Source of the DNA: Spirochaetia bacterium | Lineage (GTDB): Bacteria > Spirochaetota > Spirochaetia > SZUA-6 > Bin103 | NCBI GenBank assembly: GCA_965198005.1 | Contig: CBDAOI010000004.1 | Coordinates: 1,856,001-1,920,000 of the forward strand | Direction: 5' to 3' | DNA length: 64,000 bases | Notes under the pieces: generated by a model | What the model was told of the DNA's origin: nothing | What the model saw: the letters and a program-made list of their open reading frames with translations, nothing else | Database searches by the model: none | Position numbers and translations under genes: made by a program | In this document: piece by piece, positions 1-64,000 of the stretch | How the letters are laid out: each line of letters begins with the position of its first letter | Position numbering within the stretch: position 1 is the stretch's first letter

Positions 1-2
1 CG

Positions 3-113
3 GTGCTGCTGCAGCCGGGCGCCGGCAATCCCGCCGCGCGCGCCTTCCTCGACTTCCTGCGCACGCCGGCCGCACGCGCGGTGATCGCCCGCTACGGATA
101 CGGCGCCCGATGA
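3..113 (+). CDS. modA: Molybdate ABC transporter binding protein, 3' end only (runs off window)
   Basis: Frame 3 reads VLLQPGAGNPAARAFLDFLRTPAARAVIARYGYGAR*, a typical ModA C-terminus, directly upstream of modB. Confidence 0.75.
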   Translation: MLLQPGAGNPAARAFLDFLRTPAARAVIARYGYGAR

Positions 114-134
114 CGGGCCGGCGCGGACCGGCCG

Positions 135-821
135 GTGGCTGACCTGCCGGCGCTGTGGCCGCCGATCTGGCTCACCCTGCGCCTGGCGGTGGTGTCCACC
201 GCGGTGCTGCTGGTGGTGAGCACGCCGGTCGCCTGGTGGCTGGCGCGTTCGCCGGCCCGGTGGAAGGAGGCGGTGGGCGCGGTGGTGGCGCTGCCGCTGG
301 TGCTGCCGCCCACGGTGCTCGGCTTCTACCTGCTGGTGGCGCTGGGACCGAACGGCCCCGGCGGCTGGATCGCGGGTCTGTTCGGCGGCCGCTCGCTGGC
401 GTTCACCTTCACCGGGCTGGTGGCGGGCTCGGTGGTCTATTCCCTGCCGTTTGTGGTGCAGCCGATTCGCAACGCGTTCGAGGCGTTCGGGGACCGCCCG
501 CTGGACGTCGCGGCCACCCTGCGCGCCACGCCGTGGGACGCGTTCTGGAGCGTGGCGGTGCCGCTGGCGCGCCCCGGCTTCGTGAGCGGCGCGGTGCTGG
601 GCTTCGCGCACACGGTCGGGGAGTTCGGCGTGGTGCTGATGATCGGCGGCAACATACCCGGCAGGACGCGCGTGCTGTCGGTGGCCGTGTTCGAGTACGT
701 CGAGACCCTGCAGTGGCAGGCCGCGCACCTGCTGGCCGGCGGCATGCTGGCGTTCGCGTTCCTGGTGATCCTGGCGATGCTGCTGCTGGAGCGGCGCAGC
801 TCCCGGCGGGCGCTGCGATGA
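135..821 (+). CDS. modB: Molybdate ABC transporter permease
   Basis: [29 protein letters not shown] motifs; hydrophobic, 228 aa. Confidence 0.95.
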
Positions 822-1990
822 GCGGGGCTGCGATGACCGGAGGCGTGCCGGCGCCGCCGCCGCTGGACGCAGGCCCGATGCTGGAGGCCGCCCTGGCCGG
901 CACCCTCGGCAGCTTCCGCCTGCAGGCATCGTTTCGGGTGCCGATGCACGGTGTCACCGCGCTGTTCGGCCCTTCCGGGTGCGGCAAGACCACCATCCTG
1001 CGCTGCATCGCCGGCCTGCAGCACCTGCCGGGCCGGCTGCAGGTGGGCGGCGCGCTGTGGCAGGACCACGCCCGCGGCGTGTTCGTGCAACCGCACCGGC
1101 GCGCGGTGGGATACGTGTTTCAGGAGCCGAGCCTGTTCCCGCATCTTTCGGTGCGCGGCAACCTGTTGTACGGCGCGCGCCGCGCCGGCGGGCTCGGCAA
1201 CGGGCTCGACTTCGACGCTGCGGTGGACCTGCTCGGCCTGCGCGCCCTGCTCGAGCGCATGCCGGCGGCGCTGTCGGGCGGCGAGCGGCAGCGGGTGGCG
1301 GTGGGCCGGGCGCTGCTGGCGCGGCCCCGTCTGCTGCTGATGGACGAGCCGCTCTCCGCCCTCGATCAGCCCGCCCGCGAAGAGATCCTGACCTGTTTCG
1401 AGACCGTGCACCGGGAGCTGTCGGTGCCGATCGTCTACGTCAGCCACGACCTCGCGGAGGTGGCCCGGTTGGCCGATCACCTGGTGGTGTTGGCGGCTGG
1501 GAGCACGGTCGCGGCCGGACCACTGCGGGAGCTGCTGGAGCGGCTCGATCTACAGCCCGCCGCCGGACTGGTCGCCGCCGAGGTGGTGCTGGACGCCACC
1601 GTCGCCGCGCACGACCGGCGCTACCACCTGACCCGCCTCGACCATCACGGCCAGACCATTACCGTGCCGCTGGTCGAGCTGACCGTGGGCGACGGGGTGC
1701 GGGTCCGCATCAAGGCGCGCGACGTGGCCCTGACCACGCGCCGGCCGCGGGCGATCAGCATTCGCAACGTGTTGGCCGGCACCGTGACCGAGCTGCGCGC
1801 CGAGCCCGGCACCGCCTACGCCGAGGCGCTGGTGGACATCGGCGGCGGGCGGCTGCGGGCGCAGATCACCCGCGCCGCGGCCGACGAGCTGAAACTGAGA
1901 ATCGGGACGCCGGTGTTCGCGCTGATCAAGAGCGTCTCCCTGGACCGACGGGCCACGGGACAAGTTCAGTTCAAGGGATATGACGAATGA
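818..1990 (+). CDS. modC: Molybdate ABC transporter ATP-binding protein with TOBE domain
   Basis: [23 protein letters not shown]-terminal SIRNVL...ALIKSV; ATG at 818 overlaps the modB stop (ATGA). Confidence 0.93.
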
Positions 1991-2017
1991 GGATCACTTA
2001 GGATCACCGATGAGGGG

Positions 2018-2113
2018 TCACCACTCGGTCAGCAGAAACTCGCGGATGTGAACGTGGTGGATGCCCTTCTGCCCTGCTCCGATGACGGGATCCATCGAGA
2101 CCACGAACTTCGG
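2018..2113 (-). pseudogene. C-terminal remnant of an AAA/DUF4143-type ATP-binding protein
   Basis: Minus strand reads PKFVVSMDPVIGAGQKGIHHVHIREFLLTEW*, resembling the PKxVxSMD...GIxHxxIRxFLL tail of that family; no upstream part present. Confidence 0.5.
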
Positions 2114-2229
2114 GACGAGCACGACGTGCACGACGTGCTGATTCCGACGGGCAGGGAACAACGCCACCGCCCTTCGCACCAATCCCGTTCATCCTGAAAC
2201 TCCCGTCAGAGGTCCTCCTGAGTAGTTAC

Positions 2230-3228
2230 CGAATATGACCTTAAATCACCCTTCTCCCCCTTGTCTTTCATGATAGGTAGGCTGGCTAAAAGCTGGGAAA
2301 CGCCTGACGATACAACGATTATCTTCAACATCCGGCAGGGCGTTCACTGGCATAATAAGGCGCCGATGAACGGTCGGGAGCTAACCGCCGATGATGTCGA
2401 GTACAACTTCCACCGCATGACGGGTATGGGCAAGTTTGCCGACGCCGGACCCGTCCCGTTTGGTGGCGCAGCCAATCTCGTCTCCATACCATGGGAATCG
2501 ATAACGGCCACCGACAAATATACGGTTGTTATACATAATGCCTCCCGAAGTGATCGAGCAACTACCGGACCCTGGATGCTGGCTGACATAGTCGATGGGA
2601 GCTCTATAACCTATTCCAAGAATCCTGACTACTGGGGCTACGACGAAAAATACCCGCAGAACCGCTTGCCCTATGCCGACGATCTCAGGTGGCTGATTTT
2701 TCCAGAGTCAACAACAGCTGTGGCAGCACTACGCTCAGGCAAGCTTGATTTCAGTCGGTTTGTTTCTACTCTCGACTCGGTACTGAGTCTGGAGCGGACC
2801 AACCCGGAAATCGCGGCCCACGCGATTTGGTTTCGGTCGGATGTCGCTCTTGCTACTGACGTGCGCAAGCCGCCCTTCGATGACATCCGCGTGCGCAGGG
2901 CGATGCAGATGGCACTGGAGGTTGGTATCGCTCGGATGCACAGTGGAACCGCCCCGGATCCCAGTGGCCTGAGTTGGACGCCATGGTTGACGCCGCCCTA
3001 GCCGCTACCACCATGGAGGAGCAGGAGAGGCTGATTGCAGAGGCAGACATGTACGCTATAGAGAATCACTGGCAGATATGGGGTCCCAAGAGTCCATTCT
3101 TTATCTTGGCCCAGCCGTGGCTCGTAGGCTATGACGGTGAATCAGACGAAACCTTCGGAGACTATGTGCAAACTTTGTTTGCCCGCCTCTGGATTGACAG
3201 TGAGCTGAAGAAAGCAATGGGTCATTAG
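2230..3228 (+). pseudogene. Family-5 (Opp/Dpp-type) ABC substrate-binding protein, 5'-truncated with several internal deletions and frameshifts
   Basis: Collinear pieces matching the 14147-15939 paralog (IRQGVHWHNKAPMNGRELTA, NPDYWGYD, KPPFDDIRVRRAMQMAL, WIDSELKKAMGH*), with blocks missing near 2530-2565 and 2915-2980. Confidence 0.85.
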
Positions 3229-3327
3229 TGCCTGCTCTCGGGGATAACTGAAGCGTCTAACGGAGCTGGGGGGCTCAAACCCCCCGGGTTTCGGAGTATA
3301 TACCGCGATGGCAGGAAGTAGTGTGAT

Positions 3328-3783
3328 ATGAGGGCCTATATCATCAGGCGGTTATTGCTGATGATCCCCATTTTGTTCATATTGAGCATTCTGGTATTTT
3401 TTTCGGTTCGCTTCATACCCGGCGATGTCATAAACACAATGTTGGGTAAGGGGGAATTCTATGGTGAGGTGAAACGTGAAGCTCTTGAGCGTATGCTGGG
3501 ATTGGACGTGCCTGTGCATGTGCAGTATGGACGCTGGATAGGAGTGTTGCCGACCCCTGACTGGGTTACCGGTGAGTCCCACTTCAAAGGTCTCCTCCAG
3601 GGCAGCCTTGGCCACTCACTACTTGGCAGCCGGGAGGCGGTGGAGGAGAAGATAGTAGATAGACTGCCAGTGACCATTGAGCTTGGTGTCCTGGCAATGG
3701 TGATTGGTCTGGTGATAGCGGTGCCAGTCGGCATCTACTCGGCGATTCGCCAGGATACAGCCACCGACTACGCTGCGCGTACT
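3328..3783 (+). pseudogene. OppB/DppB-type permease, 3'-truncated
   Basis: MRAYIIRRLLLMIP...GIYSAIRQDTATDYAART closely matches 16164-17167, then homology stops at a fused HTH fragment. Confidence 0.85.
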
Positions 3784-3975
3784 CTTGAGTGTCCCCAAGG
3801 GCACGCCGATAGTTCTGGCGAAGGCGGGTTGTGACAGCCCCGTCTTGCCGCGGATGGAGCAGACATCGGGCTCGGGCACCTCAATGTCGTGCATTCCGAA
3901 CCCGTCTCGCTCGCCATTCAAATAGGCGTGTGCATCCTCAAGCCCGGCCATAACTCTATTGAATGCCGTGCTCAT
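3781..3975 (-). pseudogene. HigA/YiaG-type HTH antitoxin, truncated within the HTH
   Basis: MSTAFNRVMAGLEDAHAYL...DVCSIRGKTGLSQPAFARTIGVPLGTLK; the expected WEQG continuation is absent; GGAGG RBS upstream. Confidence 0.75.
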
Positions 3976-4067
3976 TTGCGCCTCCTGTAATCCCTCTACG
4001 ACAGAACCCCCTTGGCCGCCGCAAGATATGCGGGAGTCTCAACGACGGTCCGGAACGCCCCGTGCAT
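3972..4067 (-). pseudogene. HigB (RelE/ParE-family) toxin remnant
   Basis: Reads MHGAFRTVVETPAYLAAAKGVLS*RDYRRRK*: N-terminal TVVETPAY motif joined to the last residues, with the stop overlapping the antitoxin ATG. Confidence 0.65.
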
Positions 4068-4230
4068 TGTGCGAGTATAGGCGCCCCTGGCGCCGGCGTC
4101 AACGGCGCGAGAACACGCTGCCGGTGTGCTCGGGGTGTCGCCAGGTCACCGGCACGCCGTTTCCGCGACGCGGGCGACGCGACGCGACGCGAACGTTGAA
4201 CAGGTACCGGATTCGCACTACGATGCCTGC

Positions 4231-6126
4231 ATGACCGACGCTACGCCCACGCTGGAAATCCGCGATCACCTCGACCGGGAATACGACGACGTCTATACGC
4301 CGGCGGTGCTGGACGCGCTGCACGCCCTGGCCGGCTTCAACCGGCGCCGCCGCGCGCTCATGCGTGAGCGGATCGAACGCCGCGCCCGGCGCGCGCGGGA
4401 GGGACGCCGGATCGACTTCCCGGATCCTGCCGAGACCATCCCGGGCACCGCCATCGCGGTGCGGGCGGCGCGCGCCGGCGCGTTCAGCGGCAGCGAGATC
4501 CCGCACGACCTGCAGCGGCAGTGGATTCAGGGCACCGGCCCCGGCGCCAAGCCCAACGCCCCGCTGGCGCGCAGCATCCGCAACGTGGCCTACGCGCTGC
4601 TCTCCGGCGCCGACGGCTGGATGTTCGACGGTGAGGACGCGCTCGGCCAGATCACCACGATGTCGCTGGACAACCAGCGCAATCTGCGGCTGGCCATCGC
4701 CGGCGACCCGCAGTTTCACGCCGCGGCCGAGCAGGTGGCGGGGGAGATGAACCGGTGGGCGGAGCAGTTCTTCGGCCGCGCGATCGTCACCGACTGGCGG
4801 CGGCAGCTCGGCTTCACCACCAGGATCTTCCGTGCGCGCGGGCTCCATCTCGACGACCGGCACGTGCGCGCGGCGGGCGGAGCCGGGTTCTCGGCCGCGA
4901 TCGTGGACGCCGCGATGTACGTGGTGCACAACCAGGAGCGGCTGCGGGAGCAGGGTTCGTCGGTGGTGCTGTACCTGCCGAAGATCCAGACCGCCGGCGA
5001 GGCGGCGCTCTGGAACGACCTGCTGAGCGCCCTGGAGAGCCACCTCGGGCTGAGCACCGGCACCGTCAAGACCTACGTGCTGGTCGAGCAGCTCGAGGCT
5101 TCCTATCAACTGATGGAGATCCGCGCGGCCCTGGGCCGCCACTTCGTCGGCTACAACACCGGCCGCTGGGACTACATCAACAGCGTGGCCGACGCCATGG
5201 CCTGGGACCGGGCGTTCGTCAATCCCAACATCGACGCGATCGCAATGACCTACGGCTACATGCGCAACTACGAGGACCGCGTGCGGCGCGCGGTCAACAC
5301 GCCGGACCGGAACCGCAACTACGCCCTCTGGCAGGGCGGCATGGAGCCCAACATCCCGGTCGGCTCGCCGGCGGGGGTGGAGGCGTCGATGCGCAAGGCG
5401 GTGGCCGCCGCCGAGCGCGAGCAGCGCGCGGGCGCCAGCGGCAAGTGGGTGGCGCACTGGAAGATGGTCCACATCGTGCGCCCCGTGTGGGAACGGACCG
5501 GTGAGGTCAATCAGCTCGGCCGTGAGTTTCCGCCGCTCACCTACACCGAGGACGACTCGCGCGCGCTGACCGAGTTGGAGGACGCGCCGCGCACGGTCCG
5601 GGGCGCGCGCGACCTGCTCAGCGTCGCGCTGCAGTACGGCAACGCGTTCGGCCAGGGCATGCAGGCCGCGGCCCTCAAGCCGGCGGACTCGTTCGGCGAC
5701 GACGACGTGCTGTACCTCATGGAGGACATGGCCACCGGCGAGATCCGCCTCAGCATCCTCTGGGAGTGGATCCACAAGGGCGCCACCCTGACCGCGGACG
5801 ATCCGGAACTCGGCCTGGCGGCGGGCGAGCGGTTCACGCGCGCCACGTTCGAACGGCTGCTGGCCGAGGAGTACGACAAGCTGCAGGCGGCGGACGACCG
5901 CGACGTGCACGACGATTCCAAGCGCACCACGCTCCCGATCGCGCACGCGATCGCGGACGCCTACGTGCTCGACGGCACCAAGGCGCCGTGGTACGTCGAC
6001 CTGCTCAACCTCAACCTCAACAACGCCGACCTCGACGAGGCGCACCGCCGCATCCGCAGCTACCTCGACGCATTCCGCCGCGACGGCACCCGGATCACCG
6101 AAAACCTCGACTTCACCGTGGGGTAG
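4231..6126 (+). CDS. Malate synthase
   Basis: WMFDGED, IFRARGLHL, LYLPKIQ, NTGRWDYINS, GKWVAH, LMEDMATGEI motifs. Confidence 0.85.
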   Translation: MTDATPTLEIRDHLDREYDDVYTPAVLDALHALAGFNRRRRALMRERIERRARRAREGRRIDFPDPAETIPGTAIAVRAARAGAFSGSEIPHDLQRQWIQGTGPGAKPNAPLARSIRNVAYALLSGADGWMFDGEDALGQITTMSLDNQRNLRLAIAGDPQFHAAAEQVAGEMNRWAEQFFGRAIVTDWRRQLGFTTRIFRARGLHLDDRHVRAAGGAGFSAAIVDAAMYVVHNQERLREQGSSVVLYLPKIQTAGEAALWNDLLSALESHLGLSTGTVKTYVLVEQLEASYQLMEIRAALGRHFVGYNTGRWDYINSVADAMAWDRAFVNPNIDAIAMTYGYMRNYEDRVRRAVNTPDRNRNYALWQGGMEPNIPVGSPAGVEASMRKAVAAAEREQRAGASGKWVAHWKMVHIVRPVWERTGEVNQLGREFPPLTYTEDDSRALTELEDAPRTVRGARDLLSVALQYGNAFGQGMQAAALKPADSFGDDDVLYLMEDMATGEIRLSILWEWIHKGATLTADDPELGLAAGERFTRATFERLLAEEYDKLQAADDRDVHDDSKRTTLPIAHAIADAYVLDGTKAPWYVDLLNLNLNNADLDEAHRRIRSYLDAFRRDGTRITENLDFTVG

Positions 6127-6247
6127 GACTCGGCGCAGCGTACGGCGACTGCCTACGGATTGGGACGGCTGACTCCGCCGCCGGAAGCATCGCTACTTGA
6201 CCGCGGATGGAAGGGGTAGGTGCGCCGCAGGGGCAGCAACGATCGTG

Positions 6248-8047
6248 TCACAGCAGCCGCTCCAGCTCGGTGACGTGGGTGGCGAAGGTGTCCAGCGCGT
6301 GCTGCACCGGCTGCGGGCTGCTCATGTCCACCCCGGCGAGGCGCAGGGACTCGAACGGGTAGCGTGAACCGCCCGAGCGCAGGAACGCCAAGTACTGGTC
6401 GCGCTCGGCGGCGCCGCCGCCTTGCACCCGCTGCGCCAAAGCCACCGCCGCCGACAGGCCGGTGGCGTACTTGTACACGTAGAAGGCGCGGTAGAAGTGC
6501 GGAATGCGCAGCCCCTCCAGATCGCTCTCCGGCTCCGGTTCCAGCTCCGGTCCGAAGTACCGCTCCAGCAGGCCGCGATAAGTGGCGCGCAACGAGTCCA
6601 CCGTAAGCGGCTCGCCGCGCTCGGCCAGCTCGTGGGTGAGGTGCTCGAACTCCGCGAACATCGTCTGGCGGTAGACCGTGGCGATGATGTCGTCGGCCTG
6701 CTTGCCGATCAGATAGGCGCGCAGGTCGGCGCGGTCGGCGCGCTGCATCAGGGAGGTGAACAGGAGCTGCTCGTTGAAGGTGGAGGCGACTTCCGCCTCG
6801 AAGATGCTGTAGCCGTAGTGCTGGATCGGGTTGCTGCGGGCGCTGTGCCACGAATGCATCGAGTGCCCCGCCTCGTGGGCGAGGGTGAATACGTCGCGCA
6901 GCACGTCCTGCTTGAAGTTCATGAGGATGTAGGGATCGCCGACGTAGGAGCCGGCCGAAAACGCGCCGGAGCGCTTGCCCTTGTTTTCGTAGCGGTCGAC
7001 CCAGCCGCCGAGCAGGCCGGAGCGCAGGGTGGCGCAGTAGTCGTCGCCGAGCGGGCGCAGCGCGTCGATCACCACGTCCACCGCCTGCTCGTAGGTGTGC
7101 CGCACCTGGACGTCCCGCACCAGCGGCACATAGACGTCGTAATGCCGCAGCCGCTCCACCCCGAGCGCGTGCCGGCGCAGTCCGTAGTAGGCGTGGAGCT
7201 GCTCCAGGTTGGCGTGCACGGTGGCCACCAGGTTGTCGTACACCTCGGGGCCGACCCGGTCCGGGAACAGCGCCGCGGCGCGCGACGATGGGTAGTTGCG
7301 CGCGCGGGCGCGGTAGATGTCGAGCTGCACGCTGCCGGCGTAGAGCGCCGCCAGGGTGTTCTTGTGCTGGTCGAAGTGGGCGTAGAACTGCCGGTAGGCG
7401 CGTTCCCGCAGCGCGCGGTCGGGATGCAGCATGAACTGCGACCAGGTGGACTGGGTCAGGGGACGCGGCCCGTCGGGAGTGTCGATGGTGCCGAAGTCAA
7501 GATCGACGTCGGTGAGGGCGGTAAACGCCTTGTGCGCGGTCTCGTTGGCCTCGATCTGCATCGCCAGCAGCCGTTCCTGCGGTTCGCTGAGGACGTGCGG
7601 CTTGAACCGCAGCAGCTTGCGCAGGGAGATGCCGAACTCGGCCAGCGTGGGGTCGGCCAGAAACTGCTCCATCAGCGCATCGGGAATCGCCTGGATCTCG
7701 GGGGGGACGTAGCTGCGCTCGGTCGCGGCGCGGCTGGCCACGTTGAGGTAGCGCGCGAAGCGCGCCTGATTGTCGCTGGCGCCGGCATCTTCGCTGCTGC
7801 GCAGTTGGGCGTAGTACCCGGCCCGCTCGTCCATCAGTTCCAGCTCGTTCAGGAATTCGAGGCAGGCGCGCAGCGCGGCCGGGGACTGGCCGAGGGTGCC
7901 CTTGAAGGCCGCGATGCGCGGCAGCATCGCCTCGTATTCGGCGATGCCCCGTTCCCAGGCGGCGGCGGAGGGGAACAGCCGGGTGAGGTCCCACTGATCC
8001 GCCGCGGGGACTTCGCTCCGTTGGGGAATGGTTACGGTGTCGCTCAT
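6248..8047 (-). CDS. pepF: Oligoendopeptidase F (M3B)
   Basis: WDLTRLF N-terminus, KGKRSGAFS, HEAGHSMH zinc motif, EVASTFNE, RIPHFY..FYVYKYATG. Confidence 0.93.
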   Translation of the reverse strand: MSDTVTIPQRSEVPAADQWDLTRLFPSAAAWERGIAEYEAMLPRIAAFKGTLGQSPAALRACLEFLNELELMDERAGYYAQLRSSEDAGASDNQARFARYLNVASRAATERSYVPPEIQAIPDALMEQFLADPTLAEFGISLRKLLRFKPHVLSEPQERLLAMQIEANETAHKAFTALTDVDLDFGTIDTPDGPRPLTQSTWSQFMLHPDRALRERAYRQFYAHFDQHKNTLAALYAGSVQLDIYRARARNYPSSRAAALFPDRVGPEVYDNLVATVHANLEQLHAYYGLRRHALGVERLRHYDVYVPLVRDVQVRHTYEQAVDVVIDALRPLGDDYCATLRSGLLGGWVDRYENKGKRSGAFSAGSYVGDPYILMNFKQDVLRDVFTLAHEAGHSMHSWHSARSNPIQHYGYSIFEAEVASTFNEQLLFTSLMQRADRADLRAYLIGKQADDIIATVYRQTMFAEFEHLTHELAERGEPLTVDSLRATYRGLLERYFGPELEPEPESDLEGLRIPHFYRAFYVYKYATGLSAAVALAQRVQGGGAAERDQYLAFLRSGGSRYPFESLRLAGVDMSSPQPVQHALDTFATHVTELERLL

Positions 8048-8220
8048 GGTCGTGCGGGTTGCATGGTGGCGGCCAGGGGGGCGCGCGGCAACCCAGGTTG
8101 AGGCGCGCGGCGGGGGCGGCGCGGGTGCGTTTCGTGGCGGCCGTCGGCGGCCCGGTGCGGCCGGGTCGGCCGGGTCTGTGTTCTGGAAACGGCGGGGCGT
8201 TTGGGTGCACACTGGCGCCC

Positions 8221-9321
8221 ATGAAGAGCTACCAGTTGATCGAATGGGGCCAGCCGCTCGAAGCGCGCACCTATCCCACGCCCGACCCGCAGGGCACCGA
8301 GGTGCTGGTGGAGCTCGAGGTGTGCGGGGTGTGTCACAGCGACCTGCATATTCAGGAGGGATTTTTCAACTTGGGCCGGGGGCGCAAGAAGGTGCTCGCC
8401 GATCAGGGGGTGGTGCTGCCCCTGACCATGGGGCACGAGCCGGTCGGCCGGGTGGCCGCGGTCGGGCCCGACCTGGGCGCCGCCGCGGCGGCGGGGGTCC
8501 CGATCGGCGCGCCGCGGGTGGTGTGGCCGTGGGTGGGCTGCCGCCGGTGCGCGGCCTGCACCCGCGGCGAGGACATCCTGTGCGAGCGCGGGCGCTACCT
8601 GGGCGCGCGCGTGGACGGCGGCTACAGCGACTACATGCTGGTGCCGCATCCCTGCTACCTGCAGCCGTACGACGGGGTGGAGCCGGAGGTGGTCGCCACC
8701 TACGCCTGCGCCGGCATCACCGGCTACGCGGCGGTCAAGCGGGCGCTCACGGCCAATCCCTCCACGATGCGGACGCTCGGGCGGATCGGCGCCGGCGATG
8801 CCGTGTTGCTGGTCGGTGCCGGTGGAGTGGGGCTGAGCGCGTTGCGGATCGTGCGGGCGCTGACCGACGCAACCTTGATCGTGGCGGAGATCAGCGAGCA
8901 GAAGCGGCAGTTGGCGCTGGCCAACGGCGCGGACCAGGTAATCGACAGCACCGACCCGGAGGCGGGCCGCGCCCTCAAGGCGGCCACCGGGGCGGGGGTG
9001 GCCGCCTCGATCGACTTCGTCGGTCAGCCGGAGACCTCGCAACTGGGCATCGACTCCCTGCGGCGCGGCGGCACCCACGTGATCGTGGGGCTGTTCGGCG
9101 GTGCGCTGGACCTGCCGATGGGCGACTTCATCTACAAGTTGATGGTGGTGCGCGGCTCCCACCTCGGCACGCCGCAGGACCTGACCGAGTTGATCGAGTT
9201 GCGCCGCGCCGGCAGGATCGTGCCGCCGCCCATCGCCGTGCGGCCGCTGGCCGAGATCAACGACGTGCTGGCGACCATGACCGCAGGACACCTGGACGGT
9301 CGCGTGGTCGTGGCTCCGTAG
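8221..9321 (+). CDS. Zinc-binding alcohol dehydrogenase (MDR family)
   Basis: CGVCHSDLH, GHEPVG, CxxCxxC..C structural zinc site, GAGGVG Rossmann motif. Confidence 0.92.
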   Translation: MKSYQLIEWGQPLEARTYPTPDPQGTEVLVELEVCGVCHSDLHIQEGFFNLGRGRKKVLADQGVVLPLTMGHEPVGRVAAVGPDLGAAAAAGVPIGAPRVVWPWVGCRRCAACTRGEDILCERGRYLGARVDGGYSDYMLVPHPCYLQPYDGVEPEVVATYACAGITGYAAVKRALTANPSTMRTLGRIGAGDAVLLVGAGGVGLSALRIVRALTDATLIVAEISEQKRQLALANGADQVIDSTDPEAGRALKAATGAGVAASIDFVGQPETSQLGIDSLRRGGTHVIVGLFGGALDLPMGDFIYKLMVVRGSHLGTPQDLTELIELRRAGRIVPPPIAVRPLAEINDVLATMTAGHLDGRVVVAP

Positions 9322-9325
9322 GAGA

Positions 9326-11071
9326 GTGAGCGCACACTCCAATGAACGTGGCCGCGTAGGGCCGGGAGCGTTGCGCCGCGTCTTGCACGCGCATTGGCGC
9401 AGCATCGCGCTGTCCGCGGTCTCCGGCCTCGTGTTCTCGGCCACCATGCTGGTGCCCCCGCTCTACGTGCGTGGTCTGATCGCGGACATTACCGGCGCGC
9501 TACCCGGTGCCGGGGCCGGTGCCGACCTGAGCGCGGGCGCGGGGCGGGCGACCGGTCCCGGCGCCGCTTCGCTGGGCGTGATCGGCCTGGCGCTGGCGGG
9601 CGTGTTCGCGTTGCGCGGCGCCGCCCGCTACCTGTACGGCCAGAGTTCCCACACCGCCGCCTACGCGCTGCTGAGCGACCTGCTGGTCCGGGTGTACGAG
9701 CATCTGCAGCGGCTCTCGCACCGCTTCTTCGACCGGCAGCGCACCGGGGCGTTGCTCGCGCGCTCGGTGAGCGACGTGGAGGAGCTCGAGGACTTCGTCG
9801 CGCACGGGATTCCGGACTTGGTGCAGGCGTGCGCGATCCCGCTGGCGATGATCGTGGTGCTGATCGTGATCGACCCGCTGCTGACGCTGGTGGTGCTGCT
9901 GCCGCTGCCGCCGGCCGGGGTGGCGGTGCTGCTGCTGACACGCCACGTGCGCCGCGTCTGGCGCCGGGTGCGGGAACGGTTCGCGGCCATGGTCGCGACG
10001 GTCGAGGACAGCCTGCTGGGCATGAGCGAGATCAAGTCGTTCAACCGCGAGCGCCGGCAGACGCGACGGATCGCAGCGCTGAGCGGCGGCTACCGCGATT
10101 CGATGATCCGCGCCACGCGCATTTCGCTGCTGCCGGTGGCGCTGGTGGAGATGACCGGCGGGCTCGGCATCGTGCTGGCGGTGGTGTACGGCGGCGGCGC
10201 CGCGCTGCAGGGGACGATGGCGGTGGCCGACCTGTACGTGTTCGTGGCCTACCTCACCTTCATCTACCAGCCGTTTCTCAAGCTCGCCGACATCGGCGAG
10301 AGCCTGCACCGGGCCTGGGCCAGCTACTGCCGGATCGACGAGCTGTTGGCCGTGGAGCCGGACATCGTCAGTCCGCCCGGCGCGCTGCGGCCCGCGTCGT
10401 TGGCGGGATCCGTGGAGTTCGACGCCGTGTCGTTCGCCTACCAGCCGGGGGTGCCGGTGCTGGAGGAGGCGAGCTTCGCGGTCGAGCCGGGGGAGGTGGT
10501 GGCGCTGGTGGGCCCCACCGGAGTTGGCAAGACGACCGTGACCCGCCTCGTGCCGCGCTTCTACGATCCGCAGGCGGGGCGGGTGCTGGTGGGCGGCCAC
10601 GACGTGCGCACCCTGGATCTCGGCTATCTGCGCCGCCGGGTGGGGATCGTGAGCCAGGACGTGTTTTTGTTCCACGGCACGGTGCGCGACAACATCCTGT
10701 TCGGGCGCCCGGAGGCCGGCGACGCCGCGCTGCAGGCGGCCGCGCGTGCCGCCAACGCCGAGGAGTTCATCCGCGAGCTGCCGGACGGCTACGACGCGGT
10801 GGTGGGGGACCGCGGCGTGCGCCTGTCGGGCGGGCAGCGCCAGCGGGTCGCGATTGCGCGGGCGTTGCTCAAGGATGCCCCGCTCCTGATTCTCGACGAA
10901 GCGACCTCGGCGGTGGACGTGGCGACCGAGGCGCTGATTCAGGAGGCGCTGCTGCGCCTGCTGCGCGGGCGCACGGCGCTGATCATCGCCCACCGCCGGT
11001 CGACGATCGAACGGGCCGGGCGGCGGATCGAGCTGGCCGCGGGCCGCGTGGTGGAGCGGCAAACGGCGTAG
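9326..11071 (+). CDS. ABC exporter, fused permease/ATP-binding protein
   Basis: N-terminal TM domain, GPTGVGKT, LSGGQRQR, ILDEATS; 4 nt downstream of the ADH gene. Confidence 0.92.
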   Translation: MSAHSNERGRVGPGALRRVLHAHWRSIALSAVSGLVFSATMLVPPLYVRGLIADITGALPGAGAGADLSAGAGRATGPGAASLGVIGLALAGVFALRGAARYLYGQSSHTAAYALLSDLLVRVYEHLQRLSHRFFDRQRTGALLARSVSDVEELEDFVAHGIPDLVQACAIPLAMIVVLIVIDPLLTLVVLLPLPPAGVAVLLLTRHVRRVWRRVRERFAAMVATVEDSLLGMSEIKSFNRERRQTRRIAALSGGYRDSMIRATRISLLPVALVEMTGGLGIVLAVVYGGGAALQGTMAVADLYVFVAYLTFIYQPFLKLADIGESLHRAWASYCRIDELLAVEPDIVSPPGALRPASLAGSVEFDAVSFAYQPGVPVLEEASFAVEPGEVVALVGPTGVGKTTVTRLVPRFYDPQAGRVLVGGHDVRTLDLGYLRRRVGIVSQDVFLFHGTVRDNILFGRPEAGDAALQAAARAANAEEFIRELPDGYDAVVGDRGVRLSGGQRQRVAIARALLKDAPLLILDEATSAVDVATEALIQEALLRLLRGRTALIIAHRRSTIERAGRRIELAAGRVVERQTA

Positions 11072-11084
11072 CCGGGGACGCGGT

Positions 11085-11879
11085 TCAGCCGGCCCGCCCC
11101 TCCGGCCGCTCCAGGCCCTCCAGCCCCTCCAGGATACCGGCGCACACGGTGCGCGAGTTGGCCGCCGCGCGCCGCAGGTAGGCCCCGAAGTCGGCCGGCG
11201 CGCTGGCGTCGGCCCGGTCGGACACCGAGCGAATGATCACGAACGGCACGCGGTTGACGGTCGCCACCAGGGCGATCGCCGCCCCCTCCATCTCCACCAC
11301 GATACCGCCGAGCGCGCGCAGCCGGTCGCGCTGGGTCGGGGCCGGATCCTGGATGAACTGGTCGCCGGTCAGGATGCGGCCGGCCACCACCCGCTGCCCG
11401 GGGACCGGGGTGGCCAACGCCAGCGCGACCAGCTTCTCGTCGGCCCGCAGAAAGCGGTAATCGGTGTCGGGCACCTGGCCGAGGGCGAAGCCGAGCGCGG
11501 TGGCGTCGAGGTCGTGCTGTACGCAATCGCGGCTCACCACCACGTCGCCGAGGTCCAGTTCCGGCCGCACGCTACCGGCGATGCCGGTCACGATCAGGTA
11601 GTCGGGACGCGTCCGGTCGAGCAGGTGCTGGGCTCCCATGGCGGCCATCACCTTGCCCACGCCGGAGCGCATCAGCGTTACGTCCACGCGGCCCAGAGAG
11701 AACCGATAGGCGGGGAACCGGGCCTCCTCCGGCTGCGTTCCCCACTGCTCCATCGGCGCCGGGTCCAGGTCGTGGGCGCGGCGAAATGCGTCGATCTCCT
11801 GGCGCAGGGCGGCGAGGATCGCGACCCGGATGCGCGCCCCCGCGCCCGCGGTCGGCCCGGGACCGCCCGCGGCGCTCAT
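11085..11879 (-). CDS. mtnN: 5'-methylthioadenosine/S-adenosylhomocysteine nucleosidase
   Basis: SGVGKVMAA, TGIAG, VQHDLD, TGDQFI, VEMEGAAIA, IRSVSDRAD. Confidence 0.9.
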   Translation of the reverse strand: MSAAGGPGPTAGAGARIRVAILAALRQEIDAFRRAHDLDPAPMEQWGTQPEEARFPAYRFSLGRVDVTLMRSGVGKVMAAMGAQHLLDRTRPDYLIVTGIAGSVRPELDLGDVVVSRDCVQHDLDATALGFALGQVPDTDYRFLRADEKLVALALATPVPGQRVVAGRILTGDQFIQDPAPTQRDRLRALGGIVVEMEGAAIALVATVNRVPFVIIRSVSDRADASAPADFGAYLRRAAANSRTVCAGILEGLEGLERPEGRAG

Positions 11880-11974
11880 ACCGGCACACCGGCCGGATCG
11901 GGCTCGACTGCTTTCATGGTCCCCACACCATAACATGCGATAGCAGCCGCCGCCGATGTGATACGCTGCGCGGC

Positions 11975-12970
11975 GTGGCTGTCGGCACGTTCGATCTTCT
12001 CACTCCGCACGTCGCCATGAGCGCACTCGAATCGGTCATCGCCACCCGCGTGGACGGGGCGCTGACCGGCTTCCCGAGCTACGTCAACCGGGTCTACGGC
12101 TTCGGCGGCGAAGACGGGCGGCAGTATGTGGCCAAGTTCTATCGGCCGGGCCGCTGGTCGTACGAGGCGATCATGGAGGAGCACGACCTGGTCGGCGAAT
12201 GCGCTGCGCTGGAGCTGCCGGTGGTGGCGCCGCTGGCCGACGCGGACGGCGAGACGCTGCACCTGGTGCACGCCGTGACGGGCGCCGCGGAACAGGAGTA
12301 CCAGTTCGTGGTCTACCCCAAGCGCAGCGGGCGCAACTTCGATGCCGACCGCGACTCCGACTGGCTCCGCATCGGGGCGCTGGTCGGCCGGCTGCACCTG
12401 GCGGCCGCGGCCGGCACCGCCCGCCACCGCATGGTCTGCACGCCGGCCGCCTCGACCGCGCGCTTCCTGCAGGAGCTGGCTGCGGCGAAGGTGGTGACGC
12501 CGGCCGCGGCGCCGGAGTTCTTCGACCTGGCGGCGGCCGGCATCGAGCGCATCGAGCCGCTGTTCGACGGCGTGCCGCGGCAGCGCCTGCACGGCGACTG
12601 CCACCGCGGCAACATCCTGGACCGGGCGAAGGAAGGACTGCTGATCATCGACTTCGACGACATGATGGTCGGCCCGGCGGTGCAGGACCTGTGGCTGCTG
12701 CTGCCCGGCCGCGTGCACGACAGCCGGCGGGAGCTGGCGCTGCTGATCGAAGGCTACGAGCAATTCCGGCCGTTCGACTGGCGCACGGTGGCGCTGATCG
12801 AGCCGCTGCGCCTGATGCGGATGATCTACTACCTCGCGTGGTCTGCCCTGCAACGCCACGACCGCCGCTTCCTGGAGTCCTTCCCGCAGTGGGGCGCTCC
12901 GGCATTCTGGATCCGCGAAATCGAGGACCTGCGCACCCAGCTCCGCGTGATCGACGATGGCCTCGGCTGA
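11975..12970 (+). CDS. srkA: Serine/threonine protein kinase, SrkA/RdoA family
   Basis: SYVNRVY, VAKFYRPGRWS, LHGDCHRGN, DFDD, QDLWLLL, FPQWG. Confidence 0.88.
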   Translation: MAVGTFDLLTPHVAMSALESVIATRVDGALTGFPSYVNRVYGFGGEDGRQYVAKFYRPGRWSYEAIMEEHDLVGECAALELPVVAPLADADGETLHLVHAVTGAAEQEYQFVVYPKRSGRNFDADRDSDWLRIGALVGRLHLAAAAGTARHRMVCTPAASTARFLQELAAAKVVTPAAAPEFFDLAAAGIERIEPLFDGVPRQRLHGDCHRGNILDRAKEGLLIIDFDDMMVGPAVQDLWLLLPGRVHDSRRELALLIEGYEQFRPFDWRTVALIEPLRLMRMIYYLAWSALQRHDRRFLESFPQWGAPAFWIREIEDLRTQLRVIDDGLG

Positions 12971-13027
12971 TTCAATGAACCGGTTGCAGCTTGACTTGTC
13001 GGAGGTAGGGCAAGACACTCGATTCGC

Positions 13028-13747
13028 ATGTTGACCCGGCTACAGGTTTCCGGTTTCAAGAACCTGGTCGACGTGGATCTCCGCCTTGGTTCGTTTACCT
13101 GCGTAGTCGGGCCGAACGGGGCGGGTAAGTCGAACCTGTTCGACGCGATTCGGTTTCTGAGTGGACTGGCCAACGGCATCTCATGTTTCCCCACAGTGCA
13201 AAGGACTGGCGCAAGTCCGTCGTGCGGGGTCGGCGGAGCGCGCACCACTTCATCTCAACCGAGGGGAGGGTGAGAACCGCGTGATCAAGCTGCATCAGGA
13301 TGGCGGCAGCAGTGGACGTCCGTTGCTGCCGGACGAATTGGCCGGACGAATTCGTTTCTCCCACCCACCTGGGAGCCGACGGACGTCATCTTGCGGCCAC
13401 GCTGCACCGGCCGGCGCGCAAATCAGGGAAGCATGGGCATGGCGGCAACGGGCAAGCTCCGGGTGAGAGCCTCTATGGGGCAGCTTCCAACGCCGAGCGC
13501 GAACAAGTGTATGGCCACGTCACCAACCGCTGCGGGGCACCGTTTCAAGAAAGCACAATTCCTGTGTTTGTCGGATACCTGGCGAGCGCAAGAGAGCGAC
13601 TATGCCGTTCGTGGTGAACTTCTCGCATATCTGAATCCGGTGCTGCTCGAGGCACCGGGAGAATCGGCGGTCAAGAAACGGGTCGTCGATAGAGAAGACA
13701 TGCAACAGGCAGTTTCCTTATTAGTTCGGCATCTGTGCAAAGATTGA
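13028..13747 (+). pseudogene. AAA_21/ABC-type ATPase, shredded by several internal deletions
   Basis: MLTRLQVSGFKNL...GPNGAGKSNLFDAIRFLS Walker A, then out-of-frame pieces IKLHQDGGSSGRP, PTHLGADGRHLAATLHR, EQVYGHVTNR and C-terminal DTWR...RGELLAYLNP...RVVDR; no Walker B. Confidence 0.8.
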
Positions 13748-14022
13748 GATACACGTTGGTGGCAGATGGCGCGTCTGATCGCGCCTTGATCCCAATTCTC
13801 ACGTGGCTATTGAAGAAGTTCTGCGGTGCTCTTGCTATCCAGCCAGAGTATTCTGACCTGCGGCGTCTGAGGAACCCACCGAGGAGACTCTCTGAACGTA
13901 TCGCAAGGAGTATTGAACTGTATCCTTGCGATATGTTATTCGCCCAATCTCGGATCGACGAAATATCTGCGGCTCTCCGGCAGAGTCAGATAAGTACACC
14001 GTCTGTAGTGTGTGTAGTTCCC
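13735..14022 (+). pseudogene. ATPase-partner protein (DUF4276/TOPRIM-like), N-terminal half
   Basis: LRYTLVADGASDRALIPILTWLL...IELYPCDMLF...VVCVVP then TAG; overlaps the ATPase 3' end; continuation at 18451. Confidence 0.7.
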
Positions 14023-14146
14023 TAGCCACTGCTCCGTCTGGCTGCTACGAAATGCTCCACACGGTCGCGCGTTGCGGGCCCGAGAGTAGCCAGAGAGCGG
14101 CAATCCGCTACGGAATACTCTCGAAATAACATTCAAGGAAGAAACG

Positions 14147-15939
14147 ATGAAGATATTTTTTCAAGGACCTTCGCGATTGCGTTGGTCCTAGTTCTGACCG
14201 CGACCGGCCTCTGGGCCGCTGGCGCAGAAGAGGAACCCGCAGCCGCTGCCGATAAGAAGTATGTCACCGACCCCGTCACCGGCAAGGTGTACTCCGCGCC
14301 AGAGTATGGCGGGACAGTCACGGCTGCCATGCGAATCCCGAAGGACGCTGTTGACCCCGCTGTAGGTGGAGGGGCCAACACGATCAGCATGATCGTTAAT
14401 GAGAAGCTAGGCCAGTTGAACTGGGCACTAGATAGGGACGCTTATTCTTTTACCGGCGGCTACATGACGCCTGTATACGCCCTAATCGGGGCGCTGGCTG
14501 AAAGCTGGTCGCAGCCCGACTTACTGACGTATATCGCCAATATCCGCCAGGGCGTTCACTGGCACGATAAGGCACCGATGAATGGGCGGGAGTTAACTGC
14601 CGAGGATGTAGAATATAACTTTCACCGAATGTTGGGTATGGGCAAGTTTGCCGACGCCGGACCTTGGCCCACCTTAGGGGAATTCGGAGCTGTGGCTTGG
14701 GAATCGATAGAGGCCACCGACACATGGACGGTTGTTTTCAAGCTGAAGGAGCCAAGTCTCCGTGCCCAAATGCTTATCTTGGACGGCCACCTTCAGATTA
14801 TACTGCCCCCCGAGGTAATCGAGGAACACGACGACATTTCCGATTGGAGGAACCTGGTTGGCACCGGGCCTTATGAGCTGACTGACTGGGTCAAAAACAG
14901 TTCTCGTGAATACACCAGGAACCCTAACTACTGGGGCTTCGACCCAAAATACCCGGAGAACCGCTTGCCCTATCTTGACAAGATACAGGAACTTCTTATC
15001 CCGGAAGTGTCAACACGTCTGGCGGGAATGCGCTCGGGTAAGCTCGATTACATAGGACATGGGGGCGCCACTCAAATAGGGGTGGTGGACCAAGCATTGA
15101 GTCTCATGCGGACCAACCCCGAACTCCAGCTGTACCCGTGGTCGCAACGATCGGATTCCGCTGCTCATATGAACGTGTCCAAGCCTCCCTTTAACGACAT
15201 CCGGGTGCGCCGGGCAATGCAGATGGCCCTGGACCTCGAGACAATGGACGCATCCTACTTTAAGGGGTATTCAGATTGGATACCCATGGGACTAGTAGGC
15301 AGGGCTGCCAAAGGGTATATGACCCCATATGAAGAGTGGTCCGACGAGCTCAAGGGATACTATGCCTATGACCCGGAAGGGGCCGAAGCGTTACTTGATG
15401 AGGCCGGGTATCCCCGCGGCGCCGACGGCATTAGATTCAAGACCGCGTACATGCACCTCCCCGTGGCTCCTTTGGGCTTGAGAGAATTCATGGCTGCATA
15501 CTGGCTAGAGATTGGCATTGACGTCGATATTGAGGCACTTGAGTTGGCAGAATGGGTAGCTAGAAGGAATAATAAGGATTTTGAAGTGCAGCACGCCTCC
15601 ACGGGCTTCGACCTTGATCCAATGGGTTCAGCAATGAATCTCTTTTACTCGAAAGGCACGTCGTGGACCACAGTCGTCGACGCTCAATATGACGCCTGGT
15701 ATGAAGCCGCCTTGGCGGCTACGACTTTGGAGGAGCAGAGGGACCTGATCAAAAAGATGGACATGCGCTCCATAGAGCAGGCCTGGTTCATCTGGGGACC
15801 CACGGCTCAATCGTTTAACGTGGCCCAGCCGTGGGTGATGGGTTATAACGGCGAAGGCATCGTAGGAGGAAGCGCGAATCGTCATGTCTGGAAATTCCTC
15901 TGGATTGATGGTGAGATGAAGCAAGCAATGGGTCATTAG
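14147..15939 (+). CDS. Family-5 ABC substrate-binding protein with a frameshift in the signal-peptide region
   Basis: RBS AAGGAAG plus ATG at 14147 is out of frame with the 585-codon ORF; one extra base in the T6 run at 14156-14161 restores MKIFFSRTFAIALVLVLTATGLWAAGAEEE; SBP5 motifs LAESW, VGTGPY, PFNDIRVRRA. Confidence 0.85.
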
Positions 15940-15959
15940 TGGCTGAACCTAGGAAATAA

Positions 15960-15989
15960 GGAGCTGGGAAGCTCACGCTTCCCAGCTCC
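15960..15989 (+). terminator. Intercistronic stem-loop after the SBP gene
   Basis: GGAGCTGGGAAGC-TCAC-GCTTCCCAGCTCC, perfect 13-bp stem without a U-tract; related hairpin at 3262-3292 after the paralog. Confidence 0.6.
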
Positions 15990-16163
15990 CACACACGATG
16001 TCATTGCGAGACGTGCCTTCCCAGAAAACGCAACCATTCGAAATTTCGCTGGATTCCCGCTTTCGCCGGAGTGAGAGGAGCCAACCCGTATCTGATACGG
16101 GGTTGGGGTATACACCACAATGACAAAGGGATTGGCGGGGGAAATTGCAATGATGGGTGTGAC

Positions 16164-17167
16164 ATGAGAGCCTATATCATCAGGCGGCTATTGCTCAAAT
16201 CCCCACCCTGTGGATATTGACCATCATAGTCTTTCTCTTGGTCCGATTCATCCCCGGCGATATAATTGACGTAATAGAGGGCAGGATGGAATACTCTCAA
16301 CCCGGCACGATTGACCGTGAAGCTGTTGAGCGTATGCTGGGATTAGACGTGCCTACCTACGTGCAGTATGGACGCTGGATAGGAGTGTTGCCTAGCCCTG
16401 ACCGGATTACCGGTGAGTCCCAATTTAACGGTCTCCTCCAGGGCACCCTTGGCGAATCACTGTTTGTCGGCCATTTGACGATAACGGAGGAGATATTAGG
16501 TGGATTGCCGGTAACCATTGAGCTTGGCGTCATGGCAATCGTAATCGGGATAGTGATAGCGCTGCCAGTCGGCATCTACTCGGCGATTCGCCAGGATACT
16601 GCCGCCGACTACGTGGGGCGCTCCGTCGCCATCATCGGCATGGCAACGCCTAACTTCTGGCTCGGAATCATGGTCATGATGTTCCCGGCAATCTGGTGGG
16701 GCTGGTCGCCGCCGATGAAGCTGATTCTTTTCTCAGAAGACCCGTTAGGGAATCTTGGGATGTTCCTCATTCCCAGCGTGATTCTGGGGACGGCCATGGC
16801 GGCCGGCACGATGCGGATGACGCGCACGATGATGCTGGAGGTGCTCAGGCAGGACTATATCAGGACGGCCTGGTCTAAGGGTCTCAATGAGAGGGTAGTT
16901 GTCCTGAGACACGCCGTCAAGAATGCATTCATACCGGTAGTTACCGGGATAGGTATGCAGTTGCCTATCCTGATAGGTGGCTCCGTTATCATGGAGAATA
17001 TCTTCAACCTGCCGGGATTAGGTCGTCTCACGGTGGATGCACTCAGTAACAGGGACTACCCGATGGTCTCCGGAATAAACCTGGTTTTCGCCACAATGGT
17101 TGTAGGGGTGAATTTAATGATCGACCTGATTTACCCGTACTTAGACCCCAGGGTCCGATACAGCTAA
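16164..17167 (+). CDS. OppB/DppB-type permease with a 1-nt deletion at codon ~12
   Basis: ATG 16164 MRAYIIRRLLL then CTC AAATC CCC versus paralog CTG ATG ATC CCC; downstream frame has DYIRTAWSKGL, IFNLPGLG, DPRVRY. Confidence 0.85.
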
Positions 17168-17169
17168 AA

Positions 17170-18117
17170 GTGGAAACCGGGGATGTGAGTGACGCCACAG
17201 GGATACCATTACCAGTAGTCCAGCCAAAGAGACGTACGAGGCTGGCTGATTTCTTCATCAGGCTGGTCAGAGAGAAGCCGCTGGGTATAGTCAGCGGGAT
17301 TATCATATTGATATTCATTCTGGTGGCTATATTTGCCGATGTTCTGGCGCCTTATGGATATAGGGAAGTGCACCCGGCAGACGTACTTGAAGCCTCTTCG
17401 GCCCGGTATCTTCTGGGCACTGACCACTTGGGGCGAGATTTATTGAGCCGCCTTATCGTCGGGGCGCGTCTTTCGTTAGGTGTCGGTCTGGCAGCGACCG
17501 TTGTTAATGTTGTCGTCGCTGTCCTGATCGGTGGCACTTCAGGATTCCTTGGGGGTAAATTGGACTTGGCTGTGCAGAGATTTGTTGATGCCTGGATAGC
17601 CTTACCGGGGCTGCTCATATTGTTAACGGTAATGTCCATAGTGGGGCGTGGTATACCACAGATAATACTGGTCCTGGGGATATCAGGGGGCATCGGCGGC
17701 TCAAGAATAGTCAGAAGCGCCGTTATGGGTGTAAAAGAGAATGACTATTTTCAGGCGGCGGACGCGATTGGTTCCTCAAAATGGAGCGCATTCATGCGGC
17801 ATGTTTTGCGCAATATTGTGCCTGTCCTAATCATCATATTCAGCATCAACATCGGGGGGGTGATTATGAGTGAGGCTTCTCTGAGTTTCCTCGGATTCGG
17901 CCTGCCAGCCCAGATTCCTAGCTGGGGAGGTATGCTCAGCCGGGAAGGACGCACCTACATGGAGATGGCGCCATGGCTAGCTCTCTGGCCTGGTGTTTTC
18001 CTGACTATCGTCGTTTACTGTCTAAACATATTCGGCGACGCCATCAGGGACCTCCTCGACCCGCGGCTGCGGGGTGGCGGTGGTGGTCTCGGTGCCGGAG
18101 CCGCCGGGTCGGTTTAA
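17170..18117 (+). CDS. OppC/DppC-type permease
   Basis: LGTDHLGRDLLSRL, EASLSFLGFG, PSWGGML, GDAIRDLLDPRL. Confidence 0.92.
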   Translation: METGDVSDATGIPLPVVQPKRRTRLADFFIRLVREKPLGIVSGIIILIFILVAIFADVLAPYGYREVHPADVLEASSARYLLGTDHLGRDLLSRLIVGARLSLGVGLAATVVNVVVAVLIGGTSGFLGGKLDLAVQRFVDAWIALPGLLILLTVMSIVGRGIPQIILVLGISGGIGGSRIVRSAVMGVKENDYFQAADAIGSSKWSAFMRHVLRNIVPVLIIIFSINIGGVIMSEASLSFLGFGLPAQIPSWGGMLSREGRTYMEMAPWLALWPGVFLTIVVYCLNIFGDAIRDLLDPRLRGGGGGLGAGAAGSV

Positions 18118-18450
18118 GAGAGCCCGCCTGGGGGCCACGCGCCTGCGTGCGGGGCCGTGCACCCCACCCGAGGTTGGTACGAGACCCTGCGCGTCCTCGA
18201 CATCCCTGATGGCGGGAGCCCCCAGCGATATCACGCCGGCACGGTGACCTCCACCCGCGGCACCCTGGAGTCCGCGACGATTCAGCCCAGCGGCGCCGGG
18301 CCCTTAGGGAATCGCCACCGCTCCTGCCACCGTGCCAATGCCTCTCGTCGGTCGCTTCGCACGAAACCGTTGCCGAAGCGGCGTTCGCCGCTACTCGAAG
18401 TCCTCTCGGGAATTGACTGACGACCGCTCCTCGAACCAAAGACGCGCTAC

Positions 18451-18768
18451 GTCTGGTTGCTCATTGATGAAGCTGCGTTGAGGCAGGCCGCGGGGAATCC
18501 GAATGGCACGGAGCCACTGAACCTGCCTGGTATTCAGCAACTCGAACAGTTGCCGAATCCGAAACAACTGCTATACACTCTGTTGCGTCAGGCAAGCGGC
18601 CTTCAGGGCCGACGTCTGAAGAGTTTCAGCCCTCGAATGAACGGATACTCTGTGGCCGAGCGGATCAGCGACTTTGCTCCGCTGTACGGGCTGGATGCAT
18701 TCCGGCGGCTGGCGGGCGATTTGGATAGAGTCGTTGCAGAGAATGGATGGAAGGATGCGGCTCGTTGA
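18451..18768 (+). pseudogene. ATPase-partner protein, C-terminal half (continuation of 13735-14022)
   Basis: VWLLIDEAALRQAAGNPNG...LEQLPNPKQLLY..LLRQASGL..GRRL...DFAPL: the segment I recall following VCVVP(xxxxE) in this family; no start or RBS of its own. Confidence 0.7.
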
Positions 18769-18797
18769 CGGGGCATCCGTCGCGACCGGAACTACAC

Positions 18798-19571
18798 GTG
18801 CCGTTGCTGCTGGATAAGGTGCTCGGGCAGTTGGCGCAGCCGCTGGGAGTGGCGGCGGGGGTGGGACTGCTCGCATTGCTGATGCTGGCGGTCGGGCGGC
18901 GCGGTCGGGCGGCCCTGTTGCTGGTGTTCGGCGTAGCCTGGCTCTGGTGCTGGTCGATGCCGTTGACCGCCAACGCGGTGGTCGACTACCTGACCGCCGG
19001 GTACCCGCCGCGGCGCGTGGAGGCGTTGCCGACGTCGGACGCGATTGTCCTGCTGGGCGGGACCGTCGATCCGGCCGCGGGCCGGTGGGTCTACCCCGAC
19101 TTGAACGGCGGCGCGGACCGGATCTGGCACGCCGCGCGGCTGTACCACGCCGGCAAGGCGCCGCTGATCGTGGTCTCGGCGGGCAACGTGTGGGGCGGCC
19201 CGGAGCGGGAGTCGGAGGCGGTCGCCACGCGCATCCTGCTCGACGCGCTCGGCGTGCCGGAGTCTGCCGTGGTGGTCGAGGCGAGCAGCCGCACCACGCG
19301 CGAGAACGCCACCCACACCGCCGCCATCGCCGGCGCGCGCGGCCTCGAGCAGGTGCTGCTGGTCACCTCGGCCTGGCACATGCCGCGCGCCGCGGCCGCC
19401 TTCGACCGGGTCGGTCTCGATGTGGTCCCGGCGCCGGCCGACTACGCCCGGATGGCGGCGCTCCCCGACGTGCTCAGGTTTCTCCCCCACGCGGAGGCGC
19501 TCCACCTCAGTTCGCGCGTGCTCCGCGAATACCTCGGCCTCCTGGTCTATCGCCTCCGCGGCTGGGCCTGA
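18798..19571 (+). CDS. YdcF/DUF218 family membrane protein
   Basis: Two N-terminal TM helices, AIVLLGG, SRTTRENA, LVTSAWHMPRA, REYLG..VYRLRGW. Confidence 0.88.
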   Translation: MPLLLDKVLGQLAQPLGVAAGVGLLALLMLAVGRRGRAALLLVFGVAWLWCWSMPLTANAVVDYLTAGYPPRRVEALPTSDAIVLLGGTVDPAAGRWVYPDLNGGADRIWHAARLYHAGKAPLIVVSAGNVWGGPERESEAVATRILLDALGVPESAVVVEASSRTTRENATHTAAIAGARGLEQVLLVTSAWHMPRAAAAFDRVGLDVVPAPADYARMAALPDVLRFLPHAEALHLSSRVLREYLGLLVYRLRGWA

Positions 19572-19635
19572 ACGCGGGCTACGCGGCCTTGACCCGCTGC
19601 CCGTTCTCGCGCACGTTACTGAAAGGAGGGGTACT

Positions 19636-21261
19636 ATGCCGACGCTGGAGTTCAAAGGCAAGCAGCACATCTACGCTCATCACCTGACCGTTCCTTTTAG
19701 GCCGCTGCTACCCGATGAACAGCGCTCCTGCAACCCATCCGGTACCGACGACAACCTCATTATCCACGGCGACAACCTGCACGCACTGAAAGCCCTGTTG
19801 CCCCGCTACGCGGGACGCGTAAAGTGCATCTACATCGATCCACCCTACAATACCGGCAATGAGGGTTGGATCTACAACGACAACGCGAACAGCCCGCTCA
19901 TGAAGGAGTGGCTGACGGCAAACGGGCCGGTGGACCTCGAAGATCTTGAGCGTCACGACAAGTGGCTCTGCATGATGTGGCCCCGCCTTCATCTGTTGCG
20001 TGAATTGCTTGCGGAAGAAGGGATTGTTTTCGTTTCCATCGATGACAACGAACAACACCACTTGCGAATGATGATGGACGAGGTCTTTGGCGAAAGAAAC
20101 TTTTTTGCAGTACTTACACGTAGAGCGATGCACACAGTTCGCAACTCAAGCAAGGACTTTAATTTGAACGGCGACCATGTTCTGGTTTATGCTCGAGAAA
20201 AGACGTGGTTTTCGGGAGATAAGAACCGATATATTAGGCACGTTATTGAAAAATCTGGTCGCTATCCATTTGACGACGGTGACGGACGAGGAAGGTACAA
20301 GCTTGATCCGCTCCATGCACGAAACTACTATCACCCGTATTGCCACACGTTCACAAACGGCGTCAAGTGGTGTGCTCCCCGGGGGAGGTATCCTGCGTAT
20401 TCTCCAGACAGGTTAGGGCAAATGGAACTCGAAGGCAGAATTGATTTCCGTGGTGGCGAACCCAAAGTGAAACGGTACTTGAGCGAAGTACAGGAGGGAC
20501 AACCTCCCAACGTTGTTTTGTCCCCTGAAGTCGTAGGATTCAACGCAGATGGAACCCGGGAACTCCGTGAGATATTCGGAGAGGGCGGTGTTTTCTCCCA
20601 ACCTAAGCCAACCAACCTAATCAAGTTTTTCTTAGAAATAATACGTTGCAAGGATGCTCTTGTACTTGATTCGTTTGCCGGTTCAGGAACTACCGGCCAA
20701 GCGGTTCTCGCGCTTAACAGAGAGGATGGTGGCAACCGTAGATTCATTCTGGTGGAGTGTGAAGGCTACGCAGAGACCATCACGGCTGAGCGCCTAAGGC
20801 GCGTCATCGAAGGGGTTCCCGGCGCCCGCGACGAAGTTGTTCGTAATGGTTTGGGCGGGTCCTTCACTTATTCGACCCTGGGCGACCCCATCGAGCTGGA
20901 GGGGATGCTCTCCGGCGAGGCGCTGCCCCCTTACGGTGCGCTGGCCGCGTACCTGCTCTACACTGCGTCCGGCATCTCGGCAGGACCTGGCGGCGTCCAA
21001 CGCGAGAACGATGACGGCTTGTTTCACTCCTCCGAGAAACTCAACTACCACCTGCTCTACGGACCGGATCTGAATTACCTGCGCAGCGATGCCGTGGTAC
21101 TCAATGAGGAGCGCGCCAAACGGATCAGCGCCGCGGCGCGCGAGCAGAACCGGAAAGCAATCGTCTTTGCTGCCGCCAAGTACATGGGTCAGCGGGAACT
21201 TACCGAATGGGGCATCACCTTCTGTCAGCTTCCCTACGAGTTGTCGTGCCGCGCGGGATGA
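19636..21261 (+). CDS. mod: Type III restriction-modification system, N6-adenine methyltransferase (Mod)
   Basis: MPTLEFKGK, IHGDNL, IYIDPPYNTG, FSQPKP, LDSFAGSGTT; AAGGAGG RBS. Confidence 0.92.
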   Translation: MPTLEFKGKQHIYAHHLTVPFRPLLPDEQRSCNPSGTDDNLIIHGDNLHALKALLPRYAGRVKCIYIDPPYNTGNEGWIYNDNANSPLMKEWLTANGPVDLEDLERHDKWLCMMWPRLHLLRELLAEEGIVFVSIDDNEQHHLRMMMDEVFGERNFFAVLTRRAMHTVRNSSKDFNLNGDHVLVYAREKTWFSGDKNRYIRHVIEKSGRYPFDDGDGRGRYKLDPLHARNYYHPYCHTFTNGVKWCAPRGRYPAYSPDRLGQMELEGRIDFRGGEPKVKRYLSEVQEGQPPNVVLSPEVVGFNADGTRELREIFGEGGVFSQPKPTNLIKFFLEIIRCKDALVLDSFAGSGTTGQAVLALNREDGGNRRFILVECEGYAETITAERLRRVIEGVPGARDEVVRNGLGGSFTYSTLGDPIELEGMLSGEALPPYGALAAYLLYTASGISAGPGGVQRENDDGLFHSSEKLNYHLLYGPDLNYLRSDAVVLNEERAKRISAAAREQNRKAIVFAAAKYMGQRELTEWGITFCQLPYELSCRAG

Positions 21262-21271
21262 CGGATTTGCG

Positions 21272-23797
21272 ATGGAGCTGAAGGAGTACCAGGCCCGCGC
21301 GTTGGAAGCCTTCAGCCGCTGGCTGAGAGCGCTTGCGACGGCCCGGCAGGAGTGCGCAGTTTCTGTCGAAGCGTTGCACAAGGCGGGGGTGGACGTACCC
21401 GACGACATCCGCAACTATCCCGGTGCGGCCTGGCGGAAGCTGGCCGCGTCGGGCGGTGTCGCTGAAGGAGCAGGCCACTACGCCGACCGCACGGCGGACG
21501 CGGGGTTTCCGATCCCGCACGTCTGCTTCAAGGTCCCCACCGGGGGTGGAAAGACCCTGATGGCCGCGGCGGCTCTGGAACGGCTCAACCGGCCGACCGG
21601 CCTTACGCTCTGGATCACGCCGACCCGCGCCATCTATCAGCAGACCAGAATCGCCCTCCGGAACCGCGAGCATCCGTACCGGAACCTGCTCGAACGCGCC
21701 AGCGGCGGCCGCGTCAAGATGCTGGAGAAGGACGATCCGTTCACGGCCGGGGACGTCGCCAACTATCTGTGCGTCATGCTGTTGATGCTGCCCGCCGCCA
21801 ACCGGCAGAAGGGCAGGGAGTTCCTGCGCATGTTCCGCGATTCAGGGCGCTACCCGACGCTGTTCCCCGACACCGATGACCTGCTCGGTGACGGACGTCT
21901 GTTGCAGAAGTTTCCCGACCTGGAATGCACCTCCGCGGACGGCCCGATCAAGCACAGCCTGTTCAACGTGTTCAAGATGCTGCGTCCGGTAGTCGTGCTC
22001 GACGAAGCTCACAAGGCGTACGGGAAAGCCGAGGCCGCACGCGAGTTCGTGCGTTCGATCAATCGCCTCGACCCGAGCTTGGTACTGGAGTTGTCGGCTA
22101 CGCCGAACCGTACCATCAGCAACCTGCTGGTCGACATCTCCGGCGTCGACTTGAAGAACGAGGAGATGATCAAGCTTCCCGTGCGCGTGGAGTCGTTCAC
22201 CAACGCCGAGTGGCAACGCACGTTGGGGGAGGCGGCCGAGGAACTCAAGCGGCTGGAGGATGAGTCCCGATCCCTGCACATGAGCGGCGGCCGCTATATT
22301 CGCCCGATCGCGGTCGTGCGTGTGGAGCGCACCGGCAAGGAGCAGCGCGACGGCGAACGGGTTCACGCCGAAGACGTCCGCGAGTACCTGCAGCGAAGCC
22401 TTGGTGTTCCTTCCGAGGCGGTGCGGGTCAAGTCTGCCGAGCGCGACGAGCTGGGACGCGAGGATCTGCTCTCCGAGTTTTCGCCGGTCACCTGGATCAT
22501 CACCAAGGCGGCCCTGATGGAGGGGTGGGATTGCTCCTTCGCGTACGTATTGGTGATGCTGGACAACACCAGCGCTCAGCGCGCCATCACGCAACTGGTT
22601 GGTCGAGTCATGCGGCAGCCGTATGCGCGCCGCACGGGGCGCGAGGCTCTGGATCGATGCTACGTCTACTGCTGGAACACGGAGGTGGCGGCTGCCGTAC
22701 AGCACGTGAAGAACGGATTGGAGCAGGAGGGACTGACCGGGCTCGGCAACGAAGTATGGGGTACTGGCGGAAGCCTGGACTTGATAGAGGTGCAACGGCG
22801 TGAGCTGTTTCGCGGTGCCGACATCTTCCTGCCGAGAGTGCTCCACCAAGACGGCGCCGGTTGGCGCGAGCTGGACTATCAACGGGATATCCTGCCGGCC
22901 ATTGATTGGGGGGCGATCGAACCACCGGATCCGAAGCAATCGCTGCCAACCGTCGCCAAGCGGGAGGCGGCGTCGGTCGACGTAGGCGATGTTCGTCCGT
23001 TCACGTACGAGGCGTCCACGTATCTTGACATCGACAAGACCGTCGAATTGTCCTACTTCGCACGGCGGTTGTCCGACGTGGTGCCCAACCCGTGGCAGGC
23101 CGCGGGCTTTGCGGCGACGCTGATCAAGCGGCTGCGGGACAATGGGGACGAAGAAGCTGACATTTACGACCGACGCTCCTATCTCGCTTACGCCCTACGT
23201 GAAGCAGTCATCAACGAGGTCAAACGAATGGCGGAACAGGTGTTCCATGAAAAGCTGCGAAGATGCGACATCCGTTTCGACCTGGACGCCGACGTGCCTC
23301 GCTACCGAATACGCGAAAGCTACCAGATACCCGTGTCGGAATCAGACGGGTCTCTGCAGCGGCTCGGACGGCCAATGCAGCTCAACCTGCTCGACCCGGT
23401 ATTCGAGCGCCAGTTCGATTCCGAACTGGGAAAACGTTTCGCGTACTATCTCGACGAACAGAGAGCGCTGCGCTGGTGGCACCGTGTGGCCGTGCGGCAG
23501 CAAGGCGAGTACCACCTGCGTGGTTGGCGTCGGGAGCGGATCTACCCCGACTTCATCGCGATGGCGGGAGAGACCGCCGGCAAACCGCATCTCCTGGTAT
23601 TCGAAACCAAGGGCGAGCATCTACACAACAATCCGGATACCGAATGCAAGCGCAAGGTGCTGGAGACGCTCGAGTTCACGTTCAACGCCGGCAAGATGCA
23701 CATACGCGACGGTCCGGCAAAAGGAACGTTCCGCCTGATCTTCAACGAGGCCGAGTTCTCGACGGCACTGAACCGCGTAAAGACCTACACCGCGTAG
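21272..23797 (+). CDS. res: Type III restriction-modification system, Res helicase-endonuclease
   Basis: KVPTGGGKT, VLDEAH, LSATP, LMEGWD, QLVGRVMR, C-terminal PDFIA...FETKG nuclease motif. Confidence 0.9.
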   Translation: MELKEYQARALEAFSRWLRALATARQECAVSVEALHKAGVDVPDDIRNYPGAAWRKLAASGGVAEGAGHYADRTADAGFPIPHVCFKVPTGGGKTLMAAAALERLNRPTGLTLWITPTRAIYQQTRIALRNREHPYRNLLERASGGRVKMLEKDDPFTAGDVANYLCVMLLMLPAANRQKGREFLRMFRDSGRYPTLFPDTDDLLGDGRLLQKFPDLECTSADGPIKHSLFNVFKMLRPVVVLDEAHKAYGKAEAAREFVRSINRLDPSLVLELSATPNRTISNLLVDISGVDLKNEEMIKLPVRVESFTNAEWQRTLGEAAEELKRLEDESRSLHMSGGRYIRPIAVVRVERTGKEQRDGERVHAEDVREYLQRSLGVPSEAVRVKSAERDELGREDLLSEFSPVTWIITKAALMEGWDCSFAYVLVMLDNTSAQRAITQLVGRVMRQPYARRTGREALDRCYVYCWNTEVAAAVQHVKNGLEQEGLTGLGNEVWGTGGSLDLIEVQRRELFRGADIFLPRVLHQDGAGWRELDYQRDILPAIDWGAIEPPDPKQSLPTVAKREAASVDVGDVRPFTYEASTYLDIDKTVELSYFARRLSDVVPNPWQAAGFAATLIKRLRDNGDEEADIYDRRSYLAYALREAVINEVKRMAEQVFHEKLRRCDIRFDLDADVPRYRIRESYQIPVSESDGSLQRLGRPMQLNLLDPVFERQFDSELGKRFAYYLDEQRALRWWHRVAVRQQGEYHLRGWRRERIYPDFIAMAGETAGKPHLLVFETKGEHLHNNPDTECKRKVLETLEFTFNAGKMHIRDGPAKGTFRLIFNEAEFSTALNRVKTYTA

Positions 23798-23869
23798 GAG
23801 CGAGGAGCCTGATCTTGGCGGGAAAACGAGCTGCGAACTTGCATGAGATCGTATTCGGGTGCGCGCCGC

Positions 23870-24334
23870 GAGCAACCCCTTGATGGTTCGCACCTGCCCC
23901 TCCCGGCGGCCTTCCCGGCGGCCTTCCCGGCGCCCTCGCTCGATCATTTCCTCCACGTAGTTCATCACCTCTCCTCCGCGGCCCGGCACGTTCCTCCGCA
24001 ACGCCTCCGAGAACAGCTTGCGCTGTGCTTCCGGCTGCGTCGCCAGCACGTACTCCACGTACTTCGCCACTTCCTCGAGCTCCTTGGCGCGGTACAACTC
24101 CCCAATCAACCGCGTCACCCATTCCAGCAACTCCTCCGGCGCTTCCCGAAACGCCGCCATCAGCGCGATCTGCAACACCCGCGCCGCTACCGCGCCCGTC
24201 ACCGATTCCGCGCCCAGCTCCGTCTGGTCGATCAGCAGGTGCTCGAAGCTCGGTACCCACCGCCACTCCGGCGCCGCGTCCACTACGAGTTCCGCGAACT
24301 CCGGCTCGTAGTCCCACCGCTGCGCTCACTGATA
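23870..24334 (-). pseudogene. Rpn/YhgA-like (recombination-promoting nuclease) C-terminal fragment
   Basis: YQ*AQRW (TGA at 24326-24328), WVPSFEHLLIDQT, GGEVMNYVEEMIERGRREGRREGRREG repeats; N-terminal nuclease domain missing. Confidence 0.75.
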
Positions 24335-24562
24335 GCGCCCGAAAACCGCCGCTCTCAGCGCCGCTTTTCGCCCAGCCGAGCCTCTCTCTCGGAGCTGTCG
24401 TATCCGACCAGCTCCGGTAGTGTCGGTACCGTGCGCTACCACACAGAAAGAACGCACCCGAGAACGATCCTCGGACTGCCTCTCCTCAATCGGCCAAGCG
24501 CTCCGACTCATCCGTGAAGCACCGCCGTCCGCGCGCAGTTATCCGTAGTGCGGGTACCAACC

Positions 24563-25552
24563 ATGCTCCACGACGAAAACTACAAGCGCCTGTTCGCATT
24601 CCCGCTCATGGTCGAGCACCTGCTGCGCGCCTGCCTCCCCGGTGATCTGCTGGCCGCGGCAGACTTCTCCACCCTGAGCAAGCTCTCCACCGAGTACGTC
24701 AGTGACGAGCTGCGCAAGCGCCACGGCGACAACGTCTGGCGCCTGCGCCTGCGGCGGCGGCGGCGCTGGGCGTATGTGCTGGTGCTGCTGGAGTTCCAGT
24801 CCGAAGACGATCACTGGATGGCGCTGCGCATCCAAACCTACGCCGGTCTGCTGTACCAGGAGCTGGTGCGTAACAAGGCGCCCGAGGTGGCCGCCGGACG
24901 ACTGCCGGCGGTGCTGCCGGTGGTGCTCTACAACGGCACCGGGCGGTGGAAATCGGCGCGGGAGCTCGGCGGGCTGATTGGGCCGCTCGGGGCGTGGCTG
25001 GCGCCGCCGCAACCGGCTCCGCGCTACTACCTGCTTGACGTGCAGCGCGTAGCGGGGGACGATTTGCCGCCGCACAACCTGCTGCGCGCGGTGGCGGGAC
25101 TGGAGCAGAGCCGGTTGCCGGAGGACGTGCTGCGGGTGTGGGAGGCACTGCAGCCCTGGTTGCGGGACCGGCGGGAGCGGGAGTTGCAGCGCGCGTTCGT
25201 CGATTGGGTGCGGCTGATCGTGGAGCGGCTGGCGCCGGCGGGTACACCGCTGCCGCCGATGCGGACGTTGGAGGAGGTCAGAATGACACTGGTGGAGCGG
25301 GTAGCCGAGTGGCCCAAGCAGTGGCTCCGGGAGGGTCGCGAGCAGGGACTGGAGCAGGGACTGGAGCAGCAGCGGGCGCTGCTGTGCCGGCAGGCGGCGG
25401 CGCGCTTCGGTGCCGCCACGGCTGCCCGTCTGGCCGGCGCGCTGGCGCCGATCGCCGATCCGGAACGGCTGGCCGAGGTCGGTGACTGGCTGGTGCGCTG
25501 CGACACCGCCGCCGAGTTTCTCGCCCGCGTCGATCCGGCGTCACCTTCCTGA
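24563..25552 (+). CDS. Rpn family PD-(D/E)xK protein (putative transposase / anti-phage toxin)
   Basis: HDENYKRLF, GDNVWRL, LLEFQS, LPVVLYNG..W, MTLVERVAEW..WLREGREQGLEQGLEQ, ARFG tail. Confidence 0.9.
   Translation: MLHDENYKRLFAFPLMVEHLLRACLPGDLLAAADFSTLSKLSTEYVSDELRKRHGDNVWRLRLRRRRRWAYVLVLLEFQSEDDHWMALRIQTYAGLLYQELVRNKAPEVAAGRLPAVLPVVLYNGTGRWKSARELGGLIGPLGAWLAPPQPAPRYYLLDVQRVAGDDLPPHNLLRAVAGLEQSRLPEDVLRVWEALQPWLRDRRERELQRAFVDWVRLIVERLAPAGTPLPPMRTLEEVRMTLVERVAEWPKQWLREGREQGLEQGLEQQRALLCRQAAARFGAATAARLAGALAPIADPERLAEVGDWLVRCDTAAEFLARVDPASPS
25283..25552 (+). CDS. Probable intragenic small Rpn protein (RpnS-type antitoxin) from an internal start
   Basis: GGAGGAGG-TCAGA-ATG in frame inside the rpn gene, immediately before the EQG-repeat region; 89 aa. 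Confidence 0.55.
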   Translation: MTLVERVAEWPKQWLREGREQGLEQGLEQQRALLCRQAAARFGAATAARLAGALAPIADPERLAEVGDWLVRCDTAAEFLARVDPASPS

Positions 25553-25783
25553 CGGACCTCGCCACGACGCCACCCCACGAGTAATCCGGAACATCCGGCG
25601 CGAACTGTCCGCGAACCAATCACCAACGCTGCAGCGAGGTTCAGCACCTCTCCACCAACCTGAGCGCAACTAGCCACACGGGCACGCGTTGGAAGTACGT
25701 GTCGTGCGGCTGACTGATCGCCTGCTGCGGCTCCTCGGTGTCCGGTTGCCTGGCGCCCGCTCGTCAGCCATGAGACCCCGCTA

Positions 25784-26659
25784 TCAGTTCAGGGCCGCCT
25801 GGGGTGGCGAATCGCGAGTGTTATGGGCGAGGGTGGCGAGGGCGGTGATGATGTGGCCGTGGGGGTCGAGCAGGCGCAGGATGGTGGTGGCGGGGGCGAG
25901 GGTGCCGTAGGTGAGGTGGGCGCCGGAGCCGGTCAGGCGGCGGCGGAGTGCGTGCAGCTCGGCCACGGCGCGGGGGCCGGCGGCGATGCAGGTGGCCCAG
26001 CCGCGACTGCCGCCGAAGCCGCCGGGGCCGTGCGGGACCGCCGGCGGGCGCAGGTCCCAGCGTTCGCGGTAGAGCACGGTGCGGTCGCGGAGCAGGGTGA
26101 GGCGGTAGCCGAGGCGGGCGAACTGCCAGCTTTCGCCCATGCGGGAGCGGCCGGGGCAGCCGCATTCGATAAGCAGACACTCGCCGCCGCGGGTCAGGCT
26201 GACGACGGTGGACTGGACCACGGCGGCGCCCGCGAACGGGATCAGCGGCTGCCCCAGCGCGCGCAGGTAGCTGCCGCCGGTCACGTGCGCCGCGAGCTGC
26301 TGGCAGGCGGGGGTGGGCGCGGCGGCGGCGGTGGGCGGGGGGAGCGCCAGGGTGCTGGCCGGCGGCGCCCAGGTCACGGTGGCCGCGCCGTCCAGGGTGA
26401 CCCGTTGCAGGTGGCGCTCGCCGGTGCGCAGGCCGCCGCCCTGGTCGACCGGCGCCGCCAGCAGCGAGCCGTCGGCGGCCGGCAGCACCTGCAGGAACAG
26501 CGGCGCGCCGTAGCGGGTGCGCCAGCGGCGCCCGGTCACGGTCAGCCGCAGCCGGGCGCGGCCGGCGCGGAGTGGGGCGGCCGGTAGCGCGCGCCGGCCG
26601 GCGGCCCCGGGCTCAGTGCGCGTGGTGATGGGGGTGTTCGTGGTGGTGATGCTGGCCAT
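25784..26659 (-). CDS. ureD: Urease accessory protein UreD (divergent; start uncertain)
   Basis: DQGGGLRTGE, QPLIPFAGA, PGRSRMGESWQF motifs; last gene of the urease cluster. Confidence 0.75.
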   Translation of the reverse strand: MASITTTNTPITTRTEPGAAGRRALPAAPLRAGRARLRLTVTGRRWRTRYGAPLFLQVLPAADGSLLAAPVDQGGGLRTGERHLQRVTLDGAATVTWAPPASTLALPPPTAAAAPTPACQQLAAHVTGGSYLRALGQPLIPFAGAAVVQSTVVSLTRGGECLLIECGCPGRSRMGESWQFARLGYRLTLLRDRTVLYRERWDLRPPAVPHGPGGFGGSRGWATCIAAGPRAVAELHALRRRLTGSGAHLTYGTLAPATTILRLLDPHGHIITALATLAHNTRDSPPQAALN

Positions 26660-27362
26660 GGCCGTGGTCGTGACCGTGCGCGTCGTTGCCGCCCCAGGGC
26701 GGCGGTTCGGGGCGCGGCGCCGGGGCCGCGCAGGCCGCGCGGACCCAGGACACCACCCGGTCGACGCCGGTACCGTCCTTCATGTTGGTCATCACGAACG
26801 GCAGCGCACCGCGCGCGGCACGCACGTCGGCGGCCATGCGGTCCAGGTCGACCTCGACGTACGGGGCGAGGTCGATCTTGTTCACCACCAGCAGGTCGCT
26901 GCGGGTGATGCCCAGCCCGCCCTTGCGCGGGATGTCGCCGCCCTGCGCGACGTCGATCACGTAGATCTGGAAGTCGACCAGGTCGGGGCTGAAGCTGGCC
27001 GCCAGGTTGTCGCCGCCGCTCTCGATGAACGCCAGCCGGGCGTCGGCGAACCGCTCCTGCAAGCCGGTCAGGGCGTCCAGGTTGACCGAGATGTCGTCGC
27101 GCACCGCGGCGTGCGGGCAGCCGCCGGTCTCCACGCCCACGATCCGGCCGCGGCCAAGGGCGCCGGCGCGAATCAGGAACTCCGCATCCTCGCGCGAGTA
27201 GATGTCGTTGGTGATCGCGACGATCGAGTGGTCGGCACCCAGGCGCTGGCACAGGCGCAGCAGCAGGTGGCTCTTGCCCGAGCCCACCGGCCCCCCGATT
27301 CCGAACCGAACCGGCCGCCCCTGGCCGTTCTCACACCGGTTCCCGTTCCCGTTCAACTCCAT
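26613..27362 (-). CDS. ureG: Urease accessory GTPase UreG with His-rich C-terminal tail
   Basis: GGPVGSGKS, GVETGGCPH, ESGGDNL, NKIDL; tail HGHDHGHGQHHHHEHPHHHAH. Confidence 0.95.
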   Translation of the reverse strand: MELNGNGNRCENGQGRPVRFGIGGPVGSGKSHLLLRLCQRLGADHSIVAITNDIYSREDAEFLIRAGALGRGRIVGVETGGCPHAAVRDDISVNLDALTGLQERFADARLAFIESGGDNLAASFSPDLVDFQIYVIDVAQGGDIPRKGGLGITRSDLLVVNKIDLAPYVEVDLDRMAADVRAARGALPFVMTNMKDGTGVDRVVSWVRAACAAPAPRPEPPPWGGNDAHGHDHGHGQHHHHEHPHHHAH

Positions 27363-27381
27363 TTCTTCTCCATTGGTCTCC

Positions 27382-28269
27382 TCAACTGCGGAAGTAGCGT
27401 GCCGGGAGCTCGCCGTGCCCCAGCATCGACAGGTCCCAACCGGGGGCCGCGCTCGCCGGCGGCCGCGGCCGCTGCGCCACGCTCGCCGCCAGCGCGGTGA
27501 CCTCGTCCAGCAGAGCCCCCAGCACGCCGAGGGCCGCGGCTTGGCCGAGCGGCACCAGCCGCACCGCCACCTGCGACCACTGGCGCACCACGGCCAGCAG
27601 ATACGCCTGCAGCAGCTCTACGGGGCCGAGGCCGAGGAGGCCGCCGGCCAAGCCCCAGGCCACCGGAAGCTGCAACCGTTCCGGCCGCCCGCGCCCGGCC
27701 GCCCGTACCGCAGCGTAGCACGGATTCCCGGCCAGCTCCGGGAAGGCCTGCAGCGCCGCGGTCAGCAGCGACCGCCCCAACTGGGCACCGGCGGCCCGCG
27801 CCTCGCGCGACGGCAGGAAGCTGGCGACCGTGTCGCTCAGGCGGGCAACCTCCCGCGCGGCGGCGGTCGCCGCGGCCGTGGCCGGAAGCGTTCCGTTCAG
27901 GCGCGGCGCCCCGGTCCCGGCTTGCGCCGCCGCTTGCGCCTCGATCCGACACGCCCGGTCCGTCTCAACCGCTCCGGCCGCCGGAGGGGTTCCGCTCAGG
28001 TGTAGCGTTTCGGCCCCGTCTCCCGCCGCCAAATACCGGCGGCTCAGGCGGGCGGCGCGCACCACTGCCTGGCCGTCGAGCGGCGCCACGCCGAAGCGCA
28101 CCACCTCCCGCGTCCAGCGCTCCAGCGTCGCCGCATCGGTCACCCAACCGGCGCGCACCGCCCACTCCAGCCCCCAGGAGTGCGCGAACGCACCGGTCGG
28201 CAGCGCGCTGTCGGCCAGAACCAGCAGCCGCGCGCGCGCCCGGTCACCCGCTTCCGTCGCCTTCACCAT
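27382..28269 (-). CDS. ureF: Urease accessory protein UreF
   Basis: LADSALPTGAFAHSWGLE, AVRLVPLGQ, H..L..RYFRS. Confidence 0.9.
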   Translation of the reverse strand: MVKATEAGDRARARLLVLADSALPTGAFAHSWGLEWAVRAGWVTDAATLERWTREVVRFGVAPLDGQAVVRAARLSRRYLAAGDGAETLHLSGTPPAAGAVETDRACRIEAQAAAQAGTGAPRLNGTLPATAAATAAAREVARLSDTVASFLPSREARAAGAQLGRSLLTAALQAFPELAGNPCYAAVRAAGRGRPERLQLPVAWGLAGGLLGLGPVELLQAYLLAVVRQWSQVAVRLVPLGQAAALGVLGALLDEVTALAASVAQRPRPPASAAPGWDLSMLGHGELPARYFRS

Positions 28270-28273
28270 CACA

Positions 28274-30086
<1,813 letters not shown>

Positions 30087-30094
<8 letters not shown>

Positions 30095-30488
30095 CGCGGA
30101 ATCCTCCCTCACGCACCGCGGCCATCGCGGCCGTGCGTACCGTTTCATCGTCCAGGGCGCCGCCCACCAGGCCGTTGAGGCCGTAGCACACCCGTTCCCC
30201 GCCGAACGCCATCAGGGTCACCAGATGGCGCTGCCCCGGCTCGAACCGCACCGCGGTGCCGGCGGGAATCGCCAGCTTCATGCCGTAGGCGCGGGCGCGG
30301 TCGAACTCCAACGCCCGGTTCACTTCGAAGAAGTGAAAGTGACTGCCCACCTGGATCGGACGGTCGCCGGTGTTGGCCACCTGCAACTGGAGCGTCTGCC
30401 GGTGCGGCAGGCTGCGCCAGGATGAGCGCGCGGTCCAGATCTGGCCGGGGGCCCAGCCGTTGCCGGCTGCCTGACGGTCGCCCTTCAT
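30087..30488 (-). CDS. ureB: Urease subunit beta
   Basis: [31 protein letters not shown]. Confidence 0.95.
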
Positions 30489-30784
30489 TGGATCGGGTGG
30501 TGGACGGTCACCAGCTTGGTCCCGTCGGGAAAGGTCGCCTCGATCTGCACGCTCGGAATCATCGCCGCCACGCCGCCCATCACCTGTTCCTCCGAAAGAA
30601 GCGAACTGGCCGATTCGACCACGTCGGTCAGCGGCCGCCCCTCGCGCGCCCACTCCATGATCTGGGTGGCGATGATCGCCGTGGCCTCGGGATAGTTGAG
30701 CTTGATCCCGCGCTGCAGCCGGTCGCGCGCGACCATGCCCGCGACCGCCAGCAACAGTTTGTCCCGCTCATGTGGAGTAAACAC
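30485..30784 (-). CDS. ureA: Urease subunit gamma
   Basis: [32 protein letters not shown]. Confidence 0.97.
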
Positions 30785-30821
30785 TCACTCAGTCCTCCTG
30801 TGTTACAGCGTCAGATGCCTG

Positions 30822-31520
30822 TTACAGCGTCAGGTGCCCCTCGACGACCGCGCGGCTGGCCACGTCCGCGTTGCCCTCGTGCACGAACACCCCATGGTCC
30901 ATCACGTAGACCCGATCGGCGAGACGCAGGGCGAAGTCGAGCGACTGCTCGACCAGCAGAATGGACAGCTCCCCGACGCCGCGGAGCTCGCGGATCGCCC
31001 GTTCGACTTCCTGCACGATGGACGGCTGGATGCCCTCGGTCGGCTCGTCGAGCAGGAGCAGCCGCGGCCCGGTAATGAGCACCCGCGCGATCGCGAGCTG
31101 CTGCTGCTGGCCGCCGCTCAGGTCGCCGCCGCGCCGGTCCAGGATGTGCTTCAACTCCGGGAACAGCTCGTACAGCCACGCGGGCATCTCGTCACGCGAC
31201 CGGCCGCGCGCCTCCAGACCGAGCAACAGATTCTCGGCTACGGTCAGAAACGGGAAGATCTCGCGTCCCTGCGGCACGTAGCCGATGCCGGCGCGGGCCC
31301 GCCGGTAGGAGGTCCAGCCGGTGACGTCGGCGCCGGTGAAGGTGATGTCTCCGGCACGCACGGCGAGCACCCCGATCAGGGTCTTCATCAGCGTCGACTT
31401 GCCGACCCCGTTGCGGCCCATCACCGCCACCACCTCTCCCGGCGCCACCGCCAGATCCACGCCGTGCAGCACCGTGGAGCTGCCGTATCCGGCCTGCAGG
31501 CCGCGCGTCTCAAGTAGCAT
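30822..31520 (-). CDS. urtE: Urea ABC transporter ATP-binding protein UrtE
   Basis: GRNGVGKST, YVPQGREIFP, LSGGQQQQLAIAR, DEPTEGIQPSI. Confidence 0.92.
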   Translation of the reverse strand: MLLETRGLQAGYGSSTVLHGVDLAVAPGEVVAVMGRNGVGKSTLMKTLIGVLAVRAGDITFTGADVTGWTSYRRARAGIGYVPQGREIFPFLTVAENLLLGLEARGRSRDEMPAWLYELFPELKHILDRRGGDLSGGQQQQLAIARVLITGPRLLLLDEPTEGIQPSIVQEVERAIRELRGVGELSILLVEQSLDFALRLADRVYVMDHGVFVHEGNADVASRAVVEGHLTL

Positions 31521-32280
31521 GGCCGCCGTCCGCCCCGCGCCCCAGGTACACGTCGATCACCGTGGGGTCGTTCCTGACCGTGTCGAAGTCGCCCTGGCAG
31601 ATCACCCGCCCCGCGTGCAGCACCGTCACCAGACTCGAAAACCGGCTCACGAACTGCATGTCGTGCTCGACCACCACCACCGAGCGGTCCGCCGCGATCG
31701 CTTTCAGGATGGTGCCGGTACGCTCCCGCTCGGCCGGGGTCATGCCCGCCACCGGCTCGTCCACCAGCAGCAGCTCCGGCTCCTGCACGATGGTCATCCC
31801 CAACTCCAGCCACTGCTTCTCGCCGTGGGCGAGCGTCCCGGCCGTCGCGTGGCGGAGATCGGTCAACCCCACCATCTCCAACACCCGGTCGATCCGCTGC
31901 GGCGCGGACGAGGAGTCCTGCCGGCGGTGGAACGTGGCCGCCAGGAAGCCGCGCGGCACCTCCACGGCCAGCTCCATGTTCTCGGCCACGGTGAGGCTGT
32001 CGAACACCGACGGCGTCTGGAACTTGCGGCTGATGCCCAGGCGCGCGATCGCGTCCTGGTCGTGCGCCAGCAGATCGACCTGGTTGGCGAACTGCACCCG
32101 TCCCGACACCGGCTTGACCTTGCCGCAGATCACGTCCAGCAGGGTGGTCTTGCCGGCCCCGTTGGGACCGATCAGGAACCGCAACTCCCCGGTGCGCACG
32201 ATCAGGTTGACGTGATCCAGCGCCTTGAAGCCGTCGAAGTCGACCACCACCGACTCCACGTACAGGATGTCGTCGATCAT
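31510..32280 (-). CDS. urtD: Urea ABC transporter ATP-binding protein UrtD
   Basis: FDGFKAL, GPNGAGKTT, RKFQTPSVF, LAHGEKQWLE, DEPVAGM, VYLGR. Confidence 0.92.
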   Translation of the reverse strand: MIDDILYVESVVVDFDGFKALDHVNLIVRTGELRFLIGPNGAGKTTLLDVICGKVKPVSGRVQFANQVDLLAHDQDAIARLGISRKFQTPSVFDSLTVAENMELAVEVPRGFLAATFHRRQDSSSAPQRIDRVLEMVGLTDLRHATAGTLAHGEKQWLELGMTIVQEPELLLVDEPVAGMTPAERERTGTILKAIAADRSVVVVEHDMQFVSRFSSLVTVLHAGRVICQGDFDTVRNDPTVIDVYLGRGADGGHAT

Positions 32281-33413
32281 GCGCCGCTCTCCCGGGTGGA
32301 AGCCGCGGCCGCCGCGGCGGAGGCGGCTGGGGCGGGAGTGCCGGCGCTCGCAGGGGTCGCCGGCGTTCCGGCCCGGGCGCCCCGCCGCAGCAGCGCGCGC
32401 ACCTGGCCGGGGATGCCCACCAAACCGCGCGGAAACAGCAGCACGACGCCGATGAACAGGGCGCCGAACACGTACAGCCACATCTCGGGCAGCGACTCGC
32501 TGAATACGGTCTTGGCCCAGTTGATCACCAGCGCGCCCAGCGCCGCGCCGAAGATGGTGCCGCGGCCGCCCACCGCGACCGCGATCGCCAGCTCCACCGA
32601 CGGCAGGATGCCCATCCCCGACGGGCTGATGATCCCCACCTGCGGCACGAACAGCGCGCCCGCCAAGCCGGCGATGCCCGCCGACAGCGCGAACGTCACC
32701 ACCTTGTAGCGCACCGGGTTGTAGCCCAGGAAGCGCAGCCGGTTCTCGCCGTCGCGGATCGCCACCAGCACGGTTCCGGTCTTGGTGCCCACCAGCCAGC
32801 GGGCGAACACGATCACGCCCAGCAGGGTGAGCACGGTGATCAGGTAGAGCCCGAGCCTGGTGCCCGAACTGTAGAGCGACAGTCCGGCCACGGCGCGGAA
32901 GTTGGTGATGCCGTTGGTGCCGCCCGTGAACGGCTGCTGGCCGATGAACAGGATGGTCATGGCCAACGCCAGCGCCTGGGTCAGAATCGAGAAGTACACC
33001 CCCTTGATGCCGGCGCGGAAGGTGGGGTAGCCCACCACCAGGGCGAACGCCACCGGGATCACCACCGCCATCGGCAGCGCGAACGCGAAGTGCCGGAACG
33101 GCTCCCAGAACCAGGGCAGCCGCTCCAGGCCGCTCCACACCATGAAGTCCGGCAGCTCCTCCGACTGCAGCTTCATGTGCATCGCCATGCTGTACGCGCC
33201 GAGACTGAAGAACACGCCGTGTCCCAGGCTCAATACGCCGGCGTAGCCCCACAGCAGGTCGAGGCCGACCGCGGCCACCGCGAACGTCAGGTATTTGCCC
33301 ACCAGAGCAAGGCGGAAGTCGGACAGCAGCAGCGGCATCGCCAGCAGCACCCCGGCCACCACCGCCAGTCCCACGTAGCTCCAGCGGGCCGCCGGTACGG
33401 GCGTCGTGTCCAT
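32277..33413 (-). CDS. urtC: Urea ABC transporter permease UrtC
   Basis: LVGKYL, WGYAGVLSLGHG, LPDFMVWSG, GVYFSILTQA, AIRDGENRLRFLGY. Confidence 0.92.
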   Translation of the reverse strand: MDTTPVPAARWSYVGLAVVAGVLLAMPLLLSDFRLALVGKYLTFAVAAVGLDLLWGYAGVLSLGHGVFFSLGAYSMAMHMKLQSEELPDFMVWSGLERLPWFWEPFRHFAFALPMAVVIPVAFALVVGYPTFRAGIKGVYFSILTQALALAMTILFIGQQPFTGGTNGITNFRAVAGLSLYSSGTRLGLYLITVLTLLGVIVFARWLVGTKTGTVLVAIRDGENRLRFLGYNPVRYKVVTFALSAGIAGLAGALFVPQVGIISPSGMGILPSVELAIAVAVGGRGTIFGAALGALVINWAKTVFSESLPEMWLYVFGALFIGVVLLFPRGLVGIPGQVRALLRRGARAGTPATPASAGTPAPAASAAAAAASTRESGA

Positions 33414-33424
33414 CGCGTCGATCC

Positions 33425-34330
33425 CTACGTCTCCAGCGCCCGGGTGCGCCGGATCAGGAAGCCGGATGGGCGGTACTGGAGGAACAGCACGATCAGCGCA
33501 AACATGATCACCTTGCCCATCGAGGAGGTGGTGATGAACTCGAACAGCGGGCTGGCGGTCCCGATCAGCACGGCGCCCGCCACCGCGCCGGCGACCGAGC
33601 CCACGCCGCCGAGCACCACCACCATGAACGAGTCGATGATCCAGTTCTGGCCGGTGGACGGCCCGACCGAGCCGAGCAGGCTGACCACGCAGCCCGCCAC
33701 GCCGGCCAGCCCGCTGCCCAGGGCGAAGCTGCGCGCATCGACGCGCGCGGTGTTGATGCCCAGCGCCGCGGCCATCGAACGGTTCTGCATCACCGCCCGC
33801 ATGCTGCAGCCGGGCCGCGTACGGTTGAGAAACAGGAAGGTGCCCGCCACGCACAGCGCCGCGATGACGATGATGAACAGCCGGTTGGTGGGGAGTTGCA
33901 GCCCCTCCGCCAGATACAGGCCGCCTTGCAGCCACTCCGGGGTGCGCACCTCCACGTTGGAGGCGCCGAACACGTTGCGGGCGAGCTGCTGCAGGATCAG
34001 GCTCAGCCCCCAGGTGGCGAGGATGCTCTCGAACGGCCGGCCATACAGGAAGCGGATCAGCGAGCGCTCGGTGCCGTAGCCAAGCGCGGCGGTCACCACG
34101 AACGCCAGCACCAGCGCTACCAGGAACCAGCTTCCGCCGCCGAGCGCGTCGTGCAGGAGGCGGTCGACCACGTAGGCGGTGTACGCGCCCACCATCAGGA
34201 ACTCGCCGTGGGCGAAGTTGATCACGCCCATGATCCCGAACGTGATGCTCAGGCCGAGCGCTACCATCAACAGCACGCTGCTGATGCTCAGGCTGTTGAA
34301 CAGTTGCATTCCGACCGTGGTCAGCGTCAC
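33425..34330 (-). CDS. urtB: Urea ABC transporter permease UrtB
   Basis: FGIMGVINFAHGE, LYGRPFESILATWGLSL, DSFMVVVLGGVG. Confidence 0.92.
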   Translation of the reverse strand: MTLTTVGMQLFNSLSISSVLLMVALGLSITFGIMGVINFAHGEFLMVGAYTAYVVDRLLHDALGGGSWFLVALVLAFVVTAALGYGTERSLIRFLYGRPFESILATWGLSLILQQLARNVFGASNVEVRTPEWLQGGLYLAEGLQLPTNRLFIIVIAALCVAGTFLFLNRTRPGCSMRAVMQNRSMAAALGINTARVDARSFALGSGLAGVAGCVVSLLGSVGPSTGQNWIIDSFMVVVLGGVGSVAGAVAGAVLIGTASPLFEFITTSSMGKVIMFALIVLFLQYRPSGFLIRRTRALET

Positions 34331-34448
34331 CTGAGTCTCCTGCCTCCTGGTTACGGTCTCCGGTTACGGTGCGGCGCCGGCCATGCCGCCTGGCGCCGCC
34401 TCCCGTACCGTCAGTCGTTGCGCGAGTCGGGATCGCGGCGTTACTTCG

Positions 34449-35690
34449 CTACTTGCGCGGCCCCATCATCCCCGGCTCGATCACGTCCTCGTCGGGCGAG
34501 ATCAGCTCGGGATACGGGTCCGGCCGCACCGGCACACCGGTCGACCAGAGAATGTCGAACTGGCCGTCGGACTTGACCGACCCGATCTGGACGATCTTCC
34601 AGGTGTGGTTGTTCACCGGGTCGATCTTGACCATCCCTTCGGGGGCCGCGTACTCCACGCCGCGCAGCGCCATCCGCACCTCGGCGGTAGCCGCGGTGCC
34701 TGCCTTCCTTACCGCCTCGGCCCACAGGTAGACGCCGAAGTAGCCCGCTTCGATCGGGTCGTCGGTCACGCGGTCGGCGCCGTAGGCGGCCTTGTAGCGC
34801 TCGACGAAGCCGGCGTTGTTGGGACTGTCCATGCTCTGGAAGTAATTCCAGGCCGCCAGATGCCCTTCGATGTTCGCCGCCCCGATCCCCTTGATCTCCT
34901 CTTCGGCAACGCTGACCGACATCACCGGAATATCATCGGGACCGATGCCCGCGGCCTTGAGCTGCTTGAAGAACGCGACGTTGCTGTCGCCGTTGAGCGT
35001 GTTGAAGATCACGTCCGGGGCCGCCGCCTGGATTTTGTTGATCACGGTGGCGTATTCGGTGTGGCCGAGCGGCGTGTATTCCTCCGCCACCGTGGTGCCG
35101 CCCTCCGCCTCGAGCTGGATCTTGATGATCTTGTTGGCGGTGCGCGGGAACACGTAGTCGGAGCCGAGCAGGAAGAACCTGGTGCCCTTCTCCTGCAGCA
35201 GCCACGATACCGCCGGCATGATCTGCTGATTGGGCGCGGCGCCGGTGTAGATGATGTTCTTGGACGCCTCCAGACCCTCGTACTGCACCGGGTAGAACAG
35301 CAGGTGATCGAGACCTTCGAACACCGGCAGGACCGCCTTGCGGCTGGCCGAGGTCCAGCAGCCGAACACGACCGCGACTTCATCGCGCTCGATCAGCTTG
35401 CGCGCCTTCTCCGCGAACGTCGGCCAGTCGGACGCGCCGTCCTCGATGATCGGCACGATCTGCTTGCCGAGCAGGCCGCCCGCCTCGTTGATCTCGTTGA
35501 TGGCGAGAATCGTGGCGTCCTTCACCGCCACTTCGCTGATCGACATCGTGCCGCTCAGGGAGTGCAGGACGCCGACCTTGATCACGTCGCCCGCATCCTC
35601 GCCGTCGCCGCGCGCGAACAGCGCGAACGGGAGGAGCAGGGCGAGACCGGTTACGAGCAGTGCCCGTAGAATTCGCATGTTTGCCTCCAT
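34449..35690 (-). CDS. urtA: Urea ABC transporter substrate-binding protein UrtA
   Basis: [55 protein letters not shown]; start may be ATG at 35678. Confidence 0.95.
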
Positions 35691-35716
35691 ACGTTTGTTT
35701 GTTGTTGCTGCCTCTA

Positions 35717-35732
35717 AGCAAACGGCGTGCCA
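35717..35732 (-). promoter_or_regulatory. Sigma-54 (-24/-12) promoter of the urt-ure operon
   Basis: Minus strand TGGCACG-CCGT-TTGCT, an exact consensus match ~27 nt upstream of urtA. Confidence 0.85.
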
Positions 35733-35782
35733 ACCTGGTTTCGGGCGGCTCAGGCGGTTGGTCTGAAGGTGCTTGGGGAGCG

Positions 35783-35833
35783 TTCATACATTTGCGTACG
35801 ACTTCGGGGCGGCGAGCTACGAAAATGTATGAA
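35783..35833. promoter_or_regulatory. Inverted repeat, candidate upstream activator sequence
   Basis: TTCATACATTTGCGTA-N19-TACGAAAATGTATGAA (15/16 match), AT-rich, ~50-100 bp upstream of the -24 box. Confidence 0.6.
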
Positions 35834-35860
35834 TGTTTCGCGGGACAGCGACGCTCTCGG

Positions 35861-36889
35861 TCAGCGGGCGACGCGCCAGTAGCGTTCGTGCAGAGGGGTG
35901 GGGCCGGAAGGCTGGGGCGGAGCTGCCTGCACCGCGGACGGGTCGGCGCCGGCTGACTCTCGCTCCACGTCGCTGGCGGCCGGCGCGCCGGCGCAGGCGG
36001 CAAGCGCCTGTCGCAGCCGCTCGGCATCGCCGTACAACGGCCGAATCTGCGACCTGTACCGGCCGATCGCTTCGATCTTCGCCGCGAACACGGAGTCGAT
36101 GCGCACCAGCTCCGGGATGAGCGTGAACGGCAGGCGGTGGCGGCCGGTGCGCCCGCGCCGGAATCTGGTAGCGAGGAAGGCAGTGAGGAGGACTCGCCCC
36201 AGGCCCCGCGCACCGGGGCTGAACAGCGGTATCTCCGCCAGCGCCGCCGCGGTCGCGCGGGCGCGGGCCAACGGCTGCGGCGCACGCGGCCGCCGCGCGT
36301 GGGGCGGGGCGCCGGCGATGCCGAGTTGCTCCAGTCGGTGCTCCAGAAGATGGGGAACGCAGACGTAGGGGACGTCCTCATAGAGGCGCACCGCGCGGGT
36401 GGGGAAGCGCAAGCCGGCGTGGAACACCAGTTGATGATCGACGTGGTTGCCGATCGCGAGCGGGAAATACAGGGCGGCTGCGGGCCAGCGCCGGACGATG
36501 CGGTCCACCGCCACGCTCAGGGCGGCGGCCAAGTCTGCTTCGCGGCGCGGCGCCGCCGGCGCGGTGATACCCGGTAGGGAACGGTAACGCCGCCGCCGCT
36601 GGATCGCGTCCGGAAACTCCAGCCAGCGGTAGTCGGCGCCAAGTGCTTCCAGCGCACGGCGGTCCTCCTGCCGGCGCGCCGCGACCTCCCGGAACGGGGC
36701 CAGGGTGGTAGCCGCCGCCGGTTTGCGCCCGGCCTGCTCTCCCGCGAACACGGTCACCACCAGCACTGCCGCGCCGGCGGCGCGCTGGCGTGCGATGCGG
36801 CCCGCGCACGACAGCACCGCGTCGTCCAGATGGGGCGAGAAGTAGATGTGCCCATAGTCGGCAGGCGCCGGGCGCTGGTGTACGCTTAC
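35861..36889 (-). CDS. PIG-L/LmbE family N-deacetylase (start codon not identifiable)
   Basis: FSPHLDDAVLSC, RRQEDRRA, GNHVDH, YEDVPY, KIEAIGRYRSQI, ERYW. Confidence 0.85.
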   Translation of the reverse strand, partial: VSVHQRPAPADYGHIYFSPHLDDAVLSCAGRIARQRAAGAAVLVVTVFAGEQAGRKPAAATTLAPFREVAARRQEDRRALEALGADYRWLEFPDAIQRRRRYRSLPGITAPAAPRREADLAAALSVAVDRIVRRWPAAALYFPLAIGNHVDHQLVFHAGLRFPTRAVRLYEDVPYVCVPHLLEHRLEQLGIAGAPPHARRPRAPQPLARARATAAALAEIPLFSPGARGLGRVLLTAFLATRFRRGRTGRHRLPFTLIPELVRIDSVFAAKIEAIGRYRSQIRPLYGDAERLRQALAACAGAPAASDVERESAGADPSAVQAAPPQPSGPTPLHERYWRVAR

Positions 36890-36907
36890 GGGTGACGGCT
36901 CTCGGTT

Positions 36908-38179
36908 GTGCGGGTCTGCATCGTTTCCCTCGGTACCCTCGGCGACGTCTTGCCGCTGTGCGCGCTCGGCGCGGGCTTGGCGCGGGCCGGCCACCGCGTG
37001 CAGGTGGCCACCCACGGCCCCTATCGCGGTTGCGTGGAACGGCTTGGTCTGGCGCACGCACCGATGGCGATCGATCCCGCCGGCCTGTTGCAGGGCGCCG
37101 GCGGCCGTGCCTGGCTCGCCTCGCGCAACAACCCGCTGCGCTTCGTCGGCGGCCTGGCGCGCGCCGTGCGGCCGGCGATTGCGCAGCTCGCCCGCGACGC
37201 GTGGGCGGCGTGCGCCGGGGCCGACGCGGTGGTGTACAACCCGCTGGGCATGGTCGGGCACCACGTGGGCGAGAAGCTCGGGGTCCCCACCTTCCTCGCC
37301 GCCCTGCAGCCGGTCATGCCGACGCGCGCCTTTCCCAGCGTGCTGGCGCCGGCTCGGCTGCAGTTGGGCGGCCGCTACAACCGCGTCAGCCACCTGGTCA
37401 CCGAGCAGGCATTCTGGCAGCCGTGGCGGCACGAGTTCAACCGGGCGCGGCGTGACCTGCTCGGTCTGCCGCCGCTCCCGCTCGGCGGCATCGGCCCGGA
37501 GCTGCGCCGGCAGCGCACGCCGCATCTGTACGGCTTCAGCCCGGTTGTGGTGCCGCCGCCGGCCGACTGGCCCGCCTGGGCGCACGTGACCGGCTACTGG
37601 TTCCCGGCGACCGCGCAGCTCTGGGAGGTGCCGCCGGGGCTGGAGGAGTTTCTGGCCGCCGGCGATCCCCCGGTGTGCGTGGGGTTCAGCAGCCTGAGGC
37701 TGGCGGAGGCGCGGTCGTTTACCGAGGTCGTGGTCGGCGCGCTGCGCCGGGTGGGGCGGCGCGGAGTGCTGCTGGAGGGGTGGGGCGCGCTGGCCATCCC
37801 GCCGGAGCTGCGCGGCAGCGACCTGTTCGTCACCCCAGCGGTCCCGCACGAGTACCTGTTCGAACGGGTGGCCGCGGTGGTCCATCCGGGCGGCGCCGGC
37901 ACCAGCGCCGCCACCCTGCGCGCCGGGGTCCCCTCGGTGGTGCTGCCGGCGTTCTCGGACCAGTACTTCTGGTCCCGGCGGTTGTGGCGGCTGGGCGTAA
38001 CGCCGCCGCCGCTACGCTGGCGCGGCCTCACCCCGCAGCGGCTCGCCGACGCGCTCGCAACCGCTCTCTCCAGCCCTGCCGTCCGCAACGCCGCGGCCGC
38101 CGCCCGCGACCGCGTGCGCGCGGAGGATGGCGTCGCCACCGCGGTAGCCACCCTCGACCGCTACCTCGACTCCGGCTGA
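36908..38179 (+). CDS. GT1/GT28-type glycosyltransferase (sterol/lipid glucosyltransferase-like)
   Basis: GTLGDVLP, HVTGYW, PVCVGFSS, VPHEYLF, VHPGGAGT, FSDQYFW, EDGV. Confidence 0.9.
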   Translation: MRVCIVSLGTLGDVLPLCALGAGLARAGHRVQVATHGPYRGCVERLGLAHAPMAIDPAGLLQGAGGRAWLASRNNPLRFVGGLARAVRPAIAQLARDAWAACAGADAVVYNPLGMVGHHVGEKLGVPTFLAALQPVMPTRAFPSVLAPARLQLGGRYNRVSHLVTEQAFWQPWRHEFNRARRDLLGLPPLPLGGIGPELRRQRTPHLYGFSPVVVPPPADWPAWAHVTGYWFPATAQLWEVPPGLEEFLAAGDPPVCVGFSSLRLAEARSFTEVVVGALRRVGRRGVLLEGWGALAIPPELRGSDLFVTPAVPHEYLFERVAAVVHPGGAGTSAATLRAGVPSVVLPAFSDQYFWSRRLWRLGVTPPPLRWRGLTPQRLADALATALSSPAVRNAAAAARDRVRAEDGVATAVATLDRYLDSG

Positions 38180-38264
38180 AGCGGTGCGCCCGCAGTGTCG
38201 GTACGCCATCTTCCCGGCCATGCGCCCGCCGCCGCGGATGCCCGCTGGCTGCCGCTGCCGTCGC

Positions 38265-38294
38265 TTGACACAATTGCGTGACATCACGATTGTG
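38265..38294 (+). promoter_or_regulatory. TTGACA -35 element overlapped by a palindromic operator, upstream of the hicB-like gene
   Basis: TTGACA at 38265; CACAAT-TG-CGTGA-CA-TCACG-ATTGTG at 38269-38294. Confidence 0.45.
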
Positions 38295-38420
38295 CCGATA
38301 GCGGTAGGTATCCGGAAGGAGGAGTGTGCGCTATGCTCTTGCCAAGCAGTTTGGGACAGGGGTGGTCAAACGTGGCCGGCGCAGACGGGCGCGACCGCAA
38401 GGAAGAACGGTTGCCAAGTG

Positions 38421-38828
38421 ATGAGCGAGTACAGTAGACGCCTTCCAGGGTTTGTAAGGTGGCAGCGCGGTGCCGATACGCACACTTTGCATTTGCGGGT
38501 CCTGGGCTATGAGGAAGATCGTGAATGGTGTGCGTTGTGCTTGGAAATGGATCTTCGCGGATATGGCGCGACATTTGAAGATGCAATGGAAGAACTTCAT
38601 GACGCAATTGTGAACCAATTCACGTTTGCCATGCAAATGAACAAGCCTGAATTGTTGTTGTGCACCGCAGAGCAGAAGTACCATGCCATGTACGCTCGGA
38701 CTAAACGGAAAGCGCTGATTGACTACGTAACAGGTGCGCCTGAGTCAGAAACACGGCATCAGATTAGCGAGCTTCCAATTCCTTCGGCAGACGAAATACC
38801 ACGCGAAATCGTGTATGTCCAAGCCTAA
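38421..38828 (+). CDS. HicB-like antitoxin
   Basis: EWCALCLEMDLRGYGATFEDAMEELHDAI HicB-fold pattern; lower GC than flanks. Confidence 0.7.
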   Translation: MSEYSRRLPGFVRWQRGADTHTLHLRVLGYEEDREWCALCLEMDLRGYGATFEDAMEELHDAIVNQFTFAMQMNKPELLLCTAEQKYHAMYARTKRKALIDYVTGAPESETRHQISELPIPSADEIPREIVYVQA

Positions 38829-39005
38829 GAGCTTGACATGCAGAAACGTGGGAAGGGTAGCGAGAGAATGATCTACCATCCCGACGTCAATGGAATAGCA
38901 CGGTCGTACCCGTTACCTTGTCACGATGAAGCTTCTGAAGTAAAGAAAGGGCACTTGTCTGCGATCCGTAGACGGTTTAGTCTACCCTCCAATATCTTCC
39001 ACTGA
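38815..39005 (+). pseudogene. HicA-like toxin with internal deletion and frameshift
   Basis: MSKPKSLTCR then shifted frame KRGKGSERMIYHPDVNGIARSYPLPCH...KKGHLSAIRRRFSLP..F*; helix 1 missing. Confidence 0.6.
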
Positions 39006-39048
39006 TTGTTCCGGAACGCCGCGTCGACCGAACCCGGTGGCGCACCGC

Positions 39049-39816
39049 CTAGACGAGGCGGCCGGTGCGGGGGCTGCGCAGGTCCAGCTCGAGCAGCTTG
39101 AAGAACCAGCGTTCGCCGGTGAGTCGGGTCCAGAGCGAGAACGGCCGCACTTCGATCAGCTTGAAGCCGTACAGGGTCAGCACCCGGTTGGAGATATAGT
39201 CTTGATTTTCCGGCTCCGGGATCTGGCCGTGGACTCCGGCCACTCCGGCGGCGCGCAGGTGCTGGAACAGCGCGTCGCCGAGACGCACCAGGCAGATGTA
39301 GACCGCCCGCCCGCGCCCGCCGCGCAGCTCCCGGGCGACCCCGACGTGCAGATGGGCGGGGAATCGCCGCAGATCGGTCACCGGCACCTCGTGCCCGGCC
39401 CGGGTCAGCGCCCACCAGATGGTGCGGTAGCTCGCCATGCGGCGGAAACCCCCGGTGAGCGCCCGCAGCAGCAGGCGCGCCACCAGCCGCGGCCCGTAGC
39501 GGCACAGCACCGTCCGGTGGTAGCGGCGGGTGTCCTTGCAGCCGAGGATGTAGCCCACCACGCGGCCGGCGCGCTCGGCCACGAAGCACGAGTCCGGCTC
39601 GTAGCGCAGGTAGTAGTCCATGAACAGGGTCAACACGACGGCGTCGTCCTCCAGGAAGCGGCTGGTGGGACGGCCGCGGAAGCCGGAGGTGAGGATGATC
39701 CGGCGGATTGCGGCGCGGTCGCGCGGGCGGTAGCGGCGGACGCGGATGCGGGTGCCGGCCGCGGCGTCCAGGCGCCGGTCCTGTTGCCACACCCGGTCCG
39801 GGGAGCGGGGACTCAT
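39049..39816 (-). CDS. GNAT family acetyltransferase
   Basis: VRRYRPRDRAAIRRI, DYYLRYEPDSCFVAE..GRVVGYILG, FPAHLHV, GVHG, YGF. Confidence 0.8.
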   Translation of the reverse strand: MSPRSPDRVWQQDRRLDAAAGTRIRVRRYRPRDRAAIRRIILTSGFRGRPTSRFLEDDAVVLTLFMDYYLRYEPDSCFVAERAGRVVGYILGCKDTRRYHRTVLCRYGPRLVARLLLRALTGGFRRMASYRTIWWALTRAGHEVPVTDLRRFPAHLHVGVARELRGGRGRAVYICLVRLGDALFQHLRAAGVAGVHGQIPEPENQDYISNRVLTLYGFKLIEVRPFSLWTRLTGERWFFKLLELDLRSPRTGRLV

Positions 39817-39962
39817 GGCGCCGGCCAGCATACCACCGCGGCGGTTGGCGCGCGCGCCGGGCGCGGGGGGCGGGTCGGCCGCGGCGGGCGCGAGGGATGG
39901 GTCGGCTGCGCCGGGCGTCCCCGGGATGCGCGCGCGGGGTGGGGTAGCGTGGGCGGCGGCGC

Positions 39963-42392
39963 ATGCTGACCCGGCGGCGGGACGCGGCCGGTGGCGGCGG
40001 GCGGCTGTTCGAGCGGCTCAACCGGTGGGCGGCGCAGCGCGCGCTGCCGGTCGCCGTCGGGCTGGGCTTGGTGAGCGCGCTGGCGGCGGTCCAGCTCCCG
40101 TACCTGCGCGTGGAGGCGGATATCGCCGGGTTGCTGCCGCCCGACGCCGAGACCCGGCGCCTGATCGACAAGTACACCGCCGGCGTCCCCGCCACCGAGC
40201 CGTTCGTGGTCGGACTGACCGGCCCCGATCTGCTGTCGCTGGCGCAGTTGGCGCGCGTCGCCGAAATCGACCGCCGGCTGCGCGCGCTGCCGGAAGTGAC
40301 GGCCGGCCTGACGCCGTTCAACCTGCTCACCTTTCGCCGCGACCGGGGCCGCCTGCTGCTCGCACCGCTGGCTCTGGGCGCCACCGCCCCGCGCACCGAG
40401 GCCGAGCTGGCGGACTTCACGGCCGCGCTGGCGGCCGCGCCGCCCGGCAGCTCGGTCCTGTTCAATCCCGATCCCGACGAGCCGTCGCTGAGTCTGGTCT
40501 ACCTGGTCGAGAACGGGACCGACTACGGCTCCTTCCTGGGGCGCGTCCGCCCGATTCTGAGCGCCTACGACGGCGAGCTGAACGTCGCCCTGGGCGGCTG
40601 GCTGCCGGTCTACGAGGCGGCCCACCGCCTGATTGCGCGCGACCTGCCGCTGCTGGCGGGGCTGGCTGCGGTGATCACCCTGCTGGTGCTGCTGGCGAGC
40701 TTTACCGCACTGCGGGCCGTGTTGCTGCCGCTGACCGCGATTGCGCTGGCCCTGCTGTGGACCTTCGGGCTGATGGCCGCCGCCGGGGTGCCGCTCAGCA
40801 TCGCCAGCCTGATGCTGCCGCCGCTGATCTTCGCGCTCGGCGGCTCCTACAGCGCGCATCTGCTGATCCGGTATTTCAGCCACGGGCCACGCCCGGTGGA
40901 AGCGCCGTCCGGCGCGCCGGTCACCCAGGCCACGCCGGCCACGCCGGTTAGGCCGGTCACGCCGGTAACTCGCGCCGTCGGGCCGGCCGAGCTGGCGCGG
41001 GTGCTCGGGGGAGTGAGCCAGACCATTGCCCTGGCGGCGCTGACCACCGCGGCCGGCTTCGCCAGCCTGCTGCTCAGCGGTATGCCCCGCCTGCGCGAGT
41101 TCGGGCTGTTCGCCGCGCTGGCGATCCTGATCTGCGCGCTGATCACGCTGCTGCTGTACCCGGCCGTACTCGGCCGGCTGCCGCCGCCGACCGGCCGCCA
41201 GCAGCGGCGGATCGCCGCCGGATGGCTGGCCGCGCTGGTGGCCCGGCTCACGCACGCCGTGCCGCGCCGGCGCCGGTGGGTCTACGGACCGCTGCTGGTG
41301 CTCGCCGCGCTGTTCGCCTGGTCGCTGACCGGCGTCCGCTACCAGACCGACATCGCCGGCTACTTCCGCACGCCGGTGGCGGCAATCGAGGACAACCGCA
41401 CCCTGATGGGCCGCTTCGGCAGCTTCATCGACGTCAACGTCAGCGTCACCGGCCGGCTGGACGAGTCACTGCTGGTGCAACTCGCGCAGTTCGAGGAGGC
41501 GGTGCGGTCACATCCCTCCGTGAGCCACGTGTCGTCCGTCACTGCCTACCTGCGCGCGCTCAACCATGCGGTCGCCGGCGCCCGCGAACATCCGCGCAAC
41601 CCGGTGGTGGTCCAGCTCTTCCGGCGGCTGCTGCGGGTCGCCGCTGCGGCGGGCGGACCGCTCGACAGCATGGTCGACCTCGACCGCCGCTACGTGACCA
41701 CCCGCGTCTGGGTGCACGACGCCGAGCGGCGATGGTTGCCGCTCGAGCCGGAACTGCGCGCGCTGGTCCGGTTTCTGGAGCAGACCGCGGCCGACACCTT
41801 TCCGCCCGAGCGGCAGCCCGAGATCTGGGGCTGGACCCTGGTGACCCTGCGCGTCGCCGAGCTGTTGGCGCACGAGCAGATTGTCGCGGCCCTGGTCTCC
41901 GCGCTGCTGGTGCTGGCGATCGCGACGCTCGCGTTCCGCAGCCTGCGCTACGGTCTGCTGACCCTGTTGCCCCTGGCCACCGCGATCATGCTCACCTTCG
42001 TGCTGATGGTCCTGCTGCGGATCCCGCTGGACGCCCTCACCATGAGCTTCGCCGGGGTCGCGATCGGGGTCGGCGTGGACGACTCCATCCACTTCCTGCT
42101 CCATTATCGCCGCGCCGCCGGCCGCCGCCCGACTCCCGGCCACGCCAGCCGCGCGGTGGCCGCCGCCATGCGGCAGGCCGGCAGCGCCATCGTGCTCACC
42201 ACCATCGCCATCGTGACCGGCCTCACGGCGCTGGCCTTCTCCCACTTCCTGCCCGTGCTCTACCTCGGCGCGCTCATCTCCGTCACCCTGCTCGGCGCCA
42301 CCCTCGCCACCCTGCTGCTGCTCCCGGCCCTGCTCCGCCCGTCCAACCATTCAGATCCTATTCCTCAGCCAGTTCCTCAGCCAACCAAGTGA
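39963..42392 (+). CDS. MMPL/RND family transporter
   Basis: Two-repeat architecture with ~12 TM helices, LTTAAGFASL, GVGVDDSIHF, LLPALL. Confidence 0.88.
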   Translation: MLTRRRDAAGGGGRLFERLNRWAAQRALPVAVGLGLVSALAAVQLPYLRVEADIAGLLPPDAETRRLIDKYTAGVPATEPFVVGLTGPDLLSLAQLARVAEIDRRLRALPEVTAGLTPFNLLTFRRDRGRLLLAPLALGATAPRTEAELADFTAALAAAPPGSSVLFNPDPDEPSLSLVYLVENGTDYGSFLGRVRPILSAYDGELNVALGGWLPVYEAAHRLIARDLPLLAGLAAVITLLVLLASFTALRAVLLPLTAIALALLWTFGLMAAAGVPLSIASLMLPPLIFALGGSYSAHLLIRYFSHGPRPVEAPSGAPVTQATPATPVRPVTPVTRAVGPAELARVLGGVSQTIALAALTTAAGFASLLLSGMPRLREFGLFAALAILICALITLLLYPAVLGRLPPPTGRQQRRIAAGWLAALVARLTHAVPRRRRWVYGPLLVLAALFAWSLTGVRYQTDIAGYFRTPVAAIEDNRTLMGRFGSFIDVNVSVTGRLDESLLVQLAQFEEAVRSHPSVSHVSSVTAYLRALNHAVAGAREHPRNPVVVQLFRRLLRVAAAAGGPLDSMVDLDRRYVTTRVWVHDAERRWLPLEPELRALVRFLEQTAADTFPPERQPEIWGWTLVTLRVAELLAHEQIVAALVSALLVLAIATLAFRSLRYGLLTLLPLATAIMLTFVLMVLLRIPLDALTMSFAGVAIGVGVDDSIHFLLHYRRAAGRRPTPGHASRAVAAAMRQAGSAIVLTTIAIVTGLTALAFSHFLPVLYLGALISVTLLGATLATLLLLPALLRPSNHSDPIPQPVPQPTK

Positions 42393-42536
42393 CACCGCCA
42401 GAATCACATTGATGATGGCGCCAATTGTGATTACGATGCTGAAGATATCACCGGCTTGGCACGACGATGACAACGGATCACGACTGGCCGTATCCCGGCG
42501 TCGCGGGCAGCCCAGGATGAAAGAGGTAATGTCCCT

Positions 42537-42695
42537 ATGACCGGTACCCAGTACAACCACGCCCGCTTCTGGAAGTGTGCCCTGCAGGTCAATCCTCACG
42601 GCTACAGCAAGCGCTATCGCGGGCAAGACCATGGAATGAGCGCGGAAGCCTATACCGGCGCGCTGTTGGAAAAGTGTCGGCAGAACGATATCGAG
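42537..42695 (+). pseudogene. N-terminal fragment of a PHP-domain/ATPase (TrlF-like) protein
   Basis: YNHARFWKCALQVNPHGY..YRGQDHG...LLEKC..NDI, ending just before the expected DH metal motif. Confidence 0.55.
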
Positions 42696-43164
42696 GCAGC
42701 ATGGACACGCTGCACGATCTCTTTCGGCAGGTCGGCAGGCACCGATCCTCGGTTCTCTCATCGACCCGTAATCCCGCTGCGGGCACCCTGCTATCTCGCA
42801 TGACTTCGGAAATGACTTCTGGGATCCGATCGCGAGCTTCGCCCGCGCGATGACTACCCCTGGTTCTGGCGCGACGGCGAGTTCACCGGAGACCGCGTGA
42901 ACGACGTACATCTGGATATCGCCTTGAAGATCGAGCGTCGGCGACGGGCGAGCGGTCGATACTCCACTGCGCATTCCGATTTCAAAGATGCTGACCAAGC
43001 CGACCATTCATAAAGGAGAGAACGTGGAAAAGCAGCGTGTTTCGTCGTCGACGGTGATATCGATAGGGCGTAGGTCTCAAATTGACCGGTCGAGGCAGCA
43101 CGGCCGTGTGCCAGCTTGACCATGCGCGGGCGCGGGCGCATCCCGCCGGCAGGTGGCGCGGCCG

Positions 43165-43460
43165 TCATGAACCGCCGGCCGGCGGCGGTTCCCAAAGCAC
43201 GTCGAGCGCCGCCGCCAGGTCGAGCGACTCCCCGTACCACTCCGGCGTCGCCGTATGCGGGCCGATCGTGATCCCCGCCTGCCGCAGCCGCGCCTCGGTC
43301 GGCTCCAGCGGCGCCCCTTGCCAGCGAGGCGCCACCGGCACCGCCGGCAGCGGCGCACCATCCGGCCGCCGGAACACAAGCTGCCCATCCGCGCCAGAGA
43401 CCACCTGAAACCCCTCCTCGTGCACCGCCCGGTGGTGGTAGCGACACACGAGAACTAATG
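43165..43460 (-). pseudogene. C-terminal fragment of a DUF222/HNH endonuclease protein
   Basis: LVLVCRYHHRAVHEEGF...FRRPDG...TATPEWYGESLDL. Confidence 0.75.
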
Positions 43461-43481
43461 CGGTGCACCGCATTAGTTCTC
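43450..43481. repeat. Perfect 32-bp palindrome at the IS boundary
   Basis: GAGAACTAATGCGGTG|CACCGCATTAGTTCTC, no spacer. Confidence 0.95.
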
Positions 43482-44328
43482 TCTGGGGTATCCATTTAAC
43501 CGGAGTAGTCCGGCCCGGCTGTTCTCCACGGGCGGTTCGCTGGAGGCCGCACCAAACTCGGCGGGTGCCCGCGCACTCGCGGGGGCGTTGGCGGGACTTT
43601 CCGAGGTCGACGGTTGGCGATGGGGTCCTGGTAGCGCACGGAGTCGTGGGCAACGGCGAGCTAGAGCACACGAAAGAAGACCATTCCCCGGCTCCGGGAG
43701 CGCCGACGGTTGAAGCGGAACACGAACTCGTTGAGGTAGCTGGCCAAGTGCGTCTCTTGCGCTGAGCCCTGATGGGTGCCGAGCAGCCACCGCTTCGCCA
43801 GTGAGCTGACCTGATGCACCGCAGGAAGCAGCTTGCCGGTCTCCTCTCCGCGGGACCGGGCGGCTCGCTGGCTGCGTCGGTCGTGGAAGTAGCCGAGCTT
43901 CTCCAGTCCGCCCGCAGCCGATGCAGCATGGTCCATGCCGTCTGGTAGGAGCCGATCTCCAGCGTCCGCTTCAGGCTCAGCGCCGAATTCCCATCCTTGC
44001 CGGTGGCAAACAGCCAGCAGGCAGTGAACCACACCGTCAACGGCGTTCGTGTCCGGTCGAAAATCGTGCCCGCGGTCACCGAGGTACGGCTTTCGCACCC
44101 GGAGCACATGAGCCTACCGTCACCGATCCGCCACGCCCCATGGTGACCACACGCCGGGCAGCCGAAGCCGGTGGGCCACCGCAGCCACTCCAGGTAGTCC
44201 AGGCAGTCCTCATCGCTCTGGAACCATGCCTGGAACTCGCCCACGGATCTTGGATAGTGCACGCCGGCGCGCGGGTGATCCATCGCCCCAGCTTACACGA
44301 CGGACTCCGGTTAAATGGATACCCCAGA
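43482..44328 (-). mobile_element. Defective IS1595-family insertion sequence
   Basis: Perfect 25-bp inverted repeats TCTGGGGTATCCATTTAACCGGAGT (43482-43506) and its complement (44304-44328); transposase remnants inside; no target duplication. Confidence 0.9.
43496..44283 (-). pseudogene. IS1595-family transposase, DDE core deleted plus nonsense codon
   Basis: Zn-ribbon (LRWPTGFGCPACG...CSGC..SVTAGTIF), YQTAWTMLHRLR joined near 43910 to C-terminal KRWLLGTHQG..YLNEFVFRFNRR; TAG at 43661. Confidence 0.88.
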
Positions 44329-45646
44329 CTGCAGAAATGGGCATATCGGTCTCGAAGCCGTCGGGGTAACCAGCCTCCGCCAGAAGCTGCTTCGCCTTCT
44401 CCGGGTTATAGGTGAATGTCTCCTGAACCTCCGGTGAAAACTCCGCAATCTGTTTGATGTATCGTTTGGGCCACGGTAACGAGAGTGTGGGGTACGGATA
44501 CTCCTCTGCATTGCCACCATAGTAGTCAACCGCTATCTCTTCGGTATTCACGGCCATCGCTATGGCACGTCTCACCAGGATGTCGTCGAAGGGTTCTCTG
44601 TCAACACGTATGCTGAACCCCCAGGCGTTCCCCCCTGATCCCGCAACCTCGAGATAGTTGAGCTCGGGGTTTGTTTGCTGGAGACCTTCTGCCGTCCTCC
44701 AATCGATATTCTGCTGTTGCCCGCCCGCTAGAGCGATCTTGCCCGTCCGCAATGCCGCCATACGTGTGGATTCATCCGGCAACATCAGATAATTGAGCTC
44801 GTCGGCGTACGGTAACTGCAACTCATGGTCCGGATAACGCGGATCATTCTCCCAGTAGTCGGGATTCCTTGAATACTGCACTCTGGAGCCCGGCACGTAG
44901 TCGACCAGCATCCAGGCGCCGGTGCCGACCGCATTACGCCAATCCTCGAGGTCGCCATATTGCTTGACGACTTCGGGGGGTTGGATAACAAGGCCGCAGC
45001 CGAAGCACATCACGGCGAATGCCAAGAATGGCCGCGGGGTTTCGGTAACGATCTTTACCGTGTATCTGTCAGGTGCGGTTACCTCCGAGCCGGTCAGCCA
45101 TTCGACGTGAACGTCCCCCAGGTGCGGACTCTGTTCGGTATATCCACTGCCCAGGCCATACTGACGATGAAGGGTAAAGACTACGTCATCCGCAGTAAGT
45201 TCTCGACCATTCATCGGCTCTTTGTTCTGCCACTTTATACCCTGCCTGACGTTAATGGTGAGGGTCAAGGGATCGCTCTGCTCCCAGCTTTCAGCTATGA
45301 TCCCGTACCACTGATCCCACGTGAACATTGGACTTTGGAACTGATTATCTTCGATCGGTGTTCTAATGTCGACGGCGCCAAAAGCTTGGTAAATCCCGGC
45401 GGTAAACGGTGTCCCGGTCTGGTGATAGCGCCACTGATCCCAAGAATCGACCGCGGTGAATGCAGTAGCGATATTGAGCACACCGCCGTGTTGCGGCTTC
45501 GGCACGGTTTCACCTTGCCAGTTTACCACCATCTCTTGCTCCGTAGCGGCTTCCCCTTCTTCTTCGCCGCTTGCCCACAGTACGGTTGCGGCGGAAACGA
45601 GGATTACGGCCAGGACACTGGTCCATTTGTAGCGATTCATAGTCAC
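44329..45646 (-). pseudogene. Family-5 ABC substrate-binding protein truncated by the IS
   Basis: AGGAGG RBS, leader VLWASGEEE, IAESWEQ, PMNGRELTADD, VGTGAW, PFDDILVRRA, EAGYPDGF then the IS inverted repeat. Confidence 0.88.
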
Positions 45647-45884
45647 TACCTCCTAATTTGCGTTGTTTCGCGTCGATGATTCGATGAGTCGAATCACTGA
45701 GAGGGTTGCGAGCTGGCGTTCGGCCAGCCGCGGTGAGTCGGCGGACAGTGCTCCTCTCCAGCGCGTGCGCGCAAGCCTCCTGTCAAGCGTCTTCGGCGCA
45801 GGGAAGCAGATGGGCGCATTTTTTTGCGGATTTGCTGTCCATTCTCCGGTAGCCACGCGGTTGCGCCTGGATTACGGTTGACGC

Positions 45885-46369
45885 ATGGCACCGGCATTGC
45901 CGCCGCACGACGAGATGCTGGCGGCGTTCAACCGACGGGACAGGCTGCTGGCGCTGGCGCCGGTGGAGACGCCGCTGGGCATGATGCTGCTCGGGGCCGC
46001 GCGCGGCAAGCTGTGTCTGGCCGAGTTCACCGACCGGGGCCGCCTGGAAGCGCAACTGCGGCGCGTGCGGCAGCGCCTGGATGCCACGCCGGTGCCGGGA
46101 CGCGACTATCCCATCGAGTGCGCGGCAGCGCAGCTTGCAGAGTACTTCGCCGGCGCCCGGCACCAATTCGAGCTGCCCCTGTGGCCGGCGGGCACTCCGT
46201 TGCAGCGCCGCGTGTGGGAGTCGCTGCTTGAGATTCCTTACGGCGAAACCCGGACCTACGGCGAGGTCGCGGCGGCGCCCTGACCGGCTACGGCGGCGGC
46301 CTGTGGCGCAAACAGCGCCTCCTGCCCCTGGAACGGGAACACTGCATCGCCTCGCGCCTCATCCCGTAG
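45885..46369 (+). pseudogene. Ada/Ogt methylated-DNA-protein-cysteine methyltransferase with two internal deletions
   Basis: Ada-like start EMLAAFNRRD fused to ETPLG...IPYGETRTYGEVA, then out-of-frame LTGYGGGLWRKQRLL; PCHR active site absent. Confidence 0.85.
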
Positions 46370-46459
46370 CGGCTCATCGCATCATCGCATCACCCGGACG
46401 GATTGCCGCAGCGCGTGCGATGCGCTACGATCTGCCCCGGCGACAGGAGGATCACAGAG

Positions 46460-46858
46460 GTGTCTGATTTGGATCGGGTGCTCGACTTCGACAAGCAGGG
46501 CGGCGTGGTACCCGTGATCGCTCAGGACGACGAGACCGGCGAGGTCCTGATGGTGGCCTACATGAACCGGGAGGCATTCACGGAGACCCTGCGCACCGGC
46601 CGCGTGTGCTACTTCTCGCGCGGCCGCAACCGGTTGTGGCGCAAGGGGGAAGAGAGCGGCAACGTGCAGGAAGTGCGCAGCCTGTACGTGGACTGCGACG
46701 CGGATACGCTGCTGGTCAAGGTGCGGCAGATCGGCGGGGCGGCCTGTCACGAGGGGTACCGGAGCTGTTTCTTTCGCCGCCTCGAGGGCGACGCGTTGCA
46801 GGTCGTGGGGCAGCCGGTGTTCGATCCGCGCCAGGTCTACGCGGCAAAGTCGGGCTGA
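46460..46858 (+). CDS. hisI: Phosphoribosyl-AMP cyclohydrolase
   Basis: [35 protein letters not shown]. Confidence 0.95.
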
Positions 46859-46863
46859 CGCGC

Positions 46864-47745
46864 ATGCCGCGGCCGCACCGATTGAAGATCGGCATACCCG
46901 CCGGCAGCCTGCAGGAGGCGACCGCCGCCCTGTTCCGCAAGGCCGGCTACCGGATCACGTTCCCGGCGCGCTCCTACTATCCCACGATCGACGACCCGGA
47001 GATCGAGTGCATCCTGATCCGGGCGCAGGAGATCGCCCGCTACGTGCAGGACGGCGTGATGGATGCCGGTCTGACGGGACACGACTGGATCGTCGAGAAC
47101 CGGGCGCAGGTGGTCGAGGTGGCCGAGCTGGTGTTCTCGAAGGTGAGCCGGCGGCCGGTGCGCTGGGTGCTCGCGGTGCCGCAGGACTCCCCGATCCGCG
47201 GTCCGAAGGATCTGCAGGACAAGCACCTGGCGACCGAAGTGGTGAACCTCACGACCGACTATCTCGAGCGGCATGGCGTGCAGGCGCACGTGGAGTTCTC
47301 GTGGGGAGCGACCGAGGTCAAGCCGCCGCGGCTGGCCGACGCGATCGTCGAGGTCACCGAGACCGGCAGCTCGCTGCGCGCCAACAATCTCCGCATCGTC
47401 GATACGATTCTCGAGAGCACCCCGCGGCTGATCGCCAACCAGGCTTCCTGGCGCGACGGCTGGAAGCGCAAGAAGATAGAGAACATCACCCTGATGCTGC
47501 GCGGCGCCATCGCCGCCGAGGGCAAGGTGGGGCTGATGATCAACGTGCCGGTGGCGGAGAAGGACCGGGTGCTGGCGGTGCTGCCGGCGTTGCAGCGGCC
47601 CACCGTGTCCTCGCTGGCCGACGGCGCCTGGGTCGCGGTCAACACGGTGATCGACGAATCGGTGGTGCGCGATCTCATCCCGCGGCTGAAGGACGCCGGC
47701 GCCAGCGGCATCGTCGAGTACCCGCTGAACAAGATCATCGACTGA
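46864..47745 (+). CDS. hisG: ATP phosphoribosyltransferase (long form)
   Basis: [30 protein letters not shown]-terminal ACT-like domain. Confidence 0.95.
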
Positions 47746-47925
47746 GCGGCGGGCGCGGGGGAGGGCCGGCGAGCGCTCGGGTGCCGGGCGTGGTATGATG
47801 CGCGGGAGATTGCCCAATGGCGTCCCTCCGCGACACCCGCGACCTCCGCGACACCCGGCACGATTCGACGGCGGCCGGGGTCCGGCGCCGGCCGGCCGGA
47901 CCTTCGTCCCTGCGCCGGAGCCGCA

Positions 47926-48549
47926 ATGGCCGTTGACGAGCAGCAGCTCCTGCCGCTGTTTCCGCTCAACGTGGTGCTGTTTCCGCAGGCGCCGCTGTCG
48001 CTGCACATCTTCGAGCAGCGCTACCGGGAGATGATGGGCAGCGTGCTGGCCAACGGCGGCGTGTTCGGCGTGATCTGTGCGGCCGGCTCGACCGTCGCCA
48101 GCGTCGGGTGCACGGCGCGCATCGTCAAGGTGCTCAAGCGCTACGACGACGGCCGCATGGACATCCTCACCGTGGGCGACCGCCGCTTCCGGGTGCGCCG
48201 CCTGCTGCGCGACCGGTCCTACCTGCAGGCCTGGGTAAGCTTCTTCTCGGACAGCGCGGTCGGCCGCGTGCAGCAACTCAAGACCCGCTGCCTGCAGCTG
48301 TTTCAGGAACTGTACGGGGCGACGCCGGGCAACATCGCCGCGCCGGAGCTGGAGCAAGCCTCGCCCGAGGTGCTGTCCTACTTCCTGGCGTACTTCAGCG
48401 ATCTGCCCCTGGTCACCAAGCAGAAGCTGCTGGAGCTGAGCCGCGCCGACGAGCGCCTGCGGCAGGAGCGCACCGCCCTGGAGCAACTGCGCAAGGAACG
48501 GCTCCGCCACAGCGTAGTCCGGAGCAACGGCCACCTCCCACCCCGTTAG
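47926..48549 (+). CDS. LON peptidase substrate-binding domain protein
   Basis: LPLFPLNVVLFP..LHIFEQRYREM, VGCTARI, DGRMDI, KQKLLE. Confidence 0.88.
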   Translation: MAVDEQQLLPLFPLNVVLFPQAPLSLHIFEQRYREMMGSVLANGGVFGVICAAGSTVASVGCTARIVKVLKRYDDGRMDILTVGDRRFRVRRLLRDRSYLQAWVSFFSDSAVGRVQQLKTRCLQLFQELYGATPGNIAAPELEQASPEVLSYFLAYFSDLPLVTKQKLLELSRADERLRQERTALEQLRKERLRHSVVRSNGHLPPR

Positions 48550-48658
48550 ACGCCGTTAGGCGACCGTACAAGGCTCTGGTCCCAACGCGCCCAACCCGCG
48601 TGGACCGATTGCGGCGCGCGCGGCGGTGCGGTAGGATGGTGGCTCGGGGGGGAGGGGA

Positions 48659-51103
48659 ATGCTGGAACAGGTCCTGGCCGAGTTGCGCGGCGACGGGCGC
48701 TTCATGCGTGGTGTCCACCATTGGGAGGTGGTTCCGGGGCGGGCCGCGCGTTGCGTGCAGTTTCCGCGCGAGGTCGACGCGCGCATCCGCGGCGCCTACG
48801 CCGAACGCGGCATCAGCCTGCTCTACACCCATCAGGCGCGCTGCTATGAGCTGGCGCGAGCGGGTCGCAACGTGGTCCTGGTCACGCCTACCGCCTCCGG
48901 CAAGACGCTGGCCTACAATCTTCCGATTCTGCAGAGCCTGCTCGAGGATGACGCGGCCACCGCGCTCTATCTGTTCCCGACCAAGGCGCTGGCCCAGGAC
49001 CAGCAGCACGCGCTGGGGCAGGTGGTGCTCGGCGGCGCGGTGCCGCTGCAGGTGTTCACCTTCGACGGGGACACGCCGAGCGCGATTCGCCCCAGGGTAC
49101 GCGCCGCGGGCCGGCTGGTGATCACCAATCCCGACATGCTGCACACCGGCATGCTGCCCAACCACCCCAAGTGGAACCGCTTCTTCCGCTCGCTGCGCTA
49201 CGTGGTGATCGACGAGCTGCACACCTATCGCGGCATCTTCGGCTCCCACCTGACCAACGTCCTGCGCCGGTTGCGGCGCATCACCACGTTCTACGGCGCG
49301 GCGCCGCGGTTCATCTGCTGCTCGGCGACCATCGGCAATCCGTTGCAGCTCGCGCAGCGGGTGCTGGGGCAGGAAGCGGAGCTGATCGACGACAACGGCG
49401 CGCCCGCCGGCGAGCGCCACTTCGTGCTGTACAACCCACCGCTGGTGGACGCGGCGCAGGGGATCCGCCGCGGCGTGGTGGTGGAGGCGCAGGCGATCGC
49501 CACGCGCTTGCTGCTGCAGGGGGTGAAGACGATCGTGTTCGCCCGGTCGCGGGTGCGCACCGAGCTGATCGCGAGCTACGTCCGCGATGCCGTGCGCCGG
49601 CGATACGACGACCGGCTGCCGGCAGCGCGCGGGCGCCTCGAGGTGGCCTCCTACCGGGGCGGCTATCTGCCGAACGAGCGGCGAGCGATCGAGCGCGGTC
49701 TGCGTAGCGGCGCGATCGCGGGCGTGGTGTCCACCACCGCGCTGGAGCTGGGCATCGACATCGGCGGGCTCGATGCGTCCGTTCTGGCCGGGTTTCCGGG
49801 CACCATCGCCTCCAGTTGGCAGCAGGCGGGGCGCGCCGGCCGCAGCAGCGCTACCTCGCTGTCGATCCTCGTGGCCTCGGCCTCGCCGATCGATCAGTTC
49901 ATCATCCGTCATCCCAAGTACTTCTTCGAGGGTTCGCCCGAACGCGGCTGGGTCGATCCGGACAACCCGTACGTGCTGCTCGACCAGCTCAAGTGCGCGG
50001 TGTTCGAGCTGCCGTTTGCGGAAGCGGAGTGGGAGGGCGCCGGCGCGGCGCCGTTCGGGCGCGAGGTCGGCGACCTGCTGGAGCACCTGGACCGCGGCGG
50101 CGTGGTGCGCCACACCGCCGCCAAGTGGTTCTGGTCGGACCGTTCCTATCCGGCCGAGAACGTATCGCTGCGGTCGGCGACCGCCGGCAACATCGTGATC
50201 GTGGATCAGACCCGGCAGCGCGGGGAGGTGATCGGGGAGATGGATCTGCCCTCCGCCAAGACGCTGTTGTTCGACGGCGCGATCTACCTGCATCGCGGCG
50301 CGCAGTACGTCGTCGCCCGTCTCGACCTCGGCAATCAGCGCTGTTACGTCGAGGAGACCGACGCCGACTACTTCACCGACGCCATCGTCAAGACCGACCT
50401 GAAGATCCTGCAGCGTGATCTGGAGGAGGACCACGCCGCGCTGCGGATGCTGTTGGGCGACATTCTGGTGCGCAACCAGTCGACCAGGTTCAAGAAGCTG
50501 CGGTTCCGGACGCACGAGAACGTCGGCTACGGCGACATCAGTCTGCCGGCGGAGGAGATGCACACCCGGGCACTCACCCTCTGGTTCCCGCCGTCTACCG
50601 GCGGCGGCGCCTATCTGGCCAGCCGCGGCGAAGCGGAACGGGCGTTCATCGTCGACCGGTTGGGCGTGCTGCTGCGCAACGTGGCGCCGGTGTTCCTGCT
50701 GTGCGATCCGCGCGATCTGGGTGTGGTGGGCAGGCTGCGCGACGCCACCCTCGAGTCTCCGGCGGTGTACGTCTACGACACCTATCCCGGCGGCTCCGGG
50801 TTGGCCGAGGGGTTGCATCAGGCGTGGCCCGCGGTGCTGGCCGGCTGCCGCGATCTGGTGGCGGCGTGCGGGTGCGCCAGCGGCTGTCCGTCGTGCATCG
50901 GACCGCCGGATGAGCAGGGCACCGGCTCCCGGCGCACGGTGCTGGAGGCGCTGCACCATCTGCTGCCGTTGCCGCCACCGCCCGGCGCCGGCAACGGCCG
51001 CGCGTCCGCCACGCGTCCGGCGGGAGCCCCGCCCGCGCCCGTGCCGCCCACTCCCGCGCCGGCCGCACGCCGCGAGCGCGCCGCGTCCCTGGTGCCCGCG
51101 TGA
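48659..51103 (+). CDS. DEAD/DEAH helicase with DUF1998 (MrfA/YprA-like)
   Basis: TPTASGKT, IDELH, SATIGNP, ALELGIDIG, QQAGRAGR, C-terminal CGCASGCPSC. Confidence 0.92.
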   Translation: MLEQVLAELRGDGRFMRGVHHWEVVPGRAARCVQFPREVDARIRGAYAERGISLLYTHQARCYELARAGRNVVLVTPTASGKTLAYNLPILQSLLEDDAATALYLFPTKALAQDQQHALGQVVLGGAVPLQVFTFDGDTPSAIRPRVRAAGRLVITNPDMLHTGMLPNHPKWNRFFRSLRYVVIDELHTYRGIFGSHLTNVLRRLRRITTFYGAAPRFICCSATIGNPLQLAQRVLGQEAELIDDNGAPAGERHFVLYNPPLVDAAQGIRRGVVVEAQAIATRLLLQGVKTIVFARSRVRTELIASYVRDAVRRRYDDRLPAARGRLEVASYRGGYLPNERRAIERGLRSGAIAGVVSTTALELGIDIGGLDASVLAGFPGTIASSWQQAGRAGRSSATSLSILVASASPIDQFIIRHPKYFFEGSPERGWVDPDNPYVLLDQLKCAVFELPFAEAEWEGAGAAPFGREVGDLLEHLDRGGVVRHTAAKWFWSDRSYPAENVSLRSATAGNIVIVDQTRQRGEVIGEMDLPSAKTLLFDGAIYLHRGAQYVVARLDLGNQRCYVEETDADYFTDAIVKTDLKILQRDLEEDHAALRMLLGDILVRNQSTRFKKLRFRTHENVGYGDISLPAEEMHTRALTLWFPPSTGGGAYLASRGEAERAFIVDRLGVLLRNVAPVFLLCDPRDLGVVGRLRDATLESPAVYVYDTYPGGSGLAEGLHQAWPAVLAGCRDLVAACGCASGCPSCIGPPDEQGTGSRRTVLEALHHLLPLPPPPGAGNGRASATRPAGAPPAPVPPTPAPAARRERAASLVPA

Positions 51104-52365
51104 GCCGGTCGCCGGGAGCGCGGCTCGGCCTGGTCGCGCCGCATCTGTCCCCCGCGCCGGTGGCCGGACCCGCGGCCGGGCGTTCGGTCCGGTCCCGGCT
51201 GCCGGCGGAGCTGCTGGACGCCGGCTGGCGCGAGGTGCGCCCATGGGTGTACTGCCGGGACCACGCGGTGCCGCGCCCGGCAGGACTGGAAGCGGCCGGC
51301 GTTCATCCCCATCTGCTGGCCGACCGGGCTCCGGTCGCACTCGAGGAGTGTCTGTTCTGGGACACGGAAACGACCGGTCTCGGCGGCGCGGGAACCGTGA
51401 TCTTCCTGGTCGGGCTCGGCTGGGCGGAGGGCGACCGGTTCCGCCTGCACCAAGTGTTTCTGGCCGACCTGCCGGGGGAACGCGCGCTGCTGGAGTATCT
51501 GCGCGGCATTTTCGCGCGCTACCGGGTGTTCGTTTCCTACAACGGCCGGGCGTTCGACGCCGCCGTTCTCCGCACCCGGTTGGTGCTGTCCGGCGTGACG
51601 ATGGCGCTCGGCTACCAGCTCGATCTGCTCTACCTGGCACGCCGCTTCTGGAAACGGATCACCGGCGACTGCCGTTTGACCACCATCGAACGGGAGGTGC
51701 TCGGCGTCGAGCGCAGCGGCGACGTGCCGGGATGGATGGTGCCCGAGATCTATTTCGACAGCCTGCGCCGCGGCCGGCTGGGTCAGTTGCCGGCGGTGTT
51801 TCGCCACAACCGGGAGGACGTCGCCAGCTTGGCGCGTCTGTTGGGCGTGATCGAACGGATTCTGCGCCCTGGTCCGGACGCCGCGGGCCGGGTGGACCGC
51901 GCCGCCGTGGGCGTGTTCCTGTTGCAGCGCGGCGATGAGCGTGGCGGTGGGTTGCTGCGGCAGGCGTACGACGCCGGCGACGCGGAGGCAGGCAGGTGGC
52001 TGAGCCTGTACCTCAAACGGCGCGGTGACTGGGCGGGCGCGGTGCGGCTCTGGGAAGACCTGCGGGCGACCCACGGCAGCCTGTTCGCGGCGGTCGAGCT
52101 GAGCAAGTTCTACGAGCATCGGGCGCGCAACCTGGAGGCGGCGCTGGGGTGCATCAGGCCGTTCCTGGTGCTGGAGCGGCGGGTGCTCGGGACGGGGACC
52201 GGGGAGCTGGCCCGGCGTGAGGCGCGCATTCGGGTCAAGCTCGCGCGCGGCCCGCAGCCCGTCACTGACGCGGCCGCCGCCGCGGCCGGCGCGGGGCTGC
52301 CGGGGCCGCCGGGGCCGCCGCCGGGGCCGCCGCAGCTACCGGCGGCGGTGCGTCAGCCGCAGTAG
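51100..52365 (+). CDS. RNase H-like exonuclease with TPR tail (MrfB/YprB-like)
   Basis: FWDTETTGL, SYNGRAFD, DLLYLARR, HNREDV, ELSKFYEH; GTGA overlap with the helicase gene. Confidence 0.88.
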   Translation: MSRSPGARLGLVAPHLSPAPVAGPAAGRSVRSRLPAELLDAGWREVRPWVYCRDHAVPRPAGLEAAGVHPHLLADRAPVALEECLFWDTETTGLGGAGTVIFLVGLGWAEGDRFRLHQVFLADLPGERALLEYLRGIFARYRVFVSYNGRAFDAAVLRTRLVLSGVTMALGYQLDLLYLARRFWKRITGDCRLTTIEREVLGVERSGDVPGWMVPEIYFDSLRRGRLGQLPAVFRHNREDVASLARLLGVIERILRPGPDAAGRVDRAAVGVFLLQRGDERGGGLLRQAYDAGDAEAGRWLSLYLKRRGDWAGAVRLWEDLRATHGSLFAAVELSKFYEHRARNLEAALGCIRPFLVLERRVLGTGTGELARREARIRVKLARGPQPVTDAAAAAAGAGLPGPPGPPPGPPQLPAAVRQPQ

Positions 52366-53213
52366 TAGCAGATGCGGTAGCGGTCCCGTTCCACGAACCC
52401 GAGGGCGTGGTACAGGCGCACGGCGGCCGCGTTCTCCAGCTTCACGAACAGCGTCGCCGACCTGCCGGCGGCGAACAGTTCCTCGAGCAGAATCGTCATC
52501 ACCGCGCGGCTGAAGCCGCGGCGCCGCTGCCCCGGCTCGGTGTACACGCCGCCGATCTGGTCCACGGCATAGCCGCGGCCGTTGGTGCTCGCCTTGGTCA
52601 CCGGTCGCCCGTCAATGGTTCCGTAGTAGCCGGTCTCGCTGCGCAGGCTGGCATGCAACCGGCGCAGGCAATCCTGTCGGCTGAACCGGGACGGCTCCAG
52701 CAGCACTTCCTCCAGTTCGTAGGCCCGTTGCAGCTCGTACAGTTTGCGCGCGTCTCCCGGACGGGCGCGCTGGATGCGCAACGCGGCGCACCGGGACTCG
52801 GGGGCGGGGGGCCGGTAGCGTGCGGCGTCCACCGTCATCAGCCGGTAGTCGACGCTGGCATCGCCGTATCCGAGCAGCTCCTGGACGCGCCGCACGTCGC
52901 TCAGGGTCCCCATCACCGAGAACGGAGAGTTGCTGTAGCCGAGGATCATTGACCGTACCTCGGGCGGCAGCGGCCGTCCGTCGCGCAGCGCCGGCAACAC
53001 CAGTCCCGAACGGGTTACCAGGAGCGCGGAGGCGGGGCTGCCGTCGGCCAGGCTCGCCACGACGCTCCAGGCACGGGCACGGCGCGGCCATTGCGGGCGT
53101 TCGCCGGCCGCTCGCAGGCGCGAGCTGAACGGGACGTAGGCCCACTCGCGGCGGCGCAAGCCGGCAGCGATGCGCTCCAGCTCGCCCGCCGCGGCCGCGC
53201 GCCAGCGGCTCAT
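52353..53213 (-). CDS. GNAT family acetyltransferase
   Basis: YELEEV, KASTNGRG..QIGGVYTEP..RRRGFS, LFVK..NAAAVRLYHALGF. Confidence 0.85.
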   Translation of the reverse strand: MSRWRAAAAGELERIAAGLRRREWAYVPFSSRLRAAGERPQWPRRARAWSVVASLADGSPASALLVTRSGLVLPALRDGRPLPPEVRSMILGYSNSPFSVMGTLSDVRRVQELLGYGDASVDYRLMTVDAARYRPPAPESRCAALRIQRARPGDARKLYELQRAYELEEVLLEPSRFSRQDCLRRLHASLRSETGYYGTIDGRPVTKASTNGRGYAVDQIGGVYTEPGQRRRGFSRAVMTILLEELFAAGRSATLFVKLENAAAVRLYHALGFVERDRYRICYYCG

Positions 53214-54868
53214 GGCGCCGGTGCGTGGAATTGCACCGGAAGTTGCCCGGTGGCGGCGTAGTCTCCGGCCAGCACGGCGAATCCGGCAATAAAGGAATCG
53301 GCGCCGGTACCGTATACCGCGATGGCCGTGCGTACCCACGGCACGGTCTCAAGATACACCGGGGTCAGCGTGGACACCACCGTTACGCGATCGGCCAAGT
53401 GCTCCAGCCGCTCGAGGACCTCCAGACTGTTGTCGTCGGCCAATTCGAAGATCACCGTATCGTAGGTGCGGGCGAGCAACGGGATGCTCCACCGGTGCGG
53501 GCTGGTGGAGATGCTCTCGGCGTCGGGAAAGCGCCGCCGGCCCGCTTCGAAGAACGCCCCGTGCTGCCCCACCAGCAGCGTGCGGCCGCGTTCCGCCGGC
53601 AACGGGAGGCGGTCATCACCGCGCACTGCGGTCACCGCGCGCGCCGCCGCCGCGAAGAAGAATTCCGCCGCCCCGGGCGCTGGTAGCCGTTCTCCCAGTT
53701 CCCGGGCCAGCGAACCTGCCGCAGCCGGCGGATCGGCGGAGAACGCCTTCCGTTTGGCCTCCAGCACGCGGTGCGCCGCCGCCAGCACGCGCCCGCGAAA
53801 CTCGACGTCCTCCTGCATCCGCTGCAGCGCCAGCTCCCAGGCGCGCTGCTGCCAGATGGGGGTGTGGGAGATCAGCACCATGTCGCTGCCGGCCTCCACG
53901 GCGCGCAGCGCGGCCGCGGCCGGCGACGCGCCGTCCTCGAACGCGCCGACCATCTCGAGGTCGTCGGTGATTACGATGCCGGCAAAGCCGAGGCGTTCCC
54001 GCAGCACGTCGCCCAGCAACCGGGGCGACTGGGAAGCGGGCCGCCGATCGCCGGTGATGACGGGGAAGGCGACGTGGGCGGTCATGATCGCGGGCAGCCC
54101 TTCCGGTACCAGGAACCGGTACGGAATCAGCTCCCGTTGCCAGATCTGTTCCAGGCCGGCGTCGACCTGCGGCAGGGTGAGATGCGAGTCACTCGATACC
54201 GCGCCGTGGCCCGGGTAGTGCTTGGCGGTAGCCACGACCCCGGCGCTCTGCAGGCCGCGAAAGAACGCCACCGCCAGCAGGCCGGTTGCGACCGGATCGG
54301 AGCTGAACGCACGCGGGCCGATGACCGCGGCGTTCGGGTGGGTGTACACGTCGACCGTCGGCGCGAAGTTCATGTTGATGCCGAGCGCCGCCAACTCGAG
54401 ACCGATGTAGCGGCCGGTCCGGTAGGCGTCATGCGGCAAACTTCCCGCGCCCAGCGCCAGATTCCCCGGGGTTTCGGAACTCTCGAACTTGACGTGGCGG
54501 ACCCAGCCGCCTTCCTGATCGGTGGCGACGAACAGTGGAATCTGGCGCGGCTGGCGGCGTGCGGCTTGCTGCATCCGGTCGACGGTCGCGGCAAGCTGTG
54601 CCAGCCCCGCCACGTTGCGCGGGAAGATCTTGACGCCGCCGAGGCCGCGCTGCTCGATCCACCGCCGGACGTAGGGCGAGAACTCGGGGTCCGGGTAACC
54701 GAGGATGAACACCTGCGTCAGCAGTTCCTCGTCGCTCAGGCTGGACGCCAGCGAGCGCATGGCGGCGGGGCTGGCCAGCGCGTCCCAAAAGGTGGCGTCG
54801 GCGGCTGCGTTCGGGCCGGCCGCCACCGCGAGGAGCAGCCACCACCAGGGCCGCGGCGAGCGCTTCAT
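53210..54868 (-). CDS. nagZ: GH3 beta-N-acetylhexosaminidase
   Basis: DQEGGWV, NFAPTVD, RAFS, KHYPGHG..DSH, ITDDLEM; signal peptide. Confidence 0.88.
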   Translation of the reverse strand: MKRSPRPWWWLLLAVAAGPNAAADATFWDALASPAAMRSLASSLSDEELLTQVFILGYPDPEFSPYVRRWIEQRGLGGVKIFPRNVAGLAQLAATVDRMQQAARRQPRQIPLFVATDQEGGWVRHVKFESSETPGNLALGAGSLPHDAYRTGRYIGLELAALGINMNFAPTVDVYTHPNAAVIGPRAFSSDPVATGLLAVAFFRGLQSAGVVATAKHYPGHGAVSSDSHLTLPQVDAGLEQIWQRELIPYRFLVPEGLPAIMTAHVAFPVITGDRRPASQSPRLLGDVLRERLGFAGIVITDDLEMVGAFEDGASPAAAALRAVEAGSDMVLISHTPIWQQRAWELALQRMQEDVEFRGRVLAAAHRVLEAKRKAFSADPPAAAGSLARELGERLPAPGAAEFFFAAAARAVTAVRGDDRLPLPAERGRTLLVGQHGAFFEAGRRRFPDAESISTSPHRWSIPLLARTYDTVIFELADDNSLEVLERLEHLADRVTVVSTLTPVYLETVPWVRTAIAVYGTGADSFIAGFAVLAGDYAATGQLPVQFHAPAP

Positions 54869-55741
54869 CGGGCGCGGGTCCATGCCGGGCAGCGATAGCG
54901 GGAGTGCTCCAGCTCGTGCGCCAGGGCCTGCTCGGCGGCGGTGAGGGCCGACCGCCGCGCGTCCAGCCGCGCGACCGCGGCCGCCGCCAGCGCGTGCTGC
55001 GCGGCGGCGTGTTCCCACCGCCGGCCGGTTTCGCCGGCAACCGACGCGGCCGGCGCGGGCGGTGCCGCCAGTGCGGTGCTACCAGCGCGCCAGTGCTGCC
55101 GGTGCTGCCCGGGCGGCCGGTGCGGCCGGTGCTGCCGGCCGCTGCGCGCCGGCGGGCTCGGCGCGGCGGCGCAGGTACCGGTCGAGCGCCGTGTAGCGCG
55201 GGGACAGCGGGATGGTGCCGTGCTGCAGCGAAGCGTCGCGCCGCATGGTCTGGGCGCTGCCGACCAGCTTGCGCCCGCCGCCGGCGCTGACTATCTCGTA
55301 CTCGGAGGTGGTGCGGTAGCAGTCGGGGTCGACCGCGCCCGGAGCGCCGGCGCCGGCCCCGGCCGTCTGCACCGCGGCGCGGACGCCGAGGGCGGGAAGC
55401 AGTTCCAGCAGCATGGCCGCCGCGGCCCGGTAGGCGGCACGCTTCGTGAACGGCTCGAGGAGGTGGCGGCCGAGGATGATGGCATAGGTAACCTCGTCGT
55501 CGTGGAGCACGGCCCGTCCACCGGTGGGGCGGCGCACCAGCCCGATCCCGGCGTCGCGCAAGCGTTGCGGGTCGATCACGTCGGCGGCCGGCTGAAACCG
55601 CCCGAGCGAGATACAGGCGGGTCTGAATCCGTACAGCCGCAGCACCGGGCTGGCGCCGCCGGCCATCGCCTGCAGCAGCGCCTCGTCCACCGCCATGTTG
55701 CGGGCGCCGCTCTGAGGGGGATCCACCAGCAGCCGAATCAT
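54865..55741 (-). CDS. Lipoate-protein ligase/octanoyltransferase (LipM-like), frameshifted in a repeat linker
   Basis: NMAVDEAL, VRRPTGGRAVLHD, KLVGSAQ, LQHGTI; the true C-terminus (LTAAEQALAHELEHSRYRCPAWTRAR*) is in another frame and its stop overlaps the nagZ ATG. Confidence 0.8.
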
Positions 55742-56430
55742 GCTCCCCCGCCCGCAATCCCGATTTCGGCTTCGCTGCGTCGCAGGTAGAGCGGCAGCAC
55801 GGCGCCGGTCGCGGCGGTGGCGGCGGCCCGATGGGCGACCTCCAGAAAACTGAGCGGCGCGCCCACCGGCGTGTCGGGATCGATGTTCCAGTCCTGCTGC
55901 GGCACCGGTGCCAGCCCAGCCAGCGCCGGTGCCGCGGGCCCGGTCACCAGCACCGCCTCCCCGGCCTCGGCCACGCCTGCCACGGTGGCGGCCAGCGCCG
56001 CGGGCGACTGGTCGACGTAGGCGCCGACGCGCCGGCCGCCGCGGTAGGGCGCGGCGTAGAAGCGCCGCTTGCGGGCATCGATGACCGGCACCACCAACCC
56101 GGCGAAGTGGCGATGCGTATGGGCGAGGACGTCGAGCCCCGATACGCCCACCAGCCGGGCGCCGGTCGCGGCCGCGATCCCCTGGGCCGTGGCCAAGCCG
56201 ATACGTACGCCGGTAAACGAGCCGGGACCGATGCCGACCGCGATCAGGCTCAGGTCGCGTACCGCCAGCCCCAACTCGCGGGCCGCGTCGGCGATCCGGG
56301 GCGCGAGCTGGGCTGCGTGCTGAAGGCCGACGCACGCGCAACGGGCGACCCAGGCGTCGCCCCGGGCCGCCGCCACCATGAGCGCTTCGGTAGCGGTGTC
56401 GATGGCGAGCGTGTTCTGCGGCCAGCGCAT
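55738..56430 (-). CDS. tsaB: tRNA threonylcarbamoyladenosine biosynthesis protein TsaB
   Basis: LAIDTAT, GPGSFTGVRIG, IDARK, PLYLRRSEAE. Confidence 0.93.
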   Translation of the reverse strand: MRWPQNTLAIDTATEALMVAAARGDAWVARCACVGLQHAAQLAPRIADAARELGLAVRDLSLIAVGIGPGSFTGVRIGLATAQGIAAATGARLVGVSGLDVLAHTHRHFAGLVVPVIDARKRRFYAAPYRGGRRVGAYVDQSPAALAATVAGVAEAGEAVLVTGPAAPALAGLAPVPQQDWNIDPDTPVGAPLSFLEVAHRAAATAATGAVLPLYLRRSEAEIGIAGGGA

Positions 56431-56903
56431 TACGGGTAGCGAATCTCCAGCCGGCGGCTCAGATCGGGCGCCAACTCGAGGCGCACGCAAATGGTATCGT
56501 CGGGCAGGGTGTCCCCGGCCCGTTCCGGCCATTCAACGACCGTCAGGCCGGAGCCGTGAATGAAGTCGTCCAGCGCCAGCGAGGCGAGCTGATCGGCCGA
56601 GGCGACCCGGTACAGGTCGACGTGGTAGAGCGTGACTGCCACGCCGGCCGCGCGGCCGGGATACTCCAGCACGAGTTGATAGGTCGGACTGGTAACCGCC
56701 TCGGTTATCTCGAGACCCTGCGCCACGCCGCGCGCGAAGGTTGTCTTGCCGGCGCCCAGCGGGCCCGCCACGGCGACCACGGCACCGCGGCCGCCGGCCA
56801 GCCGGGCGTGCAGCCGTTCCGCCAGCCGCGCGCCCGCGGTCAGGGTGTGCTGCTCGGTCGTGCAGGTGAGGCGGGTGGGGGGCGTCACGCGGTACGTGGT
56901 CAC
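56430..56903 (-). CDS. tsaE: tRNA threonylcarbamoyladenosine biosynthesis ATPase TsaE
   Basis: GPLGAGKTTF, VTSPTY, YHVDLYR, VEWPER. Confidence 0.95.
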   Translation of the reverse strand: MTTYRVTPPTRLTCTTEQHTLTAGARLAERLHARLAGGRGAVVAVAGPLGAGKTTFARGVAQGLEITEAVTSPTYQLVLEYPGRAAGVAVTLYHVDLYRVASADQLASLALDDFIHGSGLTVVEWPERAGDTLPDDTICVRLELAPDLSRRLEIRYP

Positions 56904-57970
56904 GCGGTAAGTGCCGGCACACGTTCGCGCGAACGGCGGGTGAGCACAACGTCGAACATGCCCGCCGGAGTTCGCGCACCGGCGGACGCCACCTTGCCGA
57001 ACAGGGCCGCGTCCGGGGCCTGGGGGCGCGGTACGATGAGCATGATCAGGTTGCCGGCAACTATCCGCGCGCGGCCGCGGAGCCGGGCGCCCCCGGCCGT
57101 GAGCGCCAGCAGCGTGCAGACGCTGCCCAGATCGGACAGCACGCTGGCCCGCGGCCGGTCGGGCCTGGCTCCACGGCTCTCTATCGGAAACGCCGTGCAG
57201 CGGCGTCCGCCGCCTCCCTGGTCAGGCAGCCGCGGCCGGTGCCGTGGGCCGGGCAGGGTACGCGTGTCGGACAGCAGCAGCGCCCGGCGGTCTCCCACCA
57301 GGCCGTAGCCGACGACGCGGGTCATGCGCGTCCCGCCCGCTCCCGCCCGGCCGGTGACCTTGATGCGTGCCCCGCGCCGCCAGTGGACTTCGTCACCGGT
57401 CTCGTCACGCGGGACCGCGCACGCGAAGTGCGACCCGACCCCGGCCAGGACGCGCGCGGGGAACCCGCCCCCCAGGGCCGGCACCACGGTCAGTCTGGTC
57501 CCCGCGTGCGGCGAGGACGAGGATGGAATGGCGCGCTCACCGGCGGACTCGATCCTGGCCTTGATCGACAGCAGGAGCGCCAAACGGTCGCTGCGGGCAT
57601 CCGGCTGCAGGGTCGGATCGTGCTGCAGGAGCTCGATGCCGCGCAGCAGGATGCCGTCGAGCAGCCCGTGGTTGGTGAACACGGCCGCGGCCAGCCGGTC
57701 GTGGCCGATCCGCAGCAGGTGTTCCAGCACGGTACGCTCGTCCGTGGTCAGACCACACCGGCGTCCGCGGCGCCGCAACGAGCGCCGTGCCGGTCGAACC
57801 GGCAGCGCGGCGCCCGGAAGCGCGGCGGCCGCAGGCGCCGGTGGCCGTGAACCGGCCAGGCCCACCGCCACCAGTACCGTTACCAGGGCCGCGAGCAGGG
57901 CGGCCCCGACCAGGACTGCGCCGAGGTCGAGCTCGCTCAGCAGGAGGGAGGCGGTCTGCTGCAACGACAC
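56900..57970 (-). CDS. Membrane-anchored PilZ-like domain protein (degenerate)
   Basis: N-terminal TM helix; RHRPR then LTAGGARL...LFGKV resembling PilZ; position between the TPR gene and tsaE as in spirochaetes. Confidence 0.55.
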   Translation of the reverse strand: MSLQQTASLLLSELDLGAVLVGAALLAALVTVLVAVGLAGSRPPAPAAAALPGAALPVRPARRSLRRRGRRCGLTTDERTVLEHLLRIGHDRLAAAVFTNHGLLDGILLRGIELLQHDPTLQPDARSDRLALLLSIKARIESAGERAIPSSSSPHAGTRLTVVPALGGGFPARVLAGVGSHFACAVPRDETGDEVHWRRGARIKVTGRAGAGGTRMTRVVGYGLVGDRRALLLSDTRTLPGPRHRPRLPDQGGGGRRCTAFPIESRGARPDRPRASVLSDLGSVCTLLALTAGGARLRGRARIVAGNLIMLIVPRPQAPDAALFGKVASAGARTPAGMFDVVLTRRSRERVPALTA

Positions 57971-57986
57971 CAGCGAACTCCCGGCG

Positions 57987-59126
57987 CTACGCGTCGAGCT
58001 GGCGCAGATACCGGGCCGCGAGCGGGTCGTTCGGATCCAGCTCCAGAATGGTCCGGAAGAACCGGCGTGCTTCGTCGAGCGCGCCGCGCTTCAAGGCCAA
58101 CACGGCCATGTTGGACATGATCTTGGTGTTCTCGGGGTCGATTCTGAGCGCCGAACGCAGGTTGCGGTCCGCTTCCGCGTACGCGCGCAGCTCCAGATTG
58201 CAGATGGCGAGCTCGTTGAGCGTGTCCCCCAGTCCGGCACGATCGACGGTCTCGGCCCCGCCGTCGTCGTCGCCGTTGCGGTGAAAGGCCAGCACCGCCT
58301 CGAACGCGCGCTTCGCCTCGGCGTAGTCGCCGGTGCGGCGCAGAGCCCAGCCGCGCAGGAAGTGCCCCTGCCATACCTCCGGATGGTCGGCAAGGAACTG
58401 GTCGACCTTGCGCAGTCCCTCGACTTCGGAGCCGTTCCGTACCAGCTCGTAGGCGTCGCCAAACGTGGCCTGCTCCAGACCGTCGGCCGCCATGCGCCGC
58501 AGCAGCTCAGCCGCCGCCACGCGCTGAGTCTGGTCCTCTCCGTGTTTCGCGTACACTTCGAGGTGCGGTCGGGCCGCGGCGTAGCGGCGTCGGGCGAGGT
58601 GGAAGTGGGCAAAGCAGAGGTGGGTCCGGGGGTGCAGCGGATCCAGTTCCAGGGCGCGCCGGTAGGCTTGCTCGGCATTCCGGAGCAACTGCTCCGCCAT
58701 TTCCTGTTCGTCACCCCGTTGCGCGGCACCGGCGTGTTCCTCGTACGCAAAGGCGAGGTTGAGCGCTGTGCCGATATCCTCGGGGTACAGTCCGGTGAGG
58801 GCCAGGAACAACTCCTCGGCCAGCAGGTAGTCGCCGTTGTGCGCCTTGATGATTCCGGCCTCGGTCAGCTCGTGCTTGATGGCCGGTTTGGCCGCGAGAA
58901 TGAACCGCCGGTAGTAGTCGGCGTCGCGGTGGCGGGGCTGGTAGGCAAGAATCTTGAGCATGGCGGCGATCGTGGCGTCCCAGGTCAGGTCATCGGGACT
59001 CACGGCGCGGGCGTTCGGCTCGACCTCGATCGGCAGCGCAATGTCGGGCTCGACCGCGAGCTCTCCGACGCGGTAGTCGAAGTCCTGCGGCAGCGAGACG
59101 TAGGCTATGTGCGCCAGCGGATCCAT
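57987..59126 (-). CDS. Tetratricopeptide repeat protein
   Basis: Multiple TPR patterns (AYRRALELDP, FLRGWALRRTGDY, TLNELAIC, ILELDPNDPLA). Confidence 0.88.
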   Translation of the reverse strand: MDPLAHIAYVSLPQDFDYRVGELAVEPDIALPIEVEPNARAVSPDDLTWDATIAAMLKILAYQPRHRDADYYRRFILAAKPAIKHELTEAGIIKAHNGDYLLAEELFLALTGLYPEDIGTALNLAFAYEEHAGAAQRGDEQEMAEQLLRNAEQAYRRALELDPLHPRTHLCFAHFHLARRRYAAARPHLEVYAKHGEDQTQRVAAAELLRRMAADGLEQATFGDAYELVRNGSEVEGLRKVDQFLADHPEVWQGHFLRGWALRRTGDYAEAKRAFEAVLAFHRNGDDDGGAETVDRAGLGDTLNELAICNLELRAYAEADRNLRSALRIDPENTKIMSNMAVLALKRGALDEARRFFRTILELDPNDPLAARYLRQLDA

Positions 59127-59157
59127 CGAGAGTGCACCATACTACCGCGGCGCGCCG

Positions 59158-60246
59158 GTGTCACGGTCGGGTCGGCCCGCGGTAGGATGGTGCGGCAGAG
59201 GCGGTCGCGCAATCTACTCGGTAGTCGGTATAGGCATTTCGTTGCTGGACCACGTGGCGCACGTATCCGCGCAGCAGTTGCGCGCGACCGGTGCCCGTCC
59301 CGGCAGCATGAACCTGATTGACGTGCGCCGGAGCCGTGACCTGCAACGCCGGTTTCCGCAGGCGCGGGTGCTGCCCGGGGGCGGCTGCGCGAACGCCCTG
59401 CGCGGCCTCGGGTGGCTGGCCGCCGCCACCGGCACCGAGCTCGAGCCACCGCTGTTCGTGGGGGTGGTCGGGGAGGATGCCGAGGGTACGGCGTACGCCA
59501 CCGCCCTGCGTCGTGCCGGGGTCACGCCCGCTCTGCGCCACGGCACCACCGCCACCGGCACCTCCACCGTACTGGTCTCGCCGGACGGGGAACGCACGAT
59601 GTTTACCTGTCTGGGAGCGAGCACGCAGCTCGAGAGCTGCCTGGCCGTATCCACGGCGGCGCTGGCGGAGGCACGCGCGTTCTATACCACCGGCTTCGTG
59701 TGCGACCCTCCCGCCGGGATGGCGCTGATCCGCGCCTGCGCGGCCGCGGCGGCGCGCCACTCCGTGCCGGTGGTGTTCGATATCGCCGATCGCTCCGTGG
59801 TCGAACGCCATCGCAGCGTGCTGCGCGGCTGGGCGCCCGGCAAGGTACGGGTGCTGCTGGGCAACCGCGACGAGTTGCGTGCGCTTACCGGATGCGCGTC
59901 CGATGGCGAGGCGCTGGCGGCGGCCGCCGAGCTGGCGCCGACGGTGGTGATGAAGGTGGGTGAGCAGGGTGCGCTGGTATGGGACGGCGGCCGGGTCGAC
60001 GCGGTGCCGACGGTCCCGGTGCACGCGCTGGATACTACCGGAGCCGGTGACGCGTTCGTCGCTGGATTCCTGCTGCGGTGGATTCTCGGCGGCGGTCCCG
60101 CGGCGGGCGCCGCCGCCGGCAACCTCCTCGCCGGCCGGATCGTGCAGGTGGATGGCTGTGACTACGACCGGTTGGATCGCGACGTACGGACGGGATGGGC
60201 CAAGAGCGGCGCCCCGGACGGTGGTCTTGGGGCGCTAGGGCGCTAG
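59158..60246 (+). CDS. PfkB-family carbohydrate/adenosine kinase (start uncertain)
   Basis: PGGGCAN, PDGERTMFT, GNRDE, DTTGAGDAF. Confidence 0.88.
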   Translation: MSRSGRPAVGWCGRGGRAIYSVVGIGISLLDHVAHVSAQQLRATGARPGSMNLIDVRRSRDLQRRFPQARVLPGGGCANALRGLGWLAAATGTELEPPLFVGVVGEDAEGTAYATALRRAGVTPALRHGTTATGTSTVLVSPDGERTMFTCLGASTQLESCLAVSTAALAEARAFYTTGFVCDPPAGMALIRACAAAAARHSVPVVFDIADRSVVERHRSVLRGWAPGKVRVLLGNRDELRALTGCASDGEALAAAAELAPTVVMKVGEQGALVWDGGRVDAVPTVPVHALDTTGAGDAFVAGFLLRWILGGGPAAGAAAGNLLAGRIVQVDGCDYDRLDRDVRTGWAKSGAPDGGLGALGR

Positions 60247-60593
60247 GGCGAGGCGGGGGGCGTCGCCGTCGGGTCGCCGCCGGGGGGCGCCGGCTGCAGT
60301 GCCCGGTCGATCTCCGCGATCAGGCGTGAGGTAATCTGTCCGGCTTCGCGGGCGGCTTCAGCTTCGACCCGGGCTTCGGCCCGGGCCAGGCGTTCCTTGA
60401 ACAACTCGTCGACCACGTTGAGGGCTGCGACCACCGCGACCTTGAGCGGCTCGCCCAGGGCGATATTCGCCGCCGCCTCCTCGACCCGCATGCGGTAGTA
60501 GGCCACGACGTCCTTGATGTACTCGGGTTCCTCCTTCGAGCGGATGGTAAAGGAGACCCCAAGAAGATCCACCGTGGTAAGATGATCGGCCAT
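60243..60593 (-). CDS. zapA: Cell division protein ZapA
   Basis: VDLLGVSFTI..EEPEYI, LKVAVVAALNVVDELF. Confidence 0.85.
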   Translation of the reverse strand: MADHLTTVDLLGVSFTIRSKEEPEYIKDVVAYYRMRVEEAAANIALGEPLKVAVVAALNVVDELFKERLARAEARVEAEAAREAGQITSRLIAEIDRALQPAPPGGDPTATPPASP

Positions 60594-60600
60594 TCCCCGC

Positions 60601-61059
60601 TCAGAATATATCGAGCTCGCTACCCTCGCTCGTGGCCGTTTCGTTCGACTCCGCCGGGTCATCGTCCTGCGCGGACGGTTCCCCGGCCGGCGCCTGCTGC
60701 GCCTCGCCGTCCGCGTCTGCGCCTGCGTCTGCCGCTGCGGCCGCGGCTTCGTGCGCCGCGGCATCGCCGGCGCCGGCGGCCGCGTCCGGACTCTGCTCCA
60801 ATTGGTCAAGGTGCATCAGCGTGCGGTTGATCGTGGCCTCGATCTCCTCGCGATCGGTGTGCAGCCGCCCCAGTTCCTCTTCCAGACGCCGAGACTTCTG
60901 CTCGGCTGCGATCCGCGCCTGCTCGGTGGCGGTGACCCGTCCTTCGGCGTCGCGCAGCGCCGCGGTGAGCTCGTCATTGGTGCGGCGCAGCCCGTTCAGG
61001 GTCTCCATGACGTGCTGGATCTTGCGATCGAGCGCGTGGATCTGATCGAGGCTGGTCAT
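60601..61059 (-). CDS. zapB: Coiled-coil ZapB-like protein
   Basis: MTSLDQIHALDRKI coiled coil, acidic tail ending ELDIF; between rplT and zapA. Confidence 0.65.
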   Translation of the reverse strand: MTSLDQIHALDRKIQHVMETLNGLRRTNDELTAALRDAEGRVTATEQARIAAEQKSRRLEEELGRLHTDREEIEATINRTLMHLDQLEQSPDAAAGAGDAAAHEAAAAAADAGADADGEAQQAPAGEPSAQDDDPAESNETATSEGSELDIF

Positions 61060-61430
61060 GTGCCGGCTGCCTGCTTTTCGGCCAGCGCCGCCAGCGCGGT
61101 CTCCACCAGGCGCTCGAACGCAGCCGGGTCCTCGATTGCGAGATTGGACAGCGCCTTGCGGTCGATTCTCACCTCCGCCCGCGCCAAGCCGTGCATGAAC
61201 ACGGAATACCGGGTGCCGTGCGCCCGGCAGGCGGCGGAGATCCGCGTGATCCACAGGGTACGAAAGTCGCGCCGCCGCCGCCGCCGGTCGCGGTACGCGT
61301 ACACCAGCGCCTTCGCGACCGCGTCCTTGGCCGGGCGGAACAGCTTGCTGCGACGGCCCCAGTAGCCCTTCGCGGCCTTCAAGATCTTGCGCCGGCGTAC
61401 GTGGCGCCGTGCGCTTGGTGCTTTCGGCAT
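61056..61430 (-). CDS. rplT: 50S ribosomal protein L20
   Basis: AKGYWGRRS, YAYRDRR..RDFRTLWITRI. Confidence 0.98.
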   Translation of the reverse strand: MPKAPSARRHVRRRKILKAAKGYWGRRSKLFRPAKDAVAKALVYAYRDRRRRRRDFRTLWITRISAACRAHGTRYSVFMHGLARAEVRIDRKALSNLAIEDPAAFERLVETALAALAEKQAAGT

Positions 61431-61461
61431 TACCTGTCCCTCCGATTCTCTTCAGCCATCC

Positions 61462-61659
61462 TCAGCCGTACGGGATGAGCTGTCGTGCGCGCTTGAGCTC
61501 GGCCGCATCCAATGTTGCTCCCCGGCGCAGCCGCCGTTTGCGCTTGCGGCTCTTCTTGGTCAGGATATGCCGCAGTCCCTGCTTCTTGTACCTTACCTTG
61601 CCGCTGCCGGTCAAAGCATACCGCTTTGCGGCGCTCTTACGTGTCTTGATCTTTGGCAT
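61462..61659 (-). CDS. rpmI: 50S ribosomal protein L35
   Basis: [30 protein letters not shown]. Confidence 0.98.
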
Positions 61660-62209
61660 TGTCTGCCTCGCGTTTGGCCTGACTGAGGGCCCGCGCCGCG
61701 GGGCCCGGGCTGAGAAACATCGACATGAACCGTCCTTCCATCTGAGGCCGCCGCTCCATCACCGCGGTATCGGCGAGAATCCCCAGGATCCGGGTCAACA
61801 CCGCACGGCCGATCTCGGTATGCGCCAACTCCCGGCCGCGGAACCGAATGGTCACCTTGACCTTGTTCCCGCCTTCCAGGAACTGGCGTACCTGCCTGGC
61901 CTTGAACTGCAAGTCGTGGACTTCGATCTTGGGCTGCATACGAATCTCCTTGAGCTTGGCGAGTTTCTGCTTCCGCTTCGACTCCTTGATCCGTTTCTCC
62001 TGATCGAACTTGAACTTGCCGTAGTCGAGAACCTTGCACACCGGTGGCCGCGCCATCGGCGAAACCTCGACCAGGTCCAACCCCGTCTGACGTGCTATCT
62101 CCAACGCCTGATCGGTGCTCACTACTCCGGCCTGCGCGCCGTCGGCAGCGATGAGGCGCACCTCGCGCACGCGGATCATGTCGTTTATCCTGAGTCTGCG
62201 TTCGGCCAA
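61637..62209 (-). CDS. infC: Translation initiation factor IF-3 (TTG start)
   Basis: [40 protein letters not shown] before TTG. Confidence 0.97.
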
Positions 62210-62387
62210 TCGGCCTCCTCTCAGGGCGTCAGCGGCCGCTGTTCGGCGACCGCCGGCACGCCAATGTCCTGCTTAGTATAGCAACTGGCCGGAGCGGGGG
62301 TAAAGCGCTGCTTCGGGCGCGCCGAACGCGTCGAACGTCCGGTAGGCGCCGCTGCCCGGTTTCCGGCCCGGTGCGGACGGGTCGGCC

Positions 62388-63002
62388 TCATCGCCGCGCG
62401 TTCGCCAGGATGAACAGCACCTCCGTGGCCCGCCAGTTGGCGAACCACGGCCGGATGGTGCCACGCTTCGCTATATCGATCGCCCGCAGGATGGTCGTTC
62501 CCCGGCTGGCACAGTAGTCGATAAAGTCCTTGCGCGTACACAGATGGATGTTGGGGGTGTTGTACCACGTGTAGGGCAGGTCGCGGGTGACCGGCATGCG
62601 TCCGGTCACCAGGAGCTGGAGCCGGATGCGATAGTAACCGAAATTGGGAAACGACACGATCGCGCGCTTGCCGACGCGGAGCATCTCCTCCAGGACCAGC
62701 GTCGGCCGGTGGGTTACCTGCAGGGTCTGGTTGAGGATGACGTAATCGTAGCTGCCCGTGGCGTAGTCGCGCAGCCCCTCGTCGAGGTCACCCTGGAACA
62801 CCGAGATCCCCCGGGCGATGCTTTCGATGATCATCGCTTCCTGGAGCTCGACCCCGCGCCCGCGGACGCTCTTGGCGGCCGTCAGACGGCTGAGCAGCTC
62901 GCCGTCGCCGCAGCCGAGGTCGAGCACGCTGCTGCCGGGCTCGATCAGATCGATGATCTCCGCATAGTCGACGTGGGGGCGGTCGGGCGTGGTGGCGGAC
63001 AT
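62388..63002 (-). CDS. metW: Methionine biosynthesis protein MetW
   Basis: VLDLGCGDG, QGDLDEGL, NQTLQ, SFPNFG, LPYTWYNTPNIH. Confidence 0.93.
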   Translation of the reverse strand: MSATTPDRPHVDYAEIIDLIEPGSSVLDLGCGDGELLSRLTAAKSVRGRGVELQEAMIIESIARGISVFQGDLDEGLRDYATGSYDYVILNQTLQVTHRPTLVLEEMLRVGKRAIVSFPNFGYYRIRLQLLVTGRMPVTRDLPYTWYNTPNIHLCTRKDFIDYCASRGTTILRAIDIAKRGTIRPWFANWRATEVLFILANARR

Positions 63003-63006
63003 CCGA

Positions 63007-64000
63007 TTACCGCTGGTCGGAGGCGCCGCCCGCGCTGGCCAGGAACGAGCGGATGATGCGGGTCTGGCGCACCGTCTCGAGCAGGAACGAGTCGTGGCCG
63101 TGGGGGCTGTCGATCTCGACGTAGGAGACGTCGTTGCCGGCCTGCATCAGCGCGCTCACCATCGCCTTCGACTGCGCGGAAGGATACAGCCAGTCCGAGG
63201 TAAACGAGACCAGCAGGAACTTCGCCGCGGTGCCGGCAAACGCCCCGGCCAGCCCGCCGGCGTGACTGGTCAGATCGTAGTAGTCCATCGCCTTGGTGAT
63301 GTACAGGTAGGAGTTGGCGTCGAATTCCTCCGCGAACCGTGCGCCCTTGTGGTCCAGATAGCTCTCGACTTCGAACTCGTTGGAGAAGTCGTATTCGAAC
63401 CGATCGCGTTCCTGCAGCTTGCGTCCGAACCGTTTGCCGAGCGATTCATCCGACAGATAGGTGAGATGGCCGACCATGCGCGCGATCGCCAGCCCGCGCC
63501 GGGGGTGGCCGCGCCCGTAATAGGCGCCGTCGTACCAGTCCGGGTCGGCGGTGATGGCGTTGCGCCCGATCGCGTGGAAGGCGATGCCCTGGGCGGAGAT
63601 GGTTGCGGTGGAGGCGAGAATGACCGCCGACCGCACCATCTCCGGAAACCGCACGGTCCACTCCAGCGCCTGCATGCCACCCATCGAGCCGCCGGCGACG
63701 CAGTGCAGCTCGGTCAGTCCGAGGTGCTCCACCACCGCGCGCTGCGCCTGCACCATGTCGCCGATGGTGATGACCGGGAAGCTCAGTCCGAACGGCTTGC
63801 CGGTGGCGGGATTGATCGCGGCCGGCCCGGTGCTGCCATGGCAGCCGCCGATGAAGTTGGTGCACACCACGAAGTAGCGCTCGGTGTCGAACGCCTTGCC
63901 GGGTCCGATCATCGCATCCCACCAGCCGGGACGCCGGTCCTCGGGCGTGTGGTAGCCGGCCGCGTGGTGGCTGGCGGAGGTCGCGTGAAAGATCATTACG
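63007..64000 (-). CDS. metX: Homoserine O-acetyltransferase, 5' end outside window
   Basis: GWWDAMIGPGKA, GSTGP, GGSMGGMQ, FDANSYL, SDWLYP, HGHDSFL. Confidence 0.95.
   Translation of the reverse strand, partial: VMIFHATSASHHAAGYHTPEDRRPGWWDAMIGPGKAFDTERYFVVCTNFIGGCHGSTGPAAINPATGKPFGLSFPVITIGDMVQAQRAVVEHLGLTELHCVAGGSMGGMQALEWTVRFPEMVRSAVILASTATISAQGIAFHAIGRNAITADPDWYDGAYYGRGHPRRGLAIARMVGHLTYLSDESLGKRFGRKLQERDRFEYDFSNEFEVESYLDHKGARFAEEFDANSYLYITKAMDYYDLTSHAGGLAGAFAGTAAKFLLVSFTSDWLYPSAQSKAMVSALMQAGNDVSYVEIDSPHGHDSFLLETVRQTRIIRSFLASAGGASDQR

Follow-up and report, generated by a model that had tools for sequence, protein, structure and literature searches.

The split gene and its insert

The window, meaning the whole 64,000-nucleotide stretch of DNA analysed, holds a gene that is interrupted by a transporter operon. 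The N-terminal half of this DUF4276-like gene (13735–14022, plus strand, as are all features below unless stated otherwise) ends with VVCVVP at 14022, and the C-terminal half (18451–18768) begins with VWLLIDE at 18451, as the original prediction had placed them; both were delimited by homologue alignment and a PADLOC model. When the joined halves were searched for a single homologue, all 120 listed homologues (192–229 aa) matched both of them. Both halves also align to PDLC04210, the HEC-01B model (positions 1–65 and 123–209), which the homologues match at E 3e-29. About five codons had been thought missing between the halves, and the absent block is indeed VRMQE in most of the 120 homologues. 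Homology restarts at the W codon (18454), and the V codon before it stands where homologues carry A, so the target lost 15–18 bp (five or six codons). The N-terminal half also has a separate in-frame deletion of 9–10 codons.

The preceding gene is a decayed HEC-01A-like ABC/AAA_21 ATPase pseudogene (13028–13744). Compared with an intact orthologue, which matches PDLC04184 at E 3e-94, it has lost about 91, 45 and 133 codons and has frameshifts as well. The gene order is that of HEC-01, an ABC ATPase (HEC-01A) followed by HEC-01B, and these two were the best PADLOC models; by them the cassette landed in a candidate defence gene, as proposed. HEC-01 is reported to have shown no anti-phage activity where it was tested (10.1101/2024.01.29.577857), and for this reason "defence gene" is used here as a candidate label only. 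A promoter scan of positions 12900–14200 returned 0 sites.

The operon between the halves had been described as SBP-oppB-oppC. These three genes are present, but as assembled the operon is not intact. The family-5 solute-binding protein (SBP) gene (SBP_bac_5, 14147–15939) is one base short in a T run (14156–14161), and reading from the family start codon (14147) meets a stop after 14 codons. The oppB-type permease gene (16164–17167) is one base short near 16197 and meets a stop 18 codons after its family start codon (16164), the sole such copy among the 50 matched. Both are apparent frameshifts of the assembly; in the contigs of public sequencing runs paralogues swamp the two places. The oppC-type permease gene (17170–18117) has an open frame and is not followed by oppD or oppF. 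The cassette thus has no ATPase and two frameshifts as assembled, which sets it apart from a peptide/nickel-type importer; oligo_HPY gave eight hits at four loci in the whole genome. Having neither its own leader nor a promoter, and two frameshifts as assembled, the operon has probably died already or is decaying as a passenger.

The closest relative of the SBP (83%) has a different N-terminus, which was absent from the host genome and from the retrieved loci; the best paralogue within the genome reaches 57%. Atlas matches for the donor taxon of the 83% SBP were all under 0.9, and a relative at 65% is named "Spirochaetaceae bacterium", the only name among the 20 clusters looked up. The donor may have been of Chloroflexota origin. 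Rfam gave 0 hits on four loci.

The left end of the insert is a scrap of a mobile element. Its first 46 bp (14023–14068, minus strand) are interior sequence of ritA, the first tyrosine recombinase gene of a RIT element, and are identical at 46/46 positions to 2980–3025 of the metagenome locus L037. The view that no transposase or integrase is visible must therefore be amended, as a piece of an integrase gene is present. No match to the left-end sequence was found in 24 relatives or in the genome's own contigs, and its source came from a metagenome hit. The ritA piece shares no visible microhomology with the host gene at the left junction, and on its other side it is joined across six shared bases (14063–14068) to a 3' stump of the family leader (14063–14146). 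This leader is common to 77 of 78 sister copies; its upstream uORF/hairpin block is absent from the window copy.

The right end consists of a shortened family trailer (18118–18399), from which 713 bp, including a 35-bp core site, are gone at about 18256–18266. It departs from the common trailer end at 18383, in a variant common to two other loci. The last ~50 bp (18400–18453, no strand assigned) had no match in 91 other genomes, in the genome's contigs (exact 21-mer) or in the retrieved loci. Terminal inverted repeats had been reported as lacking, and no inverted pair links the junctions (best 25 of 453, by length).

An 11/12 direct repeat was said to bound the insert. It is found at 14035–14046 and 18450–18461 and extends to 14/16 (14031–14046 and 18446–18461), but these copies are not the borders of the insert. 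The left one is part of the ritA fragment and starts 8 bp within the insert; the right copy spans the junction, its final 8–11 bases being host-gene codons. Because the first 46 bp of the insert are ritA interior, the left copy is not a duplicated target, and 15–18 bp of target are gone; a target-site duplication was rejected. The repeat is also incompatible with a single crossover, since ritA sequence flanks its left copy on both sides. For comparison, random window pairs matched for GC content reached 11/12 in 3, 15 and 58 of 1500 pairs (three window sizes) and 14/16 in 9, 10 and 29 of 4000 (0.2–0.7%). On the reading favoured below, the 16-bp repeat arose by chance or records transient pairing while the break was repaired. 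Read as a target duplication, it had been the chief argument for a novel way of moving cassettes, and that argument is now removed.

The cassette family across the genome

The suspected expansion of the SBP family is very large: strong hits numbered 150 for SBP, 144 for oppB and 138 for oppC, and 112 cassettes are complete. Recent duplication is seen in 15 cassette pairs at an identity of at least 96%. A literature search among openly accessible papers gave, in its listings, no account of this SBP-oppB-oppC family.

The idea that cassettes move as discrete units with defined ends did not hold. The window copy is without both family ends. Among the 112 complete cassettes the trailer is present at 22, an inverted upstream copy at 10 and both at 4, and comparison of the boundaries showed that copies do not in general share both ends; the recent duplicates (96–99%) are ragged and internally deleted. 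Three other routes were considered and set aside. An element with long terminal inverted repeats would need the inverted trailer copy, found at only 10 of 112 cassettes when a wrong-orientation control gave 8. The conserved trailer tip, considered as a transposon end from 18 motif hits (13 listed) and 19 profile hits, has a fuzzy end and lies inside a decayed gene of a primase-recombinase element. Intact group II intron ORFs are common in the genome; retrocopying by their reverse transcriptase was set aside on the ragged state of both ends and the ritA DNA carried.

A second gene-splitting cassette was sought in two ways. Pfam gave 0 of 48, in a weak test that misses the window locus too. Empty-site searches based on paralogues were noisy, and their filtered version, also a weak test, left 11 candidates from 227 blocks, none of them convincing; by eye they resembled units in tandem or sites where the subject had a deletion.

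Origin of the insert

The best reading, to which we give an even chance, is that a ragged fragment of a cassette locus was captured by end joining in a chromosome break, leaving an accidental repair scar. A linear fragment of ~4.43 kb would have broken from another SBP-oppB-oppC locus, elsewhere in the lineage or in a relative, where a RIT remnant would already have been fused to the leader. It would then have been joined into a double-strand break in HEC-01B by homology-independent end joining, in a single event and most likely by Ku-LigD NHEJ, with 15–18 bp of the target trimmed.

The gene is split, the target loss is small, repair genes are present and both ends of the insert are interior pieces: ritA interior and a truncated leader on the left, a deleted trailer and the orphan 50 bp on the right, against a loss of only five or six codons from the target. 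The left joint shares no bases. The genome has a Ku gene without stops adjoining an ATP-dependent ligase, and a LigD phosphoesterase domain 6 kb away; this domain came from a separate search, as L041:1501–1824 gave no family on the plus strand, probably the wrong one. The genome holds no near-identical donor (best oppB-oppC 83%, best SBP 57%), which we count for capture, together with the ragged ends and internal deletions of the recent duplicates and the small RIT and IS scraps that adjoin cassette remnants elsewhere. Breakpoints between near-identical repeats were also compared; 50 of 93 were dropped as not resolvable, and 22 of the 43 kept share 0–2 bases.

Several points weigh against capture. 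The other 21 of these 43 breakpoints share at least three bases, where about 7% would be expected, although some are IS or intron target duplications. Chance would seldom yield a repeat as good as 14/16, nor is one expected from blunt NHEJ. No empty site was seen: relatives are 77–79% identical at the flanking gene, no close relative was found, and no contig among the matches listed skips the junctions. Because the locus is heavily eroded by deletions, its present ends need not be the original ones, and the 50 bp on the right could be the true end of some element. Finding Ku and LigD in the genome is no proof that these enzymes formed the junction.

It is possible, though we think it rather less likely, that a mobile element, RIT or other, entered HEC-01B first, that the cassette came along or recombined in, and that deletions eroded the pile. 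A ritA piece lies directly at the junction, and there are reports of RITs that lie within genes or occur in truncated combinations (PMC3414803). At 21 of 48 other isolated cassettes (hand count) a mobility gene lies no further away than the second ORF on at least one side, patchworks of 18–430-bp element scraps occur elsewhere in the genome, and the neighbouring ATPase lost three large blocks. However, a RIT deletion of ~3 kb would have to end no more than 15–18 bp from the insertion point, and the right side would call for the same coincidence, except if the orphan 50 bp are an authentic element end. In two relatives the RIT copies, to judge from their flanks, lie outside HEC-01B and outside SBP leaders.

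We consider it unlikely that integration was guided by microhomology, with the 16-bp likeness of an incoming ritA end to the host gene steering the fragment. The 14/16 match near both junctions, with its frequency of 9–29 of 4000 in random pairs, and the enrichment of short microhomologies at the genome's breakpoints fit this idea. After a crossover, however, host codons should continue on the left as far as the repeat and bases upstream in ritA should follow on the right; the reverse is seen. The left join is without shared bases, and the repeat was chosen after the fact from many junctions.

Mobilisation in trans, also raised in the original prediction, finds some support at a small part of the copies and appears slightly more doubtful still for the window copy, which lost the site. 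One or more XerC-like recombinases of a primase-recombinase element would act on the 35-bp site in the trailer, and the window copy would later have lost its sites. The core is present in 25 copies; its 5-bp dyad encloses a 6-bp spacer, and the sequences to either side have been exchanged, giving 10 flank combinations. The end of the element is joined to three different left flanks, inverted core copies bound the element, and the trailer is 68–81% like its end. Traces of the element lie within 5 kb of cassette genes in 15 of 18 cases (hand count), compared with 43% of random positions. On the other side, neither junction of the window insert lies at a core, and among the 112 complete cassettes the core is downstream of 9, upstream of 6 and on both sides of 1. 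The two arms of one cassette ranked 12/20, 15/19 and 3/18 among all arms and resemble each other no more closely than arms taken from separate cassettes do. Conservation of the core could simply reflect its place in the element's inverted ends, and the XerC-like gene scores below NCBIfam cut-offs. The core seems not to resemble the consensus of chromosomal dif.

An assembly chimera, in which the cassette was mis-joined into HEC-01B, is very improbable: the family is highly repetitive, two 10-kb duplicates begin at contig ends and no single read or contig among the matches listed spans the whole insert, but independent short-read contigs with flank-like depth cross the junctions, the right one in all four public runs examined (two studies, possibly including the source sample) and the left one by 121 letters in one run and by only 30 letters in the other three.

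If capture by end joining holds, the locus is a natural case of bacterial end joining taking in several kilobases of DNA, a process demonstrated until now mostly in laboratory work, and it suggests repair rather than transposition as one source of the lineage's transporter expansion. A wider model, speculative and in our opinion rather unlikely, is that 100-plus cassettes multiply without a dedicated transposase: SBP bodies from other bacteria would be fused to a leader and signal peptide specific to the lineage, locus fragments would be planted by Ku-LigD end joining, and a subset would be shuffled by an element-encoded XerC-like recombinase at the 35-bp dif-like site. In that case the window locus would be a failure of gene-family growth caught in the act. 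Taken alone, it is a single scar, and the operon concerned is probably dead.

Comparison with known systems

Homology-facilitated illegitimate recombination (HFIR) in natural transformation depends on a long stretch of homology that anchors one side, and its joints share few or no bases. The illegitimate joints are alike, and the genome has a ComEC domain in a 506-aa ORF. In contrast, both flanks at our locus are halves of the host gene without likeness to cassette DNA, so no such anchor is present.

The target resembles the candidate defence system HEC-01, described as an ABC ATPase plus a TOPRIM-like partner (10.1101/2024.01.29.577857), but both genes are broken here. RIT elements are described as three adjacent overlapping tyrosine recombinase genes of about 3.5 kb with inverted ends (PMC3414803). 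Locus L037 has three adjacent Phage_integrase (tyrosine recombinase) genes, ~3.3 kb and inverted ends. The insert shares ritA sequence with these elements in its left 46 bp, and this internal scrap comes without an intact trio or a RIT end.

TIMEs and mobile insertion cassettes, as presented in PMC4133298, likewise have many copies and passenger genes without a mobility gene of their own. The window insert differs in having no terminal inverted repeats and no 5–6-bp target duplication, and target bases were lost. Some sister cassettes recall the dif modules (pdif) of Acinetobacter plasmids (PMC13141974) in having a short site whose spacer is 6 bp long, inverted copies of it, a site common to neighbouring modules, and toxin-antitoxin neighbours. 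Our core, by contrast, lies on the chromosome, accompanies only a minority of cassettes and has been lost from the window copy.

In Sinorhizobium, NHEJ is reported to capture heterologous DNA at breaks in the chromosome and to leave deletions at the ends (PMC6379672). Our case differs from this Ku2/LigD2 capture in S. meliloti in being natural and deduced from a scar, in its composite 4.4-kb fragment and in the 14/16 repeat near the junctions. The two are alike in a foreign fragment without element ends lying in a break, in small end deletions and in a host that encodes Ku and LigD-type genes.

The divided HEC-01B gene

A search for longer proteins with the N-terminal half of the split gene (13735-14022) as query revealed 366 matches, and all 120 of the 120 listed aligned with both this half and the C-terminal half (18451-18768). 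This bears out the original prediction that a single gene had been split by a cassette, whose SBP (family-5 solute-binding protein), oppB and oppC genes are annotated between the halves. Since the residues bridging the halves are known from homologues (VRMQE-A in most of the 120), the insert could be sized at 4428-4431 bp and the target loss at 15-18 bp. PADLOC assigned the pieces in the window, like an intact pair of orthologues, to HEC-01A and HEC-01B. HEC-01, a candidate defence system, conferred no protection when assayed in 10.1101/2024.01.29.577857.

The HEC-01A-like ATPase remnant (13028-13744) lacks three large blocks, and the N-terminal half of HEC-01B has lost a further 9-10 codons. 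A type III restriction-modification pair (Mod, Res; 19630-23797) that is apparently intact lies 900 bp past the broken HEC-01 pair, and GC falls to 45-55% in its mod gene. Two minus-strand ORFs at 23621-25552, one of them partial, presumably resemble Rpn/YhgA-type proteins.

The insert, its ends and the direct repeat

Sister cassettes have a long common leader, whose upstream uORF/hairpin block is kept in 77 of the 78 other leader matches and is missing from the window copy. The bases in its place (14023-14068) matched nothing else in the genome and nothing in 24 relatives, and were identical (46/46) to metagenome contig L037, inside ritA. This is the first gene of a RIT element, with three adjacent tyrosine recombinase genes and inverted ends (as defined in PMC3414803). 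The ritA scrap shares 6 bases with the leader at their join; none are visible where it meets the host gene. Two further scraps of this RIT subtype (96%) occur elsewhere in the genome, in which a whole copy of the subtype was not found. Patchworks at C4:516300-517700 and C4:1508700-1510700 (C1-C4 are the genome's contigs) consist of RIT, IS-like and cassette DNA in scraps of 18-430 bp and show the erosion of element piles. In several cassettes (e.g., C1:65078, C3:760888, C3:979496), intron ends, which we take to be group II from an end motif and RVT_1 hits, are inserted in reverse orientation directly 5' of the leader uORF's ribosome-binding site.

At the other end, a trailer 3' of oppC is common to 22 of the 112 complete cassettes. 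The window trailer lacks 713 bp and follows a variant end as far as 18399; the next ~50 bp had no match in 91 other genomes.

The 11/12 direct repeat predicted at the junctions (14035-14046 and 18450-18461) exists and lengthens to 14/16 (14031-14046 and 18446-18461), but it is not a target-site duplication, because the left copy is ritA DNA beginning 8 bp inside the insert and the right copy consists largely of host codons. Had one crossover taken place within the repeat, the flanks would lie opposite to the arrangement seen. Among GC-matched random window pairs, an 11/12 match arose in 0.2-4% and a 14/16 match in 0.2-0.7%; the repeat either arose by chance or records transient pairing.

When reading starts at the start codons typical of the family, SBP meets a stop after 14 codons. 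For oppB this happens after 18, and its lesion is unique among 50 matched copies; both frameshifts may be artefacts of the assembly. A sigma-70 promoter was not detected upstream of the cargo, whose GC3 is 0.57-0.67 vs 0.93-0.94 for the flanking core genes. The closest SBP is 83% identical but has a different, repeat-rich N-terminus that does not occur in this genome, and the best paralogue in the genome reaches 57%; the SBP body was thus exchanged with another lineage. Homologues carry the name 'Spirochaetaceae bacterium'.

Origin of the insertion

We regard the locus as one natural illegitimate-insertion scar. There is about an even chance that it was made by end joining (NHEJ) that captured a broken fragment, a reading favoured because it predicts interior ends on both sides and almost no target loss. 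NHEJ capture has been demonstrated experimentally (PMC6379672), and the genome encodes Ku with an ATP-dependent ligase next to it, as well as LigD and ComEC domains. Ku, the ligase and a LigD phosphoesterase domain lie within 7 kb (C4:657693-664051), with an SBP cassette near (C4:652105). Against fragment capture count the failure to find an empty site or a donor, the sharing of at least 3 bases at 21 of 43 resolved genome breakpoints (50 of 93 were dropped as unresolved), and the direct repeat, which it leaves without explanation.

An ordinary element that inserted and then eroded is a distinctly weaker candidate: erosion is rife at the locus, but the deletions would have to stop no more than a few codons from where the element went in. 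Microhomology-guided integration is unlikely, and site-specific recombination acting in trans slightly more so; the original prediction had named these two routes for cassettes moving as discrete units, and while its observation was largely right, the mechanism as stated found no support. Mis-assembly is very improbable, with the right junction (~18451) present in contigs from four runs (two studies) and the left (14022/14023) bridged by one run's contig, although three others stop at 14052 and no contig among the joint rows listed covers or skips the entire insert. That stop, precisely 30 bases past the left junction, would be expected if the insert has a 31-letter word in common with RIT copies elsewhere in those samples. 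Contigs of all four runs have a ~15-base gap relative to the window somewhere in 13123-14052.

The cassette family and a primase-recombinase element

Strong hits in the genome numbered 150 for SBP, 144 for oppB and 138 for oppC, and oppD/F-type ATPase tails occur at only 4 loci. The window holds two more decayed SBP-family members (2252-3786 and 44357-45622), of which one is accompanied by part of an oppB gene. Ragged ends and internal deletions mark fifteen pairs of near-identical duplicates. Two of these pairs, 10 kb long and 99.7-99.8% identical (C1:1-9968 with C4:1730466-1740448; C2:1-10317 with C3:796493-806809), start at contig ends and may reflect overlaps in the assembly or duplication in the very recent past.

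None of 48 other isolated cassettes was flanked by complementary halves of a single Pfam family, by a test that misses the window locus too. In hand counts over the two closest ORFs on each side, without a background rate, a mobility gene was present at 21 of the 48 and a toxin-antitoxin or restriction-like gene at 19-22. Within the limits of a weak test, cassettes adjoin such genes more than they interrupt them.

Part of the trailer corresponds, in decayed form, to the end of a 6-kb element. This element encodes a primase/helicase-like ORF (our label; it had no family hit), a recombinase resembling XerC and an XRE gene, along with a small gene present twice, for which the Atlas gives a DprA-like lead (0.94; 18% of members carry the family). 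This primase-recombinase-XRE element is located between divergent SBP cassettes. Parts of its copies at C4:1994268-2000292 and C4:1981137-1985433 and at two other loci (L082, L174) show 94-99% identity among three species of the genus; because a core gene of the same species is only ~78% alike, the element moved among them recently.

A 35-bp core in trailers has 25 genome copies, with a 5-bp dyad around a 6-bp spacer and swapped flanks, and is a candidate recombination site. The window cassette copy has none. Unlike dif modules, as described in PMC13141974, the cassettes have the core downstream in only 9/112, upstream in 6/112 and on both sides in 1/112. The likeness to dif modules lies in the 35-bp core itself, in its swapped flanks, and in the inverted copies that bound the primase-recombinase-XRE element (e.g., C4:1994291 and C4:2000286).
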